Of a stretch of DNA of 64,000 nucleotides, positions 1 through 64,000 are shown piece by piece; the first letter of the stretch is position 1, and every line of letters begins with the position of its first letter. The position numbers and the translations under genes were made by a program. The notes below the pieces were generated by a model. It did not search any database and was not told the DNA's origin. It saw nothing but the letters and a program-made list of their open reading frames with translations. The DNA is taken from NCBI GenBank assembly GCA_963702495.1, contig CAVPDA010000006.1:36832-100831 (forward strand), in the 5' to 3' direction. The stretch is from an uncultured beta proteobacterium (GTDB lineage: Bacteria > Pseudomonadota > Gammaproteobacteria > Burkholderiales > Rhodocyclaceae).

Positions 1-589
1 ATCGAAGCGCGTAGGCCCCGAGCGGATTGTCGGGTCCCGCTGGCACCACCCGCGGCAGTTCCTCGCCGTCGAACGCGTGCTCGGCGCGGATCGAGGAGGG
101 TGGTGTCCAGGAAGGATTCTTCTGCTTTGCGCTGATCCGTGTGAGGCCGAGCGGCGTCTTCCAGTCCATGCGGCCAACGGAGATCGGAAAGGTGATGACT
201 TCGCGCCGGTCGCCCTTTCTTGTCGGCTCCGGGAAGTAGTAGAGTCTGTATTCCGGCAGATTGATGACGATCCCCCTGCGCGTAGCCTCCGGCAGTAGCC
301 TTTGACCCGGAATGATAACGTCGCCGCCAACCGTCGGCAGCCAGCGGTCCACGCCGGGATTAGCGTTGAGGATCTCCTCCTGTCCAATACCTTGTTCGCG
401 GGCGATGTCGAGCAGGGTCTGTTCGTCGCGCACCGTCACAGAACGGATTTCGCCGACGAGGTCCGATTCCGGTTTCGCGAGCACGTGCCGTTCCACCGGC
501 GCGGGTTGGCCATGGACGGCCGGCATGGCACACGCGAACAGCATGACGCCAAACAGGACGGCTGCGAGACGGAATTGGTGAGGGTTCAT
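1..589 (-). CDS. L,D-transpeptidase (LysM + YkuD domain; ErfK/YbiS/YcfS family). The 3' end runs off the window.
   Basis: Absent from the ORF track because the window edge cuts it. Reverse-complement translation from the ATG at 587-589 gives MNPHQFRLAAVLFGVMLFACAMPAVHG (signal peptide), then TLLDIAREQGIGQEEILNANPGV (LysM), then INLPEYRLYYF, FPISVGRMDWKTPLG, KNPSWTPP and GPDNPLGAYAL (YkuD-fold hallmarks). Confidence 0.85.
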   Translation of the reverse strand, partial: MNPHQFRLAAVLFGVMLFACAMPAVHGQPAPVERHVLAKPESDLVGEIRSVTVRDEQTLLDIAREQGIGQEEILNANPGVDRWLPTVGGDVIIPGQRLLPEATRRGIVINLPEYRLYYFPEPTRKGDRREVITFPISVGRMDWKTPLGLTRISAKQKNPSWTPPSSIRAEHAFDGEELPRVVPAGPDNPLGAYALR

Positions 590-913
590 GAGCTTATTCG
601 TGACCGCGGAATAGTAACGGCATTCTTGGAACCATGCGCTTGCCGCACCGGCGGATAGGGATTTGCCGAGGAGAGACCAAAATGGATGATGGCAGCTGCA
701 CGTTCGTAACCAGCCGTTGAACTAGGACCTACGGATGATGCCCTGCACCGCCGTGCAATGCGGTACGCCAATGACGGGTTCCATCCACGTGGATTTGGTA
801 CTGCCGACCCTCCCCCCGCTCGCAGATTGAACCAGATCGCCTGAGAGTACACATGTCTTGGCCCCGACTCGATCATGGAAAGCGATGCCCAAACGGACGC
901 CGCCCGGTCGCGC

Positions 914-1711
914 CTAATTCATGCTGTGCGTCAGCAGCCGGTCGTATTCCGCCTTGACCACCGCGTAGCACTCGCAGCTTCGGCTCTCCAAACCTGGGCG
1001 GTCCAGCACCGTGATGTGGCCGCGCCGGTAGCTGATCAGTCCCGCCCGCTGCAAGGAGAGCGCGGCTTCGGTCACCCCTTCGCGGCGCACGCCGAGCAAC
1101 TGGGCCATCAGTTCCTGGGTCACGACCAGTTCGTTGCCGGGCAGCCGGTCCAGGCTGAGCAGCAGCCAGCGGCACAGTTGCTGGGCCACCGTATGGTGCC
1201 GGTTGCACACCGCAGTTTGTGCCGTCTGCGCGATCATCGCCTGGGTGTAGCGCAACAACACCTTCATCACCGAAGGGCAGCGCTCGAACTCCTCGCGGAT
1301 CGCGGGCCCGGGCATGCGATACCCTTCGCCCGCGCTGTGCACTACCGCCCGGCTGGGGGTCGAGCCGCCTCCCATGAACAATGGGACGCCGACGATGCCC
1401 TCGTTGCCGACCACGGCGATCTGGGCCGAGGCGCCGCTCTCGGTCACGTACAGCAGCGAGACGATGGCCGAAGTCGGGAAATAGGCATGCGTCGGCACGG
1501 CGCCGGGCTCATACAGCGAGTGCCCCAGCGGCATCGCGATCGGTTCGAGCAGCGGCCGCCAGCGCTGCCAATCCGCTTCCGGCAGCGACGCCAGCAGCCG
1601 GTTTTGCCGCGCGTCCGGCGCGAGCCGCTGCGGCGCGGCCTCGGGCTGATCGGGCTGGGCGCTCGACGCCGCGGCCGACCCCGATCGCGTCGAATTGGAG
1701 CTGAGCGGCAT
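914..1711 (-). CDS. Crp/Fnr-family transcriptional regulator (cNMP-binding-like domain + C-terminal HTH)
   Basis: 265-aa ORF with an ATG start. Beta-barrel effector domain (GHSLYEPGAVPTHAYFPTSAIVSLLY...GNEGIVGV) followed by an HTH ([41 protein letters not shown]). It lies 5 nt downstream of the GGDEF/kinase gene on the same strand. Confidence 0.85.
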   Translation of the reverse strand: MPLSSNSTRSGSAAASSAQPDQPEAAPQRLAPDARQNRLLASLPEADWQRWRPLLEPIAMPLGHSLYEPGAVPTHAYFPTSAIVSLLYVTESGASAQIAVVGNEGIVGVPLFMGGGSTPSRAVVHSAGEGYRMPGPAIREEFERCPSVMKVLLRYTQAMIAQTAQTAVCNRHHTVAQQLCRWLLLSLDRLPGNELVVTQELMAQLLGVRREGVTEAALSLQRAGLISYRRGHITVLDRPGLESRSCECYAVVKAEYDRLLTHSMN

Positions 1712-1716
1712 GTAAC

Positions 1717-3384
1717 CTACGGACCCGGAGCCGCGTCGCCGGTAGCGGCTGGCGCGGCCGGCGCGCTCGCGGCCAGGGGCAGCGTGACCACGAACTGGCT
1801 GCCGCGAGCGGCGCCCGCGCTGTGCGCGACGAGCGTGCCGCCGTGCGCCCGAACCAGGGCGCGCACCACCGTGAGCCCGATGCCCAGCCCGACGCCGTGG
1901 AAGCCGAGCGCGCGGGTGTCCTGCACGAACGGCTCGAAGACGTAGGGCAGCATCTGCGCCGTGATGCCGATGCCGTCATCGGACACCGTCAGCGTCAGGG
2001 TGTCGGCGGTGACGGCGACGTCGAGGCGGATGCCCCCGCCGTCGGGCGTGTATTTGGAGGCGTTGTCGAGCAGGTTGCTGACGACCTGCTCCAGGCGCGC
2101 CGCATCCCCCTGCACCGGGAGAGCGCCGGCGGGCCGCTGCGACTCGAAGCGCTGTGCGCGCTGTTCCAGCATCGGTCGGTGGGCGGCGACGGCAGCGTCG
2201 ATGACCTGGGCCAGATCGACCAATCGGCGCTCGAGTTCGAATCCGCCGGCCTCCACATTCGAGGCATCGATCAGGTCGCCGACCAGGCGCGACATCTGCG
2301 TCATCTGCTGTCCGACCATGCCCTGCACCCGCGGCAGGAGCGCCTCCTCGGTCGGCGCGCGCCCGAGCATCGCGCTCGCAATGCGGATCGGCGCCAGGGG
2401 ATTGCGCAGCTCGTCCGCCACCGCGGCCACGAAGGCGGCCTGCCGCTGCCGTGCCTGTTCGGCAGCCGCCTGCAGCTCCTGCGCGGTGAGCGCGGCCAGC
2501 ACCAGCTTCTCGTTGGCCTCGCGCAGCTGCGCATGCCAGCGATCGGAGTCGATCGCCTCGTCGGCGCCCTTGCCCGCGGCCTGGCGCGCCGGCGCACCCG
2601 GGTGCGCCTGCGGCGCCGCTTCGTCGATCGGGCCGATGCCGTGGAACGCGATGCCGCCGGCGCGCTGACGCTTGGACTCGTACATGGCGGCATCGGCCCG
2701 CGCGACCAGGGTGTCGAAGTCTTCGCCATCGTCCGGGTAGAGGGTGATGCCCACGCTCGCCGTCACGCGCACCGCCTGAGCGTCCAGGACCGCCGGCGCG
2801 CCGATCGCCGCGATCAGCTTCTCGGCGACCGTGCGCGCATCGCGCGGCTGGTTCAGTTCGGCCAGCAGGATGAGGAACTCGTCACCGCCGTGGCGACTGA
2901 CGGTGTCCACCTCGCGCACCGCCGCGAGCATGCGCTTGGCGGCAAGGCAAAGCACCTTGTCGCCGAAGGCATGACCGAGCGTGTCGTTGAGCTCCTTGAA
3001 GTTGTCGAGGTCCACGAACAGCAGGGCGAAGCGCGAGCCGCGGCGCTTGGCGTTGGCGATCGCCTGCACGAAGCGCTCGCGCAGCGCGGTGCGGTTGGGC
3101 AGCCCCGTCAGGGCATCCAGCACGGTGGCTTGCGCCGCATTCTGCAGCGCTTTCGCGGCCGTCTCGGCATCGGCCTGGCTCGCCAGCGCCGCCAGCACCA
3201 GCTGCTCGTTGGCCTCGACCAGCCGGGCCGCCTGGTTCTGGTCCAGGCGCATCTCCGCACTGACCACGTCCTGCAGCAGGCGCGTGAGCAGCGCCTGCAT
3301 CGCCTCGGCCTGCGCGGTCAATCGCGCCAGCTTGACTGCGGCGTCTGCGACCGATGGGTCGGCCGGCTCAGGGGTCTGCGTCAC
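1717..3384 (-). CDS. Fusion protein: coiled-coil, GGDEF diguanylate cyclase, coiled-coil, HisKA-like, HATPase_c. The H-box histidine is replaced by Asp.
   Basis: 555 aa with a GTG start. GGDEF module is intact (I-site REVD followed by RHGGDEFLILL). Kinase module has DHp AVADELRNPLAPI (Asp codon GAC on the minus strand, plus-strand gtc at 2413-2415), an N-box (VVSNLLDNASKYTP) and G-boxes (DDGIGI, GVGLGIGL). Confidence 0.9.
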   Translation of the reverse strand: MTQTPEPADPSVADAAVKLARLTAQAEAMQALLTRLLQDVVSAEMRLDQNQAARLVEANEQLVLAALASQADAETAAKALQNAAQATVLDALTGLPNRTALRERFVQAIANAKRRGSRFALLFVDLDNFKELNDTLGHAFGDKVLCLAAKRMLAAVREVDTVSRHGGDEFLILLAELNQPRDARTVAEKLIAAIGAPAVLDAQAVRVTASVGITLYPDDGEDFDTLVARADAAMYESKRQRAGGIAFHGIGPIDEAAPQAHPGAPARQAAGKGADEAIDSDRWHAQLREANEKLVLAALTAQELQAAAEQARQRQAAFVAAVADELRNPLAPIRIASAMLGRAPTEEALLPRVQGMVGQQMTQMSRLVGDLIDASNVEAGGFELERRLVDLAQVIDAAVAAHRPMLEQRAQRFESQRPAGALPVQGDAARLEQVVSNLLDNASKYTPDGGGIRLDVAVTADTLTLTVSDDGIGITAQMLPYVFEPFVQDTRALGFHGVGLGIGLTVVRALVRAHGGTLVAHSAGAARGSQFVVTLPLAASAPAAPAATGDAAPGP

Positions 3385-3393
3385 AGGGTCCGT

Positions 3394-4164
3394 TCAGGCG
3401 TCATCGGTCGGAGCCGACGAGGCGGCAGGGCGCTTGCGGGTGGGTCGCCCGCCGAGCAGGCCTTCCTGCTCGGGCAGCATCTCGCCCATGTGGATGCCCT
3501 GGTCGCCGATGCTGTACAGGCGCAGCTCGTTGGAATGGGCACTGGCGCGCACCTTGACCACGGCCATGACGCGCAGCAGGCGGCTGTCGACCTCGATGTA
3601 GCGCTGCACGATGATCGCGTCCGTCAGGAACGCCGCGCCATAGGGGCTGAAGCGCAGGTCGGTATAGCGGTCTTCCAGTTCGGAGGTCATCAGCACCGAC
3701 ACGCCGGCACGCGCCAAGGCGGTGACCAGCCCGAGCAGCGACTCGCGAAAGTCGGTGCGGAAGGTCGGCGCCAGGGCGAGTTCGAAGCCGCTCAGGGAAT
3801 CGAGCACGACGCGGCTCGCCTTGAGCCGGCGCACCTCGGTCAGGATCAGCAGCACGATCTCGTCGATCGACAGGTCCGGCTCGCGGCTGTCGATCAGGCC
3901 CACCTGGCCGCGCGCGATCAGATCGACGAGCACGGGATTGCGCGAGCGGTTGGGGTGCTGCTCGAAGGCGGCCGCGGTCAGGCGCAGGCTGCGCTCGTAG
4001 AGCGCCGCCACACCCCCATGGCCGATGATCGGATGCAGGGCCTGGTCGATCTCCCGCCAGAGGGCCACGACCGCATCGGCGACCTGCCCGGCGTGCGCGC
4101 CGTCCGGGACCCGGCCTCCCAGCGGTGCCGGCCAGCGACGACCGTCTTGGCTTTTCAGTGGCAT
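3394..4164 (-). CDS. KaiC/RecA-superfamily single-domain protein without a recognisable Walker A
   Basis: 256 aa with an ATG start. KaiC-like core: ASRVVLDSLSGFE (Walker B strand), LLGLVTALARAGVSVLMTSE, FLTDAIIVQRYIEVDSRLLRVMAVVKVRASAHSNELRLYSIGDQGI. The position where GxxGxGKT is expected reads PDGAHAGQVADAV. Its stop is 9 nt before the start of the downstream GGDEF/kinase gene. Confidence 0.7.
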   Translation of the reverse strand: MPLKSQDGRRWPAPLGGRVPDGAHAGQVADAVVALWREIDQALHPIIGHGGVAALYERSLRLTAAAFEQHPNRSRNPVLVDLIARGQVGLIDSREPDLSIDEIVLLILTEVRRLKASRVVLDSLSGFELALAPTFRTDFRESLLGLVTALARAGVSVLMTSELEDRYTDLRFSPYGAAFLTDAIIVQRYIEVDSRLLRVMAVVKVRASAHSNELRLYSIGDQGIHMGEMLPEQEGLLGGRPTRKRPAASSAPTDDA

Positions 4165-4626
4165 GGAACGCTGGCCGCTTGGTTCGGGATCATTGAGGGT
4201 GTGCAGGCGCGAATGCTGCTGCGTCGATCAGGAGGCCGCGATGGCTTGGCGGCTGCGACCGACTGCGCGCGCCGACGGGGCGCGGATTGCGGGGGCGCAG
4301 GAATCCACCCCCCGCATGCGCCGCGCTCATGATGCCAAGATGCGGCCCGGCATGCAACTCATTGGGTGGCGAGAGCCGCAGAACCACGGTGCGAAGGACA
4401 CAGCCGAGCGGGCGAGTTTGGGGCAGCCGATATGCTGCGTCAACAGCGTATTGCCGTGCTGCCATGATCGAGAAATCGGTTCCCGGAGCCAACGATTGCA
4501 GGGATACGCACGGATCGATCGGGGATCGAGAGGTCCGACGGTTTCAGCCGAGGACGATGTGACGGGAGCCGGAAGCAATTCGAAGAGAACCGGTGCGGTC
4601 GCGCCGATGCCTGCGCGCTCGGTCCG

Positions 4627-6156
4627 TCACAGACGGTAGGCGAGCTTTAGACGTGCCTGCACCTGGCGCGCCTTCCGGAACGATTCCTTCAGCACCTGGC
4701 GATCCATGTCATTGAGCTTGTCCGGATCGATGCGGTTGGCGGCCTCCGGCGGCGTAACCGGATTCATCTGCTGGCGCAGGCGCAGCATCTGGATGAAGTA
4801 GAACGCCTCGGTGACGGCGATCAGGCCGTCGCCGGCGAGATGGATGTGCGGGGCCGCGCCGCGCAGGCGCTCGGCGGTGTTGGTGTGGGCGACACCGTGG
4901 GCCAGGCTGAACACCCGCGCCGCATCCACGAACGGGCGCGAGCCGTACATCTTGAGATTGATGGTGTGGGGAAATGCCTTGTCATCGAACACGAAATCCC
5001 GGATCACGCCCAGCGGCGGCTGGCAGGTGAGCGCGTTCTCCGCCATGTAGCGCAGGAAAAGGGTGTTCTCCGGTACCACGCCGAAGAGCCATTCGCGCAA
5101 CTGCTGCGCCAGCGATGCCTCGCCATAGATGGCGCGGAAGTCGAAGAAGATGGTGGCATTGAGCAAGGCCTGGGGCAGCGGCCTCGTGATCCAGTCGCCG
5201 AAACGCTCCTTCCACTCGGCCAGGCTGAGGCACCACTGCGGATTGCCCGCCATGATGTTTCCCCGGCACAGGGGGAAGCCGCAGGCGTCGAGTCCCAGAT
5301 TGATGGCCCGGGCGAAGGGCAACAGCCCGCGCCGGATCTCCTCCGTCGAACCTCCTTCGGGAGGCACGAAGATGATGCCGTTGTCTTGGTCAGTGCTGAA
5401 CGTCTGCTCGAAGCGGCCCTCGGACCCCAGCGCGATCCAGCACATCGGCACCTCGGGTATGGTATGGCGATCGAGTTCCAGCTCGATGACGCGGATGGTG
5501 AGCAGATCGTTGAGGGTGGAGACGAGCTGAATCAGAGTCTCGGCGCGGGTTCCCTGCCGCAGCATGCGCCCGGCCAGCAGCCGGATCTGGCGCGCCGCCT
5601 GGGCCAGCGTCTCGGTGTCGCGTGCCACCCGGATATCGCCGCTCAGCTCCCCCAGGCCGGTGCGCGGCAGGCTGAACAGGTCGTGCTGCGACACCACGCC
5701 GAGCAGCCTCCCTTCCGCTACCACCAGCAGGTGCCCCAAACCGCTGCGCGCCATGGTGAGCGCCGCGTCATGGGCGGCAACCTCCGGCCCCAGCACGACG
5801 AATCGCTGCGTCATCACCCGCTCCACGGCCTGGTCGAGGTCATAGTCGGGCAGCGCCGCCTGCTGCACGAAGTCGGCAAGCGTGAAGATGCCCAGCGGCG
5901 CGCCGCTGCGCGGGTCGGCCACGACGATGGCGCCGACGCGCTGGCGGTTGATGTGCGCCAGCACCTGGCGCACCGGGAGTCCGGGGGGGCAGGTGACGGG
6001 GGTGCGCGCCAGAAACGCCGACAGCGGGCTGTAGATCGAACGGTGCTCTTCATCCGATACCGCGGCACCCGGCCCTTGCGCCGCTTCGTCGAGCGGCGGA
6101 TCTTCAGCGTGCAGATTCAAGTCCGTCTTCGCCCTATCAGTATTCGACCCGGGCAT
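4627..6156 (-). CDS. Tandem-CBS + DUF294 putative nucleotidyltransferase (+ DUF294_C)
   Basis: 509 aa. Two CBS repeats (VGAIVVAD...GIFTLADF; GHLLVVAEGRLLGVVSQHDLF). Pol-beta-type NTase motif LGSEGRFEQTFSTDQDNGIIF. C-terminal helical DUF294_C-like region. It overlaps the upstream exonuclease gene by 20 nt. Confidence 0.85.
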   Translation of the reverse strand: MPGSNTDRAKTDLNLHAEDPPLDEAAQGPGAAVSDEEHRSIYSPLSAFLARTPVTCPPGLPVRQVLAHINRQRVGAIVVADPRSGAPLGIFTLADFVQQAALPDYDLDQAVERVMTQRFVVLGPEVAAHDAALTMARSGLGHLLVVAEGRLLGVVSQHDLFSLPRTGLGELSGDIRVARDTETLAQAARQIRLLAGRMLRQGTRAETLIQLVSTLNDLLTIRVIELELDRHTIPEVPMCWIALGSEGRFEQTFSTDQDNGIIFVPPEGGSTEEIRRGLLPFARAINLGLDACGFPLCRGNIMAGNPQWCLSLAEWKERFGDWITRPLPQALLNATIFFDFRAIYGEASLAQQLREWLFGVVPENTLFLRYMAENALTCQPPLGVIRDFVFDDKAFPHTINLKMYGSRPFVDAARVFSLAHGVAHTNTAERLRGAAPHIHLAGDGLIAVTEAFYFIQMLRLRQQMNPVTPPEAANRIDPDKLNDMDRQVLKESFRKARQVQARLKLAYRL

Positions 6157-8365
6157 AGAGCGTGCGCTCCGCTGCCCGGCGCGCCTCGCCCAGAGTACGG
6201 ATGCCCTGCGCCGCCAACAGCGGAATCATGCGCAAAAACGCTTCGCCAGTCACCGTGGCATCGCCCAGGGCGGTGTGGCGTGCCACCACCATGATGCCCA
6301 GCCGCTCCGCGATCGCCTCCAGCGTGTGCGAGCCCTGATGCGGATGCAGCACCTGAGACAGCAGCAGCGTATCGAGCACCGGCTGGGTGAAGCGGACGCC
6401 GGTGCAGGCCTCCTTCATCTGCAGGAAACGCATGTCGAACGCGGCGTTGTGGCCGACGAGCACCGTATCCTCGCAGAATTCGTGGAACCGCGGCAGCACC
6501 TTGTCGATGGTGGGCTGGCCCTTGAGCAGTTCGTGGGTGAGGCCGTGGATATTGGTGGATACCCACGAGGTGGGGCGCTGCGGATCGACCAATTGCTGAT
6601 AGCTCTCGTTGCGCAGCAGGCGGCTGTTCACAATGCGCAGCGCGCCGATGGAAACGATCTCGTCGCCGGCCGAAGGCTCCAGGCCGGTGGTCTCGGTGTC
6701 GAACACGGTATAGGTGAGTTCGGTGAGCAGGCGTTCGTCGAGTTCGGTGGTCTGGCCCGGCTGCTGAAACAGGTCGAAATCGTAGAACTCCGGGCGGTTG
6801 TCGCCGTAGCGGATCGGCGCGGCGGCGACCGGCTGCAGCGGGGTGGCGAGCGGCAGCAGGAGCCGGAAGCAGGCTCGGTGGCGCGCCTTTTCCGTGACGA
6901 AGACGACTTCCGCCCCGTGGCGCTCGGCGACGTCGCGCAGGGTGAGCGGGCTGTCCTCGCCGCCGGCGTGCATCGGGTCCATCTCCCAAGAGTACAGCGT
7001 CTGGGAGGAGAGCGCCGCGCCGGACCAGATCAGGTCCAGCCGCGCCAGTCTGCCTTCCCGGGACAGGCTGAAGCGCACTTCGCGCACGTCGTGTTCATCC
7101 TGCATGCGGCTGGCGAAGTAGGTCAGCGCCTGGATCAGGGTGTAGCTGTCGGCCTTGATCCAGATCGAGTTGTCGAGATTCTCCACCTTGGTCGGCAGGC
7201 CCAGTCGGCTCTCGATGCGACGCCGCGCCGCAGCCACCACGTCCACCCCGAGCATCTCTTCGAGAGGCCAGCGCGTCTTGAGCGAATCGGCATAGTCGGC
7301 CATGGTGCGGTCCAGCGCGCTGCTCAGACTGCTTGTCTCTTCGCTGATGATGCGCACGAACCGGTCACGCTGCTGCGGCTCGCAGTCCGGGTAGTCGAGC
7401 AGGGTCTCCACGGCGGCACGGATGTTTCCCAGCGCGGCGCGGCTGCCTTCGGTGAGCGACTGCAGCAGCACGTCGCGCCTGCTGTCGCGCTCGAAGCTGC
7501 GGGTGATGTTCTCCATGGTCAGGACGAAGCCGCTGATCGTCGCGTAGTCGGCGCGCCGCAGCGGCGCCGGCTTGTCGCCCGGATCGCGAGCATGCGCATC
7601 GGGGTCGCGAGCCGGCGGCAAACTGGTCGTCAGCACCGGCGCCAACTGCAGCCGGATCAGCTGGCCGGCGCGGGTGGTGGTGACGACCTGCGCGTTCAGA
7701 TCGGCGTCGTTCTGCTCCAGGCGGGTGCGCACATGGTCCAGGGCGTGCGTCAGCAGGCTGCGATCGATGACGGCAAAGATCGATCGTCCGAGACCGATCA
7801 GCGGCGCCGTCGTTTCCCCCGGCCCGTTCGCGGCGGCCCCCAGCGTCTGCCGCGCGCGCTCGTTGTAGAGCAGGATGCGGCCATCGCTGTTGCATACCAG
7901 CACCCCCTGGGACAACTCGGACATCAGGGCCGCCAGCCGGTTTTTCTCCTCTTCCACCGACGCCCGGGCGCGGACCGCCTTCGCCTCCAGATCGCGCGCC
8001 AGCGTTTCGTGCTGCTGCGCAAAGCGGTTGACCGCTTCCGCGAGCAGCCGCATCTCCGCCGGTCCCGCAGCCTCGATGCGATGGCTGCGGTTGACGTTCA
8101 GCATGATGCGCAGCGCCTCCACCAGCCGCAGCGGCCCGCGCACATAGGCGTGATAGGCGCCGGCAAAGAGAATTCCGAACAGGCCGAGGCCGAGCACGCC
8201 CAGTCCCGCCAGCAGTTCCAGGCGCGGCGCGATCATCGCGGCGAGGCTGTGCCGGTTGTCGGGCCCCACGTCGTAATAGAAGGCATAGCCCGCCACCAGG
8301 ACGAAACCCGTCAGCAGAGCGAGAAAGGCGCTCAGCGCGAGGATGAATTTATACTTGTCCGCCAC
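6137..8365 (-). CDS. Membrane sensor: 2 TM, HAMP, PAS, degenerate histidine-kinase-like module, then a DnaQ/DEDDh 3'-5' exonuclease
   Basis: C-terminal exonuclease motifs: TVFDTETTGLEP (ExoI), LVGHNAAFDMRFL (ExoII), HTALGDATVTGEAFL (ExoIII, DEDDh). N-terminal TM helices, HAMP (AEAVNRFAQQHETL) and PAS (LSQGVLVCNSDGRILLYNERA). The kinase-like segment has no phospho-acceptor His (LTEGSRAALGNIRAAVETLLD). The ORF stays open to 8575, but that extension overlaps the intergenic repeat, so the GTG at 8363-8365 (VADKYKFILALSAF, start of TM1) is my preferred start. The start remains uncertain. Confidence 0.85.
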   Translation of the reverse strand: MADKYKFILALSAFLALLTGFVLVAGYAFYYDVGPDNRHSLAAMIAPRLELLAGLGVLGLGLFGILFAGAYHAYVRGPLRLVEALRIMLNVNRSHRIEAAGPAEMRLLAEAVNRFAQQHETLARDLEAKAVRARASVEEEKNRLAALMSELSQGVLVCNSDGRILLYNERARQTLGAAANGPGETTAPLIGLGRSIFAVIDRSLLTHALDHVRTRLEQNDADLNAQVVTTTRAGQLIRLQLAPVLTTSLPPARDPDAHARDPGDKPAPLRRADYATISGFVLTMENITRSFERDSRRDVLLQSLTEGSRAALGNIRAAVETLLDYPDCEPQQRDRFVRIISEETSSLSSALDRTMADYADSLKTRWPLEEMLGVDVVAAARRRIESRLGLPTKVENLDNSIWIKADSYTLIQALTYFASRMQDEHDVREVRFSLSREGRLARLDLIWSGAALSSQTLYSWEMDPMHAGGEDSPLTLRDVAERHGAEVVFVTEKARHRACFRLLLPLATPLQPVAAAPIRYGDNRPEFYDFDLFQQPGQTTELDERLLTELTYTVFDTETTGLEPSAGDEIVSIGALRIVNSRLLRNESYQQLVDPQRPTSWVSTNIHGLTHELLKGQPTIDKVLPRFHEFCEDTVLVGHNAAFDMRFLQMKEACTGVRFTQPVLDTLLLSQVLHPHQGSHTLEAIAERLGIMVVARHTALGDATVTGEAFLRMIPLLAAQGIRTLGEARRAAERTLYARVEY

Positions 8366-8455
8366 GTCGTCGATCGGCAGCCTGCGCCGCTGTCTTGCCG
8401 GGAACCGGGAAGTTACCGGACTGCGGGCCGGTATACAAGAACCTGCGTCGCCCGA

Positions 8456-8625
8456 GCCGGAACCATGGAGGCTGTCGCGTTGCCTGCGGCCGGAAAACCT
8501 GCCATGTACGAACAAGGGGAGATCCCCTTGTCTATCCCCCCAGCGGGAACGAGGGGGCGCAGTCCCCCCTTGCAAATCCCGAAAAAGGCGTTGGCCCGGC
8601 CCAGGTCTTCGCCAGAACGGTCACG
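8456..8625 (+). repeat. Intergenic repeat, copy 1 (core 8488-8541 with a conserved GGGGAGA-CCCC hairpin)
   Basis: Core ggccggaaaacctgccatgtacgaacaaggggagatccccttgtctatcccccc is about 87% identical to 37868-37921 in the same orientation. The flanks gccggaacca... and ...tcttcgccagaa.cg are also shared. Copy 1 carries an extra ~40-nt internal duplication or hairpin (agggggcgcagtccccct). Confidence 0.6.
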
Positions 8626-8799
8626 TCTGCACCATCAGGAGACGTGGGTCGCGTCGTGCCCAACCGTCGGTTCCGGCCGTGCCGCCGATGCTGATAAGGC
8701 TCATCTATGGCATCATAACCAGAACTCCGGCGTTGCGTATGATCTTGCGCCGGAGTCTGCGGGATTCGTCGTCGTCCATCACCAGGGAGGGGGATCGAG

Positions 8800-9111
8800 A
8801 TGTCATCTGCCGTGTATGAGCGCATTCGCAACAACCCGAAGTTCAACGAACTGGTCATCAAACGCAGCCGGCTGGCGTGGAGCCTGACGGCGATCGTGCT
8901 GGGTATCTACTTCACTTTCGTCATGGTGGTCGCCTTCAATGGCAAGCTGCTCGCGACGCCGCTCGCGGCCGGACTGGTCACCACCATCGCCTGGCCGATC
9001 GGCGCCGGCATGATCCTGCTGTTCTGGCTCATGACCTTCCTCTACATCCGTCGTGCCAACAGCGAGTTCGATGATCTCACCAAGGAAATCGTCAAGGAGG
9101 CCATGAAATGA
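8800..9111 (+). CDS. yjcH: DUF485 inner-membrane protein (YjcH family), partner of ActP
   Basis: 103 aa with two TM helices. Motif [24 protein letters not shown]...[14 protein letters not shown] gggaggggg lies upstream. The stop overlaps the actP start (ATGA). Confidence 0.9.
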
Positions 9112-10781
9112 GCCGCGCCCTCATTCGACTCGCCTTTGCCGGCGTCGCCGCTTGCGCGGCCGGGCTCGCCCTGGCCGCCCCGGCCGTGGAACAGGCGCAG
9201 AAGCAGCCCCTCAACGTTCATGCCATCGTGATGTTCTTCGTGTTCGTCATGGCGACCCTGGGCATCACCTACTGGGCAGCCAAGCGCACCAAGACGGCGA
9301 GCGACTACTACGCCGCCGGCGGCGGCATCACCGGCACCCAGAACGGTCTGGCAATCGCCGGCGACTACATGTCGGCGGCCACCCTGCTCGGCCTCACCAG
9401 CCTGGTGTACTCCAAGGGCTACGACGGTTTCATCTACTGCATCTGCTTCTACGTCGGCTGGCCGGTGATCCTGTTCATGATGGCGGAGCGGCTGCGCAAC
9501 TTGGGCAAATTCACCTTCGCCGACATCACCTCCTTCCGCCTCGACCAGCGCCAAGTGCGCACCATGGCCGCGATCGGCTCGCTCACGGTGGTCATCTTCT
9601 ACCTCATCGCCCAGATGGTGGGCGCCGGCCAGTTGATCAAGCTGCTGTTCGGCCTCGAGTACTGGATAGCGGTGGTGATCGTCGGCGTGCTGATGGTGAT
9701 CTACGTGACCTTCGGCGGCATGATCGCCACCACCTGGGTGCAGATCATCAAGGCGGTGCTGCTGCTATCGGGCGGCACGGTGACGATGCTGATCGCGTTG
9801 TCGCACTTCGGCTTCAGCTTCGAGACCCTCGTCGCCAAGGCAGTATCGCTGCACAAGGATGGCCCCAAGATCATGGCTCCCGGCACCCTGCTGGCAGACC
9901 CGGTATCGGCGGTGTCACTGTCCCTCGGCCTGATGTTCGGCACGGCCGGCCTGCCCCACATCCTGATGCGCTTCTTCACCGTACCCAACGCCAAGGAGGC
10001 GCGCAAGAGCGTGGTCGTCGCCACCGGCTGCGTCGGCTTCTTCTTCTGCGTGGTGAGCCTGATGGGGCTGGCAGCCATCGTCATCGTCGGCCAGAACCCG
10101 GCCTACTTCGAGGGCGGCAACATCGCCGGCAAGATGATCGGCGGCGGCAACATGCCTGCCATGCATCTGGCACACGCCGTGGGGGGAAATCTCCTGCTGG
10201 GATTCCTGGCCGCAGTCGCCTTCGCCACCATCCTGGCCGTGGTCTCGGGACTGGCGCTGGCCGGCGCCTCCGCCATCTCCCACGACATCTTTGCCAACGT
10301 GATCAAGAAGGGCAAGGTGGCAGAGGGCGAGGAGGTGCGCGTGTCCAAGATTTCCTCTCTCGGCCTCGGCGTGCTGGCGGTGCTGCTGGGCATCGTGTTC
10401 GAGAAGCAGAACATCGCCTTCCTGGTCGGCCTCACCTTCGGCATCGCCGCCTCGTGCAACTTCCCGGTGCTGATCCTCTCCATGTACTGGAAGGGACTTA
10501 CTACCCGCGGCGCGGTATGGGGCGGCATCGCCGGCCTGGTGGCGGCGGTGGCGATCGTCGTGCTCTCGAAGGCGGTGTGGGTCACGGTACTGGGCAACAA
10601 GGACCCGATCTTCCCCTACGAGCAGCCTGCCATCTTCTCCATGCCGCTGGCGTTCTTTGTCGCCTGGCTGGTGTCCACCCTGGATACCAGCGCCCGCGCC
10701 GCGAAGGAGAAGGAAGCCTTCGAAGACCAGTACGTGCGTGCCCAGACGGGCTTCGGGGCCGCCGGCGCCGCAGCCCACTAA
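9108..10781 (+). CDS. actP: Cation/acetate symporter ActP (SSS family)
   Basis: 557-aa polytopic protein. The N-terminal region (signal-like leader, [31 protein letters not shown]) and overall layout are typical of ActP. It is coupled to yjcH. Confidence 0.95.
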
Positions 10782-10828
10782 CCGGCGCACGCCAGGCCGA
10801 CCGCTGCCGCCCGGTTCGATGGGCAGAC

Positions 10829-10853
10829 TCCCTCTCCCCTCGCGGGAGAGGGA
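10829..10853 (+). terminator. Perfect 10-bp stem-loop downstream of actP (REP-like or terminator hairpin)
   Basis: tccctctccc-ctcgc-gggagaggga, 48 nt after the actP stop. No U-tract follows, so it may be a REP-type element or an mRNA stabiliser rather than an intrinsic terminator. Confidence 0.45.
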
Positions 10854-11280
10854 CAGGCAGAGGCGGGCGGCGGCCGCCTTTTCCCCAATTCCGCCACTGC
10901 AGAGGCGCTCGTCCCCAGGGCCGCAGAAACCCGTCAGGCAGCGCTCGGTCGGCTCTCAGACGACCTGGCCCAAGGTCTTGGTGGCGGCTGCCTCGACCTG
11001 TTTGATCTGGCTGGTTTGCAGGTCATCAGCCGTACCAGAGGCCGCGCTGTTCACGTCCTCGGTCATGCACCGTCCAGAGTTCCCGGCACCGAGCGACAGG
11101 GCGAAACACGCGATCGTCTCGAAGAGCCGACAGGGTTGCCCTTCGAGAATGTGCCAGCGATTCCACTGCGGCGCCGCGTACGTGACCGGTCTCGGCGGTA
11201 TCTCCCTTCGGTAGGGCGAGCGAAACCAAGCCAATTCCGGCGATTCGGCCGACACTGGCGCAGCGTGCAAGTCGATCGTC

Positions 11281-11871
11281 TTACAAAACGCTATCCGGCT
11301 GGGCCCCGAATACAAGGCTTTCTTCGATCCCAAGTTGATCCGCAACATACCGGGCGATGGTCTGATTGAGCCAATTGGGCTGGTGCGCGTCCGAACTGAG
11401 GACAAACCGGAAGCGGTGGGCGTGAGGCGCGTAGTAGGCCCGCCAGTTGCCGCGCCAGATATATCGGTTGTTGAGCTCTACCAGGCAGGCAGGTGGGACG
11501 CGCTCAAGCCGAGTACCCAGGGCGTCCGGGTGCGCGATGATGACCGGTTTCCCCGTATCCAGCAGACGTTCCAGCGCCACGTAGTCAGCATCGGTGTCGT
11601 AGCAGTGCACGACATAGTACTCGACGGGCGCCTCCCGCGCAGCGGCAACCCAGGTGTGCCCATTGACCTCGGTGCCCACGCGCAAACCCGCCTGCCGCAC
11701 TGCATCGGCGTAGGCATCGATCCGCCCATCCACCAGGTATTCCAAGTGATCGCTGATGCCGACGATCATGGCGTGTCGGACCTGTGCGACAAGTTCGACG
11801 GACTGCTCGGCCACGACCGCGCTGTCGCCGCGCGACCAGATGGTATGAATATGCAGGTCTTGCACAAGCAT
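11281..11871 (-). CDS. PHP (polymerase/histidinol-phosphatase) domain metal-dependent phosphoesterase
   Basis: 196 aa. MLVQDLHIHTIWSRGD (HxH), ISDHLEY, VVHCYD, IIAHPD, LSSDAHQ: the PHP metal-ligand pattern. Confidence 0.8.
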   Translation of the reverse strand: MLVQDLHIHTIWSRGDSAVVAEQSVELVAQVRHAMIVGISDHLEYLVDGRIDAYADAVRQAGLRVGTEVNGHTWVAAAREAPVEYYVVHCYDTDADYVALERLLDTGKPVIIAHPDALGTRLERVPPACLVELNNRYIWRGNWRAYYAPHAHRFRFVLSSDAHQPNWLNQTIARYVADQLGIEESLVFGAQPDSVL

Positions 11872-12536
11872 CGGCGGCGTCCGTCCTGCGTCACTGAGCC
11901 GAAGATTGTGTCACGCCGCATGGGCATCGACCATGTTTGTTTCGGTACAACGCGGGCACGCTCGCCGCCGGAGTCAATGATGGCGTCGAGCCGCACTCGC
12001 TGGTCAGGGGGCCGCGAATCGCGCTGAGCGGGGATCGGGTTTCACTCCGGCAAGGCAGTCAAGCCAGTTGAAAGAGGGATTCCGCCTCTCGCCCGGGTCG
12101 ATGGGGACGACGCACCGCTCCGTGCGGTCGATGACGAGGCGCCTCAGGCAGGACGGATCTTGGCGCTGGAACCCCAGGCTCGTGCGCTGGCCGGATCCGA
12201 TGTAGCGCAGGTACATCGCTTCTTCGGCGAGGGCATTCGGCGGGTCGGCCCTGCAGCCACTGGAAAAGCGCCGCCTTTTCACGGCGCACCCCCATTCCGG
12301 ACGGACCGGAAGCGCCAACGAATCATTTATGAGCATGCAATCCACGCCAGGCGCCGCGCCGCCATCGCCGCCACCCGCTCGCCGACGCACGTCCAGACCG
12401 CCCCCGGCAAGGCCCACGCTGGATAACAAGTTCTTCGCCGGTCTTGTCCAGACATCCCTCGCAAGGGACTGGAGTACTGGCATCGGTGAGCATAAGATTG
12501 CCATGCGCTGATCGGCTTATCAGGAGGGGATGGGCC

Positions 12537-14708
12537 ATGCACGAGAGAAACGAAGGCGTCGGGAGCGGCGCCAAGGACGTGCGGCGGGCGGCGCAGGCGC
12601 TCGCCCGCTACGTTCCGGCGCGGCTCGCACCATTGGCGCGGGCCGCCTACAACTTCCATTGGGTTTGGCACCCGGACGGTGAGCGGGTATTTCGCGCTGT
12701 CGACAGCCACCGCTGGCGCTTGTGCCGCCAGAATCCGGTGCGCTTTCTGCACGAAGCATCTCAGGATTCGCTGGAACGAGCCGCGTCGGACCTGTCTCTG
12801 GTCGCGCGCGCGGAGGCCCTGCGCGACGCCCTGGAGGAAGAGCTGGCGCGGCCACCGCGCGACGACGGGGTGGCCTCCTTGGAACACCCCATCGCATTCT
12901 TCTGCGCCGAGTTTGGTCTGCATCGCTCTCTGCCGGTCTATTCGGGCGGGCTCGGCGTCCTGGCGGGCGACATCTTGAAGGAAGCGTCGGATCGGGCCCT
13001 GCCGATAGTCGGCGTGGGACTGATGTACCGGCAGGGGTACTTCCACCAGCGTGTCGATGCGGGAGGCTGGCAGCACGAGTACTGGTACGGGGCCGATCCG
13101 GAACGTCGCCCGTGCGCCATGATCACAGACGAGGACGGCCGTCCGCTCACGGTCCAGGTACCGCTCTGGGACGAGGAAGTGTCGGTCAACGTGTGGCGGG
13201 CCGAAGTTGGCAGGGTGCCGCTGTTTCTGCTTGACGCCGAATTGCCCGAGAACACGCCGCGCCAGCGCTTCGTCACCGCTCGCCTCTACGAAGGCAATCG
13301 TCAGATTCGCCTGGCCCAGTATGCGCTGCTGGGCATCGGCGGGATACGCGTCCTGGATGCACTGGGGATCGACCCGTCCCTCATCCACATGAATGAAGGC
13401 CACCCGGCCGCGGCCACGATGGAGTTGATCGCGCAGGAGAAGGAGCACGGCGCGAGCTTCGACGAAGCCCGCGAGAAGGTGCGCCGACGAGTCGTCTTTA
13501 CCACCCACACCCCCGTGCCCGCAGGCAATGAAACCTACTCCGGCGACGAGATTTCGACGGTCTTCCCCGGCCTGGCACGGCGCCTGGGCAGCGACATGGA
13601 ACGTCTCCTGTCCCTGGGCCGCTTCAACGCCGCCAGTCGCGACGAACCCATTGGCATGACCGCCCTCGCGATGCGCATGAGCCGCTCGACCAACGGCGTC
13701 AGCCAGATCCATGGTGGCATATCGCGCCGCATGTGGCAGGGGCTGTATCCTGGTCGCTCTGCCGAAGAGGTGCCTATCACTCACGTCACCAACGGCGTGC
13801 ACCTGCCGAGCTGGATATCGCCGCTCATGCGTCGTCTCCTGGATGATTACCTCGCACCAGGCTGGCATACCCAGGATCGGGTCACCGATCCCGCCACGTG
13901 GAACGGTGTCAACAATATCCCAGATGAACGATTGTGGGCTGTGAGGCAGGAGTACGCCAAATGGCTGGAGCATTGGGTCAAGTCCAAGACCGTGACCGAC
14001 CGGCTCACGCGCGGCGATGCAATGCAGTACGCCATGAAGGCCGCCAACACCTTCGATCGCGAGGTGCTGACACTGGGATTCGCACGCCGGCTGGCAACCT
14101 ACAAGCGGCTTCATCTGCTGATACAGGATCCGGACAGGATGCTGCGCCTGCTGGCGGCGCCCCACCCCATACAGCTGCTGTTCGCCGGCAAGGCTCACCC
14201 CCGCGATGATGACGCCAAGCGCGTCCTGGTCAGCATGTTCAATCTGAAGTCCGACCCGCGCCTCGGCGGCCGGGTCGCCTTCCTCGAGGATTACGACATG
14301 GGCTTGGCAAGCATTCTGACGAACGGGTGCGGCGTCTGGATCAACCTGCCGCGGCCGCCCCTGGAAGCGAGCGGCACCAGCGGCATCAAAGCCGCATTCA
14401 ACGGCGTGTTGAACTTAAGCGTGCTCGATGGCTGGTGGGCCGAAGCCTACGACGGCAGCAACGGCTGGGCAATCGACGGCACGGAGGATGCCAACGCCGC
14501 GTACAAGGATGCCCGCGATGCGGCCGCCTTATACGAGCTGCTGGAACGGGAAGTCATACCCCTGTACTACGACCGCGATGCCGCAGGCATCCCGCGCGGC
14601 TGGATCGCGCGCATCAAGGCATCCCTGCGCAGCATAGGGCCGCGGTTCTGCGCGACGCGGATGCTGGACCAGTACGTGCACAAGATATACGCAGCCGCAC
14701 CGCCATGA
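12537..14708 (+). CDS. glgP: Alpha-glucan (glycogen/maltodextrin) phosphorylase, GT35, DUF3417-type N-terminus
   Basis: SD aggagggg lies 8 nt before the ATG at 12537. Motifs: YNFHWVWHPDGERVF, IAFFCAEFGLHRSLPVYSGGLGVLAGDILKEASD, VFTTHTPVPAGNE, FAGKAHPRDDDAK (PLP-Lys region), EASGTSGIKAAFNGVLNLSVLDGWW. Confidence 0.9.
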   Translation: MHERNEGVGSGAKDVRRAAQALARYVPARLAPLARAAYNFHWVWHPDGERVFRAVDSHRWRLCRQNPVRFLHEASQDSLERAASDLSLVARAEALRDALEEELARPPRDDGVASLEHPIAFFCAEFGLHRSLPVYSGGLGVLAGDILKEASDRALPIVGVGLMYRQGYFHQRVDAGGWQHEYWYGADPERRPCAMITDEDGRPLTVQVPLWDEEVSVNVWRAEVGRVPLFLLDAELPENTPRQRFVTARLYEGNRQIRLAQYALLGIGGIRVLDALGIDPSLIHMNEGHPAAATMELIAQEKEHGASFDEAREKVRRRVVFTTHTPVPAGNETYSGDEISTVFPGLARRLGSDMERLLSLGRFNAASRDEPIGMTALAMRMSRSTNGVSQIHGGISRRMWQGLYPGRSAEEVPITHVTNGVHLPSWISPLMRRLLDDYLAPGWHTQDRVTDPATWNGVNNIPDERLWAVRQEYAKWLEHWVKSKTVTDRLTRGDAMQYAMKAANTFDREVLTLGFARRLATYKRLHLLIQDPDRMLRLLAAPHPIQLLFAGKAHPRDDDAKRVLVSMFNLKSDPRLGGRVAFLEDYDMGLASILTNGCGVWINLPRPPLEASGTSGIKAAFNGVLNLSVLDGWWAEAYDGSNGWAIDGTEDANAAYKDARDAAALYELLEREVIPLYYDRDAAGIPRGWIARIKASLRSIGPRFCATRMLDQYVHKIYAAAPP

Positions 14709-15084
14709 AAGGCCAGGGGGTTGCTCGGCTGCCCAGCCGTTAGGCCATGCGTCACCACGAAGGCGGCGACCCGTCTTCCAGTGCGCCGCAGCACTTTCGC
14801 ATGCTGCCACAAGGCGGTCCGAGGCAAGACCATCAAATTTCGCCATCGACTGCAACTGGCAACTGGCGCCTATCTCCGGACCCGGCTTACCGCAGCCATT
14901 CATCCTTCGCGGAATACGGCGTCCTGAATGACAGGAACACCCCGGGTAGCGGACGTTCACGGTGGGGTGGTGGTCTCCCGCGGTTCGGCCGCCACTGCTG
15001 TTCCATCGCTAGCCGGTACAGTAACGAGCGGCAGTCGCACCGGCTGCTGCGCTTGCGCGACCGACCCCGGGACTGCGGCGAACC

Positions 15085-15522
15085 CTATGCCTGCGAGCCG
15101 GGAAATCCATCCGCATATTTGCTGATCCACTCCAGCGCGGCCTGCTCCTCGTCGAGCGCGCGGCCTTCGATTTCGCGCACACGGTTGCGGTAGTCCTCGA
15201 TGTGGCAGATCTGCTCGACCATGCGTGCCGCGTAGGCGTCCCTGGGGGCGACAAACTGCATCCCGAGCTCGTAGCCGGCGCCGCATCCCTGGCACCAGAC
15301 GACGCGGGCGCGCGTCTCGAACGGCGGGAACACAATGGGGATGCGCACGCTCACCATGGCTCCGGGCGGAAGCGGTTGAGCCGATTCGCAGGCGAGCCCG
15401 CCGAGGCCGACATCCCTGAGCCGGCGCCGCCCGGCATCGGCGCCGGTTGCGGCGGTGATCTCGATCGGAATCCCGCTCGGATGGCGCATGTACGACCGCC
15501 GCGTCCTTCCTGAGGCCCTCAT
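15085..15522 (-). CDS. PilZ-domain protein (c-di-GMP receptor-like)
   Basis: ATG at 15520-15522 with SD gagaggggg. RRSYMRHP (RxxxR) and DVGLGGLAC (D/NxSxxG-like). Beta-barrel core VSVRIPIVFPPFETRARVVWCQG. The track ORF 15085-15681 is an upstream extension of the same frame. Confidence 0.75.
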   Translation of the reverse strand: MRASGRTRRSYMRHPSGIPIEITAATGADAGRRRLRDVGLGGLACESAQPLPPGAMVSVRIPIVFPPFETRARVVWCQGCGAGYELGMQFVAPRDAYAARMVEQICHIEDYRNRVREIEGRALDEEQAALEWISKYADGFPGSQA

Positions 15523-15869
15523 GATCGTGCCCCCTCTCTTGCAAAGGGTCATTATTCGCGAATGCTGCGGCCGTTCCCATGCTGTCCCCGGTGTGTTCCA
15601 ACTCCGCCGGCATCCGCTAAACTGCGTACCGGATTGCGGGCCCGGCCACCTTGAAACACACCGCTTAGCGCGGCGCGACATCGAATCGGCAATCGCTCGG
15701 GACGCGACGGGGCGCGTGCCGGCCTGGTTAAGGGAGCCGACCGACGATCTCGAACGGGACCTGGCAGCCAGGCTTCCCGCTGCCGATCGGAACCCTGTGG
15801 GTGTTGATCTTCAGGTCAGGTGCGTGGCCTGTCTGTTCCCGGATGTCGAGCTTACACCGCGCGCAAATG

Positions 15870-15897
15870 CAGGAGCCCCGGGTTGCCGGGGCTCCTG
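15870..15897 (-). terminator. Intrinsic terminator candidate for cspA
   Basis: Perfect 12-bp GC-rich stem caggagccccgg-gttg-ccggggctcctg, 16 nt past the cspA stop. On the minus strand it is followed by cattt. Confidence 0.55.
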
Positions 15898-15912
15898 GGC
15901 CTGGCGGGAGGC

Positions 15913-16116
15913 TTACTCCGGCTTGATATTCGCCGCCTGCTTGCCCTTGGGGCCGGTCGTCACGTCGAAGGACACCGTCTGCCCTTCCTTGAGCGACTTG
16001 AAGCCGCCCGCCTGGATGGCGGAGAAGTGAGCGAACAGATCCTCGCCGCCGCCGTCCGGCGTAATGAAACCGAAGCCCTTTGCATCATTGAACCACTTGA
16101 CCTTGCCAGTTGCCAT
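15913..16116 (-). CDS. cspA: Cold-shock protein, CspA family
   Basis: 67 aa: [67 protein letters not shown]1 and RNP2 motifs are present. Confidence 0.95.
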
Positions 16117-16182
16117 TGTCGTTTCCTGTTGAAGGTTGTCCGGGAGAATCCCCCTACGGCCCGACATCAAGAACGAAACAAC

Positions 16183-16263
16183 GGGCATTGACCATCGTTC
16201 TCACATCTTGAAGCGTGTCGCTGCGCCCATTGGACACGATAGCGCGATAGCGCGTCAATGCCC
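16183..16263 (-). promoter_or_regulatory. Possible structured cspA 5' leader (10-bp inverted repeat)
   Basis: gggcattgac (16183-16192) pairs with gtcaatgccc (16254-16263), 67-147 nt upstream of the cspA ATG. This is the range where long cspA leaders are known to fold. Confidence 0.3.
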
Positions 16264-17142
16264 TGCCTAGTGCTGCAGTGCAATGCGTTCCTTGCGATCC
16301 GTCCGTCCGCCAACGATGCCGGTTACATGGACAACCACGTACGGCGTGGAGATGTTCGATTTCCAGCAGGACGGCAAGCGCCGCCAAGAGGGCGAGGAAC
16401 GGGGGATGGCAGGTCAAAGACAGCATTCTGGTGTTCTTTGGTCCGGATGGAACGCGCTGGGGCGTTCTGGAGGGCGCCGTTGACGAGAACGAATTGCGCA
16501 TGGCTTTGGACAATGCGTTTTCGCTGAAGCGTTGACCGGTACCGCTGGACGGCGCCTGGGTGATGCGGCCGTGCCACGAGATCCGGGCCGGGAAGTCGAT
16601 CGCAACGCCTTGAGCGTTTTCCTGCAGTCAGGGACGATGGCCATCGTATGGCCGGTTATCGCCCGATGGCGGCCTCCAGTTAGACAAGCGGCGGCCGATG
16701 GAGCCGAACTGTGCCGTGCTGACACTCGCTGCTTCCACCGTTGATTCCGGGGAGTACTTGGCGTGGGGAAATTCCCCAAGACCGGGGGGAATTTGGGTGG
16801 GGACATTCGACTTTCAGGCCGCCCCCAAACTGCCCCCCCCCCGGCTGTCTATTCACGCCTTCGCGCCATTGCCCCTGGCACACCGTGCCACACGTTTCAG
16901 ATGGATCAATTGGCACGCTGTGTGCATAGCGCAACCACAAGGCGCATTGATATCAAGGGCAGGTCGGGAGTGCCTCCGCCATCGCTTCGCCAGGCGGAGA
17001 CCGGACGCTCACCCCGTGCGGGTGGGCGCGCAGCCCTGACGACGTTTCGGGCAGTCGGCCGAAGGCAGTCTGAAGGAATCAAGCTCGACGGATTGTGCGG
17101 TGCGAAGCCCACGAAGCACTTCCCGAGATGTTGGAGCCATCC

Positions 17143-17541
17143 ATGATCGATCAACAGGTTGTACGAGAATTCCCGAATGAATGGATCGAGGCATGGAACA
17201 ACCATGATCCGGATCGATTCCTTTCTCGCGTCTCCGACGACTTCGAGGTGTGGGCACCGGCCACGCACGAAGTCACGGGTGAGTCTGTCGACATTCTCAG
17301 GGGCAAGGCGGCGTTGGCCGACTATTGGGACAGCGCACGTCGGTTGATTCCCGATTTGCACTTCGAGCGCGTCACCACACTATTCCTGAGAGACAGCGTC
17401 ACCCTGTACTACAAGGGGGTCGGCGGAAGGCTCGCTGCGGAAACATTCTTCTTCGACTCCGACTGCAAGGTTTGCCGGGTGCTCACAATGCTCGGCGAGT
17501 TCCTGTCGATCGGCCGCGCGAGTGGCATTCGGTCTGGCTGA
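17143..17541 (+). CDS. SnoaL-like / NTF2-fold protein
   Basis: MIDQQVVREFPNEWIEAWNNHDPDRFLSRVSDDFEVW...LRGKAALADYW: the typical SnoaL/DUF4440 N-terminal pattern. ggag lies upstream of the ATG at 17143. The ORF is open from 17095. Confidence 0.6.
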   Translation: MIDQQVVREFPNEWIEAWNNHDPDRFLSRVSDDFEVWAPATHEVTGESVDILRGKAALADYWDSARRLIPDLHFERVTTLFLRDSVTLYYKGVGGRLAAETFFFDSDCKVCRVLTMLGEFLSIGRASGIRSG

Positions 17542-18032
17542 TGCACGCAGCGCAAGGCCCATCGTGCCAGCGTCGGGACGATGTGTGCCCCGCGCACCGT
17601 CCGCCAGGGTTCGCCACTCCGGCCTGTGCCTGATGGGCGATTGCGGCCAACTCCGGTCGCTCGCGTGTCGTTCAAGGCGACGACTTGAGCGTCAGCATCG
17701 CCCCCGAAAGCCGAAGTTCGTGACGGCCCGGTGATCACCCGCAGCGGTCGAAAGGACGAGCCAGTCCGATGTTCTGCAAACCGATAGTCGTGCCCAGCAT
17801 ATGGGATCGTCACCGCAACCACCGCATCAAGCGCAGTATCGCGATGATTCGGGAACCGGTCCGGTATCGTCCGGGCACCTGCGAGCACTTCCGCGGCGCC
17901 GGTCCGATTGACCACCAGATGATGTAGCGATACATTCCCAGTTGATGGCATAAGGGGGACGTTGATCTTCCTGGGTCCGGCGAGCCGATGGTGCGTGCGC
18001 GCTATGCGCGACCAAGTCGAAGGAGAGCGAGA

Positions 18033-18935
<903 letters not shown>

Positions 18936-19099
18936 GCCCGGCCGGCGCAATCGCGTCGCGCTGCAGCGCGGGATCGAAGCGCGGGGTTGAAATGACCAAA
19001 AGATACGTGCCGGCTGACACCCACGCCTGCCTCTAGATTTGCCCGCAGCGCTCGGGCTGCGGTTGTCCGACGGGCCCGACAAGAACGAGGAGACCTCCG

Positions 19100-22000
19100 A
19101 TGGCACAGACCGTCCCGATCAGGATCACCGGACGGGCCGATGCGCCGGTTCTGCCGCCGCTGCTCGCCGTTGCGAGCCGTGCCGCCGGCGTGGTGGCCGA
19201 TCCCTTCCTTCCCGCGTCCTACTTTCGTCCTACCGGCACCTATGACGTCGGCCCGGCGGCGCGCGGCGCCGAGGGCACCGCGGCGCACGAGCATGCCGCG
19301 GCGGCCGACGAGGTCGTGGTGCTCGAACTGGCTGACGGCAGTACCCTGATCACCAGTGCCGCGCGCTTGCTCGACTCGCTGCAGCGCGTCCATCCTGACT
19401 GGATCGAGGACGGCGCCATCCCGTTCGAGAAACTGCGTGCCGCCGGTGCCGCGCCCGGACGAGGTCTGGGCGAGGCGATGGGCGGCCTGGTCAGCAAGGT
19501 CTTCACCATCGTCGCCGGCGAGACAAGCGACCCGATCATCGACGCTGCAATCGACGAGCTGAAGAACAAGGGACTGGCCCCGATTGAGCTGGGAATCACC
19601 TGGGCCGGCACCAAGGCGCTGATGTGGGCGATCGAAAGCCGCCTCGTCAAGCAGCCAGGCCTGTACCGCTGGGTTGGCGCGAGCGGCAAAGCCGACGACC
19701 TGGAAGCGCCGAGGCAGGACGAGCTAGATCAGGCCGTGGCCGACAAACTGCCGATGCTGGTTTTCGTGCATGGTACCGGATCGAGTTCTTTGGGCAGCTT
19801 CGGCGAGCTGCGCGCCGGGGACCGCGACCTGTGGTCCGCGCTCGAGCGACACTTCACCGGCGGTATCTACGCATTCGAGCATCGCACCCTGTCCGAGAGC
19901 CCGGTTGAGAACGCCCTGCACCTGGCCCGTGCGCTGCCTAAGGGTGCGCACCTGAACCTCGTCTCGCACTCGCGCGGCGGGCTGGTGGCGGACCTGCTGT
20001 GCCTCACGGACTTCGAGGCGCAAATCGACGCCTTTGCCCGGCCGAAGAACCTCCCCGGCACCGGCGATGCCGACCCCGATAGCGACGCTGCCAAGGCCTT
20101 GGCCGGGCAGCTCGACGACGCCTACCGCGAGCACCGGGCGCAGCTGCGCGAGCTGGCCAGCGTCCTGCGCGACAAGCAGTTCAACATTCAGCGCTACGTG
20201 CGCACCGCGAGCCCGGCCAACGGCACCAAGCTCGCCAGCGGCAACTTCGACCTGTTTCTTTCTGGTCTGCTTACGCTGATCGGTCAGGTGCCGTTCTTCT
20301 TCGGCAGCCCGTACTACGCCGCATTCAAGCGGGTCGTGATCGAGATCGCGAAGAACCGCACCAACCCCCACCTGGTTCCCGGCATCGAGGCGCTGCTTCC
20401 AGACTCGCCGCTGGCCCGCCTGCTGCGCGATGCGCAGGTGCGCGCCGGCTTCGCGATGTCGGTGATCGCCGGGGACATCCAGGGCGGCAACCTGCTCAGG
20501 CGGCTCGGACTGCTGCTCACGGACACGCTGATCTTCGATCGCGAGGACAACGACCTGGTGGTCAACACCACCGCCATGCTCGCCGGCATCGCGCCGCGCG
20601 CAGGCGCGCGAGTGCTCTTCGACCGCGGTGCTGACGTCTCCCACTTCCGATACTTCACGAACGTCGGGACGCGCTCGGCGCTGCGCGACTGGCTGGTCGA
20701 ACGCGACCCGGCCGCGCTCGATGTATTCCATGCCCTTCCAAGCGCGCAGGACTACGCCGCAGCGCTCGCCGCCGCGGCGCGTGACGTGTTCGCGACGGAC
20801 CGGCCAGTGGTCGTCGTGCTGCCCGGAGTGATGGGATCGCACCTGCAACGGAATGGGAAAGACCGCGTCTGGTTCGACCCGGCGGACATCGCCACCGGCG
20901 GCCTGAGCAAGATCGAATGGGGCAAAGCGGGTATCGAGGCCGAGGACTTGTTCGGCATGCTCTACGGCGACCTGTGTAAGGCGCTCTCAGAGAGCCACCG
21001 CGTCGAGCGCTTCCCCTACGACTGGCGTCAGCCGCTGGACGCGCTCGGCGAGCGCCTCGGGGAATTCCTCGACCGGCTGATGAAGCGCACGCAGCAGCCA
21101 ATTCGCCTGCTGGCGCACAGCATGGGCGGATTGGTGGTGCGCGCCGCGATCCACAAGCGCCGACCGGTGATGGACGCGCTCATGGCGCGCGAGGGCGCAC
21201 GACTGGTGATGCTGGGCACGCCGCACCAAGGCGCGCACTCGATGGTCGAGAACCTGATCGGCAAGGGCGACACGCTACGCATGCTGGTACGGCTGGACGT
21301 GACGCACAGCATGCAGGAGGTACTCGACATCGTCGCCGGCTTCAGGGGCGCGCTGCAGTTGCTGCCCAAACCCGGTTTCAGGGACATGTTCCAGGGCCAG
21401 AGCGACGGCGGGAGCTTCTACGACTACCAGAAGGCGCAGACCTGGGTCGATTTCCAGCCCAGGGTGAAAGACTTCTGGTTCGGCAATGGTAAGGTCGGCA
21501 AGCCCTCCCAGGCGGTGCTCGACTCCGCCGCCTGGCTGTGGTCGCAGGACGGGACGCAACGCCCGTCGCTTCCAGCCGATTACGAGAAGAAGAGCCTCTA
21601 TGTGTTCGGCGTGGCGCGCAATACGCCGTGCGGCGTGCGCGAGGAGGGCGGTCGGCTCAAGATGGTCGGCACCTCGCACGGCGACGGCACGGTGACCTGG
21701 GAGTCGGGCCGCATCGGCGGGATTGGCCAGTTCTTCTACATGCTGGCCGAGCATGGCGACCTGCCGGCCACCAAGGAGTACTTCCCGGCGCTGGCGGAAC
21801 TGCTCACCTCCGGTGTCACAAGCCGGCTGATGAGTGCGCCGCCGGTCTCGCGTGCGATCGAGCAGCCGCAGCCGGTCAGCTACGACGCCGGTCCGCCGAG
21901 CGCGGACGATCCGGACATGGTCGGCCGCGCTTTGCTCGGCGGCTCGTTGCGCAACCGCGTGCCGCCGCGCCGCATGCGCCGGCTCGAGGTCCGGGTGCAG

Positions 22001-23032
22001 TGCAAGGACCTGCGTTTCCTCGCCCAACCAATCATGGTGGGACACTACGAGCAGGATCCGATCGCAGGTCCGCAGCGTCTGATCGACCGCGAACTGCTCG
22101 CGGGCGATCTGAGCGAGCGACACAGCCTGGGCCTGTATGCCGGCCCGGTAGGCACCGCGACGGTGGTGCTTCGCGCGCCCAACGAGGCAGAACGGGCGCG
22201 CGGGAGCCTGCGCGGGGCGGTGGTGACCGGCCTCGGCGGGTACGACGGCGCACTGACCCAGAGCAACCTCACCGAGGCGGTGCGCGCCGGCGCACTGCGC
22301 TACCTGCTGCAGGTCATCGATGTGCTCGGCAAGGATAACCGCGAGGTGTCGCTCGCAGCCCTGCTGCTGGGCTACAACTCATCGGCCAATCTCACCGTCG
22401 AGGCCTCGGTCGAGGCGCTGGTGCGCGGCGTGATGGAGGCCAACGCCCGCTTCTACGAGACGACGCGCCTGAATATCCGCATCTCGCGCCTCGACATCGT
22501 CGAGTTGTACCTCGATACCGCGATCACCGCGGTCTACGCGCTACGCAGCCTGTCCGGCCGGCTCGCCGCGCAGGCGGAGCAGCAACACACCCAGCTCGTG
22601 TGCAGCCGCGAACTCGACCGCGGAGAGGGCATGCGCCAGCGCTTGTTCGACAGCCGCAGCGCGAGTTACTGGCCGCGTCTGATCGTCACCGCCGCCGACG
22701 GCGAAGACGCGCGTGGCGCAACCGGGCAGGGAGATGCACCCGCCACGGCACTCGCCGATACGCTGCGCTTCCTTTATGTCGGCCAGCGCGCGCGCGCCGA
22801 GGCGCAGCTGCAGCAGCGCCAGCCGGGCCTGGTCGAGCGCTTGGTGCGCCAGCAGATTCACGACACCGTGTGGAACGAGGACTTCGGCCGCATGCTGTTC
22901 CAGCTGATGGTACCGCACGACTTCAAGGATGCGGCGCGCCAGCTTGACCAGGTCGTCCTGGTGGTTCGACGCCGCCACGGCCAACTTGCCGTGGGAGCTG
23001 ATGCTCGCCGACGACCCGCAGCGCGGCGATGA
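19100..23032 (+). CDS. N-terminal 1289 aa of a ~1999-aa protein: unknown N-domain, alpha/beta-hydrolase 1, LCAT/PGAP1-like lipase fold 2, and the pre-CHAT region. The frame is lost at ~22967.
   Basis: SD aggaga then ATG at 19100. Triad 1: LVSHSRGG (Ser codon 19970-19972), EDNDLVVN, ADVSHF. Triad 2: LLAHSMGG (Ser codon 21119-21121), SHGDGTV, LAEHGD. The last 22 codons of the ORF (RRRHGQLAVGADARRRPAARR) look out of frame. Confidence 0.85.
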   Translation: MAQTVPIRITGRADAPVLPPLLAVASRAAGVVADPFLPASYFRPTGTYDVGPAARGAEGTAAHEHAAAADEVVVLELADGSTLITSAARLLDSLQRVHPDWIEDGAIPFEKLRAAGAAPGRGLGEAMGGLVSKVFTIVAGETSDPIIDAAIDELKNKGLAPIELGITWAGTKALMWAIESRLVKQPGLYRWVGASGKADDLEAPRQDELDQAVADKLPMLVFVHGTGSSSLGSFGELRAGDRDLWSALERHFTGGIYAFEHRTLSESPVENALHLARALPKGAHLNLVSHSRGGLVADLLCLTDFEAQIDAFARPKNLPGTGDADPDSDAAKALAGQLDDAYREHRAQLRELASVLRDKQFNIQRYVRTASPANGTKLASGNFDLFLSGLLTLIGQVPFFFGSPYYAAFKRVVIEIAKNRTNPHLVPGIEALLPDSPLARLLRDAQVRAGFAMSVIAGDIQGGNLLRRLGLLLTDTLIFDREDNDLVVNTTAMLAGIAPRAGARVLFDRGADVSHFRYFTNVGTRSALRDWLVERDPAALDVFHALPSAQDYAAALAAAARDVFATDRPVVVVLPGVMGSHLQRNGKDRVWFDPADIATGGLSKIEWGKAGIEAEDLFGMLYGDLCKALSESHRVERFPYDWRQPLDALGERLGEFLDRLMKRTQQPIRLLAHSMGGLVVRAAIHKRRPVMDALMAREGARLVMLGTPHQGAHSMVENLIGKGDTLRMLVRLDVTHSMQEVLDIVAGFRGALQLLPKPGFRDMFQGQSDGGSFYDYQKAQTWVDFQPRVKDFWFGNGKVGKPSQAVLDSAAWLWSQDGTQRPSLPADYEKKSLYVFGVARNTPCGVREEGGRLKMVGTSHGDGTVTWESGRIGGIGQFFYMLAEHGDLPATKEYFPALAELLTSGVTSRLMSAPPVSRAIEQPQPVSYDAGPPSADDPDMVGRALLGGSLRNRVPPRRMRRLEVRVQCKDLRFLAQPIMVGHYEQDPIAGPQRLIDRELLAGDLSERHSLGLYAGPVGTATVVLRAPNEAERARGSLRGAVVTGLGGYDGALTQSNLTEAVRAGALRYLLQVIDVLGKDNREVSLAALLLGYNSSANLTVEASVEALVRGVMEANARFYETTRLNIRISRLDIVELYLDTAITAVYALRSLSGRLAAQAEQQHTQLVCSRELDRGEGMRQRLFDSRSASYWPRLIVTAADGEDARGATGQGDAPATALADTLRFLYVGQRARAEAQLQQRQPGLVERLVRQQIHDTVWNEDFGRMLFQLMVPHDFKDAARQLDQVVLVVRRRHGQLAVGADARRRPAARR

Positions 23033-25100
23033 CGATAAGCGCCCGTTCGCGCTGCGCATGCCAGTCGTGCGCCAGCTGTCATCGACGCAGTTCCGTCGCC
23101 AGGTGCGGCAGAACATCGAGCGCACTGCGCTGGTGATCGGCAACCCGTCGGTGAAGGGCTTCGCGGCGGCGTTCTCCACGCCGCATGCCAAGATCGAGTC
23201 CGATCCGCCGGACCTGCCTGGCGCGCAGGCCGAGGCCGAGTCGGTGGCGCGTCTGCTCAACGCGATGGGCTATGACGTCAAGCCGCTCATCGGCGGTGCC
23301 GTGGCGAGCACCGTGCTCGGAGCGCTTTACCACCGGCCCTGGCGCATCCTGCACGTTTCGGCCCACGGGGTGTTCGGCCTGCGCCACGCAGACGGGCGCC
23401 ATCGCAGCGGCGTGCTGTTGTCCGACGGTCTGCTCATCACGGCCGCCGAGGTGCAGGCGATGGAGGTTGTGCCCGATGTGGTGTTCCTCAATTGTTGCCA
23501 TCTCGGAACGGTTGACGTCGGGCGGCAGGGCAACAAGCTGGCGGCGAGCGTCTCGCGCGAGCTCATCGATATCGGTGTGCGCTGTGTCGTCGTGGCCGGG
23601 TGGGCCGTCGACGACCAAGGTGCGCAGCGCTTCGGCGAGACCTTCTACCAGGAACTGCTTCAGCGCCGCCGCCCGTTCGGCGAGGCGGTATTCGCGGCAC
23701 GCCGCGCCGTCTGGGAGAACAACTCGCAGGACATCACCTGGGGCGCCTTCCAGGCCTACGGCGACCCGGCCTGGCGCGCTGAACCACGTGCCGACGGGGC
23801 GGCGGGGGCTGACGGCTTGCCTTTCGCCTCTCCCGAGGAACTGCTGGACGAACTGGCCCGTTCCCGCGCCGATCTCGCGCGCCGCAGCGAGCGCATGAAC
23901 GACCGTGATAGCCGTGCCGGGGTCGAGGCCATCGAGGAGATGCTGAAGAATCGCTGCCCGCCGGGCTGGCTGGACGTGCCGGGCCTGCAGTCGGCGCTCG
24001 GTGCGACCTGGTATGAACTCGGGCAGTTCGACAAGGCGCGCGAGGCACTGCTGCGCGCGGTGCAGGCCGAGGACAAGGGCGGCTCGGTACCGATCCACGA
24101 CATCGAGAAGCTGGCCAACGTCGAGGCCCGTCTGGGCGAGCAGCGCGCGCAGGACGAGGTCCGCGCCAGCTTCGAGTCGGCTCCAGCCAAGGACCGGCTC
24201 GCCAAGCGTCCAGTGAAGGCCGGACGCATCCGGTCGGGCGCGAGCGGGACGGAATCGGCCGAGGCCTTGGTCGAGGGGGCGATTACCCGTCTGCGCATGC
24301 TCGACGATCTTCTGGCGGAGCAGGGGAGGAAGCCTTTCAACCCTGAGCGCAGCGCGCTGCTGGGCAGCGCCCACAAGCGCAAGGCCAACTTGTATGCGTT
24401 GCGCCTCCTGGCAGCCGATCGCATACGCACCGACAAGGCAACGTTCCCAGCAGACCGGGCCAAGGCCGAGTCGCTGGTACCAAGCGCCGCCCAGGAGCTT
24501 CGCGCTGCGTTGCGGCAGAGCGCCGCGGCCTACGGTCGTGACGAGGACAGCCCGGGCAGCGGCCAGTTCTCCAGCAACCTGGCGCTCAACCGACTGACCC
24601 TCGAATCGCTGATGCCACAGCGTGACGAGGCCGGTAAGGCGGAGGCAATCGAACTGGCGCGCCAGTGCCGGCGCAGCGCCGAACTCGGCTTTGAGTGCAG
24701 CCCGGGTTTTTGGGATGCCGAGATGCAGGCCGAGGCGCTGCTGGTGGAACGTCTGATCGACGGCAGTCTGGGTCAGCCCGGCGAGGCCGGGCAGGCCGCA
24801 TTCGACGTCGTGGCCGCAGCCTATGCCCAGGCACTCGCCAATGTGGCCGTCAGGCCCGCTGAGCTTGACTCGGTGGTCTCGCAGATGGAACTGCTGTCGC
24901 GCTTCTGCGATGCCCTGGCGGTGGCCGAGTCCGGCGCGGCGCTCTACCGCACAGCGAGTCGCCTGATCGAACTGTGTCTGCGTATCCGCCCCGGTGTTCG
25001 CCCGCGCGAGGACCGGCCTGCGCCGCCTCACGGCGCTGAGCCGACAGCCGCGCCAGCCCGGCGCGAGGCCCGGCGCGCAGCAAGAAGTGACCGTACTTGA
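22929..25100 (+). CDS. C-terminal ~710 aa of the same protein: CHAT (caspase-fold) protease + alpha-helical TPR-like tail
   Basis: From 22968: DAATANLPWELMLADDP, ALVIGNP, WRILHVSAHG (His codon 23364-23366), VVFLNCCHLG (Cys codons 23493-23498), VVVAGWAVDD, TWGAFQAYGDP. These are CHAT hallmarks. About 440 aa of helical repeats follow. Confidence 0.85.
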   Translation: MRRASLTRSSWWFDAATANLPWELMLADDPQRGDDDKRPFALRMPVVRQLSSTQFRRQVRQNIERTALVIGNPSVKGFAAAFSTPHAKIESDPPDLPGAQAEAESVARLLNAMGYDVKPLIGGAVASTVLGALYHRPWRILHVSAHGVFGLRHADGRHRSGVLLSDGLLITAAEVQAMEVVPDVVFLNCCHLGTVDVGRQGNKLAASVSRELIDIGVRCVVVAGWAVDDQGAQRFGETFYQELLQRRRPFGEAVFAARRAVWENNSQDITWGAFQAYGDPAWRAEPRADGAAGADGLPFASPEELLDELARSRADLARRSERMNDRDSRAGVEAIEEMLKNRCPPGWLDVPGLQSALGATWYELGQFDKAREALLRAVQAEDKGGSVPIHDIEKLANVEARLGEQRAQDEVRASFESAPAKDRLAKRPVKAGRIRSGASGTESAEALVEGAITRLRMLDDLLAEQGRKPFNPERSALLGSAHKRKANLYALRLLAADRIRTDKATFPADRAKAESLVPSAAQELRAALRQSAAAYGRDEDSPGSGQFSSNLALNRLTLESLMPQRDEAGKAEAIELARQCRRSAELGFECSPGFWDAEMQAEALLVERLIDGSLGQPGEAGQAAFDVVAAAYAQALANVAVRPAELDSVVSQMELLSRFCDALAVAESGAALYRTASRLIELCLRIRPGVRPREDRPAPPHGAEPTAAPARREARRAARSDRT

Positions 25101-25125
25101 ACCGCATCTTGAGGAGATACTGCCG

Positions 25126-25827
25126 ATGGCCAAGCCCTACATCCTGAAAAAAGGTGACACGCTCGCCAAGGTGGCTGAACGGCTGCTCGGTGACCGCAAG
25201 CTTGCCAGCGCGCTTGCCGGCTACAACGGACTGCTCGACGCCAAGGACATTGGCGTCGGCCAGGCCATCCACATCCCGTCGGTACGCGAGCTGAATCCGC
25301 CGCGCGTCGCCGCCCGCGCGGTACGCGACGTCCCCGCCTGGCCGGCGCCGCCGAACAGGCTACAGGCGATCGTCCAGACCTTCGGCAACATCTGGAACTA
25401 TGTCGGCGATGGCGACCGGCCCGACCCAAAATGGGAGAGCCAGTTCATGGTGTCGGCGAAGATGCCGTTTGCGATGCCGCTCGACTGGGCCCCGCAGCAA
25501 AGCGCTTCGAGCATCCGCTGCCACAAGCTGATCGCGCCTTTGCTCCAGAGCGTGTTCGCAGACATCGTGGCCAAGGGCCTGCAGAAATCGGTCAAGACCT
25601 ATGGGGGCGGCTACAACTGGCGCATGAAGCGCGGCCAGTCCAAACCCTCGACGCACAGCTGGGGCATCGCGATCGACCTGAACGCGCGCACCAACGCGAT
25701 GGGCACGCGCGGTGACATGGACCCAGCGCTGGTGGCGCTATTCGAAGGCTACGGTTTCACCTGGGGCGGACGCTGGTCTGGCGCCAACAAGGATCCGATG
25801 CACTTTCAGTACTGCAGCGGCTACTGA
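25126..25827 (+). CDS. LysM + peptidase M15 (VanY / D,D-carboxypeptidase-like) peptidoglycan hydrolase
   Basis: SD gaggag then ATG at 25126. LysM: YILKKGDTLAKVAERLLGDRKLASALAGYNGLLDAKDIGVGQAIHIP. Zn-peptidase motifs: STHSWGIAIDL (SxHxxGxAxD) and KDPMHFQY. Confidence 0.9.
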   Translation: MAKPYILKKGDTLAKVAERLLGDRKLASALAGYNGLLDAKDIGVGQAIHIPSVRELNPPRVAARAVRDVPAWPAPPNRLQAIVQTFGNIWNYVGDGDRPDPKWESQFMVSAKMPFAMPLDWAPQQSASSIRCHKLIAPLLQSVFADIVAKGLQKSVKTYGGGYNWRMKRGQSKPSTHSWGIAIDLNARTNAMGTRGDMDPALVALFEGYGFTWGGRWSGANKDPMHFQYCSGY

Positions 25828-25854
25828 AGCGGGTGGCACGTGACCGCTTGAGCA

Positions 25855-26215
25855 GTCGGTGAGGCGGCGGGGGTCGTTGTCGAGCAGTTTGGCGGCCACG
25901 ATCTCGTAGTCGTTCCAGGAAGTGTGCGTGAAGGCGCCACGGCGTTCACATCGCAAGTGGCTCATTACCCCCCGGCCCATGGGTCCGGCACTGGTCATCG
26001 ACCCGGATAAAGCCGCGCGCGTCGGTGTCGATGCCGGCCGCGGCGAGCCCCAGATCGTCCGTGTCGGGGCGGCGGCCGATGGCCAGCAGCACATGGCTGC
26101 CGAGGATGACTACCAGGTGCTCCGGCAGGAAATCCAGGTCCATCATGCCGGTGTTGGTGAGGTACGGTATGTGCTTCAGGGCGGGCCAGTCGGGCGATCG
26201 ACCCGGTCAGGTAGG
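25855..26215 (-). pseudogene. Remnant of a paralog of the class-I pyridine-nucleotide-disulfide oxidoreductase at 31466-32845
   Basis: Minus-strand translation PDWPALKHIPYLTNTGMMDLDFLPEHLVVI|LGSHVLLAIGRRPDTDDLGLAAAGIDTDARGFIRVDDQCRT, a frameshift, then GRGAFTHTSWNDYEIVAAKLLDNDPRRLTD. It is collinear with the intact gene (PDWPALKDMPYLTNTGMMDVDFLPEHLVII...LGSHLLLAIGRRPNTDDLGLGAAGIDADERGFIRVDDQCRT...GRGAFTHTSWNDYEIVAANLLDNDPRRLTD). It lacks both ends and about 70 internal codons. Confidence 0.8.
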
Positions 26216-26681
26216 GCAATCACCCATTGCCCCCAGTTGCGTACCCATTCGCGTTTCTTTCTTGCCGCTTGAATTGCACGAACGCAGACACTTCGCATGC
26301 ATTGGAATCAACTCGACGCATGGCGCGGCAAACGCTTGTATCTGGGCAAGGAGCAACGTTCGGCGGTGGCAGACAAGCGGTGCCATCGCGCGGACTGCCC
26401 AGCCGCGGCCGCTTCGATAGTCGCTATCCTGAAAACGTCTTGCGGCAAGCTTGATCCGATGGCGCACCGGCGAGCGCACACCGGAACAGCCAAGCGATGC
26501 AAGCATGCCAGGCCGCGGAATCGGCGCAGCCCACAGCGATTCGCCGTCGCGCTGATATGATGGGCTTCCGAAGGCAGGAAATCACATAGCCCGACCGCCA
26601 TGCGGGGCCAGACGCAAGACGCGGCAGGCGCGTGGCGCCGTGCAGGTCGCGCCCGGCGCATGAACCGGGCAGGAGCGCGCC

Positions 26682-27722
26682 ATGCGAATTGAACAGGACC
26701 TCAAGCTCGATTTCAAGGATGTTCTCATCCGCCCCAAGCGTTCCACGCTCACCTCCCGCTCCGAGGTGGACATCGCGCGCGAGTTCGTCTTCCTGCACTC
26801 GCGGCGCACGTATCGCGGCATCCCCGTCATCGCTGCCAACATGGACGCCACCGGGACCTTCGAGATGGCGCGCGTGCTGGCCCGGCACAGGCTCTCGGTG
26901 GCCCTGCACAAGCATTACGGCGAGGCGGAGCTGCTCGCGTTCTTCCGGGAACTCGCCGTCAATTCCAGCGCGTTCTACTCGATGGGAATCAACCCGCCGG
27001 ATTACGACAAATTCCGCCGGGTGAAGGATCAGGCCGGCGAGGCCATCGAGTACGTCTGCGTCGATGTCGCCAACGGCTACACCAAGGCGTTCGTCGATTT
27101 CCTGCACAAGCTGCGCACGGCCTACCCACAGGTGACGATCATGGCGGGCAATGTCGTCACCGGCGAGATGACCGAGGAGCTCACCCTCGGCGGTGTTGAC
27201 ATCGTGAAGGTCGGCATTGGTCCCGGCTCGGTATGCACGACGCGGAAGATGGCCGGGGTGGGCTATCCGCAGTTGTCGGCGATCATCGAGTGCGCGGACG
27301 CGGCCCACGGTCTTGGCGGGCTGATCTGCGCCGACGGGGGATGTGCCTCGCCGGGCGACCTGGCCAAGGCCTTCGGCGGCGGGGCCGATTTCGTGATGCT
27401 GGGCGGGATGCTGGCCGGGCACGACGAGTGCGAGGCCGAGATCGTCGAACACGACGGCGTGCGCAAGATGCGCTTCTACGGCATGAGCTCCCGCGCCGCG
27501 ATGGAGCGCCATGCCGGGGGCGTGGCCGAGTACCGCGCCGCCGAAGGCAAGGAGGTGCTCCTCGATTACCGGGGACCGGTGGAGAACACCGTGCAGGAGA
27601 TCCTGGGCGGGGTGCGCTCGGCCTGCACCTATGTGGGGGCGCGCAGACTCAAGGAACTGTCCAAGCGCACGACCTTCATCCGCGTCACGCAGCAGTTGAA
27701 TGAGGTGTTCAGCCGAGACTGA
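26682..27722 (+). CDS. guaC: GMP reductase
   Basis: 346 aa: [23 protein letters not shown]...[14 protein letters not shown]...[14 protein letters not shown]...ADGGC...[12 protein letters not shown]. Full-length GuaC pattern. Confidence 0.95.
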
Positions 27723-27757
27723 GACGGCAAGTTCCTGGGCCTGGTGCATCAGGCCGA

Positions 27758-28693
27758 ATGGCCACCATCTGCCATCAGCGCAAACCAGCCCGCATGAGCG
27801 AAGCATTCCCCGTCCGCTACGTCGATCCCGTGTTTCGCCCTCCGAGCGAAGCCCGGTCCTTGATCCTGCCCGTGACGGACGGCTGTTCATGGAACCGCTG
27901 TACGTTCTGCGAGATGTATACGGAACCGCAGAAGCGCTTCCGGGCGCGAGACGAGCATGAGGTGCTGGAGAGCATTCGCCGCTGCGCCGAACGCTTCGGC
28001 CCCGAAATCCGCCGCGTATTCCTGGCCGACGGAGATGCCCTGGTGCTGCCCACGCGGCGGCTGCTCGACATCCTGGTCGCCATCCGCACCCACATGCCGG
28101 CGGTACACCGTGTCTCGAGTTACTGCCTGCCCCGCAACCTGCGCAAGAAGTCGGTGACGGAACTGCGCGAGCTGGCCGATGCCGGCCTCGCCCTAGCTTA
28201 TGTCGGCGCGGAGTCGGGCGACGACGAAGTGCTGAGGTTGGTGAATAAGGGCGAAACCCACGACTCGACCCTGGACGCGCTGCAGAAGCTGCGTCAGGCG
28301 GGCATCGGCCGCTCGGTGATGATCCTGAACGGCCTCGGCGGGACAGCCCTCTCGGCCCGCCATGCAGACGGCTCCGCGCGGCTCGCGAATGCCGCGCAAC
28401 CCGAATACCTGTTGACGCTGGTCGTCACCTTTCCAAAGGGGGAGGAGCGCTTTCGCAATGCCTTTCCGGATTGGGAGCCGCTGGCGCCGGACGGGTTGTT
28501 CCGGGAGATGGAGCGCTTTCTCTCGCAGCTCGAACTCGCCCGGACGGTATTCAGGAGCGACCACGCTTCGAACTGGCTGGTGCTCAGGGGTACCCTCAAC
28601 GCGGACAAGGAACGTCTGCTGACGCAGGTGCGTGCCGCGATCGAGAGGCCACAAGCGGCTGCCTTGCGCCCGGCATGGGCGCGGGGGTTGTAG
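27758..28693 (+). CDS. Radical SAM protein with a CX4CX2C cluster motif
   Basis: VTDGCSWNRCTFCEMY (27884-27910), FLADGDAL, YVGAESGDDEVL. An alternative ATG lies at 27794. Confidence 0.85.
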   Translation: MATICHQRKPARMSEAFPVRYVDPVFRPPSEARSLILPVTDGCSWNRCTFCEMYTEPQKRFRARDEHEVLESIRRCAERFGPEIRRVFLADGDALVLPTRRLLDILVAIRTHMPAVHRVSSYCLPRNLRKKSVTELRELADAGLALAYVGAESGDDEVLRLVNKGETHDSTLDALQKLRQAGIGRSVMILNGLGGTALSARHADGSARLANAAQPEYLLTLVVTFPKGEERFRNAFPDWEPLAPDGLFREMERFLSQLELARTVFRSDHASNWLVLRGTLNADKERLLTQVRAAIERPQAAALRPAWARGL

Positions 28694-29133
28694 GCGCCAG
28701 GTTCCTTGCCCGAGGTAAGAGTCGCAGTGGCGCCCGTGCATGACCGGCTCAGGAGCGCATCCCCGGCCATGCCGCCCTTAGTAAGCCGCCCTCGCTGGCA
28801 CAATTGACTCGAGATGAATTGTGCCGCAGCGCCGCCTTGATCGACCGGGCCTTCATTCGTGGTGATCATAGCGTGCCGGCATCCGGATTGGCCGATGCCG
28901 AGGCGCTGCGCGAACTGCCTCCAAGGTCGGGCACAGGGCGTTGCCCCGACATTGACCGGCAACGCTCGCGCGCGCCACGATCGTCTCGTACTCGCCGCGA
29001 GGCGACCCATTGACGACGGCGGCACTTGACGGCGAAGCAATCGTTCGGGAACCCTATCCAGCAGCTACGGCCTTGGCCGGATTTCAGTGGTCGCTCATGC
29101 GTACGGCATCGATCCGCAGCTTGCCCGGCCGCA

Positions 29134-29793
29134 CTACCATTGTCCCGGCTCGACCGTGCTTCGAGGGTTGGCTGGATTCGCGCCCCACAGTCGGTCCAGG
29201 CGCGCGTCGCGGCCGCAACTCATGCGGTAGAAGTTGTAGCGGATCGGGTTCTTCCTGTAGTACTCCTGATGGTAGTCCTCGGCAGGATAGAACGGTCCGG
29301 CGGGCACGATCTCGGTGTGAATGTGCGCGAAGCGGCTGCCTTCGAGCGCCGCCTTGCTCGCCTGCGCCGCGGCGCGCTGCGCCTCCCCCAGGTAGAAGAT
29401 CGCGCTGCGGTACTGGTCGCCGACGTCGCAGAACTGACGCTCCGTCACCGTGGGGTCGATGTGACGCCAGAAGTAGTCCAGCAGGCGCTCGTAGCTGAGC
29501 TTTCCCGGATCGTAGAGCACGCGCACCGCCTCGGCGTGCCCGGTTCCGCCGCCGCTGACTTGCCCATAGTTCGGGTCCCGGACGTGACCACCGGTGTATC
29601 CGGCTTCGGTCTTCACCACGCCGGGAAGCCGGTCGAAGTCTGCCTGCAGGCACCAGAAGCAGCCGCCGGCAAAGATCGCCGTGGCCCCACCCGCCGGCGG
29701 GGCATCGGCGATAGCGGCGTCCCGCTGCGCCGTGTGGCAGCCGGCGATGGTGAACAACACGAGCAGAAAAGCCGATCGAAGCACGCGTTTCAT
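29134..29793 (-). CDS. msrA: Peptide-methionine (S)-S-oxide reductase MsrA, lipoprotein or exported form
   Basis: MKRVLRSAFLLVLFTIAGC (lipobox), then FAGGCFWCLQADF, GYTGG, HAEAV, QFCDVGDQYRSAIF, AEDYHQEYY. Confidence 0.95.
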   Translation of the reverse strand: MKRVLRSAFLLVLFTIAGCHTAQRDAAIADAPPAGGATAIFAGGCFWCLQADFDRLPGVVKTEAGYTGGHVRDPNYGQVSGGGTGHAEAVRVLYDPGKLSYERLLDYFWRHIDPTVTERQFCDVGDQYRSAIFYLGEAQRAAAQASKAALEGSRFAHIHTEIVPAGPFYPAEDYHQEYYRKNPIRYNFYRMSCGRDARLDRLWGANPANPRSTVEPGQW

Positions 29794-30290
29794 GACCGGA
29801 GGGGCGGCAAGCTGTCGGTGGCAGGAACGAAATGCAGCGCCAGGCCGTTGTTGCAATAGCGCAGTCCCGTCGGCGCCGGGCCATCCTTGAAGACGTGGCC
29901 CTGATGGCCTCCACATCGGGCGCAATGGTATTCGGTGCGGGGCCAGATGAGCCTGAAATCGGTCCGGGTGCCGAGCGCCCCGGGGCGCGCATCCCAGAAG
30001 CTCGGCCAGCCAGTGCCGCTGTCGAACTTTTGCGCCGAGTCGAACAGCGGCCACGCGCAAGCGGCGCAAACATAGGTTCCGCTGCGCTTTTCGTCGTTGA
30101 GCGCACTGGAGAAGGGACGCTCGGTGTTCTCCTCGAACAACACGCCGTAGCGGTCGGCAGGTAAGAGGGATTTCCATTCGAACTTGGATTTCGTCAGCGG
30201 TGTCACAGCAGAAAGCTCCTTGCCGGTAGCCGGCAGCACAGGGGTCAGGAACAAGGCGAAAAGGCGGCGGAAGAAATGGCGGCGGTTCAT
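29790..30290 (-). CDS. msrB: Peptide-methionine (R)-S-oxide reductase MsrB with a twin-arginine-like leader
   Basis: MNRRHFFRRLFALFL leader. YVCAACAWPLF and YHCARCGGHQGHVF (Zn CxxC pairs). GLRYCNNG (catalytic Cys). ATGA overlap with msrA. Confidence 0.95.
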   Translation of the reverse strand: MNRRHFFRRLFALFLTPVLPATGKELSAVTPLTKSKFEWKSLLPADRYGVLFEENTERPFSSALNDEKRSGTYVCAACAWPLFDSAQKFDSGTGWPSFWDARPGALGTRTDFRLIWPRTEYHCARCGGHQGHVFKDGPAPTGLRYCNNGLALHFVPATDSLPPLRS

Positions 30291-30609
30291 GGGATCAAGA
30301 GTGTATGGCGGATCGAAAGTGGCGAATTTTCCCCGGTTCGATCGTGGCGGGGTGATCGACTCGACTCGGAAATCTTCCCTGCCGCGTCCTCGCATCCGTA
30401 GAAGCGCCCCGCAACAGGAAGCCCGATATCAGCGCGCGCCGCATTCGAACCACGCCGCCAGTATCGATGCGAGAAGTCACGGCACCGTCACGAAAGGCTC
30501 AAGCTTTCGTTGACCGACAAGACTGCGGCCGCCGTCGGGGCAAGTCCTGCAGGCAGCGGGGCGCTATTCGGCCGTTATGCGGCCTGGTTCGAAGCGGGAG
30601 CCGGCGAAG

Positions 30610-31320
30610 TCAGTGCAGCTTCTCCGGCGATCCGCAGCACTGCTTGTATTTCCGGCCGCTGCCACAGGGGCAGGGATCGTTGCGGCCGACTTTCGGTGAC
30701 TCGCGCTGGTAGCTCTGCACCGGCGTGCGCTTCACCTGCCAGAACTGATGGAGGGCCGACACCAGTTCCGGCAGGTCCTCCCGGGCATGCGCGAGCGCGC
30801 GTTGCTCCTGCGCCGCCGACAGCCACCTTTCCCCCTGCGCCTGCGCGTCCTCCTTGAGTTTTCCGGTCAGCAGGAAGAACGGCTCGATCAACTCGGAGAG
30901 GTCCTCGGCATGCTCGCCGGCAGCCTCGTACCAGTCCTCGGCGCCGATCTGGCTGCCGTACAGATAGGCGTCGGCCCATGCCGCGAAGTCGAGTTCCTCG
31001 CTTCCCTCGGACACCGGGTAGAGAATCAGGCTGATCCCCTGCCCTTCGGACAGGGCGGTGGCGATGTCGTTGCAGAAGCGCAGGACGAGCGTGATCACCT
31101 CCTCGGCCTGGGCCTGGCTCTCATAGGCCGGATGCTCCCCGAACACCGCCGGCAGCCATTCATTGGGCATGGCCACCGCCGGGCCGCTGACGATGGCGCA
31201 GAGCATGGCCTGCAGTTCGTCGAGGAGCGGCCCCTCGCCCTGGAAGAGATCGGAGTCCAGCAGTTGTTCGAGCCGGTCGAGTTCGCTCTCGGTTAACGGT
31301 GTGTTCTGGGTGGCATTCAT
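30610..31320 (-). CDS. UPF0149 (YgfB/YecA-like) protein with a C-terminal SEC-C zinc motif
   Basis: [15 protein letters not shown]...[14 protein letters not shown] (UPF0149) and a C-terminal [19 protein letters not shown] (SEC-C). Confidence 0.85.
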
Positions 31321-31465
31321 GGCTCGGGCACGCAATCGGGTACCGCAGTGTAGTGCATCCGTCTGCCTCGGGCATCACGTAAGGCACGTATTGCGGGACC
31401 CGCTGCCGTAGGGCACAGTATCCGTGGCGCACTGCATTTCCGAAGACAGGCGGAAAGGAGGGACT

Positions 31466-32845
31466 ATGGCTCGACATTTTGACGCGATCATCATCGGCAG
31501 CGGACAGGCCGGTCCGGCGCTGGCCGGGCGGCTGACGGGTGCGGGGATGTCCGTCGCCTTCATCGAGCGCGAGCACTTCGGCGGAACCTGCGTGAACGAT
31601 GGCTGCATTCCGACCAAGGCGCTGGTGGCGAGCGCTCAAGCGGCCTTCGTGGCGCGGCGCCATCAGGATTTCGGCGTGACCGTCGGCGGGCCGATCGGCG
31701 TCGATATGCGCGCGGTGAAGGCGCGCAAGGACGCCATCGTAAGGGCGTCGGCAAACGGTGTTGCCGCCTGGGTGAAGGGCATGCCCGGCTTGAGTGTCCT
31801 GTGGGGCCATGCCCGCTTCACGGGGCCGCACAGCGTTGCCGTGAACGGCGAAGAGCTGGAGGCGGATCGGATCTTCATCAATGTCGGCGGCCGACCCTTC
31901 GTGCCCGACTGGCCCGCCCTGAAGGATATGCCGTACCTCACCAACACCGGCATGATGGACGTGGATTTCCTGCCGGAGCATCTGGTAATCATAGGCGGCA
32001 GTTACATCGGGCTGGAGTTTGCGCAGATGTACCGCCGCTTCGGTGCGCGGGTGACGGTGGTGGAACAGGGGCGGCACCTGATTGCGCGCGAGGATGAAGA
32101 CGTGTCGGAGGCCGTGCTCGACATCCTCGCCCGCGAGGGGATCGAGGTTCGGCTCAACGCCAGGTGCATCGGCGTGGAACAGCGCGACGGCGGCATCGCC
32201 GTATTCGCCGACTGCGCGGAGGGCGCGCCGCTCATCCTCGGCAGCCATCTGCTGCTGGCCATCGGCCGCCGCCCCAACACGGACGACCTGGGGCTCGGCG
32301 CGGCCGGCATCGACGCCGACGAGCGTGGCTTCATCCGGGTCGATGACCAGTGCCGGACCAATGTGCCGGGGGTATGGGCCATGGGCGATGTGAACGGCCG
32401 TGGCGCCTTCACGCACACTTCCTGGAACGACTACGAGATCGTGGCCGCCAACCTGCTCGACAACGACCCCCGCCGCCTCACCGACCGCATCGCCGCCTAC
32501 GCGCTGTTCATCGATCCGCCGCTGGGTCGAGCCGGAAAGAGCGAGCGCGAAGTGCGCGCTTCCGGCCGCCCGGCGCTGATCGGCAAGATGCCCATGACCC
32601 GCGTCGGCCGCGCCAGGGAGCGCGGCGAGACGCTGGGCTTCATGAAGGTCATCGTCGATGCCGCGTCCCGGAAAATTCTCGGTGCGGCGCTGCTGGGCCT
32701 GAACGGCGACGAGATCATCCACTGCCTGCTCGATGCCATGTATGCGGATGCACCCTACACCGTCATCTCGCGTGCCATGCACATCCACCCGACGGTGGCG
32801 GAACTCCTCCCCACGCTGCTGCAGGACCTGAAGCCGCTGCAGTAG
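31466..32845 (+). CDS. FAD-dependent class-I pyridine-nucleotide-disulfide oxidoreductase (MerA/Lpd-like, no C-terminal Cys pair)
   Basis: SD aaggaggg then ATG at 31466. FDAIIIGSGQAGPALA (FAD), GGTCVNDGCIPTK (redox CxxxxC), IIGGSYIGLEFAQ (NAD), WAMGDVNG, HIHPTVAE (dimerisation His-Pro). Confidence 0.9.
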   Translation: MARHFDAIIIGSGQAGPALAGRLTGAGMSVAFIEREHFGGTCVNDGCIPTKALVASAQAAFVARRHQDFGVTVGGPIGVDMRAVKARKDAIVRASANGVAAWVKGMPGLSVLWGHARFTGPHSVAVNGEELEADRIFINVGGRPFVPDWPALKDMPYLTNTGMMDVDFLPEHLVIIGGSYIGLEFAQMYRRFGARVTVVEQGRHLIAREDEDVSEAVLDILAREGIEVRLNARCIGVEQRDGGIAVFADCAEGAPLILGSHLLLAIGRRPNTDDLGLGAAGIDADERGFIRVDDQCRTNVPGVWAMGDVNGRGAFTHTSWNDYEIVAANLLDNDPRRLTDRIAAYALFIDPPLGRAGKSEREVRASGRPALIGKMPMTRVGRARERGETLGFMKVIVDAASRKILGAALLGLNGDEIIHCLLDAMYADAPYTVISRAMHIHPTVAELLPTLLQDLKPLQ

Positions 32846-33219
32846 CCACCGATGCGGTGCGGGAAGACGCGGGCCACGATCGAACCGGAGCGCAAGGTCC
32901 TCGACCTGGGTCCTGAACTGCAGCGCTGGTTGCGCATGGCCGCCAACAGCGCCCACGTCTCGGGGAACGTGATCCGGTCGATCCAATCAGGGATTCCAGG
33001 GGAAGTGCGGCTCGCGGATGCGACCACCTTGATCAGGTATCCCGCGTGACGGGTTGTGGCCGGGTGCCGCCAAAGGTGCCGACGGCGATCCACAACGCAT
33101 TCGCCTGCGGCTCCTCTTCCTTGGCTGCGGTGCGCTCGCGGGAGGTTTGGTCGCTGCCGTGATGTGCGCCCGCCGCACGCATGACCCGAATGCGTGCCGG
33201 AAATTGGGGTGCTACTCTG

Positions 33220-33498
33220 CCCCCCCAGTCGCTTGGCGAACGAGACCGCGTATGCCGGAGAGCGGAACAGCAGCACCGGATCGTTCGTCGCCGCGATGCC
33301 CTCCTCCATGACCAAGGGGTCGAAATTGATCTTCTCGCACGCTGCCCCCTTCTGCGGCATTGCCGCGGTAATCGTAAGAGTCCCGACCTTCATCTGCCTG
33401 CGACTCTCGGGCCAGGCCAGCGTCGGGTTGTCTTCCGGGTCTCCCGCTATCGCACTGAGCAGTAAGGGGCTGCGATCGATGTCCCGGCGCTTAATTAA
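33220..33498 (-). pseudogene. 3' fragment of a catalase-family (catalase-related haem protein) gene, truncated by IS insertion
   Basis: Minus frame: DIDRSPLLLSAIAGDPEDNPTLAWPESRRQMKVGTLTITAAMPQKGAACEKINFDPLVMEEGIAATNDPVLLFRSPAYAVSFAKRLG. This follows the catalase core pattern T..WPE..(x)..vG.L.L......e...F.P....Gi..s.DP.L..R..aY..S...RLG, including the proximal Tyr. The frame is closed by a tag at 33499-33501 exactly where AT-rich IS DNA begins. No N-terminal part is found beyond the IS cluster. Confidence 0.65.
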
Positions 33499-33731
33499 CT
33501 AGTGCTTGACCGAAAACCGCTCAATCCCAGCAACTGCAAAGGGTTCAATCGTTCTTCCTGTGCCGAAGAAGTGATGGTGGACGCGGGAAACGATGACGAA
33601 AGTGCCGAAATACGGGCGGTTTAGGACAAGGCGGTGGAAATCTTCACGCCAGAAACGGCGCTGGAGCTGCCGGCAAAAAAAATCTTCATTCCATTCCAGA
33701 ATCCATGGCGTCTGTAGACCATAAGCATTAT

Positions 33732-34815
33732 CTGGGGTGTCCATTTAACCGGAGTTAAGCGTAAACTGGGGCGATGGAACGCCCCTGCGTCAGCACCCAC
33801 GATCAAGCCTGGGGAGCTCCAGTCAAAGTTCGGTGAGCTGACTGATTGGATTCGGAATGGCTGAGAGCCTGCGATTCGTGTGCCCGTCCTGTGGCCATCC
33901 AGGAGGATGGCGGCTTGGCGACGGCAGGTTCATGTGCGCTGGATGCGGTAGCCGCACATCAGTGATGGCAGGCACCATCTTTGACCGGACCCGTACCCCA
34001 CTCACGGTTTGGTTTTCGGCCTGTTGGCATTTTGCTAGCGGCAAAGACGGGATCTCGGCGCTGAGCTTGAAGCGGACCTTGGAGATTGGCTCCTACCAGA
34101 CGATGTGGGCGATCCTTCATCGCCTGCGGTCTGTGCTGATCGCCCCGATCGTGAGCGACTTGCGGGAAGGTGGAGGTGGACGAAACCTCCATTGGCGGTA
34201 AAGAGGCCGGACTTCCGGGGGGCTGCGCCAAAGGGAAGAAGATCCTGACGTGCATCGCGATCGAGATCCTGGAGCCGAAGGGCTTCGGGCGCTGTCGAAT
34301 GGCGCCTGTGGCGGATGCCCCGCAGCATCGCTGCACGCCTGAGGTGGCGAACGTCGAGCCGGGGACGACTGGCATCACCGACGCCTGGCAGGGTTACCGG
34401 GGATTGGAGAACAAAGCGTCATCCATGAGAGCCGCAGCCAGCGGGCGGCCTCCGCGCGAGGCGAGGACCCCGGAGAACTCCTGCCAGGCGTGCATCGATA
34501 GCTTCCCTTGAAAACGCTGGCTATTGGGTACTCCGGGCGCGGTGGATTCCGCACACTTGCCAAGTTACTTGAACGAGTTCGTGTTCCGTTTCAATCGCCG
34601 CCGGTCACGTAGCCGCGGGATGCTGTTCTACCGGATCCTCGAGTTTGCTGTCGCCCATGGGCCGGTGCGTTACCAAGACCTTGTTATGAACCGGAGCCCA
34701 AAGTCTGTTCCGCCCATGCCGCCGAACCAACGAGGACATCCGCCCAGCTTGGAGCGATCCTCGCCGGGTCGCCCGTGGAGGCAAATCGCCAACTCCGGTT
34801 AAATGGACACCCCAG
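33732..34815 (+). mobile_element. IS1595-family insertion sequence (1084 bp) with perfect 25-bp TIRs and an 8-bp TSD
   Basis: TIRs are ctggggtgtccatttaaccggagtt (33732-33756) and its exact reverse complement (34791-34815). Direct repeats agcattat sit at 33724-33731 and 34816-34823. Confidence 0.85.
33857..34802 (+). pseudogene. IS1595-family transposase (zinc-ribbon + DDE_Tnp_IS1595), at least 3 disruptions
   Basis: FVCPSCGHPGGWRLGDGRFMCAGCGSRTSVMAGTIFDRTRTPLTVWF. Frame change near 34168. Then VEVDETSIGGKEAG...ITDAWQGYRGLENK. Further frame changes and a stop fall between 34415 and 34511. Then AVDSAHLPSYLNEFVFRFNRRRS. Confidence 0.85.
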
Positions 34816-34824
34816 AGCATTATA

Positions 34825-36415
34825 ATGACTGTCACCGAAAGACAAGTTCAAGCGATCTTTCCGGCGACAGGCGATGCGAGTGGTCCAGAACACCGAGATG
34901 CACATGGCGAAGACGATGTTTCCCGGGTCGTCCTCGACCCCAAGTCACGCGATCCCATCCCGCAGATGCTGAGAGGGCTGCAGCACCTGTACCGAGATGC
35001 GAGCCTGCGTGCGAAGCTGTTCCAGCTGCTTGAGTCAGAGATAGCGCCGAAGATCGATAAACGAATCGGGCGCCCCGGAATGCGCTGTGGTCGATCTGGT
35101 TGCGGCGTCATCCGGCTTGACCTGAACGCCGACTACGACCGTTTGCATGAATTGGTCAATCAGCACATCACCATCCGGCAGATGCTCGGACACGGGCTGT
35201 TCGATCCGACCTCGTACCACTACCAGACGCTGAAAGACAACGTCACGTTATTCACACCGGAGCTGCTGGACAAGATCAACCAGATCGTCGTGGCTGCCGG
35301 TCACGAACTGGTAAAAAAAAGGAAGGCGAAGTCCTGCGTGGGCGTTGCGACTCCTTCGTGGTTGAGACCGACGTGCACTACCCGACCGATATCAGCCTGC
35401 TCTTTGACGCCACGCGCAAGCTCGTCGAACTGAGCGCGCGCCTGAGCGCCGATCAGGCTGAGCGACTGGCGCCAGCACGCCTACAACGTCAGGCACCTCA
35501 GCGGAACTTGCGTGCCGCGCAGAGCACCAAGCACCGCACGGCCCGCAGCGAAGCGCAGAAGGAGAAAAACGACGCGCGCGTGATCGAGGCGCACAAGGCT
35601 TACCTGGAGGTCGCCCAAGGCTATCTGGACAAGGCCCGGCAGACGCTGGCCAGGACTGCCGGAGGTGGTATCGAGTCCCTGGCGGCCAAGATCGAGATCG
35701 AGACGTTCATCAAACATGCCGAGCGCCAGATCGACCAGACGAGACGGCGGGTCATTCTGGGAGAAGTCATCCCCCATGCCGAGAAAGTCTTCTCGGTGTT
35801 CGAGACGCACACCGAGTGGATCAGCAAGGGCAAGGCCGGCGTGCCGGTCAACTGGGTTTGCGGGTGTGCGTCATGGAAGACCAGCATCGCTTCATGCTGC
35901 ATCATCGGGTCATGGAAAAGCAGACCGATGACCAGGTGACGGTGGCCATGGTCAAAGAGACAAAGGAGCGCTTTGCCGACCTGCAGGCCTGCAGCTTTGA
36001 CAAAGGATTCCACTCCCCGGCCAACCAGCAGGAACTGCAGGCCCATCTGAAGCTGGTGGCCTTGCCGAGAAAGGGCAAGCTGTCGCAACCGGCACAAGCG
36101 GTAGAGAGCACGGAGGACTTCGTCAAGGCGCGCGCTCAGCACTCGGCAGTCGAGTCGGCGGTCAACGCGCTCGAGTGCATGGGCTTGATCGCTGTCCGGC
36201 CCTTGCATTGGCGGATTCAAACGTCCGTCGCGCTGGCGAAGGTGGCGAGGAGCATCCATCGCATCGGTGCCAGACTGCGGGAACAGGAAAACCGGCGGGC
36301 CAGCGCAAGAGCCGGTACGCAACGTGACATGCCCCACAAACTGGCGGCATGCCGACGCCAAGCCCGGCGTTCGCGGTGGGCCGGAGTCGCCGGGCGCGCG
36401 TGCCTATCGGTATGA
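34825..36415 (+). pseudogene. ISNCY-like DDE transposase, spread over three reading frames
   Basis: GRPGM...DYDRLHELVNQHITIRQMLGHG...YQTLKDNVTLFTPELLDKINQIVV in frame 1. CDSFVVETDVHYPTDISLLFDA...VFSVFETHTEWISKGKAGVPV in frame 3. LRVCVMEDQHRFMLHHRVMEKQTDD...CSFDKGFHSPANQ...FVKARAQHSAVESAVNALE in frame 2. The family assignment is from memory of ISNCY/IS5-type motifs. Confidence 0.7.
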
Positions 36416-36654
36416 CGGCGGCATCTTTTGCTATATAGCACACTTATTCGCCCGTGGCGCCTGGCGCGAACCGTCGTAGACGTGACATGGACGGACGCGC
36501 CTGCGCATTCGGTGTCGCCCGATCGCTTGAAACGCCGTACCGCCGGCGCCGATAATCTTCCCCACTCGAGGCTCTCCCCTGCTCCCGTCGCCAACGAACA
36601 ATCACTCTGAGGGAACCGTGTCTTGAGTTGCCAGCACATGCCATTGCGGGACGC

Positions 36655-36770
36655 CCTGCCCCATCGGCTTCGGCGGTCCAGACGAAGTGAACGGGATTCT
36701 GGCGATGCATGGCGATGAATTCGTCGATGGCCCCGATCAGTCCCGGGACGATCTTGAGGAGCCACGCTCC
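36655..36770 (-). pseudogene. Possible C-terminal remnant of an IS630-family transposase
   Basis: Minus frame LIGAIDEFIAMHRQNPVHFVWTAEADG resembles the IS630 C-terminal signature (L..AI..FI..hN.nP.PF.WT..AD). Only about 35 residues survive, so this is tentative. Confidence 0.3.
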
Positions 36771-36889
36771 GGGCGATCGGTGGCCAGACTTCGAAGGGCC
36801 CTAAAGTCTCCCATGGCTTTGCCGGTATGTTTGTGGCTGGACGCCCGCCATCCCGGCTGCGCGAGACGCAAAAAGATCGAGGATGAAGA

Positions 36890-37354
36890 ATGAACACCCT
36901 GCGCGTTGGACGGATTCTTGTTCTGGCATTGGCTGCGGCAGGGTTGTGGATCAGCACGTCGCCCGACACCTACGCGGTGGAGGAAACGCCCCACAAGATT
37001 GATGGAGGAGCGTTGGTCGATGCGCCTAGGTCCAAAGCGCTCGCGGACAAGGGCGCCGTCGTCATCGACGCGCGCGTTCCGGCCGAATATGCGGAGATGC
37101 ATATCAAGGGAGCGAAAAGCGTGCTGTACAGGGAGGTCCACCCGAGGGAGTCGAAGCTGTCCCCGGACGACAAGTTCGACCTCGCCAAGCTGCCTGCAGA
37201 AAAGAACACGCCGCTGGTGTTCTACTGCAACGGCTCGCCGTGCTGGAAGGGCTACAAGGCTGCTGCCGCTGCCATCAAGGCCGGCTACACGCATGTCTAT
37301 TGGTTCCGTGACGGGTTGCCGGCCTGGATGGACAAGGGCTATCCAGTCGAGTGA
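36890..37354 (+). CDS. Exported single-domain rhodanese (sulfurtransferase)
   Basis: Signal peptide MNTLRVGRILVLALAAAGLWIS. VVIDARVPAEYAEMHIKGA. Active-site loop LVFYCNGSPCWKGYKAA. YWFRDGLPAW. Confidence 0.85.
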   Translation: MNTLRVGRILVLALAAAGLWISTSPDTYAVEETPHKIDGGALVDAPRSKALADKGAVVIDARVPAEYAEMHIKGAKSVLYREVHPRESKLSPDDKFDLAKLPAEKNTPLVFYCNGSPCWKGYKAAAAAIKAGYTHVYWFRDGLPAWMDKGYPVE

Positions 37355-37835
37355 ATCGTCCAACTTTCCCTCGTTTCCTGGGAGGGGCAAGAGGATGGCA
37401 AAGTCATGAGCTTCGGTATCCGCCTAAAGCGGTCGGCGGTGAGCGAGAAGAATGCGGCCTTGGTGCAAGAGGCTGTCGGCCCGGCGTACCGCTTCGCACA
37501 GCAGGCGGCTGGCCCAAGCATGTCGATGGCTGCATTTCGCCTTTGCGTCGTTCCGCAACTGCTATCTACATCCGCGGTCAGGCGCAGCAAGAGAAATCCA
37601 GCGGGGCGGATTGGGCACGCTCGACAAATGTCGCCGGCGAGCACTCGGTGCGCACATGACCGGTCTGAGAGGACGCCGCTTGCTCCGTATGCACGGCTCA
37701 CCCGCCCAGTCCGGCGGCTGTTGCAGCTAACCAGCCTTGCCGGTTATGCCCAGGCAGCGCGAGCACATCCCCGGTCGCATGCTCCCTCGATATTCGGGGG
37801 CATTGTGGCTGGAAAGGCATACCTAAGCCGGCCGC

Positions 37836-37961
37836 GCCGGAACCAGACAGGTTCGCCCGCAACCTCCGGCCGGAAATCCTGCCATGTTGGAACAAGGGGA
37901 GAACCCCCTTGTAAATCCCCCAGCCCCGCCGTTCGGGGAATTCTTCGCCAGAATCGTCGTG
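37836..37961 (+). repeat. Intergenic repeat, copy 2 (core 37868-37921)
   Basis: ggccggaaatcctgccatgttggaacaaggggagaacccccttgtaaatccccc matches 8488-8541. The flanks gccggaacca and ttcttcgccagaatcg are shared. It lies about 60-180 nt upstream of the hybrid kinase start. Confidence 0.6.
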
Positions 37962-38018
37962 ATTTCACCCGTAAGAGTCAATTAACTGCGGGTGTCCGCA
38001 GCGTGAGACGGATACCGC

Positions 38019-40571
<2,553 letters not shown>

Positions 40572-41154
40572 CAAATCCCTGCCAGGCCAGATAGCGAGCC
40601 TCGGATGACAGTCCTTGCCGGTCGTCTGATTCCGAGCCGTGCTGGATGTCAGCAATCGCCGAACTGGGGTTCCCGAGCCTGCCGTCACGAGCGACACCGA
40701 GGCCTCGGTCAGCCGCCGTTTGTGTGTCGGACCATTGAATGATTGCCTGCGCGCGTTCGACTTCGCGCTGGCGGCCTTGAGCTGGTTCCTGCGTCCTTGG
40801 TTGTTCGTCCTCGCCTCGGCACTGGTGGCGCATGTCCTGTACCGGCGGAAGTTTCACTCCAAGGCCCTGCATGCGCCGACCAGACCGAGGTCGCTGACCC
40901 AGTCTCTTCATCTGCCGCAACGTATGCCGGCCGAACTGGGCCTCGGCGCAAAAAGCACCCGAGTCGGCGATCAACCCCGCCAAGCGTGACGCGGCACCGG
41001 CAGTCGCTCGGACGTGCGGCCCCGCCGTGCCGGCGGTCCATCTAAAGTCGGTGGCAGCGGCCCGCGGCCGAGCGGCCGCCGTCGCGTCGGTAGGGGATAG
41101 TCGCGCAGCCGCAAAACGCCGAGGCGCCAGCGGTGGCCATGCGATAATTGCGCG

Positions 41155-42252
41155 ATGCAGCACACGCATATCGATGAGGATCTTTACTGTCTTCTCGGCG
41201 TCAACTCCGCCGCCTCGGCGGACGAGATCCGGCGCGCGTATCGCAAGCTCGCGATGATCTGGCATCCGGACCGCAATATCTCCGCCGACGCCGAGGAAAC
41301 CTTCAAGCGCATCCGACTTGCCTATGAAGTCCTGCGCGAGCCGAAGCGGCGTACCGAATACGATCGCAACGTCACGTCGCACGCACACCGACGACATGAC
41401 GCCCAGGGACAGCCGGCATCGACAGCGCAACCCGAAGCATCGTCGCGGCGCGCCCCCAACCTGAGCCGCCACGTGAGCATCTCGCTCGAGGAGCAGTTGC
41501 GCGGTTGTCGTGCCAAGCTCAGGCTCACGCGCACCGAGTATTGCCGGCATTGCGGCGGCTCCAGGCACGGCAACCTGCCGCCGATCGCCTGCGGCACATG
41601 CAGGGGATCGGGTTACGTGCGAAATCCTCTTGGTCTATTCTCGTTGTTTCGCGCTGCCGCGGTCGCCTGCACGGACTGTGACGGGAAGGGCACGATCCGC
41701 CCGAAGTGCGAAGCCTGCGCGGGAACGGGACTCAGCGCACGCAAGACCGGCCATCTGCAGTTCGAGGTTCCCGCGGGCATCCGCCCGGGAGCGAGCTTGC
41801 GCGTGCGCGGGCACGGGCGGCGCGGCCGCAGCGGCGAGGCACCCGGAGACCTGCTGGTTCACGTTGGCGTTGCACCGCATCCGCTGTTCGAACCGGACTT
41901 TCCCGATCTGCGCTGCGAGATGCCGGTCAGCGTGTTTCGTGCGCTGGCAGGCGGCACCCTTGAAGTGCCCACGCTGGGGGCAGCGGTTTCGGTCCCGCTG
42001 TCTTCCGAACCGGTCGATGGAGCGGAGTTGCGCATTCCCGGTCACGGCATGCTGGACGGCGCCTCGGGGCGACGCGGCGACCTGTTGGTCCGGGTGCGCC
42101 TGATTCGACCTCAACCGCTCTCCGACACGCACCTGGCCCTGCTGGCGGAACTGGAACAGCTTTCGGTAAGCGACCCTGCGCACACCGACTGGCTGCGGCG
42201 CCGGCAGGATGCTGAACGGCGCAAGTCGCGGCCGAATCGACCGCCGGAATAG
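41155..42252 (+). CDS. DnaJ-class co-chaperone paralog (J domain + 4 CxxCxG zinc repeats + C-terminal domains, no G/F region)
   Basis: DLYCLLGVNSAASADEIRRAYRKLAMIWHPDRN (HPD). CRHCGGS, CGTCRGSG, CTDCDGKG, CEACAGTG. GDLLVHV...GDLLVRV C-terminal beta domains. Confidence 0.85.
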   Translation: MQHTHIDEDLYCLLGVNSAASADEIRRAYRKLAMIWHPDRNISADAEETFKRIRLAYEVLREPKRRTEYDRNVTSHAHRRHDAQGQPASTAQPEASSRRAPNLSRHVSISLEEQLRGCRAKLRLTRTEYCRHCGGSRHGNLPPIACGTCRGSGYVRNPLGLFSLFRAAAVACTDCDGKGTIRPKCEACAGTGLSARKTGHLQFEVPAGIRPGASLRVRGHGRRGRSGEAPGDLLVHVGVAPHPLFEPDFPDLRCEMPVSVFRALAGGTLEVPTLGAAVSVPLSSEPVDGAELRIPGHGMLDGASGRRGDLLVRVRLIRPQPLSDTHLALLAELEQLSVSDPAHTDWLRRRQDAERRKSRPNRPPE

Positions 42253-42523
42253 CTCCCCGTGTCGTCATCGTGGAAAGATCGCTTCGCGGATAGTCCGCGC
42301 AAGCCGCGCCGGCATGATCGGGCTTCTGCCCCGGTTTGCCTTCGCCGCGATCCCCCTGGACAACGACTGCCGCCGGCCCCGCGAGCCGATGAAGCTGCCG
42401 GCCCCCGAGGTTCCGAAGGGCCCCAAGGCCGAGAACGGATCCTGGATCGGCCGGTCAACTACAGCGTCGCCCTCCCCCGGCGCAAGGAGGGGCGGTGCCC
42501 ATACCCATACGCAGATTCCAACC

Positions 42524-43711
42524 ATGACGAGACGTACTCCCACAAGAGCAATCGCGGCTAGCCTCACAGTCGTGCTGCTTGTAGTCGTTGGGCTGGTCGC
42601 CGTGTCCTGCGGCCCGGACGCTACTTTGGATGCCAAGGTCGCGCAGGAAGGGAAGCCCGCCAGCCCGGCCCAGGCCGCCGCGACCAAACCGGCGCTGACC
42701 GTGAGCGCCACCACGGCGCAGCGCCTGGACTGGGCGCAGACCCTGAGCGCCCACGGCAACATCGCCGCCTGGCAGGAGACGGTGATCGGCGCCGAGATCA
42801 GCAGCCTGCGGCTGACCGAGGTGCTGGTGAATGTCGGCGACACGGTGAAGAAGGGCCAGTTGCTGGCGCGCGTTGACAGCCAGACGGTCGAGGCGGAGCT
42901 GGCCCAGTCCAGGGCCGCCGTGGCGGAGGCGCAGGCGACGCTGGCTGAGGCGCGGGCCAACGCCGAACGCGCGCGCCTGCTGCAGCCCAAGGGCATGATC
43001 AGCGCGCAGCAGTTCAACCAGCTCGTGACGGCGGAGCAAACGGCGGCGGCGCGGCTCGCTTCGGCCCAGGCCCGGGTGCGCACGGACGAAGTGCGCCTGG
43101 CCCAGATGCGGGTGGTGGCGCACGACGACGGCGTCATTTCAGCACGCGCCGCCACCGTCGGTTCGCTGACCCAGCCGGGCCAGGAGCTGTTCCGGCTGAT
43201 CCGCGGCGGCCGGCTCGAGTGGCGCGCCGAGGTCACCGCGGAAGAACTGGGCCGGCTCCGCCCGGGCACGCCGGCGACGCTGCTGGCGGCGGACGGCACG
43301 CGGGTGCAGGGCAAGGTGCGCATGGTGGCGCCGACGGTGGACCCGCAGACGCGCAATGCCCTGGTGTATGTCGATCTGCCCACGCCGGCGGCGGGCGGCG
43401 CGCTGCGCGCCGGCATGTTCGCCCGCGGCGAGTTCGAACTGGGCCGTGCCGCCGCGCTGACGCTGCCGCAGTCCGCGGTGCTGCTGCGCGAAGGCTTCTC
43501 CTATGTGTTCCGCATCGAAGGCGACAAGGCGGTGCAGACCAAAGTGAGCGTCGGCCGGCGCGCCGGCGAGCGCATCGAGATCACCGGCGGCCTCGAACCG
43601 GGCACCTCCGTGGTGGCCCAGGGGGCGGGCTTCCTCGCCGACGGCGACACGGTGCGGGTGGTCGCGGACGGCACCGGAGCGGCGCCGAGCGTTGCAGGAG
43701 GAAAGCCGTGA
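42524..43711 (+). CDS. RND efflux periplasmic adaptor (membrane fusion protein)
   Basis: ATG at 42524 (MTRRTPTRAIAASLTVVLLVVVGLVAVSCG, lipoprotein-like). Lipoyl and hairpin motifs: GNIAAWQETVIGAEISSLRLTEVLVNVGDTVKKGQLLARVD, coiled coil, VISARAATVGS. GTGA overlap with the pump gene. Confidence 0.9.
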   Translation: MTRRTPTRAIAASLTVVLLVVVGLVAVSCGPDATLDAKVAQEGKPASPAQAAATKPALTVSATTAQRLDWAQTLSAHGNIAAWQETVIGAEISSLRLTEVLVNVGDTVKKGQLLARVDSQTVEAELAQSRAAVAEAQATLAEARANAERARLLQPKGMISAQQFNQLVTAEQTAAARLASAQARVRTDEVRLAQMRVVAHDDGVISARAATVGSLTQPGQELFRLIRGGRLEWRAEVTAEELGRLRPGTPATLLAADGTRVQGKVRMVAPTVDPQTRNALVYVDLPTPAAGGALRAGMFARGEFELGRAAALTLPQSAVLLREGFSYVFRIEGDKAVQTKVSVGRRAGERIEITGGLEPGTSVVAQGAGFLADGDTVRVVADGTGAAPSVAGGKP

Positions 43712-46700
43712 ACGTCTCCTCCTGGTCGATCCGCAACCCGATCCCGGCGATCCTGCTGTTCGTCATGCTCACGCTGGTGGGAGTGATGTCCTTCCGGGCG
43801 ATGAAGATCCAGCAGTTCCCCGACATCGACCTGCCGACGGTGACAGTGACCGCGACGCTGCCGGGCGCGGCGCCGTCGCAGATGGAAACCGAGGTAGCGC
43901 GCAAGATCGAGAACTCGGTGGCGACGCTGCAGGGCGTGAAGCACATCTACACCAAGGTGCAGGACGGTACCGCCACCGTCACCGTCGAGTTCCGCCTGGA
44001 GAAGCCGACCCAGGAAGCGCTGGACGACGTGCGCGACGCCGTGTCGCGCATCCGCTCCGATCTGCCCGGCGATCTGCGCGACCCGGTGATCTCCAAGGTC
44101 AATCTGGCGGGCTCGCCGATCCTCACCTACACCGTCGCCTCCGCGCGCATGGACGACGAGGCGCTGTCCTGGTTCGTGGACAACACCGTCACCAAGGGCA
44201 TGCTGAGCGTGCGCGGCGTCGGTGCGGTGGCGCGCGTCGGCGGCGTCAGCCGCGAGGTGCGCATCGAACTCGATCCGGCGCGGCTGCTGGCGCTCAATGC
44301 CACGGCGGCCGACATCTCGCGCCAGTTGCGCCAGATCCAGCAGGAGGCCTCCGGCGGCCGCGCCGACGTCGGCGGCATCGAGCAGTCGGTGCGCACCATC
44401 GCCACCGTGCAGTCGGCGGAGGAGCTGGCGCGCATGGACATCGCGCTCAGCGACGGCCGTCGCATCCGGCTCGACCAGGTGGCGAGCGTGAGCGACACCG
44501 TGGCCGAGCAGCGCTCGGCGGCACTGCTCAACGGCAAGCCGGTGGTGGGCTTCGAGATCACCCGCAGCCGCGGTGCCGGCGAGGTCGAGGTGGCAGCCGG
44601 CGTGCGCGCGCAACTCGCCCGGCTGCAGGCCGAGCATCCCGACATCATCATCACCGAAGCCTTCAACTTCGTCGATCCGGTGCAGGAGAACTTCGACGGC
44701 TCGATGTGGCTGCTGATCGAGGGCGCGGTGCTGGCGGTGATCGTGGTCTGGCTGTTCCTGCGCGACTGGCGCGCCACCATCGTCTCGGCCACGGCGCTGC
44801 CGCTGTCGATCATTCCCGCCTTCGCGGCGATGTACCTGATGGGATTCAGCGTCAACGTGGTGACCCTGCTCTCGCTGTCGCTGGTGGTGGGCATCCTGGT
44901 GGACGATGCCATCGTCGAGATCGAGAACATCATGCGCCACCTGCGCATGGGCAAGACGCCCTACCGGGCGGCGATGGAGGCGGCGGACGAGATCGGCCTG
45001 GCGGTGATCGCGACCACGTTCACGCTGATCGCGGTGTTCCTGCCCACCGCCTTCATGAGCGGCGTGCCCGGCAAGTTCTTCGTGCAGTTCGGCTGGACGG
45101 CGGCGATCGCGGTGTTCTTCTCGCTGGTGGTGGCGCGCATGCTGACGCCGATGATGGCGGCCTACCTGCTCAAGCCGCCGCGCAAGGCCCATGCCGAGCC
45201 GCGCTGGCTCACCCTTTACACGCGTTGGGCGGCGTGGTGCCTGAGGCATCGCCTGCTCACCACGCTGGCGGCGGCCGGCTTCTTCTTTGGCTCCTTCGCC
45301 CTGGTGCCGCTGCTCCCCACCGGCTTCATCCCTCCAGACGACCTGTCCCAGACCCAGGTCTATCTGTCGCTGCCGCCGGGCAGCACCTTCGAGCAGACAC
45401 TTGCGAGCGCCGAGCGGGCGCGGGAGATCGTCGAGAAGCATCCCCACGTCAGGATGGTCTATACGGCGGTAGGGGGCGGCGCGGCCGGTTCCGATCCGTT
45501 CGCGCCGCGCGGCGCGGCGGAGGTGCGCAAGGCCACCCTCACCATCAACATGACGCCGCGCTCGCAGCGCGGCGGCGTGAAGAAGCAGCAGGTGGAGCGC
45601 GAGTTGCGCGAGGCACTGGCGGTGCTGCCGGGGGCGCGGGTGACGGTAGCCTTCGGCGGTTCCAGCGAGAAATACGTGCTGGTGCTGGCGAGCGAAAACG
45701 GCCCCTTGCTGGCGCAGCATGCGCGTCAGGTGGAGCGGGAACTGCGCACCATCCCCGGCATCGGCAATGTCAATTCCACTGCCAGCCTGGTACGGCCGGA
45801 ACTCGTGGTGCGACCCGATTTCGCCCGCGCGGCGGACCTCGGCGTGACCTCGGCGGCGATCGCCGATACGCTGCGCATCGCCACCGCCGGCGACTACGAC
45901 CAGAGCCTGCCCAAGCTCAACCTGTCGCAGCGTCAGGTGCCGATCGTGGTCAAGCTGCCGCCCGCGGCGCGGCAGGACCTGTCCCTGCTCGAACGGATGG
46001 CCGTGCCGGGCAGCAAGGGTCCGGTGATGCTCGGCAATGTGGCCCGGCTCGCCATCGACAGCGGTCCGGCGGAGATCGACCGCTACGACCGGCTGCGCAA
46101 CATCAACTTCGAGCTCGAACTCAACCAGCAGCCCCTCGGAGAAGTGGAGAAGCAGGCGCTGGCGCTGCCCAGTCTGCGCAACCTGCCGCCCGGCGTGATG
46201 CAGACCACCGTCGGCGACGCCGAGGCGATGAACGAGCTGTTCGCCAGCTTCGGCCTGGCGATGCTGACCGGCGTGCTGTGCATCTACATCGTGCTGGTGC
46301 TGCTGTTCCGCGACTTCGTGCAGCCGGCGACGATCCTGGCGGCGCTGGTGTTGTCGGTTCCCGGCGCCTTCCTGGCGCTGTTCGTGACCGGCACCGCTTT
46401 GTCGATGCCCTCGATGATCGGGCTCATCATGCTGATGGGCATCGCCACCAAGAACTCCATCCTGCTCATCGACTACGTGATCCTGGCGCGGCGCGAGCAC
46501 GGCCTCGACCGCTGGGACGCGCTGCTCGACGCCTGCCGCAAGCGGGCGCGGCCGATCGTCATGACCACGGTGGCGATGGGCGCCGGCATGCTGCCCATCG
46601 CCATCGGCATCGGCACCGACCCCAGCTTCCGCGCGCCGATGGCGATCGTGGTGATCGGCGGCCTGATCACCTCGACCTTCCTCAGCCTGCTGGTGATCCC

Positions 46701-46824
46701 GGTGGTATTCACGTACGTGGATGACGCCATCGGCCATTTCCGTCGCCTTTTCCGTCGCGGCAACATCGTGCCGGCCACGGCCCGCGCCCCCGACGCCATG
46801 GCGCCGCCGCCGGCCGGCGAGTGA
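43708..46824 (+). CDS. RND (AcrB/HAE-type) inner-membrane efflux transporter
   Basis: GTG at 43708. SSWSIRNPIPAILLFVMLTLVGVMSF...QFPDIDLPTVTV. About 1038 aa, 12-TM layout. VVGILVDDAIVEIENI. Conserved C-terminal half. Confidence 0.95.
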   Translation: MNVSSWSIRNPIPAILLFVMLTLVGVMSFRAMKIQQFPDIDLPTVTVTATLPGAAPSQMETEVARKIENSVATLQGVKHIYTKVQDGTATVTVEFRLEKPTQEALDDVRDAVSRIRSDLPGDLRDPVISKVNLAGSPILTYTVASARMDDEALSWFVDNTVTKGMLSVRGVGAVARVGGVSREVRIELDPARLLALNATAADISRQLRQIQQEASGGRADVGGIEQSVRTIATVQSAEELARMDIALSDGRRIRLDQVASVSDTVAEQRSAALLNGKPVVGFEITRSRGAGEVEVAAGVRAQLARLQAEHPDIIITEAFNFVDPVQENFDGSMWLLIEGAVLAVIVVWLFLRDWRATIVSATALPLSIIPAFAAMYLMGFSVNVVTLLSLSLVVGILVDDAIVEIENIMRHLRMGKTPYRAAMEAADEIGLAVIATTFTLIAVFLPTAFMSGVPGKFFVQFGWTAAIAVFFSLVVARMLTPMMAAYLLKPPRKAHAEPRWLTLYTRWAAWCLRHRLLTTLAAAGFFFGSFALVPLLPTGFIPPDDLSQTQVYLSLPPGSTFEQTLASAERAREIVEKHPHVRMVYTAVGGGAAGSDPFAPRGAAEVRKATLTINMTPRSQRGGVKKQQVERELREALAVLPGARVTVAFGGSSEKYVLVLASENGPLLAQHARQVERELRTIPGIGNVNSTASLVRPELVVRPDFARAADLGVTSAAIADTLRIATAGDYDQSLPKLNLSQRQVPIVVKLPPAARQDLSLLERMAVPGSKGPVMLGNVARLAIDSGPAEIDRYDRLRNINFELELNQQPLGEVEKQALALPSLRNLPPGVMQTTVGDAEAMNELFASFGLAMLTGVLCIYIVLVLLFRDFVQPATILAALVLSVPGAFLALFVTGTALSMPSMIGLIMLMGIATKNSILLIDYVILARREHGLDRWDALLDACRKRARPIVMTTVAMGAGMLPIAIGIGTDPSFRAPMAIVVIGGLITSTFLSLLVIPVVFTYVDDAIGHFRRLFRRGNIVPATARAPDAMAPPPAGE

Positions 46825-46854
46825 TGCGCCGCCGGTCTGCGGCCTCTCCAGAGG

Positions 46855-46987
46855 TTGTGAAGAAATCGTAGCGAGCGGCCCGAGGGCAAGGCGCACGGAG
46901 CGCAGCGACGAGACATATCAAATAGATAGGCGAGGAGCGAGTACCGCGCAACGCAGCACTCGGGGCGCGCAGTAGATTTATTCACAA
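46855..46987. repeat. 133-nt imperfect palindromic (MITE- or REP-like) element between convergent genes
   Basis: Terminal arms ttgtgaagaaatc (46855-46867) and gatttattcacaa (46975-46987) are complementary at 12/13 positions. The interior halves are partly complementary (cccgag/ctcggg, gcgcacgg/ccgcgcaac). Confidence 0.55.
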
Positions 46988-47092
46988 GCTCTCCGGTCCG
47001 GGCGTGGGAGACAGGGCGAAAGTCTCGATCACCGTGGGGCCCAGGGGCCGCGAGCTATCGGCAGCAGCCAGAGCGGCACGCGGAGGAGCAGG

Positions 47093-47904
47093 TCATTTCA
47101 TCATCTTGCGCACGAAGGTGCCACCGACGCGCCGCAAGATCCATTTCGGCGTGGCGCGGGAGGCCAGTACGGCTGCCAGATTCAGCACCCCCGGCACACG
47201 AATGACTTCGCCGCCGATGCAGGCTTCGTAGCCTTCAGCGGCCACGGCCTCGGCCTGGCCGATCACGAATCGGGCAGCTTCTCCAAGTGCGAAGCGGCCT
47301 TCTTCGCTGCGTCGAGCATATTGGTTGCGGTGATGCCCGGGCACAGCGCCGTGACCGTCACACCGGTACCCTTCAGTTCCTCGGCCAGGGACTCGGTCAG
47401 CGATAGAACGTAGGCCTTTGTTGCTGCATAGGTGGCGAGCGACGGGACCGGCTGAAAAGCTGCGATGGATGCCACATTCAGAATCCGCCCATGGCCGCGC
47501 GCCACCATCGGCGGCACAAAGTGCGCGAGCATTGCGGTCAGCCCCGATACGTTGAGGTCGATCAGCGCTTGATGGCGCTCGGCTGCAATCCCGGTGAAGC
47601 TGCCATGCTCCAGAACACCGGCGTTGTTGACCAGCACGTCGATCGGCCGCCTGGCTCGCTTCATGGCGGCAGCCAGCCGCCGCGCGCTGTCGGGCTGGGC
47701 GAGGTCGGCCGGCGCCACCCACACCTTCGCCTTGTAGGTCGCCGACAGCCTGTCGGCCAGATCCTTGAGCTTGTCGGCACTGCGTGCCACCAGCACCAGG
47801 TTGTATCCGCCCTTCGCAAAACAATCCGCCAAGGCCTCCCCGATGCCCGACGATGCCCCGGTGACCAGCGCCGTTTTCGTCCGTGGACTCTGCATGCTTG
47901 TCAT
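47093..47904 (-). pseudogene. Short-chain dehydrogenase/reductase (classical SDR, DltE/COG0300-like) with a 1-nt frameshift near the 3' end
   Basis: TALVTGASSGIGEA (TGxxxGIG), NNAG, SIAAFQPVPSLATYAATKAY (YxxxK). The frame stops at 47263. The expected C-terminus (FVIGQAEAVAAEGYEACIGGEVIRVPGVLNLAAVLASRATPKWILRRV) continues in the adjacent frame to 47093. Confidence 0.8.
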
Positions 47905-47940
47905 GTCGCTTCCCACACTGTCTCGCAATGCCAAAGACGT

Positions 47941-49287
47941 CTAGCGAGCGGCCCCGGCATCGACGGCGATGGCCGCAGCGCGCAGCAAGGACTCCATGGA
48001 AGCGGCCACTTCGACCGCGGCATCCTGGGCCAGCTGTGCCGCGTTGTAGTTGAGGTGGATCGTCATGCCGCCCGCGTCGGTGGTGACGGCCGTGAATACC
48101 GGCTGCGTGGGCGTCGGCAGAAGCGCGAATGAGCGGGCATCGACGCTCAGGCCGGGCAGTGCCGGCAGCGCCGGCAGGAGGCCGGCGTTGCTCAGTAGGC
48201 TGGTCTGCACCCCGCGCGCCATCAGGTCGCGAAAGCTCTGCACGCCGGCATCGGTGGCGGGGAACTGGTCGGCCGGCGGCAGGAAATCGTACAGGAGGTG
48301 GCCTGCGCCCACGGCGAGCTGCTGGCGGATCGATCCGGTCAGGCGTTGCGCCAGAGGCCACAGCCCGGCAGCGTCGCCGACACGCTGCACGCTGGTGACC
48401 AGCGTCACGTAGAAGCCCGGTGTACTGACGTCCATCGATGCGTTCAGGTAGGGGCGCAGATCCGCGGCGCAGGTCAGTCCGAGCACCCGCTCCGCGCCGT
48501 CGCCGAACAGGCGGCGCAGGGCGATGAGCTGCGCCGCCCCGATCAGGCCGTTGATCGTGGTGTCGGCCTGCCTGGCGCGGGCGGCCAGCGATTCAATCAG
48601 CGGCGCTTCGAGCCTCAGCGTGAGCATACGTGGTTTGGGCGGGCCGTTGCTGGGCCGGTGCCGGGCCTGGGCTTCGGGCATGCCGGTGCGTTCGGCTGCC
48701 GCCTTGCGTGCCGCCTTGAGTTGCCCGCTGAGCTGGCGCCCGGCCTCTCCGGCGAAGGCCGGCGGATAAAGTTCGATCAGCGCCGGCCGGGGTGCGATCG
48801 CCTCGGCCGGCACCGCCACTCCGGCTGCACCCAGCAGCACTTCGGTGAGCAGGAAAAATCCCGAACGGGCATCGGAAATCGGGTGATGCAACACCAGCGC
48901 TAGGACCCAGGCATCGCCCGCGCCGTCGAAACGATAGGCGCGCATCAGAGGCGATTCCCCCAGCGCAAAGGGCAGGACGATGCGTTCGGCGAGCGCACGG
49001 CGCCAGTCGTCGGTGCCCGAGCTTGCGATCCGCTCGAGCGAAATGCCCCGGGTGGGGCGCGAAACGAAGTTGAGACGCTGCTCGGCATCCGCTTCGACGG
49101 CGACCGTGAGCAAGGGGTGACGACGCTGTGCCGCATCGAGGGCGGCCTGCAATGCTGCGTCGGCGAGTGTGCCGCGCCCCTCGGCGATGACCGCGAAATT
49201 CATGGAAGAAAAGCGGTCGAGGAACCAGAAGAAGGTTTCCGCTCGATCGAGGGGACGTTTCCAAGTGACAAGGTGTGTAGTGTTCAT
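47941..49287 (-). CDS. HHxxxD acyltransferase of the condensation / PapA5 / WS-DGAT-like superfamily
   Basis: ATG at 49285-49287 (MNTTHLVTWKRPLDRAETFFW). Catalytic motif LVLHHPISDARSG. About 448 aa in a two-lobe layout. Confidence 0.7.
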   Translation of the reverse strand: MNTTHLVTWKRPLDRAETFFWFLDRFSSMNFAVIAEGRGTLADAALQAALDAAQRRHPLLTVAVEADAEQRLNFVSRPTRGISLERIASSGTDDWRRALAERIVLPFALGESPLMRAYRFDGAGDAWVLALVLHHPISDARSGFFLLTEVLLGAAGVAVPAEAIAPRPALIELYPPAFAGEAGRQLSGQLKAARKAAAERTGMPEAQARHRPSNGPPKPRMLTLRLEAPLIESLAARARQADTTINGLIGAAQLIALRRLFGDGAERVLGLTCAADLRPYLNASMDVSTPGFYVTLVTSVQRVGDAAGLWPLAQRLTGSIRQQLAVGAGHLLYDFLPPADQFPATDAGVQSFRDLMARGVQTSLLSNAGLLPALPALPGLSVDARSFALLPTPTQPVFTAVTTDAGGMTIHLNYNAAQLAQDAAVEVAASMESLLRAAAIAVDAGAAR

Positions 49288-49634
49288 GGCTGGCCCGACC
49301 AGGCAAGGATATGAGTTCCCGTCACACGGCCTACAGGATCGGAGGCGTCGGCGCCGCCGACGAAGCCGATGACGCGGTGGTGAATTCCGGCCGCCAAGCG
49401 CTGCACCGTCACGGCTGCCGAATCCCCGCGCGCGACGGGCGGAGCCGTGGCGGTCCACTGCGTCGCAAGTCGGATGGTACCCGCTCCAACGTCGTCGGCG
49501 AGTCTCCCAGGGCGGAGGATCCCATGATCGATCCCACTGGCGCTGATGATGATGGCCCGCCCGACGCCATGCGCCTTGGTTCAAAGAAGAACGAAGCACT
49601 ACACTAGCCCGTGATTACGAGAGAGGCCCGGCGG

Positions 49635-51161
49635 ATGAAACTGCTGCTTGTCACTGTGATCGGCGCGTACTTCGCGGGCTCTGCGTGCGCCGCGCCAGTC
49701 CTGAATGTCGGCTCGAAGCGCTTTACCGAGTCCTACATCCTGGGCGAAATCATCCGCCACACGGCACAGTCCGCCGGCGAGGCGGGCGCCGTGCACCAGC
49801 GCGGCCTGGGCAATACCGCAATCGTGCTCAGCGCCCTCAGGACCGGCAGCATCGACGTCTATCCCGAGTACACGGGCACGATCGCCAGGGAAATACTCAA
49901 ACTGGACGATGTGCCGGCGCTGCCCGAACTCAATGCCCGGCTCGCGCCCCTGGGAATCGCGGTGTCCGTGCCGCTGGGTTTCGAGAATACCTATGCGCTC
50001 GCAATGCGCACCGACGATGCCCGCGCGCGCGGCATCGCCCGGCTGTCGCAACTCCAGACGCACAAGGACCTGCGGCTGGGGCTGTCCCAGGAGTTCCTCG
50101 GCCGGTCCGACGGCTGGCCCGGGTTGAAGCGCGCCTACGACCTGCCGTTCGCCTCGCCGCGCGGGCTTGACCACGGCCTTGCATACGAAGCGATCGCGGG
50201 GGGTCAGGTCGACGTGATCGACATCTACTCCACGGACGCAAAGATCGACAAGTACGGCCTGACCGTGCTCGCGGACGACCGGCATTTCTTCCCCCGCTAT
50301 GAGGCGGTACTCCTGCATCGGGCGGACCTGCCGCTGCGGCTGCCTGCGACGTGGGCCGCGATCACGAAGCTCGCGGGGCGAATCGACGACGCGGCCATGC
50401 GGCGCATGAACGCCGCGGCCGAACTGGAGGGAAAAGACTTCGCCGCGGTCGCCGCCGAATTCGCCGTGCGAGCTTCAGGCGCAAGCGCGACGATGGAATC
50501 GCGCGGCGCCGCGCCCAGCGATCTCTGGCACAAGCTGTTCGCGCCGGATTTCATGCGGCTTGGGGCCGAGCATCTCGCGCTGGTGTTCGCCTCGCTCGCG
50601 GCAAGCGTCGTGCTCGGCCTGCCGCTGGGCATCCTCGCCGCCAAACGCCCCATGACCCGAGGCCTGATCCTGGGCGCGAGCGGCCTGGTTCAAACGATTC
50701 CCGCGCTCGCCCTGCTCGCGTTCCTGATTTCGCTCACGGGCCGCATCGGAGCGGCCCCGGCGTTCATTGCGCTCACCCTGTATGCATTGCTTCCCATCGT
50801 GCGCAACACCCATGCCGGGCTGAGCCAGATTCCACGCGGCATGAAGCAGGCGGCGCAATCGCTCGGTCTGGCGCCGGGCACGATCCTGCACCGGATCGAA
50901 CTCCCCTTGGCGGCGCCGACGATATGGGCGGGGGTCAGGACATCCGCCGTCATCAATGTGGGCACCGCCACCATCGCCGCCTTCATCGGTGCCGGTGGCT
51001 TCGGCGAGAGAATCGTGACCGGGCTTGCGTTGAACGACCACGTCACCCTGCTCGCCGGTGCGATTCCCGCTGCCGCCCTTGCTCTCGTCGTCGAGGCGCT
51101 CTTCGGCTGGGGCCAGCGTCTGTCTACTCCGCGCGGCTTGCGCGTCGCGTCTTCAGGTTAG
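49635..51161 (+). CDS. Fused osmoprotectant (glycine betaine/choline-type) ABC substrate-binding + permease protein
   Basis: Signal peptide MKLLLVTVIGAYFAGSACA. SBP part VGSKRFTESYILGEI...GSIDVYPEYTGT. C-terminal permease with an EAA-like loop (RNTHAGLSQIPRGMKQAAQSLGL). Confidence 0.9.
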   Translation: MKLLLVTVIGAYFAGSACAAPVLNVGSKRFTESYILGEIIRHTAQSAGEAGAVHQRGLGNTAIVLSALRTGSIDVYPEYTGTIAREILKLDDVPALPELNARLAPLGIAVSVPLGFENTYALAMRTDDARARGIARLSQLQTHKDLRLGLSQEFLGRSDGWPGLKRAYDLPFASPRGLDHGLAYEAIAGGQVDVIDIYSTDAKIDKYGLTVLADDRHFFPRYEAVLLHRADLPLRLPATWAAITKLAGRIDDAAMRRMNAAAELEGKDFAAVAAEFAVRASGASATMESRGAAPSDLWHKLFAPDFMRLGAEHLALVFASLAASVVLGLPLGILAAKRPMTRGLILGASGLVQTIPALALLAFLISLTGRIGAAPAFIALTLYALLPIVRNTHAGLSQIPRGMKQAAQSLGLAPGTILHRIELPLAAPTIWAGVRTSAVINVGTATIAAFIGAGGFGERIVTGLALNDHVTLLAGAIPAAALALVVEALFGWGQRLSTPRGLRVASSG

Positions 51162-51389
51162 TCCGCCCGCGTTGCTCGACGCCTGCGGTGGATCACCAAA
51201 TGGAAGGGAGCGCATTTCCGAAGTCGCTTTGCCAGTCCCAGATCGAGCATCAGCATCACGCTTGCGGAGCCACACCCGCCGGAACGCTGCCGTTGCCTTG
51301 ACACAGCCCAGAGCCCATCATTGCGCATCGCGCGCCCGCGGCGGGTTGGCCCGCGGTGACGGCGCGCCTGCGTCCAACGGGAGTCCTTG

Positions 51390-51791
51390 ATGCTCACGAT
51401 CACGGCGGTAACGGCTTCAGTGCTGGCTCTGTATTTCATCCGCCTGGCGATCGACGTCATCGCCCTGCGTCGCCGGCACAAGGTCTCGCTGGGCGACGGG
51501 GGAAACGAGGACATCCGCCGGGCGATACGAGCGCACGGAAACTTTGCCGAATATGTGCCCATCGCCCTCCTGCTGATGGCCCTCGTGGAGCTGAATCAGG
51601 GACCCAAACCGCTGCTCGTCGCACTGGGCGTCGCCCTCATCGCCGGGCGGATCCTGCATCGCAGCGGCATTCGCCACCCCGAACGGGCATTCAAGAACCG
51701 GGTCCGGGGCATGCAGCTGACCTTTGCCGCCATTGCGACGGCGGCAATCTCCAATATCGTGATGGTACTGGTTCGCGCCTTGAGCGGCTGA
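51390..51791 (+). CDS. MAPEG-family membrane protein (YecN-like)
   Basis: 133 aa, 3-4 TM. RRRHKVSLGDGGNEDIRRAIRAHGNFAEYVPIALLLMAL...GRILH: the MAPEG signature. Confidence 0.8.
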   Translation: MLTITAVTASVLALYFIRLAIDVIALRRRHKVSLGDGGNEDIRRAIRAHGNFAEYVPIALLLMALVELNQGPKPLLVALGVALIAGRILHRSGIRHPERAFKNRVRGMQLTFAAIATAAISNIVMVLVRALSG

Positions 51792-51869
51792 GGTGCAGGC
51801 CGTCGCTGCGCCGGCCGTGTCGATGGGCATGACGCCATGGCGGGCCGGATTCGCACGGGCACTGGCGAA

Positions 51870-52627
51870 CTACGCCTTGAGCCGGTACCCGGTCCGGAAG
51901 ATCCACGCCACGATCGCCAGGAATGCCGCCAGGAATGCCGCGGTCATGGCAAGGCTGACACCGACGCTGACGTCGGCACTGCCGTAGAAGCTCCAGCGGA
52001 AGCCGCTCACCAGATAGACCACAGGGTTGAACAGACTGATCGACCGCCACACCGGCGGCAGCATATTGATGGAATAGAAGCTGCCGCCGAGAAAGGTCAG
52101 CGGCGTGATGATGAGCAGCGGCACCAGTTGCAGCTTCTCGAAATTGTCGGCCCAGATGCCGATGATGAAGCCGAACAGACTGAACGTCACGGCCGTGAGG
52201 ACGAGGAACAGCATCATCCAGACGGGATGGGCAACTTGAAGCGGAACGAACAGGCCGGCGGTGGCCAGAATGATCAGGCCGAGCAGGATCGACTTGGTCG
52301 CTGCCGCCCCGACGTAGCTCACCACGATCTCCAGATAGGACACCGGCGCCGACAACAGCTCGTAGATCGTTCCCGTGAACTTGGGGAAGTAGATGCCGAA
52401 GGAGGCGTTCGAGACGCTCTGCGTGAGCAGCGACAACATGATCAAGCCCGGCACGATGAACGCGCCGTAGCTGATGCCGTCGATCTCGGCAATGCGCGAG
52501 CCGATCGCGGCGCCGAAGACGACGAAATACAGCGACGTCGATATCACCGGGGAGACGATGCTCTGCAGCAGCGTCCGCCCGGTGCGCGCCATCTCGAACT
52601 TGTAGATCGCGCGGATTGCATGAAGGT

Positions 52628-52631
<4 letters not shown>
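51870..52631 (-). CDS. ABC-2 type transporter permease (YadH-like)
   Basis: [40 protein letters not shown]. 6 TM. ATGA overlap with the ATPase gene. Confidence 0.9.
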
Positions 52632-53554
<923 letters not shown>

Positions 53555-53906
53555 GCACACTACCATAGCAGATGCCGGCGCCTTGTCGGATGCGTCGGGT
53601 GCCGATTCGGGGATGGGACGGCCTTCCGGCCGTGATCCGGTCGCTCGAAGCCGGTCGAACCAACCACTCTGTCCCTAGGCCGGGACCACGTTCTGGACGC
53701 TGCCCGGGGCGGATTCGTCGCGCGGCACCATGCCCGCCGCCCTGAGCTTGCAGCGGGCGGCTGGCATGGGAGCCGGTTGATGAAGCGGACACCCCGCGAA
53801 TTCGTCTCCGAGCCGTGAGGACCGAGCCGAAGTCCCGCGAAGCCGGACATTGGGTGATGCGTCGAGGCAGGTGTTAAGCTTGCTCGGTCCGACAGGAAGG
53901 CATGCC

Positions 53907-56135
53907 ATGCAGATCCCTCGCCCCTTCATCCCGGCAACTGCGCACTTGCCGGAGCTCACGTTGCGGGCGCTCCTGATGGGCGTCGTGCTCGGCGTCATCT
54001 TCGGCGCCTCGTCCTTGTACCTGGTCCTGAAAGTCGGCCTGACGGTCAGCGCATCGATCCCGGTCGCAGTCATCGCCGTCACCCTGTTTCGACTGGGCCA
54101 CAAGATCGGCGGACGGGATTCGACCATTCTGGAAAACAACATCGTGCAGACCGCGGGTTCCGCCGGGGAATCCATCGCCTTCGGTCTGGGCGTCACCATG
54201 CCGGCCATTCTGATCCTCGGCTTCGACCTCGAGATCACGCGCGTCATGCTGGTCGCAGTGCTGGGCAGCCTCCTCGGCATTCTGATGATGATTCCACTGC
54301 GCCGCAGCATGATCGTGGCGCAGCACGGCGAGCTCAAGTATCCGGAGGGAACGGCCTGCGCGGAAGTGCTCAAGGCGGCTGCCTCGGACGAGTCCCGCGC
54401 CGCTGCCGGCGAGCCGCGGGTCGCCCGCGGTGCGGGATTCGATGCCGGCAGCCGCGCCGCGACGATCTTCACCGGATTCGGTATCGGCCTCGTGTACAAG
54501 GTGGTCAATATTGCGCTCAAGGGCTGGAAGGATGTACCGGGAACGACTTTCGGCGCCGCCTACCCGGGCGGGTCGGTTGCCGCGGAAGTCTCGCCCGAAC
54601 TCCTGGGGGTCGGATACATCATCGGGCCGCGCATCGCATCCGTCATGTGCGCCGGCGGCGTGCTCGCCTACCTGGTTCTGATCCCGCTCATCAGGTTCTT
54701 CGGCGACGCCCTGCCCGCGCCGCTGACGCCTGGCAACCAACTCATCAACGAAATGAGCCCGAACCAGATTCGCGGCGCCTATGTCCTCTACATTGGCGCC
54801 GGCGCAGTGGCCGCCGGCGGTGTCGTCAGCATGTTGCGGGCATTGCCGACCATCTGGCGCAGCCTGCTGGAAGGCCTGCGCGGCCTCGGCGGCAAGGGCG
54901 CTCCCCAGCTTCTTCGCACGGAGCAGGACATTCCCATGAAATGGGTGCTCGTGGGCGCGCTCGCCATCATCGCTGCCGTTACGCTTGCTGCGCCGTTGAA
55001 CATGAACGTCCTGGGGGCAATGCTGATTCTGGTCTTCGGCTTTCTGTTCTCGACGGTTTCGTCGCGCCTGACGGGCGAGATCGGGTCCTCGTCCAACCCA
55101 ATCTCGGGCATGACCGTCGCCACACTGCTGCTGACCTGCCTCATCTTCCTGCTCGTCGGCTGGACCGGCGGACCGCATTACGTCACTGCCCTGTCGGTGG
55201 GCGCCATCGTCTGCATTGCGTCGAGCAACGCCGGCGCGACTTCGCAAGACCTGAAGACCGGATTCCTCGTCGGCGCAACGCCGAAGCTGCAACAGTACGC
55301 CATCCTCGCCGGCGCCCTGATCTCAGCCCTGGCGCTGGGACCGGTGTTGCTGAAGCTGAATGAGGCCGCGACGGTTTACGTGCCGATCGCCCGGGTCGCG
55401 CCCGGCCTGTCGGCCGATCCAGCCACACTGGGGAGCATCGAAGCGCTGCAGGGACCGCAAGCGGCGCAGGACGCGAAGAACTATCGCGTCTGGCACAAGA
55501 CAGACCACGCCGGCGGCCCGGCCGGCAAGTACCTGGTGGACGCCGACGGCAGCGCTGTCTATCTGGTCGATCCGGGCATCAACGGCACGCACACGACGAG
55601 GCCCGACGGCACCGAAGTGCGCAAGTACGACGCGCCCAAGGCGGTGCTCATGTCCTACATCATCAAGGGCGTCCTCGACCGTGACCTGCCGTGGGGGCTG
55701 GTGCTGTTCGGCGTCATGATCGCACTGGTGCTGGAAATGGCGGGAATTCCATCGCTGCCCTTCGCGGTCGGCGTCTATCTGCCGCTCTCCTCCTCCGCGC
55801 CGATCTTCGTTGGCGGCCTGGCGCGCCGCTTCGTCGATCATCGGAACAACCAGTTGCCTCGCTTCGCAGACTTGACCGAAGAGGAACGCAACGCAGCCAA
55901 CGACAGCCGGCCGGGTATCCTCCTCGCGTCCGGCTATATCGCGGGCGGCGCCCTCGCAGGAATCGTTATCGCCTTCAGCGCGGGCATCCTGACCGATCTT
56001 GACAAGGCGGTAGGCGAATGGGCGAGCGAACACAATCCGTTCCTTGCCGGCCCCAATGCAGACCTGCTGTCCCTGATACCTTTTGCGGCGCTTGTTGGCC
56101 TGCTCTTCTGGGTGGGGCGTGAACGCAGCCGCTAA
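53907..56135 (+). CDS. OPT-superfamily oligopeptide transporter
   Basis: SD aggaagg then ATG at 53907. ELTLRALLMGVVLGVIFGASSLYLVLKVGLTVSASIPVAV. About 742-aa polytopic protein. YPEGTACAEVL and SSNPISGMTV are typical OPT blocks. Confidence 0.9.
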   Translation: MQIPRPFIPATAHLPELTLRALLMGVVLGVIFGASSLYLVLKVGLTVSASIPVAVIAVTLFRLGHKIGGRDSTILENNIVQTAGSAGESIAFGLGVTMPAILILGFDLEITRVMLVAVLGSLLGILMMIPLRRSMIVAQHGELKYPEGTACAEVLKAAASDESRAAAGEPRVARGAGFDAGSRAATIFTGFGIGLVYKVVNIALKGWKDVPGTTFGAAYPGGSVAAEVSPELLGVGYIIGPRIASVMCAGGVLAYLVLIPLIRFFGDALPAPLTPGNQLINEMSPNQIRGAYVLYIGAGAVAAGGVVSMLRALPTIWRSLLEGLRGLGGKGAPQLLRTEQDIPMKWVLVGALAIIAAVTLAAPLNMNVLGAMLILVFGFLFSTVSSRLTGEIGSSSNPISGMTVATLLLTCLIFLLVGWTGGPHYVTALSVGAIVCIASSNAGATSQDLKTGFLVGATPKLQQYAILAGALISALALGPVLLKLNEAATVYVPIARVAPGLSADPATLGSIEALQGPQAAQDAKNYRVWHKTDHAGGPAGKYLVDADGSAVYLVDPGINGTHTTRPDGTEVRKYDAPKAVLMSYIIKGVLDRDLPWGLVLFGVMIALVLEMAGIPSLPFAVGVYLPLSSSAPIFVGGLARRFVDHRNNQLPRFADLTEEERNAANDSRPGILLASGYIAGGALAGIVIAFSAGILTDLDKAVGEWASEHNPFLAGPNADLLSLIPFAALVGLLFWVGRERSR

Positions 56136-56243
56136 CCCGAACTGCGACGAGGGCCGCTGTCGGGTCGGTTGCCCGGCCCGGAGTCCGACTGGAAAGCACC
56201 CGCCTCACATCCGATGTCGGGCATCACCGTCTCGAGCTCGAAT

Positions 56244-56636
56244 TCACTGCACAAGGCGTGCATAGCTGACCGTCAGCATTTCCCATTGATGACCGTCTGG
56301 TTCGTTCCAGTAGACGATGCTGCCGCCGTGCTGCGTGTCGATTTGGAAGTCGACGGGCCCATGAACGTTGCTTCGGTAAGGTATTCCCGCCGCCTTGATT
56401 CGCTCAAGGATGATATTGAAGTCGTCCTGACTCACTCGAAAGCAGTAGTGAATCATGGGAAAAGGGTCGGTCCATTCATCAAAGTCGATGGTCAATCCAT
56501 CGTTCACATATACGGCGGCGAACGGTCCTACACCCGATTCCGACCAACGAACCCCAAGTAGTTCGGCCAACAGCTTCGCCGAAGCCGCTTTGTTGCGGGA
56601 CGGCACCATGAGGTGATCAAGGTGAACGGTCATCAT
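56244..56636 (-). CDS. VOC (glyoxalase/bleomycin-resistance/dioxygenase) family protein
   Basis: 130 aa: MMTVHLDHLMVPSRNKAASAKLLAELLG...HYCFRVSQDDFNIILERIKAAGIPY...DPDGHQWEM. Confidence 0.8.
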   Translation of the reverse strand: MMTVHLDHLMVPSRNKAASAKLLAELLGVRWSESGVGPFAAVYVNDGLTIDFDEWTDPFPMIHYCFRVSQDDFNIILERIKAAGIPYRSNVHGPVDFQIDTQHGGSIVYWNEPDGHQWEMLTVSYARLVQ

Positions 56637-57138
56637 GGTCTCCTGTTCTTGAAGGGGCTGGAGTCGGGTCGCGCGTGTTCCAGCCCGCCTCGACGAGCGC
56701 TGCGAGCTTATCGAGCGCCTCCCGCCAGCCGGCTTCGTTGTCGGCGGTCGGCAGGCCGCGCGGCAGCCCGTCGTGCACCGCGAGGACATCGGTGCCGCCG
56801 TCTGCATCGGCGAGCGAGATCGTGATCGTCATTTCCCCGCGCAGCGCGGGATCCGTCGTCTCGAACTTGGCCACTTCGACCACCCGCTCATTCTTCACGA
56901 GGCTCACGAAGCGTCCGTGGTACGTGTCGGTGTGCGCGGTCGTCTTGCCGGTCCCGGCCGGCGCGTCGTAGGTGAGCGAGATTCGAAACGAGCCACCGTC
57001 GCGGGCATCGAACGCATGCACGTGGCTGGTCATGCCGGCCGGCACCATCCACGTCGCGACCGCGCGCGCATCGAGAAGCGCGCGATAGACGATCGCGCGT
57101 AGCGCGTTCACGCGGCGACTGATCCGGGTCGAACTCAC
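56617..57138 (-). CDS. SRPBCC (AHSA1/START-like) family protein
   Basis: ISRRVNALRAIVYRALLDARAVATWMVPAG...GGSFRISLTY...YHGRFVSLVKNERVV...GWREALDKLAALVE. GTG start. Confidence 0.8.
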   Translation of the reverse strand: MSSTRISRRVNALRAIVYRALLDARAVATWMVPAGMTSHVHAFDARDGGSFRISLTYDAPAGTGKTTAHTDTYHGRFVSLVKNERVVEVAKFETTDPALRGEMTITISLADADGGTDVLAVHDGLPRGLPTADNEAGWREALDKLAALVEAGWNTRDPTPAPSRTGDHDDRSP

Positions 57139-57212
57139 TCCCGAACTCTAGCATTTACGACAAGACGATCTTGCTGACTATCCGAGATGCGCCGCTTGTG
57201 ACTGTACTGTCA

Positions 57213-58220
57213 TCAACGTTGAGCTTGCCGTCTGCGCCAATCCCCCGGCGGCAAGCCGAAGTGACGCTTGAAGGCGCGGCTGAAGGCTGCCTCCGACTCG
57301 TAGCAGGTCCGGTCAGCGATCGCTTTTATGGGTAAGTCGCTGGACTTCAGATGCTGCGCAGCAAGCTGCAGGCGCCAACGCGCCAGGTACTGCATCGGCG
57401 GTTGATCGAGGAAGTGCTTGAAGCGCTCTGCCAACACGGTGCGCGACACTCCCACCTGGCGCGCCAGGCTCGCCACGCTCCAGTCGTGAAGTGGCGCCCC
57501 GTGCAGGCACTTCAAGGCCGCCCCGATTGCGGGGTCGTTGAAAGCCGCGAACCAGCCGACCTCGTCCGCCGACAGGCCCTGCATGTACTTGCGCAAAATC
57601 TCCACGAACATCAGTTCGGCCAGGCGCGGCAGCATGCAGCGCGAGCCGGGAACGGGCCTGGTGGCCTCGGAGACCGTGTGGCGGATCGTGCTGGACAGCC
57701 AGTCGTCGGCCCGAGCTTGTTCCGAGCTGACGCGCAGCAAGGCCGGCAGATGGCGCAGGATGGGATGGAACAGCAACTCGTCGCACTGCAGAAAGCCGCA
57801 GATGATGCTGCTGTTGGCGCCCATGCCACCATGGGCGACAACCAGCATGTCGCTCCACGGTGGCCGCGGCAGCAACTGACCCACCTGCACCGGGGCGGCG
57901 GCCTCGCGTCCGCCCAGGCGGTGGCTGTCGCCATAGGGGAGCAGCACGGCATCCCCTTCACGTAGCCAGACCGGCGCACGCTCGGACATCTCCAGCCAGC
58001 AGCCTCCGGTGGCGACGACATGAAAGGGGATGATGTGTTCGGTGTGGAACGGCAGCACCCGGGCAAGCTGGCGGGAATCGGGGGTAACGACGGACCAGGG
58101 TTCGCGAAACTCGGCGCGGAACAGCACCGTGCCGGCAAGGTGCATGCTGCCCAGCAGATCCGACAGCAGATCAGCCGAGGCGGGCGGCGTTTCGGACAAG
58201 ACTTGCGGTGTTTCGGTCAT
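57213..58220 (-). CDS. AraC-family transcriptional regulator (cupin-like AraC_N sensor + 2x HTH)
   Basis: SD gggagg then ATG at 58218-58220. GTVLFRAEFREPWSV...FHVVATGGCWL. C-terminal WSVASLARQVGVSRTVLAERFKHFL...PIKAIADRTCYESEAAFSRAFKRHFG. Confidence 0.9.
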   Translation of the reverse strand: MTETPQVLSETPPASADLLSDLLGSMHLAGTVLFRAEFREPWSVVTPDSRQLARVLPFHTEHIIPFHVVATGGCWLEMSERAPVWLREGDAVLLPYGDSHRLGGREAAAPVQVGQLLPRPPWSDMLVVAHGGMGANSSIICGFLQCDELLFHPILRHLPALLRVSSEQARADDWLSSTIRHTVSEATRPVPGSRCMLPRLAELMFVEILRKYMQGLSADEVGWFAAFNDPAIGAALKCLHGAPLHDWSVASLARQVGVSRTVLAERFKHFLDQPPMQYLARWRLQLAAQHLKSSDLPIKAIADRTCYESEAAFSRAFKRHFGLPPGDWRRRQAQR

Positions 58221-58282
58221 GGCCTCCCGTCCATTAACCATCTACGCTGATCTTAGCAAAGCTGAAAGCGGGAAGGACGATC

Positions 58283-58666
58283 ATGAATACGGAAGGGATG
58301 GACGCGGAAGCACGCGATCTGGTGGTCGTGATCACGCACGGCATCGACCACGAATTGTCATCCGCTGGACTCACCATCGCGCTCGGCGGGCTGACTGCCG
58401 GCCTGAAGGTCTCGATCTTTCTCACCAGCGCCGGCGTCGATATCGTGCGGCGCGGCGCGTCCGACCTGACGCAGGTCAAACCTCTCGAACCGCTGGTGGA
58501 CATGCTGCGCGATTTTCTGGCCCGGGGTGGAACATTGTGGGCCTGCACCCCCTGTGTGAAAAGCCGCGGGTACGTTCAGGAGAACCTGTTGGATGGCGTC
58601 ATCATCACCGGGGCGAGCGTCATGCACGAGAAGATCAAGCGCGGCGCCGCGACACTGAGTTTCTGA
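58283..58666 (+). CDS. DsrE/DsrF-like sulfur-relay fold protein
   Basis: 127 aa: LVVVITHGIDHELSSAGLTIALGG...VSIFLTSAGVDIV...LWACTPCVKSRG...GASVMHEKI. Divergent from the AraC gene. Confidence 0.8.
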   Translation: MNTEGMDAEARDLVVVITHGIDHELSSAGLTIALGGLTAGLKVSIFLTSAGVDIVRRGASDLTQVKPLEPLVDMLRDFLARGGTLWACTPCVKSRGYVQENLLDGVIITGASVMHEKIKRGAATLSF

Positions 58667-58684
58667 GCCAGGAAAGGGACGGAC

Positions 58685-59125
58685 ATGATTCTCTACAGGG
58701 AAGTGAGCTGGTGGTACTGGGCGGTCACATCGGTGCTGCTCATCATCGGGCTGGCCGGACGGTTCGAGGCCTTCCTGCTGGCTACTGCGCTGAGCGCCGT
58801 ACAGGTGGTTCATTTCCGACTGCGCGAAGGCAGCTTCACGGCGTTTCCGGTTCAGGTGCGCGTGGCCTATACCGCCATGCTTCTGCTGGCCTCGTGGGAA
58901 CCGATGAACCTGCTGTTCTGGGTGCCGGCTATCGGCACACCCGCGCAAGTCCTGTTCGGCTACTGCACCCTGGCCCGCTGTCTGACTCTGCTTCCCTGGA
59001 ACCGGCGCGGGCCCTTGTCCTGGCGTCTGGTCTGGCGAACCTTCTCGGCGCCGCCGGTGAAGGGCAACATTCTCCAGGGTCTGCCGGCGACGACCTATGC
59101 GGCGGCCGAGGAGTCCGGCCGGTAG
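58685..59125 (+). CDS. Hypothetical 4-TM membrane protein
   Basis: 146 aa. ATG lies 19 nt after the DsrE-like stop. Hydrophobic helices (WWYWAVTSVLLIIGLAG, FLLATALSAVQVV, VAYTAMLLLASW, LFWVPAIGTPAQVLFGY). High GC3. No family recognised. Confidence 0.55.
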   Translation: MILYREVSWWYWAVTSVLLIIGLAGRFEAFLLATALSAVQVVHFRLREGSFTAFPVQVRVAYTAMLLLASWEPMNLLFWVPAIGTPAQVLFGYCTLARCLTLLPWNRRGPLSWRLVWRTFSAPPVKGNILQGLPATTYAAAEESGR

Positions 59126-59365
59126 CACCGTGACGTGCGCTTCAGGGAGCGCTGCCACGAGCCTGCCCACTCCACGTGCATTTGCGGAGTCACCCCGCAC
59201 TGGTTCGTGATGACGCATGGGCGCAGGAGACCTCGTCCAATTCGATTTCTCATCCCCATCTGCTTGACATGTCTCGTCGCTCGCTGCGCAGCGCCTTGCG
59301 CTCGGCGCTGCACGGTATGCCTGTCAGTGGTTCGGCGCAGCACGCGCCGCCGCGGCAGGTTCCGA

Positions 59366-59623
59366 TCACGTAGCTTGGAACACGGTGACGACCGTATTCT
59401 TGAGTTGCGCCTGGTTGTTGGCGAGTTCCGCCCGCATGCTCTGAAGAACCTTGATGCCGGGGTCGCCTTTCAGGGCTTCGACGGTGCTCTCCCTCCCTGC
59501 CTTGGGCAAGTCGCGGCTTTCCTTGTTGCTGCTGGCTATCCGCTCCTCGAACGCTGCGGGATCCTCAACTGTCGGCGCCGGCGGCAACACCCAGTTGAGC
59601 ACGCAAACAACAGCTTCCAGCAT
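59366..59623 (-). CDS. Hypothetical 85-aa protein
   Basis: The ATG at 59621-59623 gives MLEAVVCVLNWVLPPAPTVEDPAAFEERIASSNKESRDLPKAGRESTVEALKGDPGIKVLQSMRAELANNQAQLKNTVVTVFQAT. GC3 is about 75%. No recognised family. Confidence 0.3.
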   Translation of the reverse strand: MLEAVVCVLNWVLPPAPTVEDPAAFEERIASSNKESRDLPKAGRESTVEALKGDPGIKVLQSMRAELANNQAQLKNTVVTVFQAT

Positions 59624-59915
59624 GCAGTTGTTTGGAGTGGGAGTCGCGAGCGTCGTGCCAAGGCATTGCAAAGCTGCCGGTGGCGAGCGCGCTCCTGAGG
59701 GATGAGCCATGTAACCGCAATGGCCGAAGAGGCGCCGGACTGCTTGGCGGCGCGGGCGACAGCACTGCCTTCGTTGGCAGCCGTTCGGCGCGCTGGCGCT
59801 CGAATGACCCAGTGGTTCGCCCCGAGACGCTCACGACCTCCCGGGGCCTGCTGTCGGACCCGCAATTCTCAAGCCGCGGTAACTACTCAGGTGCCCTTGC
59901 TGGATCAACCGAAGC

Positions 59916-60945
59916 TCAAGCGAATCGGGGCTGAGGCGGTTGGCCCTGGAAAGTCAAGGTCAGGGCATGGAAGAGATTGGCACCCTGCTTGTGGAGGGTG
60001 GCGAGATAGGAGCGAATGGTGCAGAAGGTTTCGAGGCCAGCCGGGGTGCGGAAGCCGCCGGAGATCTTCTGCTTGACCTTGGGCATACGCACGTCCTGTT
60101 CGGCGGTATTGTTGGAGAAGGGAACGTTGTGATCGGCCATGAAACGCCAGACATCGTTGACATGAGTTCGCAATCGGTCGATCAGATTGAGCGCCTTGTT
60201 TTGCTTGGTGCGGCCGCGCTTGCCGGAGGGCGGAGCGCGCGGATTGACGGCGGCGCCCTCGGCAAGAATGGTCTCGTAGGCGGATCGGTAGTGTGCGCTG
60301 CGCTCAGCGGGCAGCGCTGCGCCAGCGCCCGCGACTTCGTGGCAGGCGCCCACCAACAGATCAATCAGACGCTTGGCCCAGGCCTGCTTCATTTCCTCGA
60401 AGACATAGGTCAGTTCGCGCAGGTGATGGGCGTTGCACAGCGCATGGGTGCAGGCCAGATCGCGATACGGTTTCCAGCCATCGTGAACCAACGTGCCAGC
60501 AAACACGGCCAGAATCCCGAAGGCATCAAAGGCCTTCTTGCCCCGGTTGATGTGACTGCCGATCCAGGTCATCGAGTGGGTGGCGAGGACATGCAGCCAG
60601 AACAGTTTGCCGGCTACGCGCATTCCGGTTTCATCGGCGTGGGCAACGGGCACGGTTTTCAGGGCATCGCCCATGGCGGCCACCGTCGGCGCGATCAGCG
60701 CTGCGGCTTGCGCGTGGATCGCCAGTACCGTGGCATCGGACAGCGGCAAGCCGAACAGATCGCCCGTCAGGGCGCCGGTACGCGCCACCGGCAGCATGTG
60801 GTGGTGCGTCAGATGAACCACGGCCGCCTTGATCCGCGGCCCGTACTGGACCGGCGCCGCAACCTCGGCAGGGAACTCGCCTCGATGCACCTTACCGCAA
60901 GTGCAACGCACTTCAAGCCGTTGGTGCTCGGTCACCTCATGGCGC
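59916..60945 (-). pseudogene. IS66-family transposase, C-terminal (DDE) part
   Basis: EVTEHQRLEVRCTCGKVHRGEFP...VAHADETGMRV...GTLVHDGWKPY...LCNAHHLREL...NNTAEQDVRMPKVKQKISGGFRT. The reading frame joins 63660-64000 once the IS4-like insert and one TSD copy are removed. Confidence 0.85.
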
Positions 60946-63659
60946 CTGACCATTAGGCATGCTGGACAAGGAAGATTTTTTGCGCTACTGTGCGCGGCAT
61001 GCTCATCGCCGGCAGAGACTTTAACGATGAAGTCATAGCGCGCATCCGCGAGACGGTGCGCAGCGGCGTTGATCTGACCCGAGGTGCGCTGGCACGCGTG
61101 GTGTGCGGCTGGTTCGACTGGCGGCACGCCGACGGGCGGCCGAAGGAGACGAGCTGCCGCATTGTGCTCAACAAGCTCGAACGGCGTGGGGTGATCGAAT
61201 TGCCGGCGGCGCGCGAGGTGAGTTTCGTTGCGCGCAGGCCACGGCCAGCCGAGCCCATGCAGTGGCCGCAGATCGAGGGGGCGCTGTCGAAGCTGGGCCA
61301 CATTGAACTGGTGGTGGTCAATGGCGACAAGGCGTTGTCGCGCCAGTGGCGGGCGATGATGCAAGCGCATCACCCGCTGGGCGACGGGCCGCTGTGCGGG
61401 GCGCAGCTGCGCTATCTGATCCGCAGCAAGCAAGGGATTTTGGGAGGCTTGAGTTTTAGCGCGGCGGCCTGGCGGCTGGGTGTGCGCGATGAGTGGATCG
61501 GTTGGAGCGAGGGCACCCGCGCGGCGCGCCTGGCGCTGATCGTGGGCAACAGTCGATTCCTGATTGTGCCCTCGGTCCAGGTGAAGAATCTGGCCTCACA
61601 CGTGCTGGGCTTGGCGACCCGCCAGCTCGCGGCCGATTGGCAGCGGCACTATGGCTACAAACCGGTGCTGATCGAGACCTTTGTGGATAGCAGCCGCTAC
61701 CCGGGCACCTGTTACCGCGCGGCCAACTGGACCGATCTGGGGATGACCCAGGGGCGAGGCCGTCAGGATCGGGTGCGCCAAGGGTGCGTGGGGCGCAAAC
61801 AGGTATTCGTCTATCCGCTGCAACGCAACTGGCGCAAACTACTGACCGCGCCGCCGGAGTTGGCGCGCCTGATGCCGTCGGTCCGAGCCAAGCCCCCGCT
61901 CGACTGGGCGGAAGAAGAATTCGGACGCTGCCGGCTCAGTGAGCGGCTCACCCAGCGCTTGATGAGCCTGGCGCGTGATTTCTGGGCCCGACCCATGGCC
62001 AACCTACCGGAAGCGTGTGGGAGCGCGACCAAGATGCAAGCGGCCTATCGTTTTCTGGCCAACGACGACGTGCTGTTCGAGACCTTGTTGCAGCCGCACT
62101 ACGCGGCCACCGAGGGGCGCATCAGCGAGTTGGGTGAGGGTTCGGTGGTGCTGGTGCCGCAAGACACCACCAGTGTGAACTACAGCCATCTGAGCATCGC
62201 CGGCCTGGGCCCGATCGGCACCACGGCCGAGGGGGCGCAAGGCCTGCATCTGCACAGCAGCCTGGCGATGACGGTGCAAGGGGTGCCGCTGGGCTTTGTC
62301 AACGCGCAATGTTGGGCTCGCGACCCCGCGCAGTTCGGCACGAAGGCGCAGCGCCATGCCTTGGCCATTGAACAGAAGGAAAGCTATCGCTGGCTCAAGA
62401 GCTATCAGGCGGTGGCGGCAGTGCAAAAGCGCAACCCACAGCTCACGCTGGTCAGTATGGGCGATCGGGAAGCGGACATCTATGAGTTGTTTGCCCAAGC
62501 GGCACTCGAGCCGGCGGGACCGAAGCTGCTCATTCGTGCCAAGCACGACCGCCAAGTGCAAGGCGAACAGGCGCGCCTGTTCGAGGCGCTCCAGGGGCAG
62601 CCGATCAGCGGTTATCAACTCGTCAAACTGCCTCGGCAGGGCAATCGTCCAGCGCGCGAGGCCAAACTGGCGATCCGCTTTGCCGCGCTGAGCTTGTGTC
62701 CCCCACAGGACAAGGCGCACCTGAGCGCGCTCCAGATCTGGACGGTGCTGGCCAAAGAAGAGGGCGCGCCCGAGGGCGCCGAGCCCATTGAATGGCGGCT
62801 GCTCACCACGCTCGCTGTGGAGAGCTTCGAGCAGGCGTGTGAGAAAGTGGCCTGGTATACCCAGCGCTGGGGTATCGAGGTGTTTCATCGCACGCTCAAA
62901 AGCGGCTGCCGCATCGAAGATCGCCAGCTCGGTCACGCTGACCGGTTGGAGGCCTGCCTGGCCATCGACATGGTCGTCGCCTGGCGCATCTATCATATGG
63001 TCAAGCTCGGGCGTGAGGTTCCCGAACTGCCTTGCGATGTCTATTTTGACGAAGCCGAGTGGAAAGCGCTGGTTGCCTACAGCACGAAGAATCCGGTGCC
63101 GCCTGAACAGGCGCCCAGCCTGCGCGAAGCCATCCGCATGGTGGCCAAGATAGGCGGTTTTCTGGGGCGCAAGGGCGATGGCGAACCCGGCACGGAGACT
63201 CTTTGGCGTGGCTTACAACATCTGGATCTCATGACGGATGTCTGGCGGGTGATGGCCAGCGGTCCATGAACCACAACTGCGCTGCCAATCGAACGCCAGT
63301 CCAAGATGTGCACGATTGGCGGCCAGCCGGCGCACGCCTAGCCCAGACAGTGCGAGAGCCGCGCTTGCCTTCGCTGACCGGCCACGCCACGGTCCTTGTC
63401 GCATGGCGCAGACACTGCCCGTTGGTGCTCAGCAGCACCACTTCGCACGCGAAACACTGCCGCAGCGTGCGTTGATCACAAGCGCCCGATTCTCGCCGCT
63501 GCCTGCTGCAATCGGCATGGCCGTACGTTCCTCAAGACACGGCTCGGCCGTCTGGTAGCGGGTTTGCTCGACCATCCATTCGGAATCTCTCGCCAAAACG
63601 TCAGGCCGGTGCCGCGTGGGTGAGAAAAAGACACCGAGTCCAGCGTGCGCAAAGGTCAG
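60946..63659 (+). mobile_element. IS4/Tn5-like insertion sequence (2714 bp) with 26-bp imperfect TIRs and an 8-bp (possibly 9-bp) TSD
   Basis: TIRs are ctgaccattaggcatgctggacaagg (60946-60971) and the reverse complement of 63634-63659, ctgacctttgcgcacgctggactcgg (20/26 match, Tn5-like CTGAC tips). Direct repeat catggcgc sits at 60938-60945 and 63660-63667. Confidence 0.85.
60999..63269 (+). CDS. IS4/Tn5-family transposase with an N-terminal DUF4338 (DruA-like) domain
   Basis: N-terminal ~300 aa: GAQLRYLIRSKQGILGGLSFSAAAWRLGVRDEWIGWSE...VGNSRFLIVPSVQVKNLASHVLG...LIETFVDSSRYPGTCYRAANWTDLGMTQGRGRQD. Then Tn5-like DNA-binding (AYRFLAN), DDE (VLVPQDTTSVNY...VSMGDREADIYE...YTQRWGIEVFHRTLKSG) and a Tn5 dimerisation tail (GFLGRKGDGEPGTETLWRGLQ). 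Confidence 0.9.
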   Translation: MLIAGRDFNDEVIARIRETVRSGVDLTRGALARVVCGWFDWRHADGRPKETSCRIVLNKLERRGVIELPAAREVSFVARRPRPAEPMQWPQIEGALSKLGHIELVVVNGDKALSRQWRAMMQAHHPLGDGPLCGAQLRYLIRSKQGILGGLSFSAAAWRLGVRDEWIGWSEGTRAARLALIVGNSRFLIVPSVQVKNLASHVLGLATRQLAADWQRHYGYKPVLIETFVDSSRYPGTCYRAANWTDLGMTQGRGRQDRVRQGCVGRKQVFVYPLQRNWRKLLTAPPELARLMPSVRAKPPLDWAEEEFGRCRLSERLTQRLMSLARDFWARPMANLPEACGSATKMQAAYRFLANDDVLFETLLQPHYAATEGRISELGEGSVVLVPQDTTSVNYSHLSIAGLGPIGTTAEGAQGLHLHSSLAMTVQGVPLGFVNAQCWARDPAQFGTKAQRHALAIEQKESYRWLKSYQAVAAVQKRNPQLTLVSMGDREADIYELFAQAALEPAGPKLLIRAKHDRQVQGEQARLFEALQGQPISGYQLVKLPRQGNRPAREAKLAIRFAALSLCPPQDKAHLSALQIWTVLAKEEGAPEGAEPIEWRLLTTLAVESFEQACEKVAWYTQRWGIEVFHRTLKSGCRIEDRQLGHADRLEACLAIDMVVAWRIYHMVKLGREVPELPCDVYFDEAEWKALVAYSTKNPVPPEQAPSLREAIRMVAKIGGFLGRKGDGEPGTETLWRGLQHLDLMTDVWRVMASGP

Positions 63660-64000
63660 CATGGCGCAGGGGGGGAATGTCAAACACCTGGCGCGTTTCA
63701 ACCACCACCGCATCGCTCAGCGACCGATGGCAGGCATCACAATGGCTCGCCGGCGGGTGCGGCTCAATGTGATCCGGTTGCGCCACCTTCTTCAGCGTAT
63801 GGCCCCGGTGCCCTTTTTGACCGCCCGTCAACTTCATCGCCTTGTGCCGCTGCGACTTCGGTTTCGGCCGGCCCAAACCGTCCGAGGACGGCGGCTTGCT
63901 CGAGTTCTGGCTGTTCAGCGCCAGGCGACCTTCAAGTTCCGCAACCTTCGCCGTCAGCAGGGCCACTTGCGCATACAGCACACGGATCAGGTCGTCTTTC
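63660..64000 (-). pseudogene. IS66-family transposase, N-terminal part (continues beyond the window)
   Basis: DDLIRVLYAQVALLTAKVAELEGRLALNSQNSSKPPSSDGLGRPKPKS...GGQKGHRGHTL...CDACHRSL...ETRQVFDIPPLRH: the IS66 leucine-zipper and zinc-finger N-terminus. Confidence 0.8.

Follow-up and report, generated by a model that had tools for sequence, protein, structure and literature searches.

The window analysed here, a 64,000-nucleotide stretch of the genome of an uncultured member of the Rhodocyclaceae, contains adjacent genes for a membrane-anchored sensor-exonuclease and a CBS-DUF294 nucleotidyltransferase. The prediction that their products form an antagonistic pair, one adding and the other removing a nucleotide, that controls the uptake of short-chain acids is well supported. 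From gene order and sequence relationships a nutrient-sensing two-component system also appears, usually, to have the pair wired as its output. The module itself is widespread and already known, yet unexplained (PP_0353/PP_0354, PA3232/PA3233).

Gene organization

The longest sensor-exonuclease ORF (6137..8575, minus strand) opens at a TTG and encodes 812 aa. Because homologues are 712-793 aa long and a 98%-identical database protein has 742 aa, we prefer a GTG start at 8365, and the data fit a gene at 6137-8365 (minus strand) encoding 742 aa; the extra 70 codons of the longer ORF overlie a REP-like dispersed repeat. The 20-nt overlap with the DUF294 gene reported in a preliminary description of this DNA holds if the latter starts at the ATG at 6156, which has a GGAG 10 nt upstream; the sole alternative start is a TTG at 6120. 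The two genes are divergent from the yjcH-actP operon, as had also been described, and the features of the region are:

6137..8365, minus strand: sensor-exonuclease with TM hairpin, HAMP, PAS, dead DHp/CA and DEDDh domains (ORF, homologue lengths, Pfam, AlphaFold pLDDT 87, Foldseek)
8156..8365, minus strand: residues 1-70, two TM helices (~6-29 and ~46-70) with a ~15-residue loop between (AlphaFold helices 2-32 and 35-90)
7916..8155, minus strand: residues 71-150, HAMP-like linker with a long signalling helix (weak Pfam HAMP match, 0.0027; AlphaFold helices 35-90 and 103-149)
7505..7915, minus strand: residues 151-287, PAS domain (Pfam PAS_8/PAS_7 below cut-off; PAS fold in the AlphaFold model)
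7277..7504, minus strand: residues 288-363, DHp-like helical hairpin (column counts; DHp alignment to the CrbS-like kinase)
6848..7276, minus strand: residues 364-506, CA-like alpha/beta domain (Foldseek matches to histidine-kinase CA domains; sequence read directly)
6734..6847, minus strand: residues 507-544, low-confidence linker (AlphaFold pLDDT <50 at 511-527) with a conserved RPEFYDFDLF at its end
6140..6733, minus strand: residues 545-742, DEDDh 3'-5' exonuclease (RNase_T 1.9e-30; T. maritima PolC exonuclease 2p1j 8.8e-33; invariant catalytic residues)
4627..6156, minus strand: CBS-pair and DUF294 nucleotidyltransferase, 509 aa (Pfam; AlphaFold pLDDT 90)
5662..6030, minus strand: residues 43-165, tandem CBS pair (two segments matched by Pfam CBS, 4.2e-17; Foldseek)
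5173..5589, minus strand: residues 190-328, pol-beta-type nucleotidyltransferase core, G-x11-D-x-D (PF03445 1.7e-44)
4636..5061, minus strand: residues 366-507, DUF294_C helical domain (PF10335 2.9e-39)
8366..8799, no strand: divergent intergenic region, 434 nt, with a REP-like palindromic repeat at ~8483-8540
8800..9111, plus strand: yjcH-like DUF485 membrane protein (PF04341 1e-29)
9108..10781, plus strand: cation/acetate symporter, ActP subfamily, SSS family (PF00474 3.3e-107)

The symporter scores 908.9 bits against the NCBIfam model NF009135 (cut-off 850). No sigma-70 consensus was found in the intergenic region at 8366-8799; its REP-like repeat has about 20 copies in the genome, on both strands, and its single GACnnnnGTC palindrome (8641-8650) is at chance level.

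The two enzymes

Every element of the sensor anatomy previously read from the sequence, from membrane segments and PAS to the C-terminal DEDDh domain, was recovered. The TM region is without a periplasmic sensor domain, and residues 1-70 are the least conserved part across the three paralogues of this genome (29-47% identity). Within the PAS domain N168 and G191 are invariant in the family and C158 nearly so, as are R524, P525, Y528, D529 and F530 in the RPEFYDFDLF linker motif. The five catalytic residues of the exonuclease (D556, E558, D644, H697 and D702, in DTETTG / HNAAFD / HTALGD) are invariant across 85 diverse family members, suggesting strongly that selection maintains its enzymatic activity.

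The neighbouring gene encodes a CBS-DUF294 protein, as described earlier, with residues 1-37 disordered in the AlphaFold model. In its motif G244-S245-x10-D256-x-D258 (GSEGRFEQTFSTDQD), G244, S245, D256 and D258 are invariant in 43 members. Foldseek matches the CBS pair to AMP-bound CBS pairs and AcuB, and the pair is likely an adenine-nucleotide sensor; the best non-CBS matches of the protein are GlnE (1v4a, 3k7d) and DrrA (6yx5). A 918-aa ORF, presumably GlnD, is also picked up by the Pfam DUF294 model (3.7e-6). DUF294_C has been assigned to the KNTase_C/GlnD-GlnE clan (PMC3710099).

A dead kinase core

The kinase-like middle of the sensor-exonuclease had been described as lacking both the H-box histidine and the ATP-lid boxes, and it does. 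The phospho-acceptor position is occupied by E306, with histidine in none of 127 family members, whereas R309 (His+3) is nearly invariant. This middle region has no Pfam matches, HATPase_c being absent even at E = 10, and no N, G1 or G2 ATP-binding box is recognisable on direct reading of the CA-like domain. The AlphaFold model nonetheless contains a DHp hairpin of two helices (288-363) followed by a CA-like alpha/beta domain (369-506), which Foldseek matches to WalK, VicK, YF1, ThkA, HK853 and DivL. Apart from the three paralogues, the sole significant match of this core in the genome is the DHp-CA region of a CrbS-like kinase (E = 8e-7; next best 0.4); the two DHp regions align ungapped at 38% identity, with the kinase histidine opposite E306. 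By this comparison the dead core is a paralogue of the CrbS-like (SLC5/STAC-type) kinase's own core.

Genomic context

The sensor-exonuclease family has more than 3,600 close homologues and at least 150 full-length clusters at 50% identity. Of 401 sampled Pseudomonadota genomes, 23 encode the sensor module, and 22 of these also have a strong DUF294 match. We compared exonuclease synteny at 80 loci; these are the query's best matches and therefore over-represent Rhodocyclales, Burkholderiales and Competibacteraceae, and neighbours were called by tblastn rather than from curated annotation. A gene for a 122-aa stand-alone receiver lies directly upstream of the exonuclease gene on the same strand (68/74), and an SLC5/STAC-type (CrbS-like) kinase gene is also upstream (58/70), the receiver gene lying between the two; in 15 loci acs directly precedes the kinase gene. 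This is the strongest association of the exonuclease, and the preliminary description had missed it. In TM-HAMP-PAS-exonuclease variants without the DHp-CA core (L086, L087), neither a receiver nor a kinase gene adjoins.

DUF294 lies within 10 kb of the exonuclease in 37 of 45 of these loci and an SSS transporter in 27 of 45; overall, some 60% of loci have an SSS monocarboxylate transporter no farther off than 8-10 kb. In a separate survey of 40 sampled Pseudomonadota loci from 35 families, a DEDDh exonuclease is within 400 nt of DUF294 in 30 and within 3.2 kb in 33. These exonucleases span three subfamilies, the short PRK09146 and PRK09145 and a long form belonging to neither, and there are two single-ORF exonuclease-CBS-DUF294 fusions, whose exonuclease groups with the long form (support 99/91). 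The linkage of DUF294, exonuclease and SSS transporters (and acs) is conserved across the sampled loci, and the earlier proposal that the two enzymes belong together is supported. An orthologous actP-divergent copy in Ca. Competibacter phosphatis has tex rather than DUF294 beside it.

The genome carries three paralogous exonuclease-DUF294 cassettes, each adjoining its own Na+/monocarboxylate symporter, and two are downstream of acs in an acs locus; with the SSS linkage, this supports the earlier suggestion that the pair is tied to uptake of the acetate type and not to DNA replication. Cassette identities co-vary for exonuclease and DUF294 (B-C 67%/70%; A versus B or C 56-59%). Against three sensor-exonuclease paralogues there is a single CrbS-like kinase, with HisKA and HATPase_c and no receiver domain, and a single stand-alone receiver, a bare 122-aa Response_reg with the DD, D53, T83 and K105 residues. 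The window copy is an orphan beside yjcH-actP, apart from the genome's kinase and receiver genes.

The Pseudomonas arrangement mentioned in the preliminary description agrees with the literature (PMC9765439, PMC9927547): PA3232-PA3235 form one co-regulated cluster (PMC9765439), and PP_0354/PP_0353 are ErdR targets without an assigned function (PMC9927547), ranking among the most ErdR-dependent genes (10.64898/2026.09.07.749794; PMC9927547). Their deletion in P. putida gives poorer growth on propionate and pyruvate, a mild effect, and none on acetate (10.64898/2026.09.07.749794; PMC9927547). In Shewanella and P. stutzeri an RNase T/COG2905 gene shows cofitness with the DUF4212-SSS transporter beside it, and Price et al. 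speculated that it is required for that transporter's expression (10.1101/072470).

Discussion

We propose that the cassette is a signalling-enzyme pair for short-chain monocarboxylate uptake, combining a receiver-docking pseudokinase with opposed nucleotidyl chemistry, and judge this whole reading to have about an even chance of being right. The transporter-like kinase would sense substrate or flux and phosphorylate the stand-alone receiver. Gene order, kinase paralogy and the core-less variants without those neighbours suggest that the dead core most likely docks the phosphorylated receiver on its DHp, as DivL does, which would make the exonuclease, switched together with PAS/HAMP input, a two-component output. 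In parallel, the CBS pair may read adenylate status and switch the nucleotidyltransferase. A single phosphodiester-linked nucleotidyl group would be the shared target of the two opposed enzymes, the transferase adding an NMP to a hydroxyl, most likely that of a protein side chain, and the exonuclease hydrolysing it off as 5'-NMP. The outcome would be to set the activity or expression of the adjacent transporter, possibly of Acs too, and the orphan window copy, which would have been relocated to yjcH-actP, would be served in trans by the lone kinase and lone receiver. We know of no DEDDh enzyme that removes a nucleotide from a protein, which counts against this scheme, as do the absence of a kinase or receiver gene beside the window copy and of DUF294 beside the Competibacter copy, and the mildness of the P. 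putida deletion phenotypes.

The make-and-break idea put forward earlier was of a nucleotide signal: the transferase would make a free nucleotide or short (cyclic) oligonucleotide messenger, its level reporting acetate supply, and the exonuclease would degrade it, much as Orn degrades pGpG. Some DEDDh enzymes, oligoribonuclease among them, are known to clear dinucleotides. The idea is also in keeping with the sensory domains on both enzymes and with the fact that a pol-beta nucleotidyltransferase and a 3'-5' exonuclease are conserved as a pair, in some cases even fused. However, the DUF294 body is nearest in fold to GlnE and DrrA rather than to cyclases or CD-NTases, so that a protein target is probably at least as likely and is favoured over a free nucleotide product. 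The loci share no conserved candidate for a receptor or effector, and a diffusible common signal fits badly with three paralogous pairs adjoining separate transporters; we regard the messenger as unlikely.

Rather doubtful, too, is a switch at an RNA 3' end, in which untemplated nucleotides added by the transferase to a specific RNA (candidates are the transporter mRNA, an sRNA or a tRNA) are trimmed by the exonuclease to control transporter expression. RNase T and the CCA-adding enzyme are a known transferase-exonuclease antagonism in an end-turnover cycle, and among Pfam families RNase_T fits the domain best; the cofitness and the expression role suggested by Price et al. also agree. Yet the exonuclease most resembles DNA-polymerase proofreading domains (PolC and Pol III epsilon), the DUF294 fold does not match CCA or poly(A) polymerases, and a membrane anchor and paralogue-specific pairing would be superfluous for an RNA target. 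No RNA element that is conserved came to light; the hairpin between the divergent genes is the genome-wide REP-like repeat.

That the dead core instead heterodimerises with or titrates the CrbS-like kinase, modulating phosphotransfer with the exonuclease as a secondary passenger, is improbable: DHp is a dimerisation helix pair, and the similarity and proximity of kinase and exonuclease agree with such a role, but the invariant catalytic residues, the intervening receiver gene, which is the tighter neighbour, and the presence of three paralogues for one kinase argue against it. An environmentally controlled proofreading, repair or anti-phage nuclease is highly improbable, even though 'DNA polymerase III subunit epsilon' is the name that databases give to family members, the PolC and Pol III epsilon exonuclease domains are the closest relatives of solved structure and a PADLOC CRISPR-associated DEDDh model matches at 2.9e-39, since the protein is membrane-anchored and falls under all NCBIfam DnaQ equivalog cut-offs (TIGR01406, 108 versus 222.7 bits), separate DnaQ-like genes lie elsewhere in the genome (C3 and C18), PADLOC matches no model to DUF294, and the surveyed loci conserve acs, SSS transporters, a nutrient-type kinase and DUF294 as neighbours but no genes for replication, repair, CRISPR or defence.

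In the two-component scheme that we prefer, the proposed docking of the receiver on the dead DHp resembles that of DivK~P on DivL, and GlnE and DrrA, both of them protein AMPylases, come nearest in fold to the catalytic body of the DUF294 partner.

A sensor-exonuclease and a DUF294 protein divergent from yjcH-actP

The interval 4627-8575 contains two genes on the minus strand, with yjcH (DUF485) and a cation/acetate symporter gene on the opposite strand, 434 nt from the sensor-exonuclease. The symporter passes the models NF009135 (subfamily level, 908.9 against a cut-off of 850) and NF006903 (895.8 against 750), and is below the cut-off of the strict equivalog TIGR02711 (778.5 against 1099). 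A preliminary description had recognized here a HAMP-PAS-pseudokinase-exonuclease and a CBS-DUF294 nucleotidyltransferase divergent from yjcH-actP, and every element of this anatomy is borne out by Pfam, AlphaFold modelling and conserved residues. The features of the interval are as follows.

4627-6156, minus strand: DUF294 gene, 509 aa
6137-8365, minus strand: sensor-exonuclease gene, 742 aa
8483-8540: REP-like palindrome, core ACAAGGGGAGATCCCCTTGT
8641-8650: GACGTGGGTC palindrome

As an open reading frame the sensor-exonuclease begins with TTG at 8575 and is 812 aa long. The start was placed at 8365 because the relatives are 712-793 aa, a 98%-identical database protein found by homologue search is 742 aa, which matches a GTG at 8365, and the 70 additional codons of the over-long ORF (8366-8575) cover the REP-like repeat. 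The DUF294 gene overlaps the exonuclease gene by 20 nt if its start is ATG 6156, which has GGAG 10 nt 5' of it; the sole alternative start is TTG at 6120.

Pfam finds a C-terminal RNase_T domain in the sensor-exonuclease (1.9e-30), with PAS and HAMP below threshold, but nothing in the 245 residues between PAS and RNase_T even at E = 10; specifically, neither HisKA nor HATPase_c matches residues about 275-515 up to that value. With the isolated middle region giving nothing in Pfam, its kinase-like fold was visible only by structure prediction, in an AlphaFold monomer model (pLDDT 87) built with 85 diverse homologues as input.

Domains of the sensor-exonuclease in the AlphaFold model

N-terminus: two transmembrane helices with a joining loop of ~15 residues
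After the transmembrane hairpin: HAMP and signalling helix
About 151-287: PAS
288-363: DHp-like two-helix hairpin (helices 288-324 and 330-363)
369-506: CA-like alpha/beta domain
Between CA-like domain and exonuclease: disordered linker
545-742: DEDDh exonuclease

Foldseek searches of the PDB match the N-terminal part to full-length sensor kinases (WalK, VicK 4i5s, YF1 4gcz, ThkA and HK853) as well as to DivL and NifL, and the C-terminal part to Pol III epsilon, PolC, DinG-exo and ExoX. Within the PAS domain Cys158 (window 7892-7894) is almost invariant; it lies in the first PAS strand (GVxVCN), near the invariant N168 and G191, and this conservation hints at a ligand or redox site. No other output domain turned up in a scan of odd-length family members (P0265 and others), and a frameshift probably explains P0265.

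The REP-like palindrome occurs in about 20 copies of 88-97% identity on at least 11 contigs and on both strands. The intergenic hairpin is thus a dispersed element, which rules it out as a locus-specific leader. Promoters of the CrbS/CrbR regulon have an 'ACTU' inverted repeat of about TACGACnnnnGTC (consensus from PMC5715377), for which the palindrome at 8641-8650 was the one match; its core pattern is at chance level, with 59 occurrences in the window where 50.6 are expected. A sigma-70 and terminator scan of 4300-9200 gave nothing useful.

Intact exonuclease motifs and a dead kinase core

The exonuclease residues D556, E558, D644, H697 and D702 (Exo I, II and III) are invariant among 85 sequences, the RNase_T match exceeds its cut-off of 24 with 107 bits, and Foldseek places the fold within 1.9-2.0 Å of Pol III epsilon. 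The catalytic motifs are thus intact, and 3'-5' exonuclease activity is predicted from them. Databases name the family after DnaQ, the epsilon subunit that proofreads for DNA polymerase III, but a replication role, already discounted in the preliminary description, gets no support from the DnaQ models: the protein scores 108 bits against 222.7 for TIGR01406 and 103.7 against 196 for NF004316, and separate DnaQ-like genes are present on contigs C3 and C18 of the same genome. A role in anti-phage defence was likewise rejected, as PADLOC returned only generic DEDDh matches and none for DUF294.

The kinase-like middle is a different matter. In the DHp alignment the phospho-acceptor His of the genome's CrbS-like kinase (an SLC5/STAC-type histidine kinase) pairs without gaps with Glu306 of the sensor-exonuclease, and among 127 family members this column holds E in 66, D in 11, Q in 9, A in 8, T in 6 and R in 6, and His in none. 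The sequences ALTYFASRM, IWSGAAL and SPLTLRDV stand at the expected positions of the N, G1 and G2 boxes, and no ATP box is recognizable. By its sequence, then, kinase chemistry is lost from this protein.

Genomic context of the sensor-exonuclease family

The family is large, with more than 3,600 close matches and at least 150 full-length clusters at 50% identity. An even sample of 401 Pseudomonadota genomes from 234 genera has its sensor part in 23 genomes from 11 genera, each time within an ORF of about 705-780 aa; 22 of these 23 genomes have a strong DUF294 match, compared with about a third of all 401. Our searches of the literature found no description of the fused dead-kinase exonuclease form.

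With the proteins of this genome as tblastn queries, we identified the neighbours in the best 80 genomic loci, a phylogenetically biased set of the strongest matches. These come from Competibacteraceae, Rhodocyclaceae (Dechloromonas, Accumulibacter, Zoogloea, Azonexus and Thauera) and many Burkholderiales, and also from Thiothrix, Xanthobacter, Desulfobacterales and some Chloroflexota bins. Of the 74 loci whose flank is long enough, 68 have a stand-alone receiver immediately 5' of the exonuclease and in the same orientation; the CrbS-like kinase is 5' of the receiver in 58/70, and acs is directly 5' of the kinase in 15. DUF294 follows the exonuclease directly in 29/70 loci, is convergent in nine more, and is within 10 kb in 37/45; an SSS (Na+/monocarboxylate symporter family) transporter is within 10 kb in 27/45. 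By these counts the tightest partner of the exonuclease is the kinase-receiver pair rather than DUF294, a link that the preliminary description could not have seen because the window copy is separated from those genes.

Beyond Pseudomonadota, full kinase-receiver-exonuclease loci of 39-49% identity are present in four Chloroflexota-labelled bins (L031, L048, L050 and L055) and in Desulfobacterales (L081 and L084), which suggests either that the loci have spread horizontally between bacteria of wastewater and sediment or that contigs were mis-binned. At locus L005 of Ca. Competibacter phosphatis an orthologous actP-divergent sensor-exonuclease (12182-14515, plus strand) is followed by tex, with no DUF294; adjacency to DUF294 is therefore not obligatory for the actP-divergent orphan copy.

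The dead kinase core as a candidate receiver dock

The CrbS-like kinase has HisKA and HATPase_c but no receiver domain, and the receiver, a stand-alone protein, has all of its phosphorylation residues and no output domain. We infer that the kinase is the phosphoryl donor of the receiver. A receiver without an output must be read by something, and since the exonuclease gene nearly always comes next, the exonuclease is the candidate reader.

When the dead core (residues 285-510) is compared with the six-frame translated genome, the only significant match apart from its paralogues is the DHp-CA region of the CrbS-like kinase (8e-7, the next being 0.4), and the DHp alone gives the same result (1e-6, next best 0.016). 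A gap-free alignment of the DHp helices, SLTEGSRAALGNIRAAVETLLDYPDCE with SVTHELRTPLTSIRAFSEILLDSPDME, shows 38% identity and pairs His with Glu306. Together these matches make the dead core a paralogue of that kinase. The dead core also retains the lower part of DHp helix 1, the part that touches the regulator in solved kinase-regulator complexes (HK853-RR468). Two loci encode TM-HAMP-PAS-exonucleases of 470-496 aa that lack the DHp-CA region (L087, 5450-6862, and L086, 2913-4403, both minus strand); neither receiver nor CrbS-like kinase is nearby, and the short soluble exonucleases likewise lack both.

By analogy with DivL, which binds DivK~P, the dead core probably serves as a docking site for the (phospho-)receiver, and if so the exonuclease would be the enzymatic output of a two-component pathway. 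The main rival is that the dead core heterodimerizes with the CrbS-like kinase itself. The paralogy of the two cores and their gap-free DHp helices are compatible with such a dimer; the retained regulator-contacting part of helix 1 and the position of the receiver gene are what a dock would lead one to expect.

The DUF294 nucleotidyltransferase and its pairing with exonucleases

The DUF294 protein consists of a CBS pair, PF03445 and PF10335, all far over the Pfam cut-offs, with no Pfam match to cNMP_binding. Its G244-x11-D256-x-D258 motif is invariant in the family alignment, as is S245. The AlphaFold monomer model has a pLDDT of 90, with residues 1-37, ahead of the CBS pair, modelled as disordered. 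Sequence and profile searches of the PDB returned CBS domains only, so that its likeness to GlnE and DrrA emerged only from a fold search: the best non-CBS Foldseek matches are the GlnE N-domain 1v4a (E = 8.1e-8 over 432 columns), DrrA 6yx5_B (1.7e-7) and the GlnE C-domain 3k7d (2.5e-7). The Pfam DUF294 model also matches, at 3.7e-6, a 918-aa ORF of this genome that is presumably GlnD. Anantharaman et al. (PMC3710099) grouped DUF294_C with the C-domains of GlnD and GlnE. In Dechloromonas/Azonexus and relatives (loci L011, L014, L015, L017, L019, L021 and L029) a tandem pair of DUF294 genes lies 3' of the exonuclease.

The pairing itself was surveyed from the DUF294 side, with one locus from each of 40 Pseudomonadota genomes representing 35 families. 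In 30 of the 40 a DEDDh exonuclease is no more than 400 nt from DUF294, a number that rises to 33 for a limit of 3.2 kb; 23 loci have an SSS transporter within 8 kb, and four have acs. The exonucleases are either short, belonging to NCBIfam PRK09146 or PRK09145, or of the long form, which is under both cut-offs, and together they fall into three separate clades of a maximum-likelihood tree. This unrooted tree has housekeeping DnaQ-like genes between the clades and leaves the monophyly of the DUF294-linked exonucleases undecided. Two loci encode single-ORF fusions of RNase_T, two CBS domains, DUF294 and DUF294_C, with the exonuclease N-terminal (L112:6822-8966, 714 aa, and L119:6660-8975, 771 aa, both plus strand); each fusion gene diverges from one for a CrbS-like kinase, and their exonuclease domain clusters with the long and mid forms (support 99/91). 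The proposal that nucleotidyltransferase and exonuclease belong together is thus about as well supported as gene context allows. The P. aeruginosa example PA3232-PA3235 (PMC9765439), cited in the preliminary description, is borne out and is one case of a general rule.

Three cassettes in one genome

The 5.1 Mb assembly, in which the window is C6:36832-100831 and whose closest relatives are Candidatus Competibacteraceae, contains three sensor-exonuclease genes and three DUF294 genes, invariably paired. AcsA, the CrbS-like kinase (without a receiver domain) and the orthologue of the 122-aa receiver are each present once. The kinase gene (C10:51854-54607) is on another contig than the window copy, and is not adjacent to it. 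Region 37,653-56,968 of contig C10 carries, on one strand, acs, the CrbS-like kinase, a first cassette (exonuclease C, DUF294 C, DUF4212 and an SSS symporter), a TPR-gene region of about 1.2 kb, the receiver and a second cassette (exonuclease B, DUF294 B, DUF4212 and an SSS symporter). The arrangement resembles the canonical operon, split between kinase and receiver by the insertion of a duplicate cassette.

Copies B and C are 67% identical in the exonuclease and 70% in DUF294, and the window copy (A) is 56-59% identical to either in both proteins; because the two identities co-vary, the pair duplicates as a unit, each copy keeping one transporter, ActP beside the window copy and VC_2705-type two-subunit symporters beside B and C. 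The most divergent stretch between paralogues is the transmembrane hairpin (29-47% identity). One cassette per transporter, together with diverged hairpins, argues for a paralogue-specific relation with the neighbouring transporter, probably a physical one, rather than for a diffusible common signal.

A possible nucleotidylylation circuit

The preliminary description had proposed a make-and-break pair for a nucleotide signal tied to acetate uptake. The pairing and the acetate-type link stand; the nucleotide signal fares less well, and the GlnE/DrrA-like fold favours protein modification in its place. In the proposed wiring, the CrbS-like kinase would signal to the receiver, the receiver to the dead-kinase dock and the dock to the exonuclease, with a CBS-gated GlnE-like transferase as the opposing arm. 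DUF294 would add an NMP to a protein hydroxyl, and the DEDDh domain would free it as 5'-NMP, the bond polarity being that of 3'-terminal nucleotide removal. This writer and eraser reading is favoured since the nearest characterized relatives of DUF294 are protein nucleotidylyl-transferases with a dedicated remover. The complete scheme would be an undescribed post-translational nutrient-uptake circuit, in which a transporter-like kinase acts through a bare receiver on its sole target, a dead-kinase dock fused to a DEDDh de-nucleotidylylase that erases the AMP or UMP marks that DUF294 writes on the neighbouring Na+/monocarboxylate transporter or Acs. We put it forward tentatively, and think it unlikely to be correct in full.

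We know of no DEDDh enzyme that removes a nucleotide from a protein, and two rivals therefore stay live. The first is the free-nucleotide signal, less favoured than protein modification for the fold and for the paralogue-specific relation with transporters. The second is an RNA 3'-end cycle, which has a precedent in RNase T and the CCA-adding enzyme, a DEDDh exonuclease and a pol-beta nucleotidyltransferase that oppose each other on one tRNA 3' end; those genes are unlinked and not sensor-fused, and the DUF294 fold is unlike that of CCA enzymes.

If the complete scheme is true, this would be the first two-component pathway to end in a nuclease-fold output and the first DEDD-family eraser of protein nucleotidylylation; a new principle would follow from either nucleotide removal from proteins by an exonuclease fold or a nuclease-ended two-component pathway. 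Members of the family are found chiefly in acetate-storing wastewater-treatment bacteria (Competibacter, Accumulibacter, Dechloromonas, Zoogloea and Thiothrix), whose ecology and process performance are defined by the control of acetate uptake.

Comparison with known systems

In Caulobacter crescentus the pseudo-histidine kinase DivL binds DivK, a single-domain response regulator, in its phosphorylated form. Like the sensor-exonuclease it has a kinase shape without a used phospho-acceptor His, keeps the DHp/CA fold (DivL 4q20 is among the Foldseek matches), and is genetically tied to a stand-alone receiver, whose binding by the sensor-exonuclease is presumed. In DivL the CA domain still binds ATP, Tyr takes the place of the His, and the signal goes to another kinase, CckA, whereas the sensor-exonuclease has lost the ATP boxes, mostly has Glu at that site, and has a covalently fused exonuclease as its output.

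DUF294 has a nucleotidyltransferase with a KNTase_C-type helical body like those of the protein nucleotidylyl writers GlnE (ATase), GlnD (UTase/UR) and Legionella DrrA, the last of which has SidD as its eraser; GlnE and DrrA are the closest folds. The G-x11-D-x-D motif is shared with GlnE, GlnD and DrrA. Small-molecule sensor control and pairing with a phosphodiester hydrolase are also common to these systems and DUF294, although the sensors of the DUF294 protein are CBS pairs, unlike those of GlnE, GlnD and DrrA, and the erasers known so far, a second nucleotidyltransferase domain in GlnE, an HD domain in GlnD and the PP2C-like SidD, include no DEDDh exonuclease. In Bacillus subtilis AcuA/AcuB/AcuC, divergent from acsA, similarly place a modification and de-modification system beside acetate activation. 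AcuB is a CBS-domain adenine-nucleotide sensor, and its structures are among the best matches of the DUF294 protein's CBS pair; AcuA and AcuC, however, acetylate and deacetylate lysine in Acs rather than transferring nucleotidyl groups, and their catalytic domains are not homologous to those of the cassette.

The closest parallels are in Pseudomonas, where a cNMP-CBS-DUF294 protein and an RNase T-like exonuclease are encoded by PP_0354/PP_0353 (P. putida KT2440), PA3233/PA3232 (P. aeruginosa) and Pflu5625 with its neighbour (P. fluorescens). PP_0354/PP_0353 are direct targets of ErdR (CrbR) and among the genes most strongly dependent on it; their deletion leaves growth on 20 mM acetate unaffected and has mild effects elsewhere, lowering growth on propionate (both) and on pyruvate (PP_0353), and the same authors proposed protein modification by PP_0354 (PMC9927547; 10.64898/2026.09.07.749794). 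Pflu5625 bears the CrbR 'ACTU' motif (PMC5715377), and PA3232-PA3235 are induced about 16-fold on propionate (PMC9765439). In transposon fitness data an RNase T/COG2905 gene is cofit with the adjacent DUF4212-SSS transporter for lactate or D-alanine use in Shewanella amazonensis and P. stutzeri (10.1101/072470). Taken together, these deletion, induction and cofitness data indicate that the module acts positively on transporter function and that its substrates are short monocarboxylates generally, not acetate alone.

The DUF294-exonuclease module is therefore known already, though unexplained; the sensor-fused dead-kinase form is new. Both have the two enzyme families adjoining and are linked to actP/yjcH, acs and a CrbS-type SLC5/STAC kinase. 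The Pseudomonas exonuclease is short and soluble, belongs to another DEDDh subfamily (PRK09146/PRK09145) and is encoded 3' of DUF294, and the pair is under transcriptional control by the DNA-binding CrbR/ErdR of the CrbS/R (MxtR/ErdR) acetate two-component system. In the cassette the exonuclease gene comes first and its product is membrane-bound, with HAMP, PAS and a dead kinase core; the DUF294 protein lacks the cNMP-binding domain (509 aa against about 620-650 aa for the canonical and Pseudomonas proteins), and the CrbS-like kinase, unlike Pseudomonas CrbS, has no receiver domain. Family-wide, and unlike in Pseudomonas, a bare receiver precedes the long exonuclease, which suggests direct post-translational control. 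The sensor-fused form thus supplies the missing wiring, namely a real kinase, a bare receiver, a paralogous dead kinase and a predicted live hydrolase, together with the DUF294 fusions, and this wiring provides a specific and testable model of a switch that adds and removes a nucleotide to control short-chain-acid uptake.
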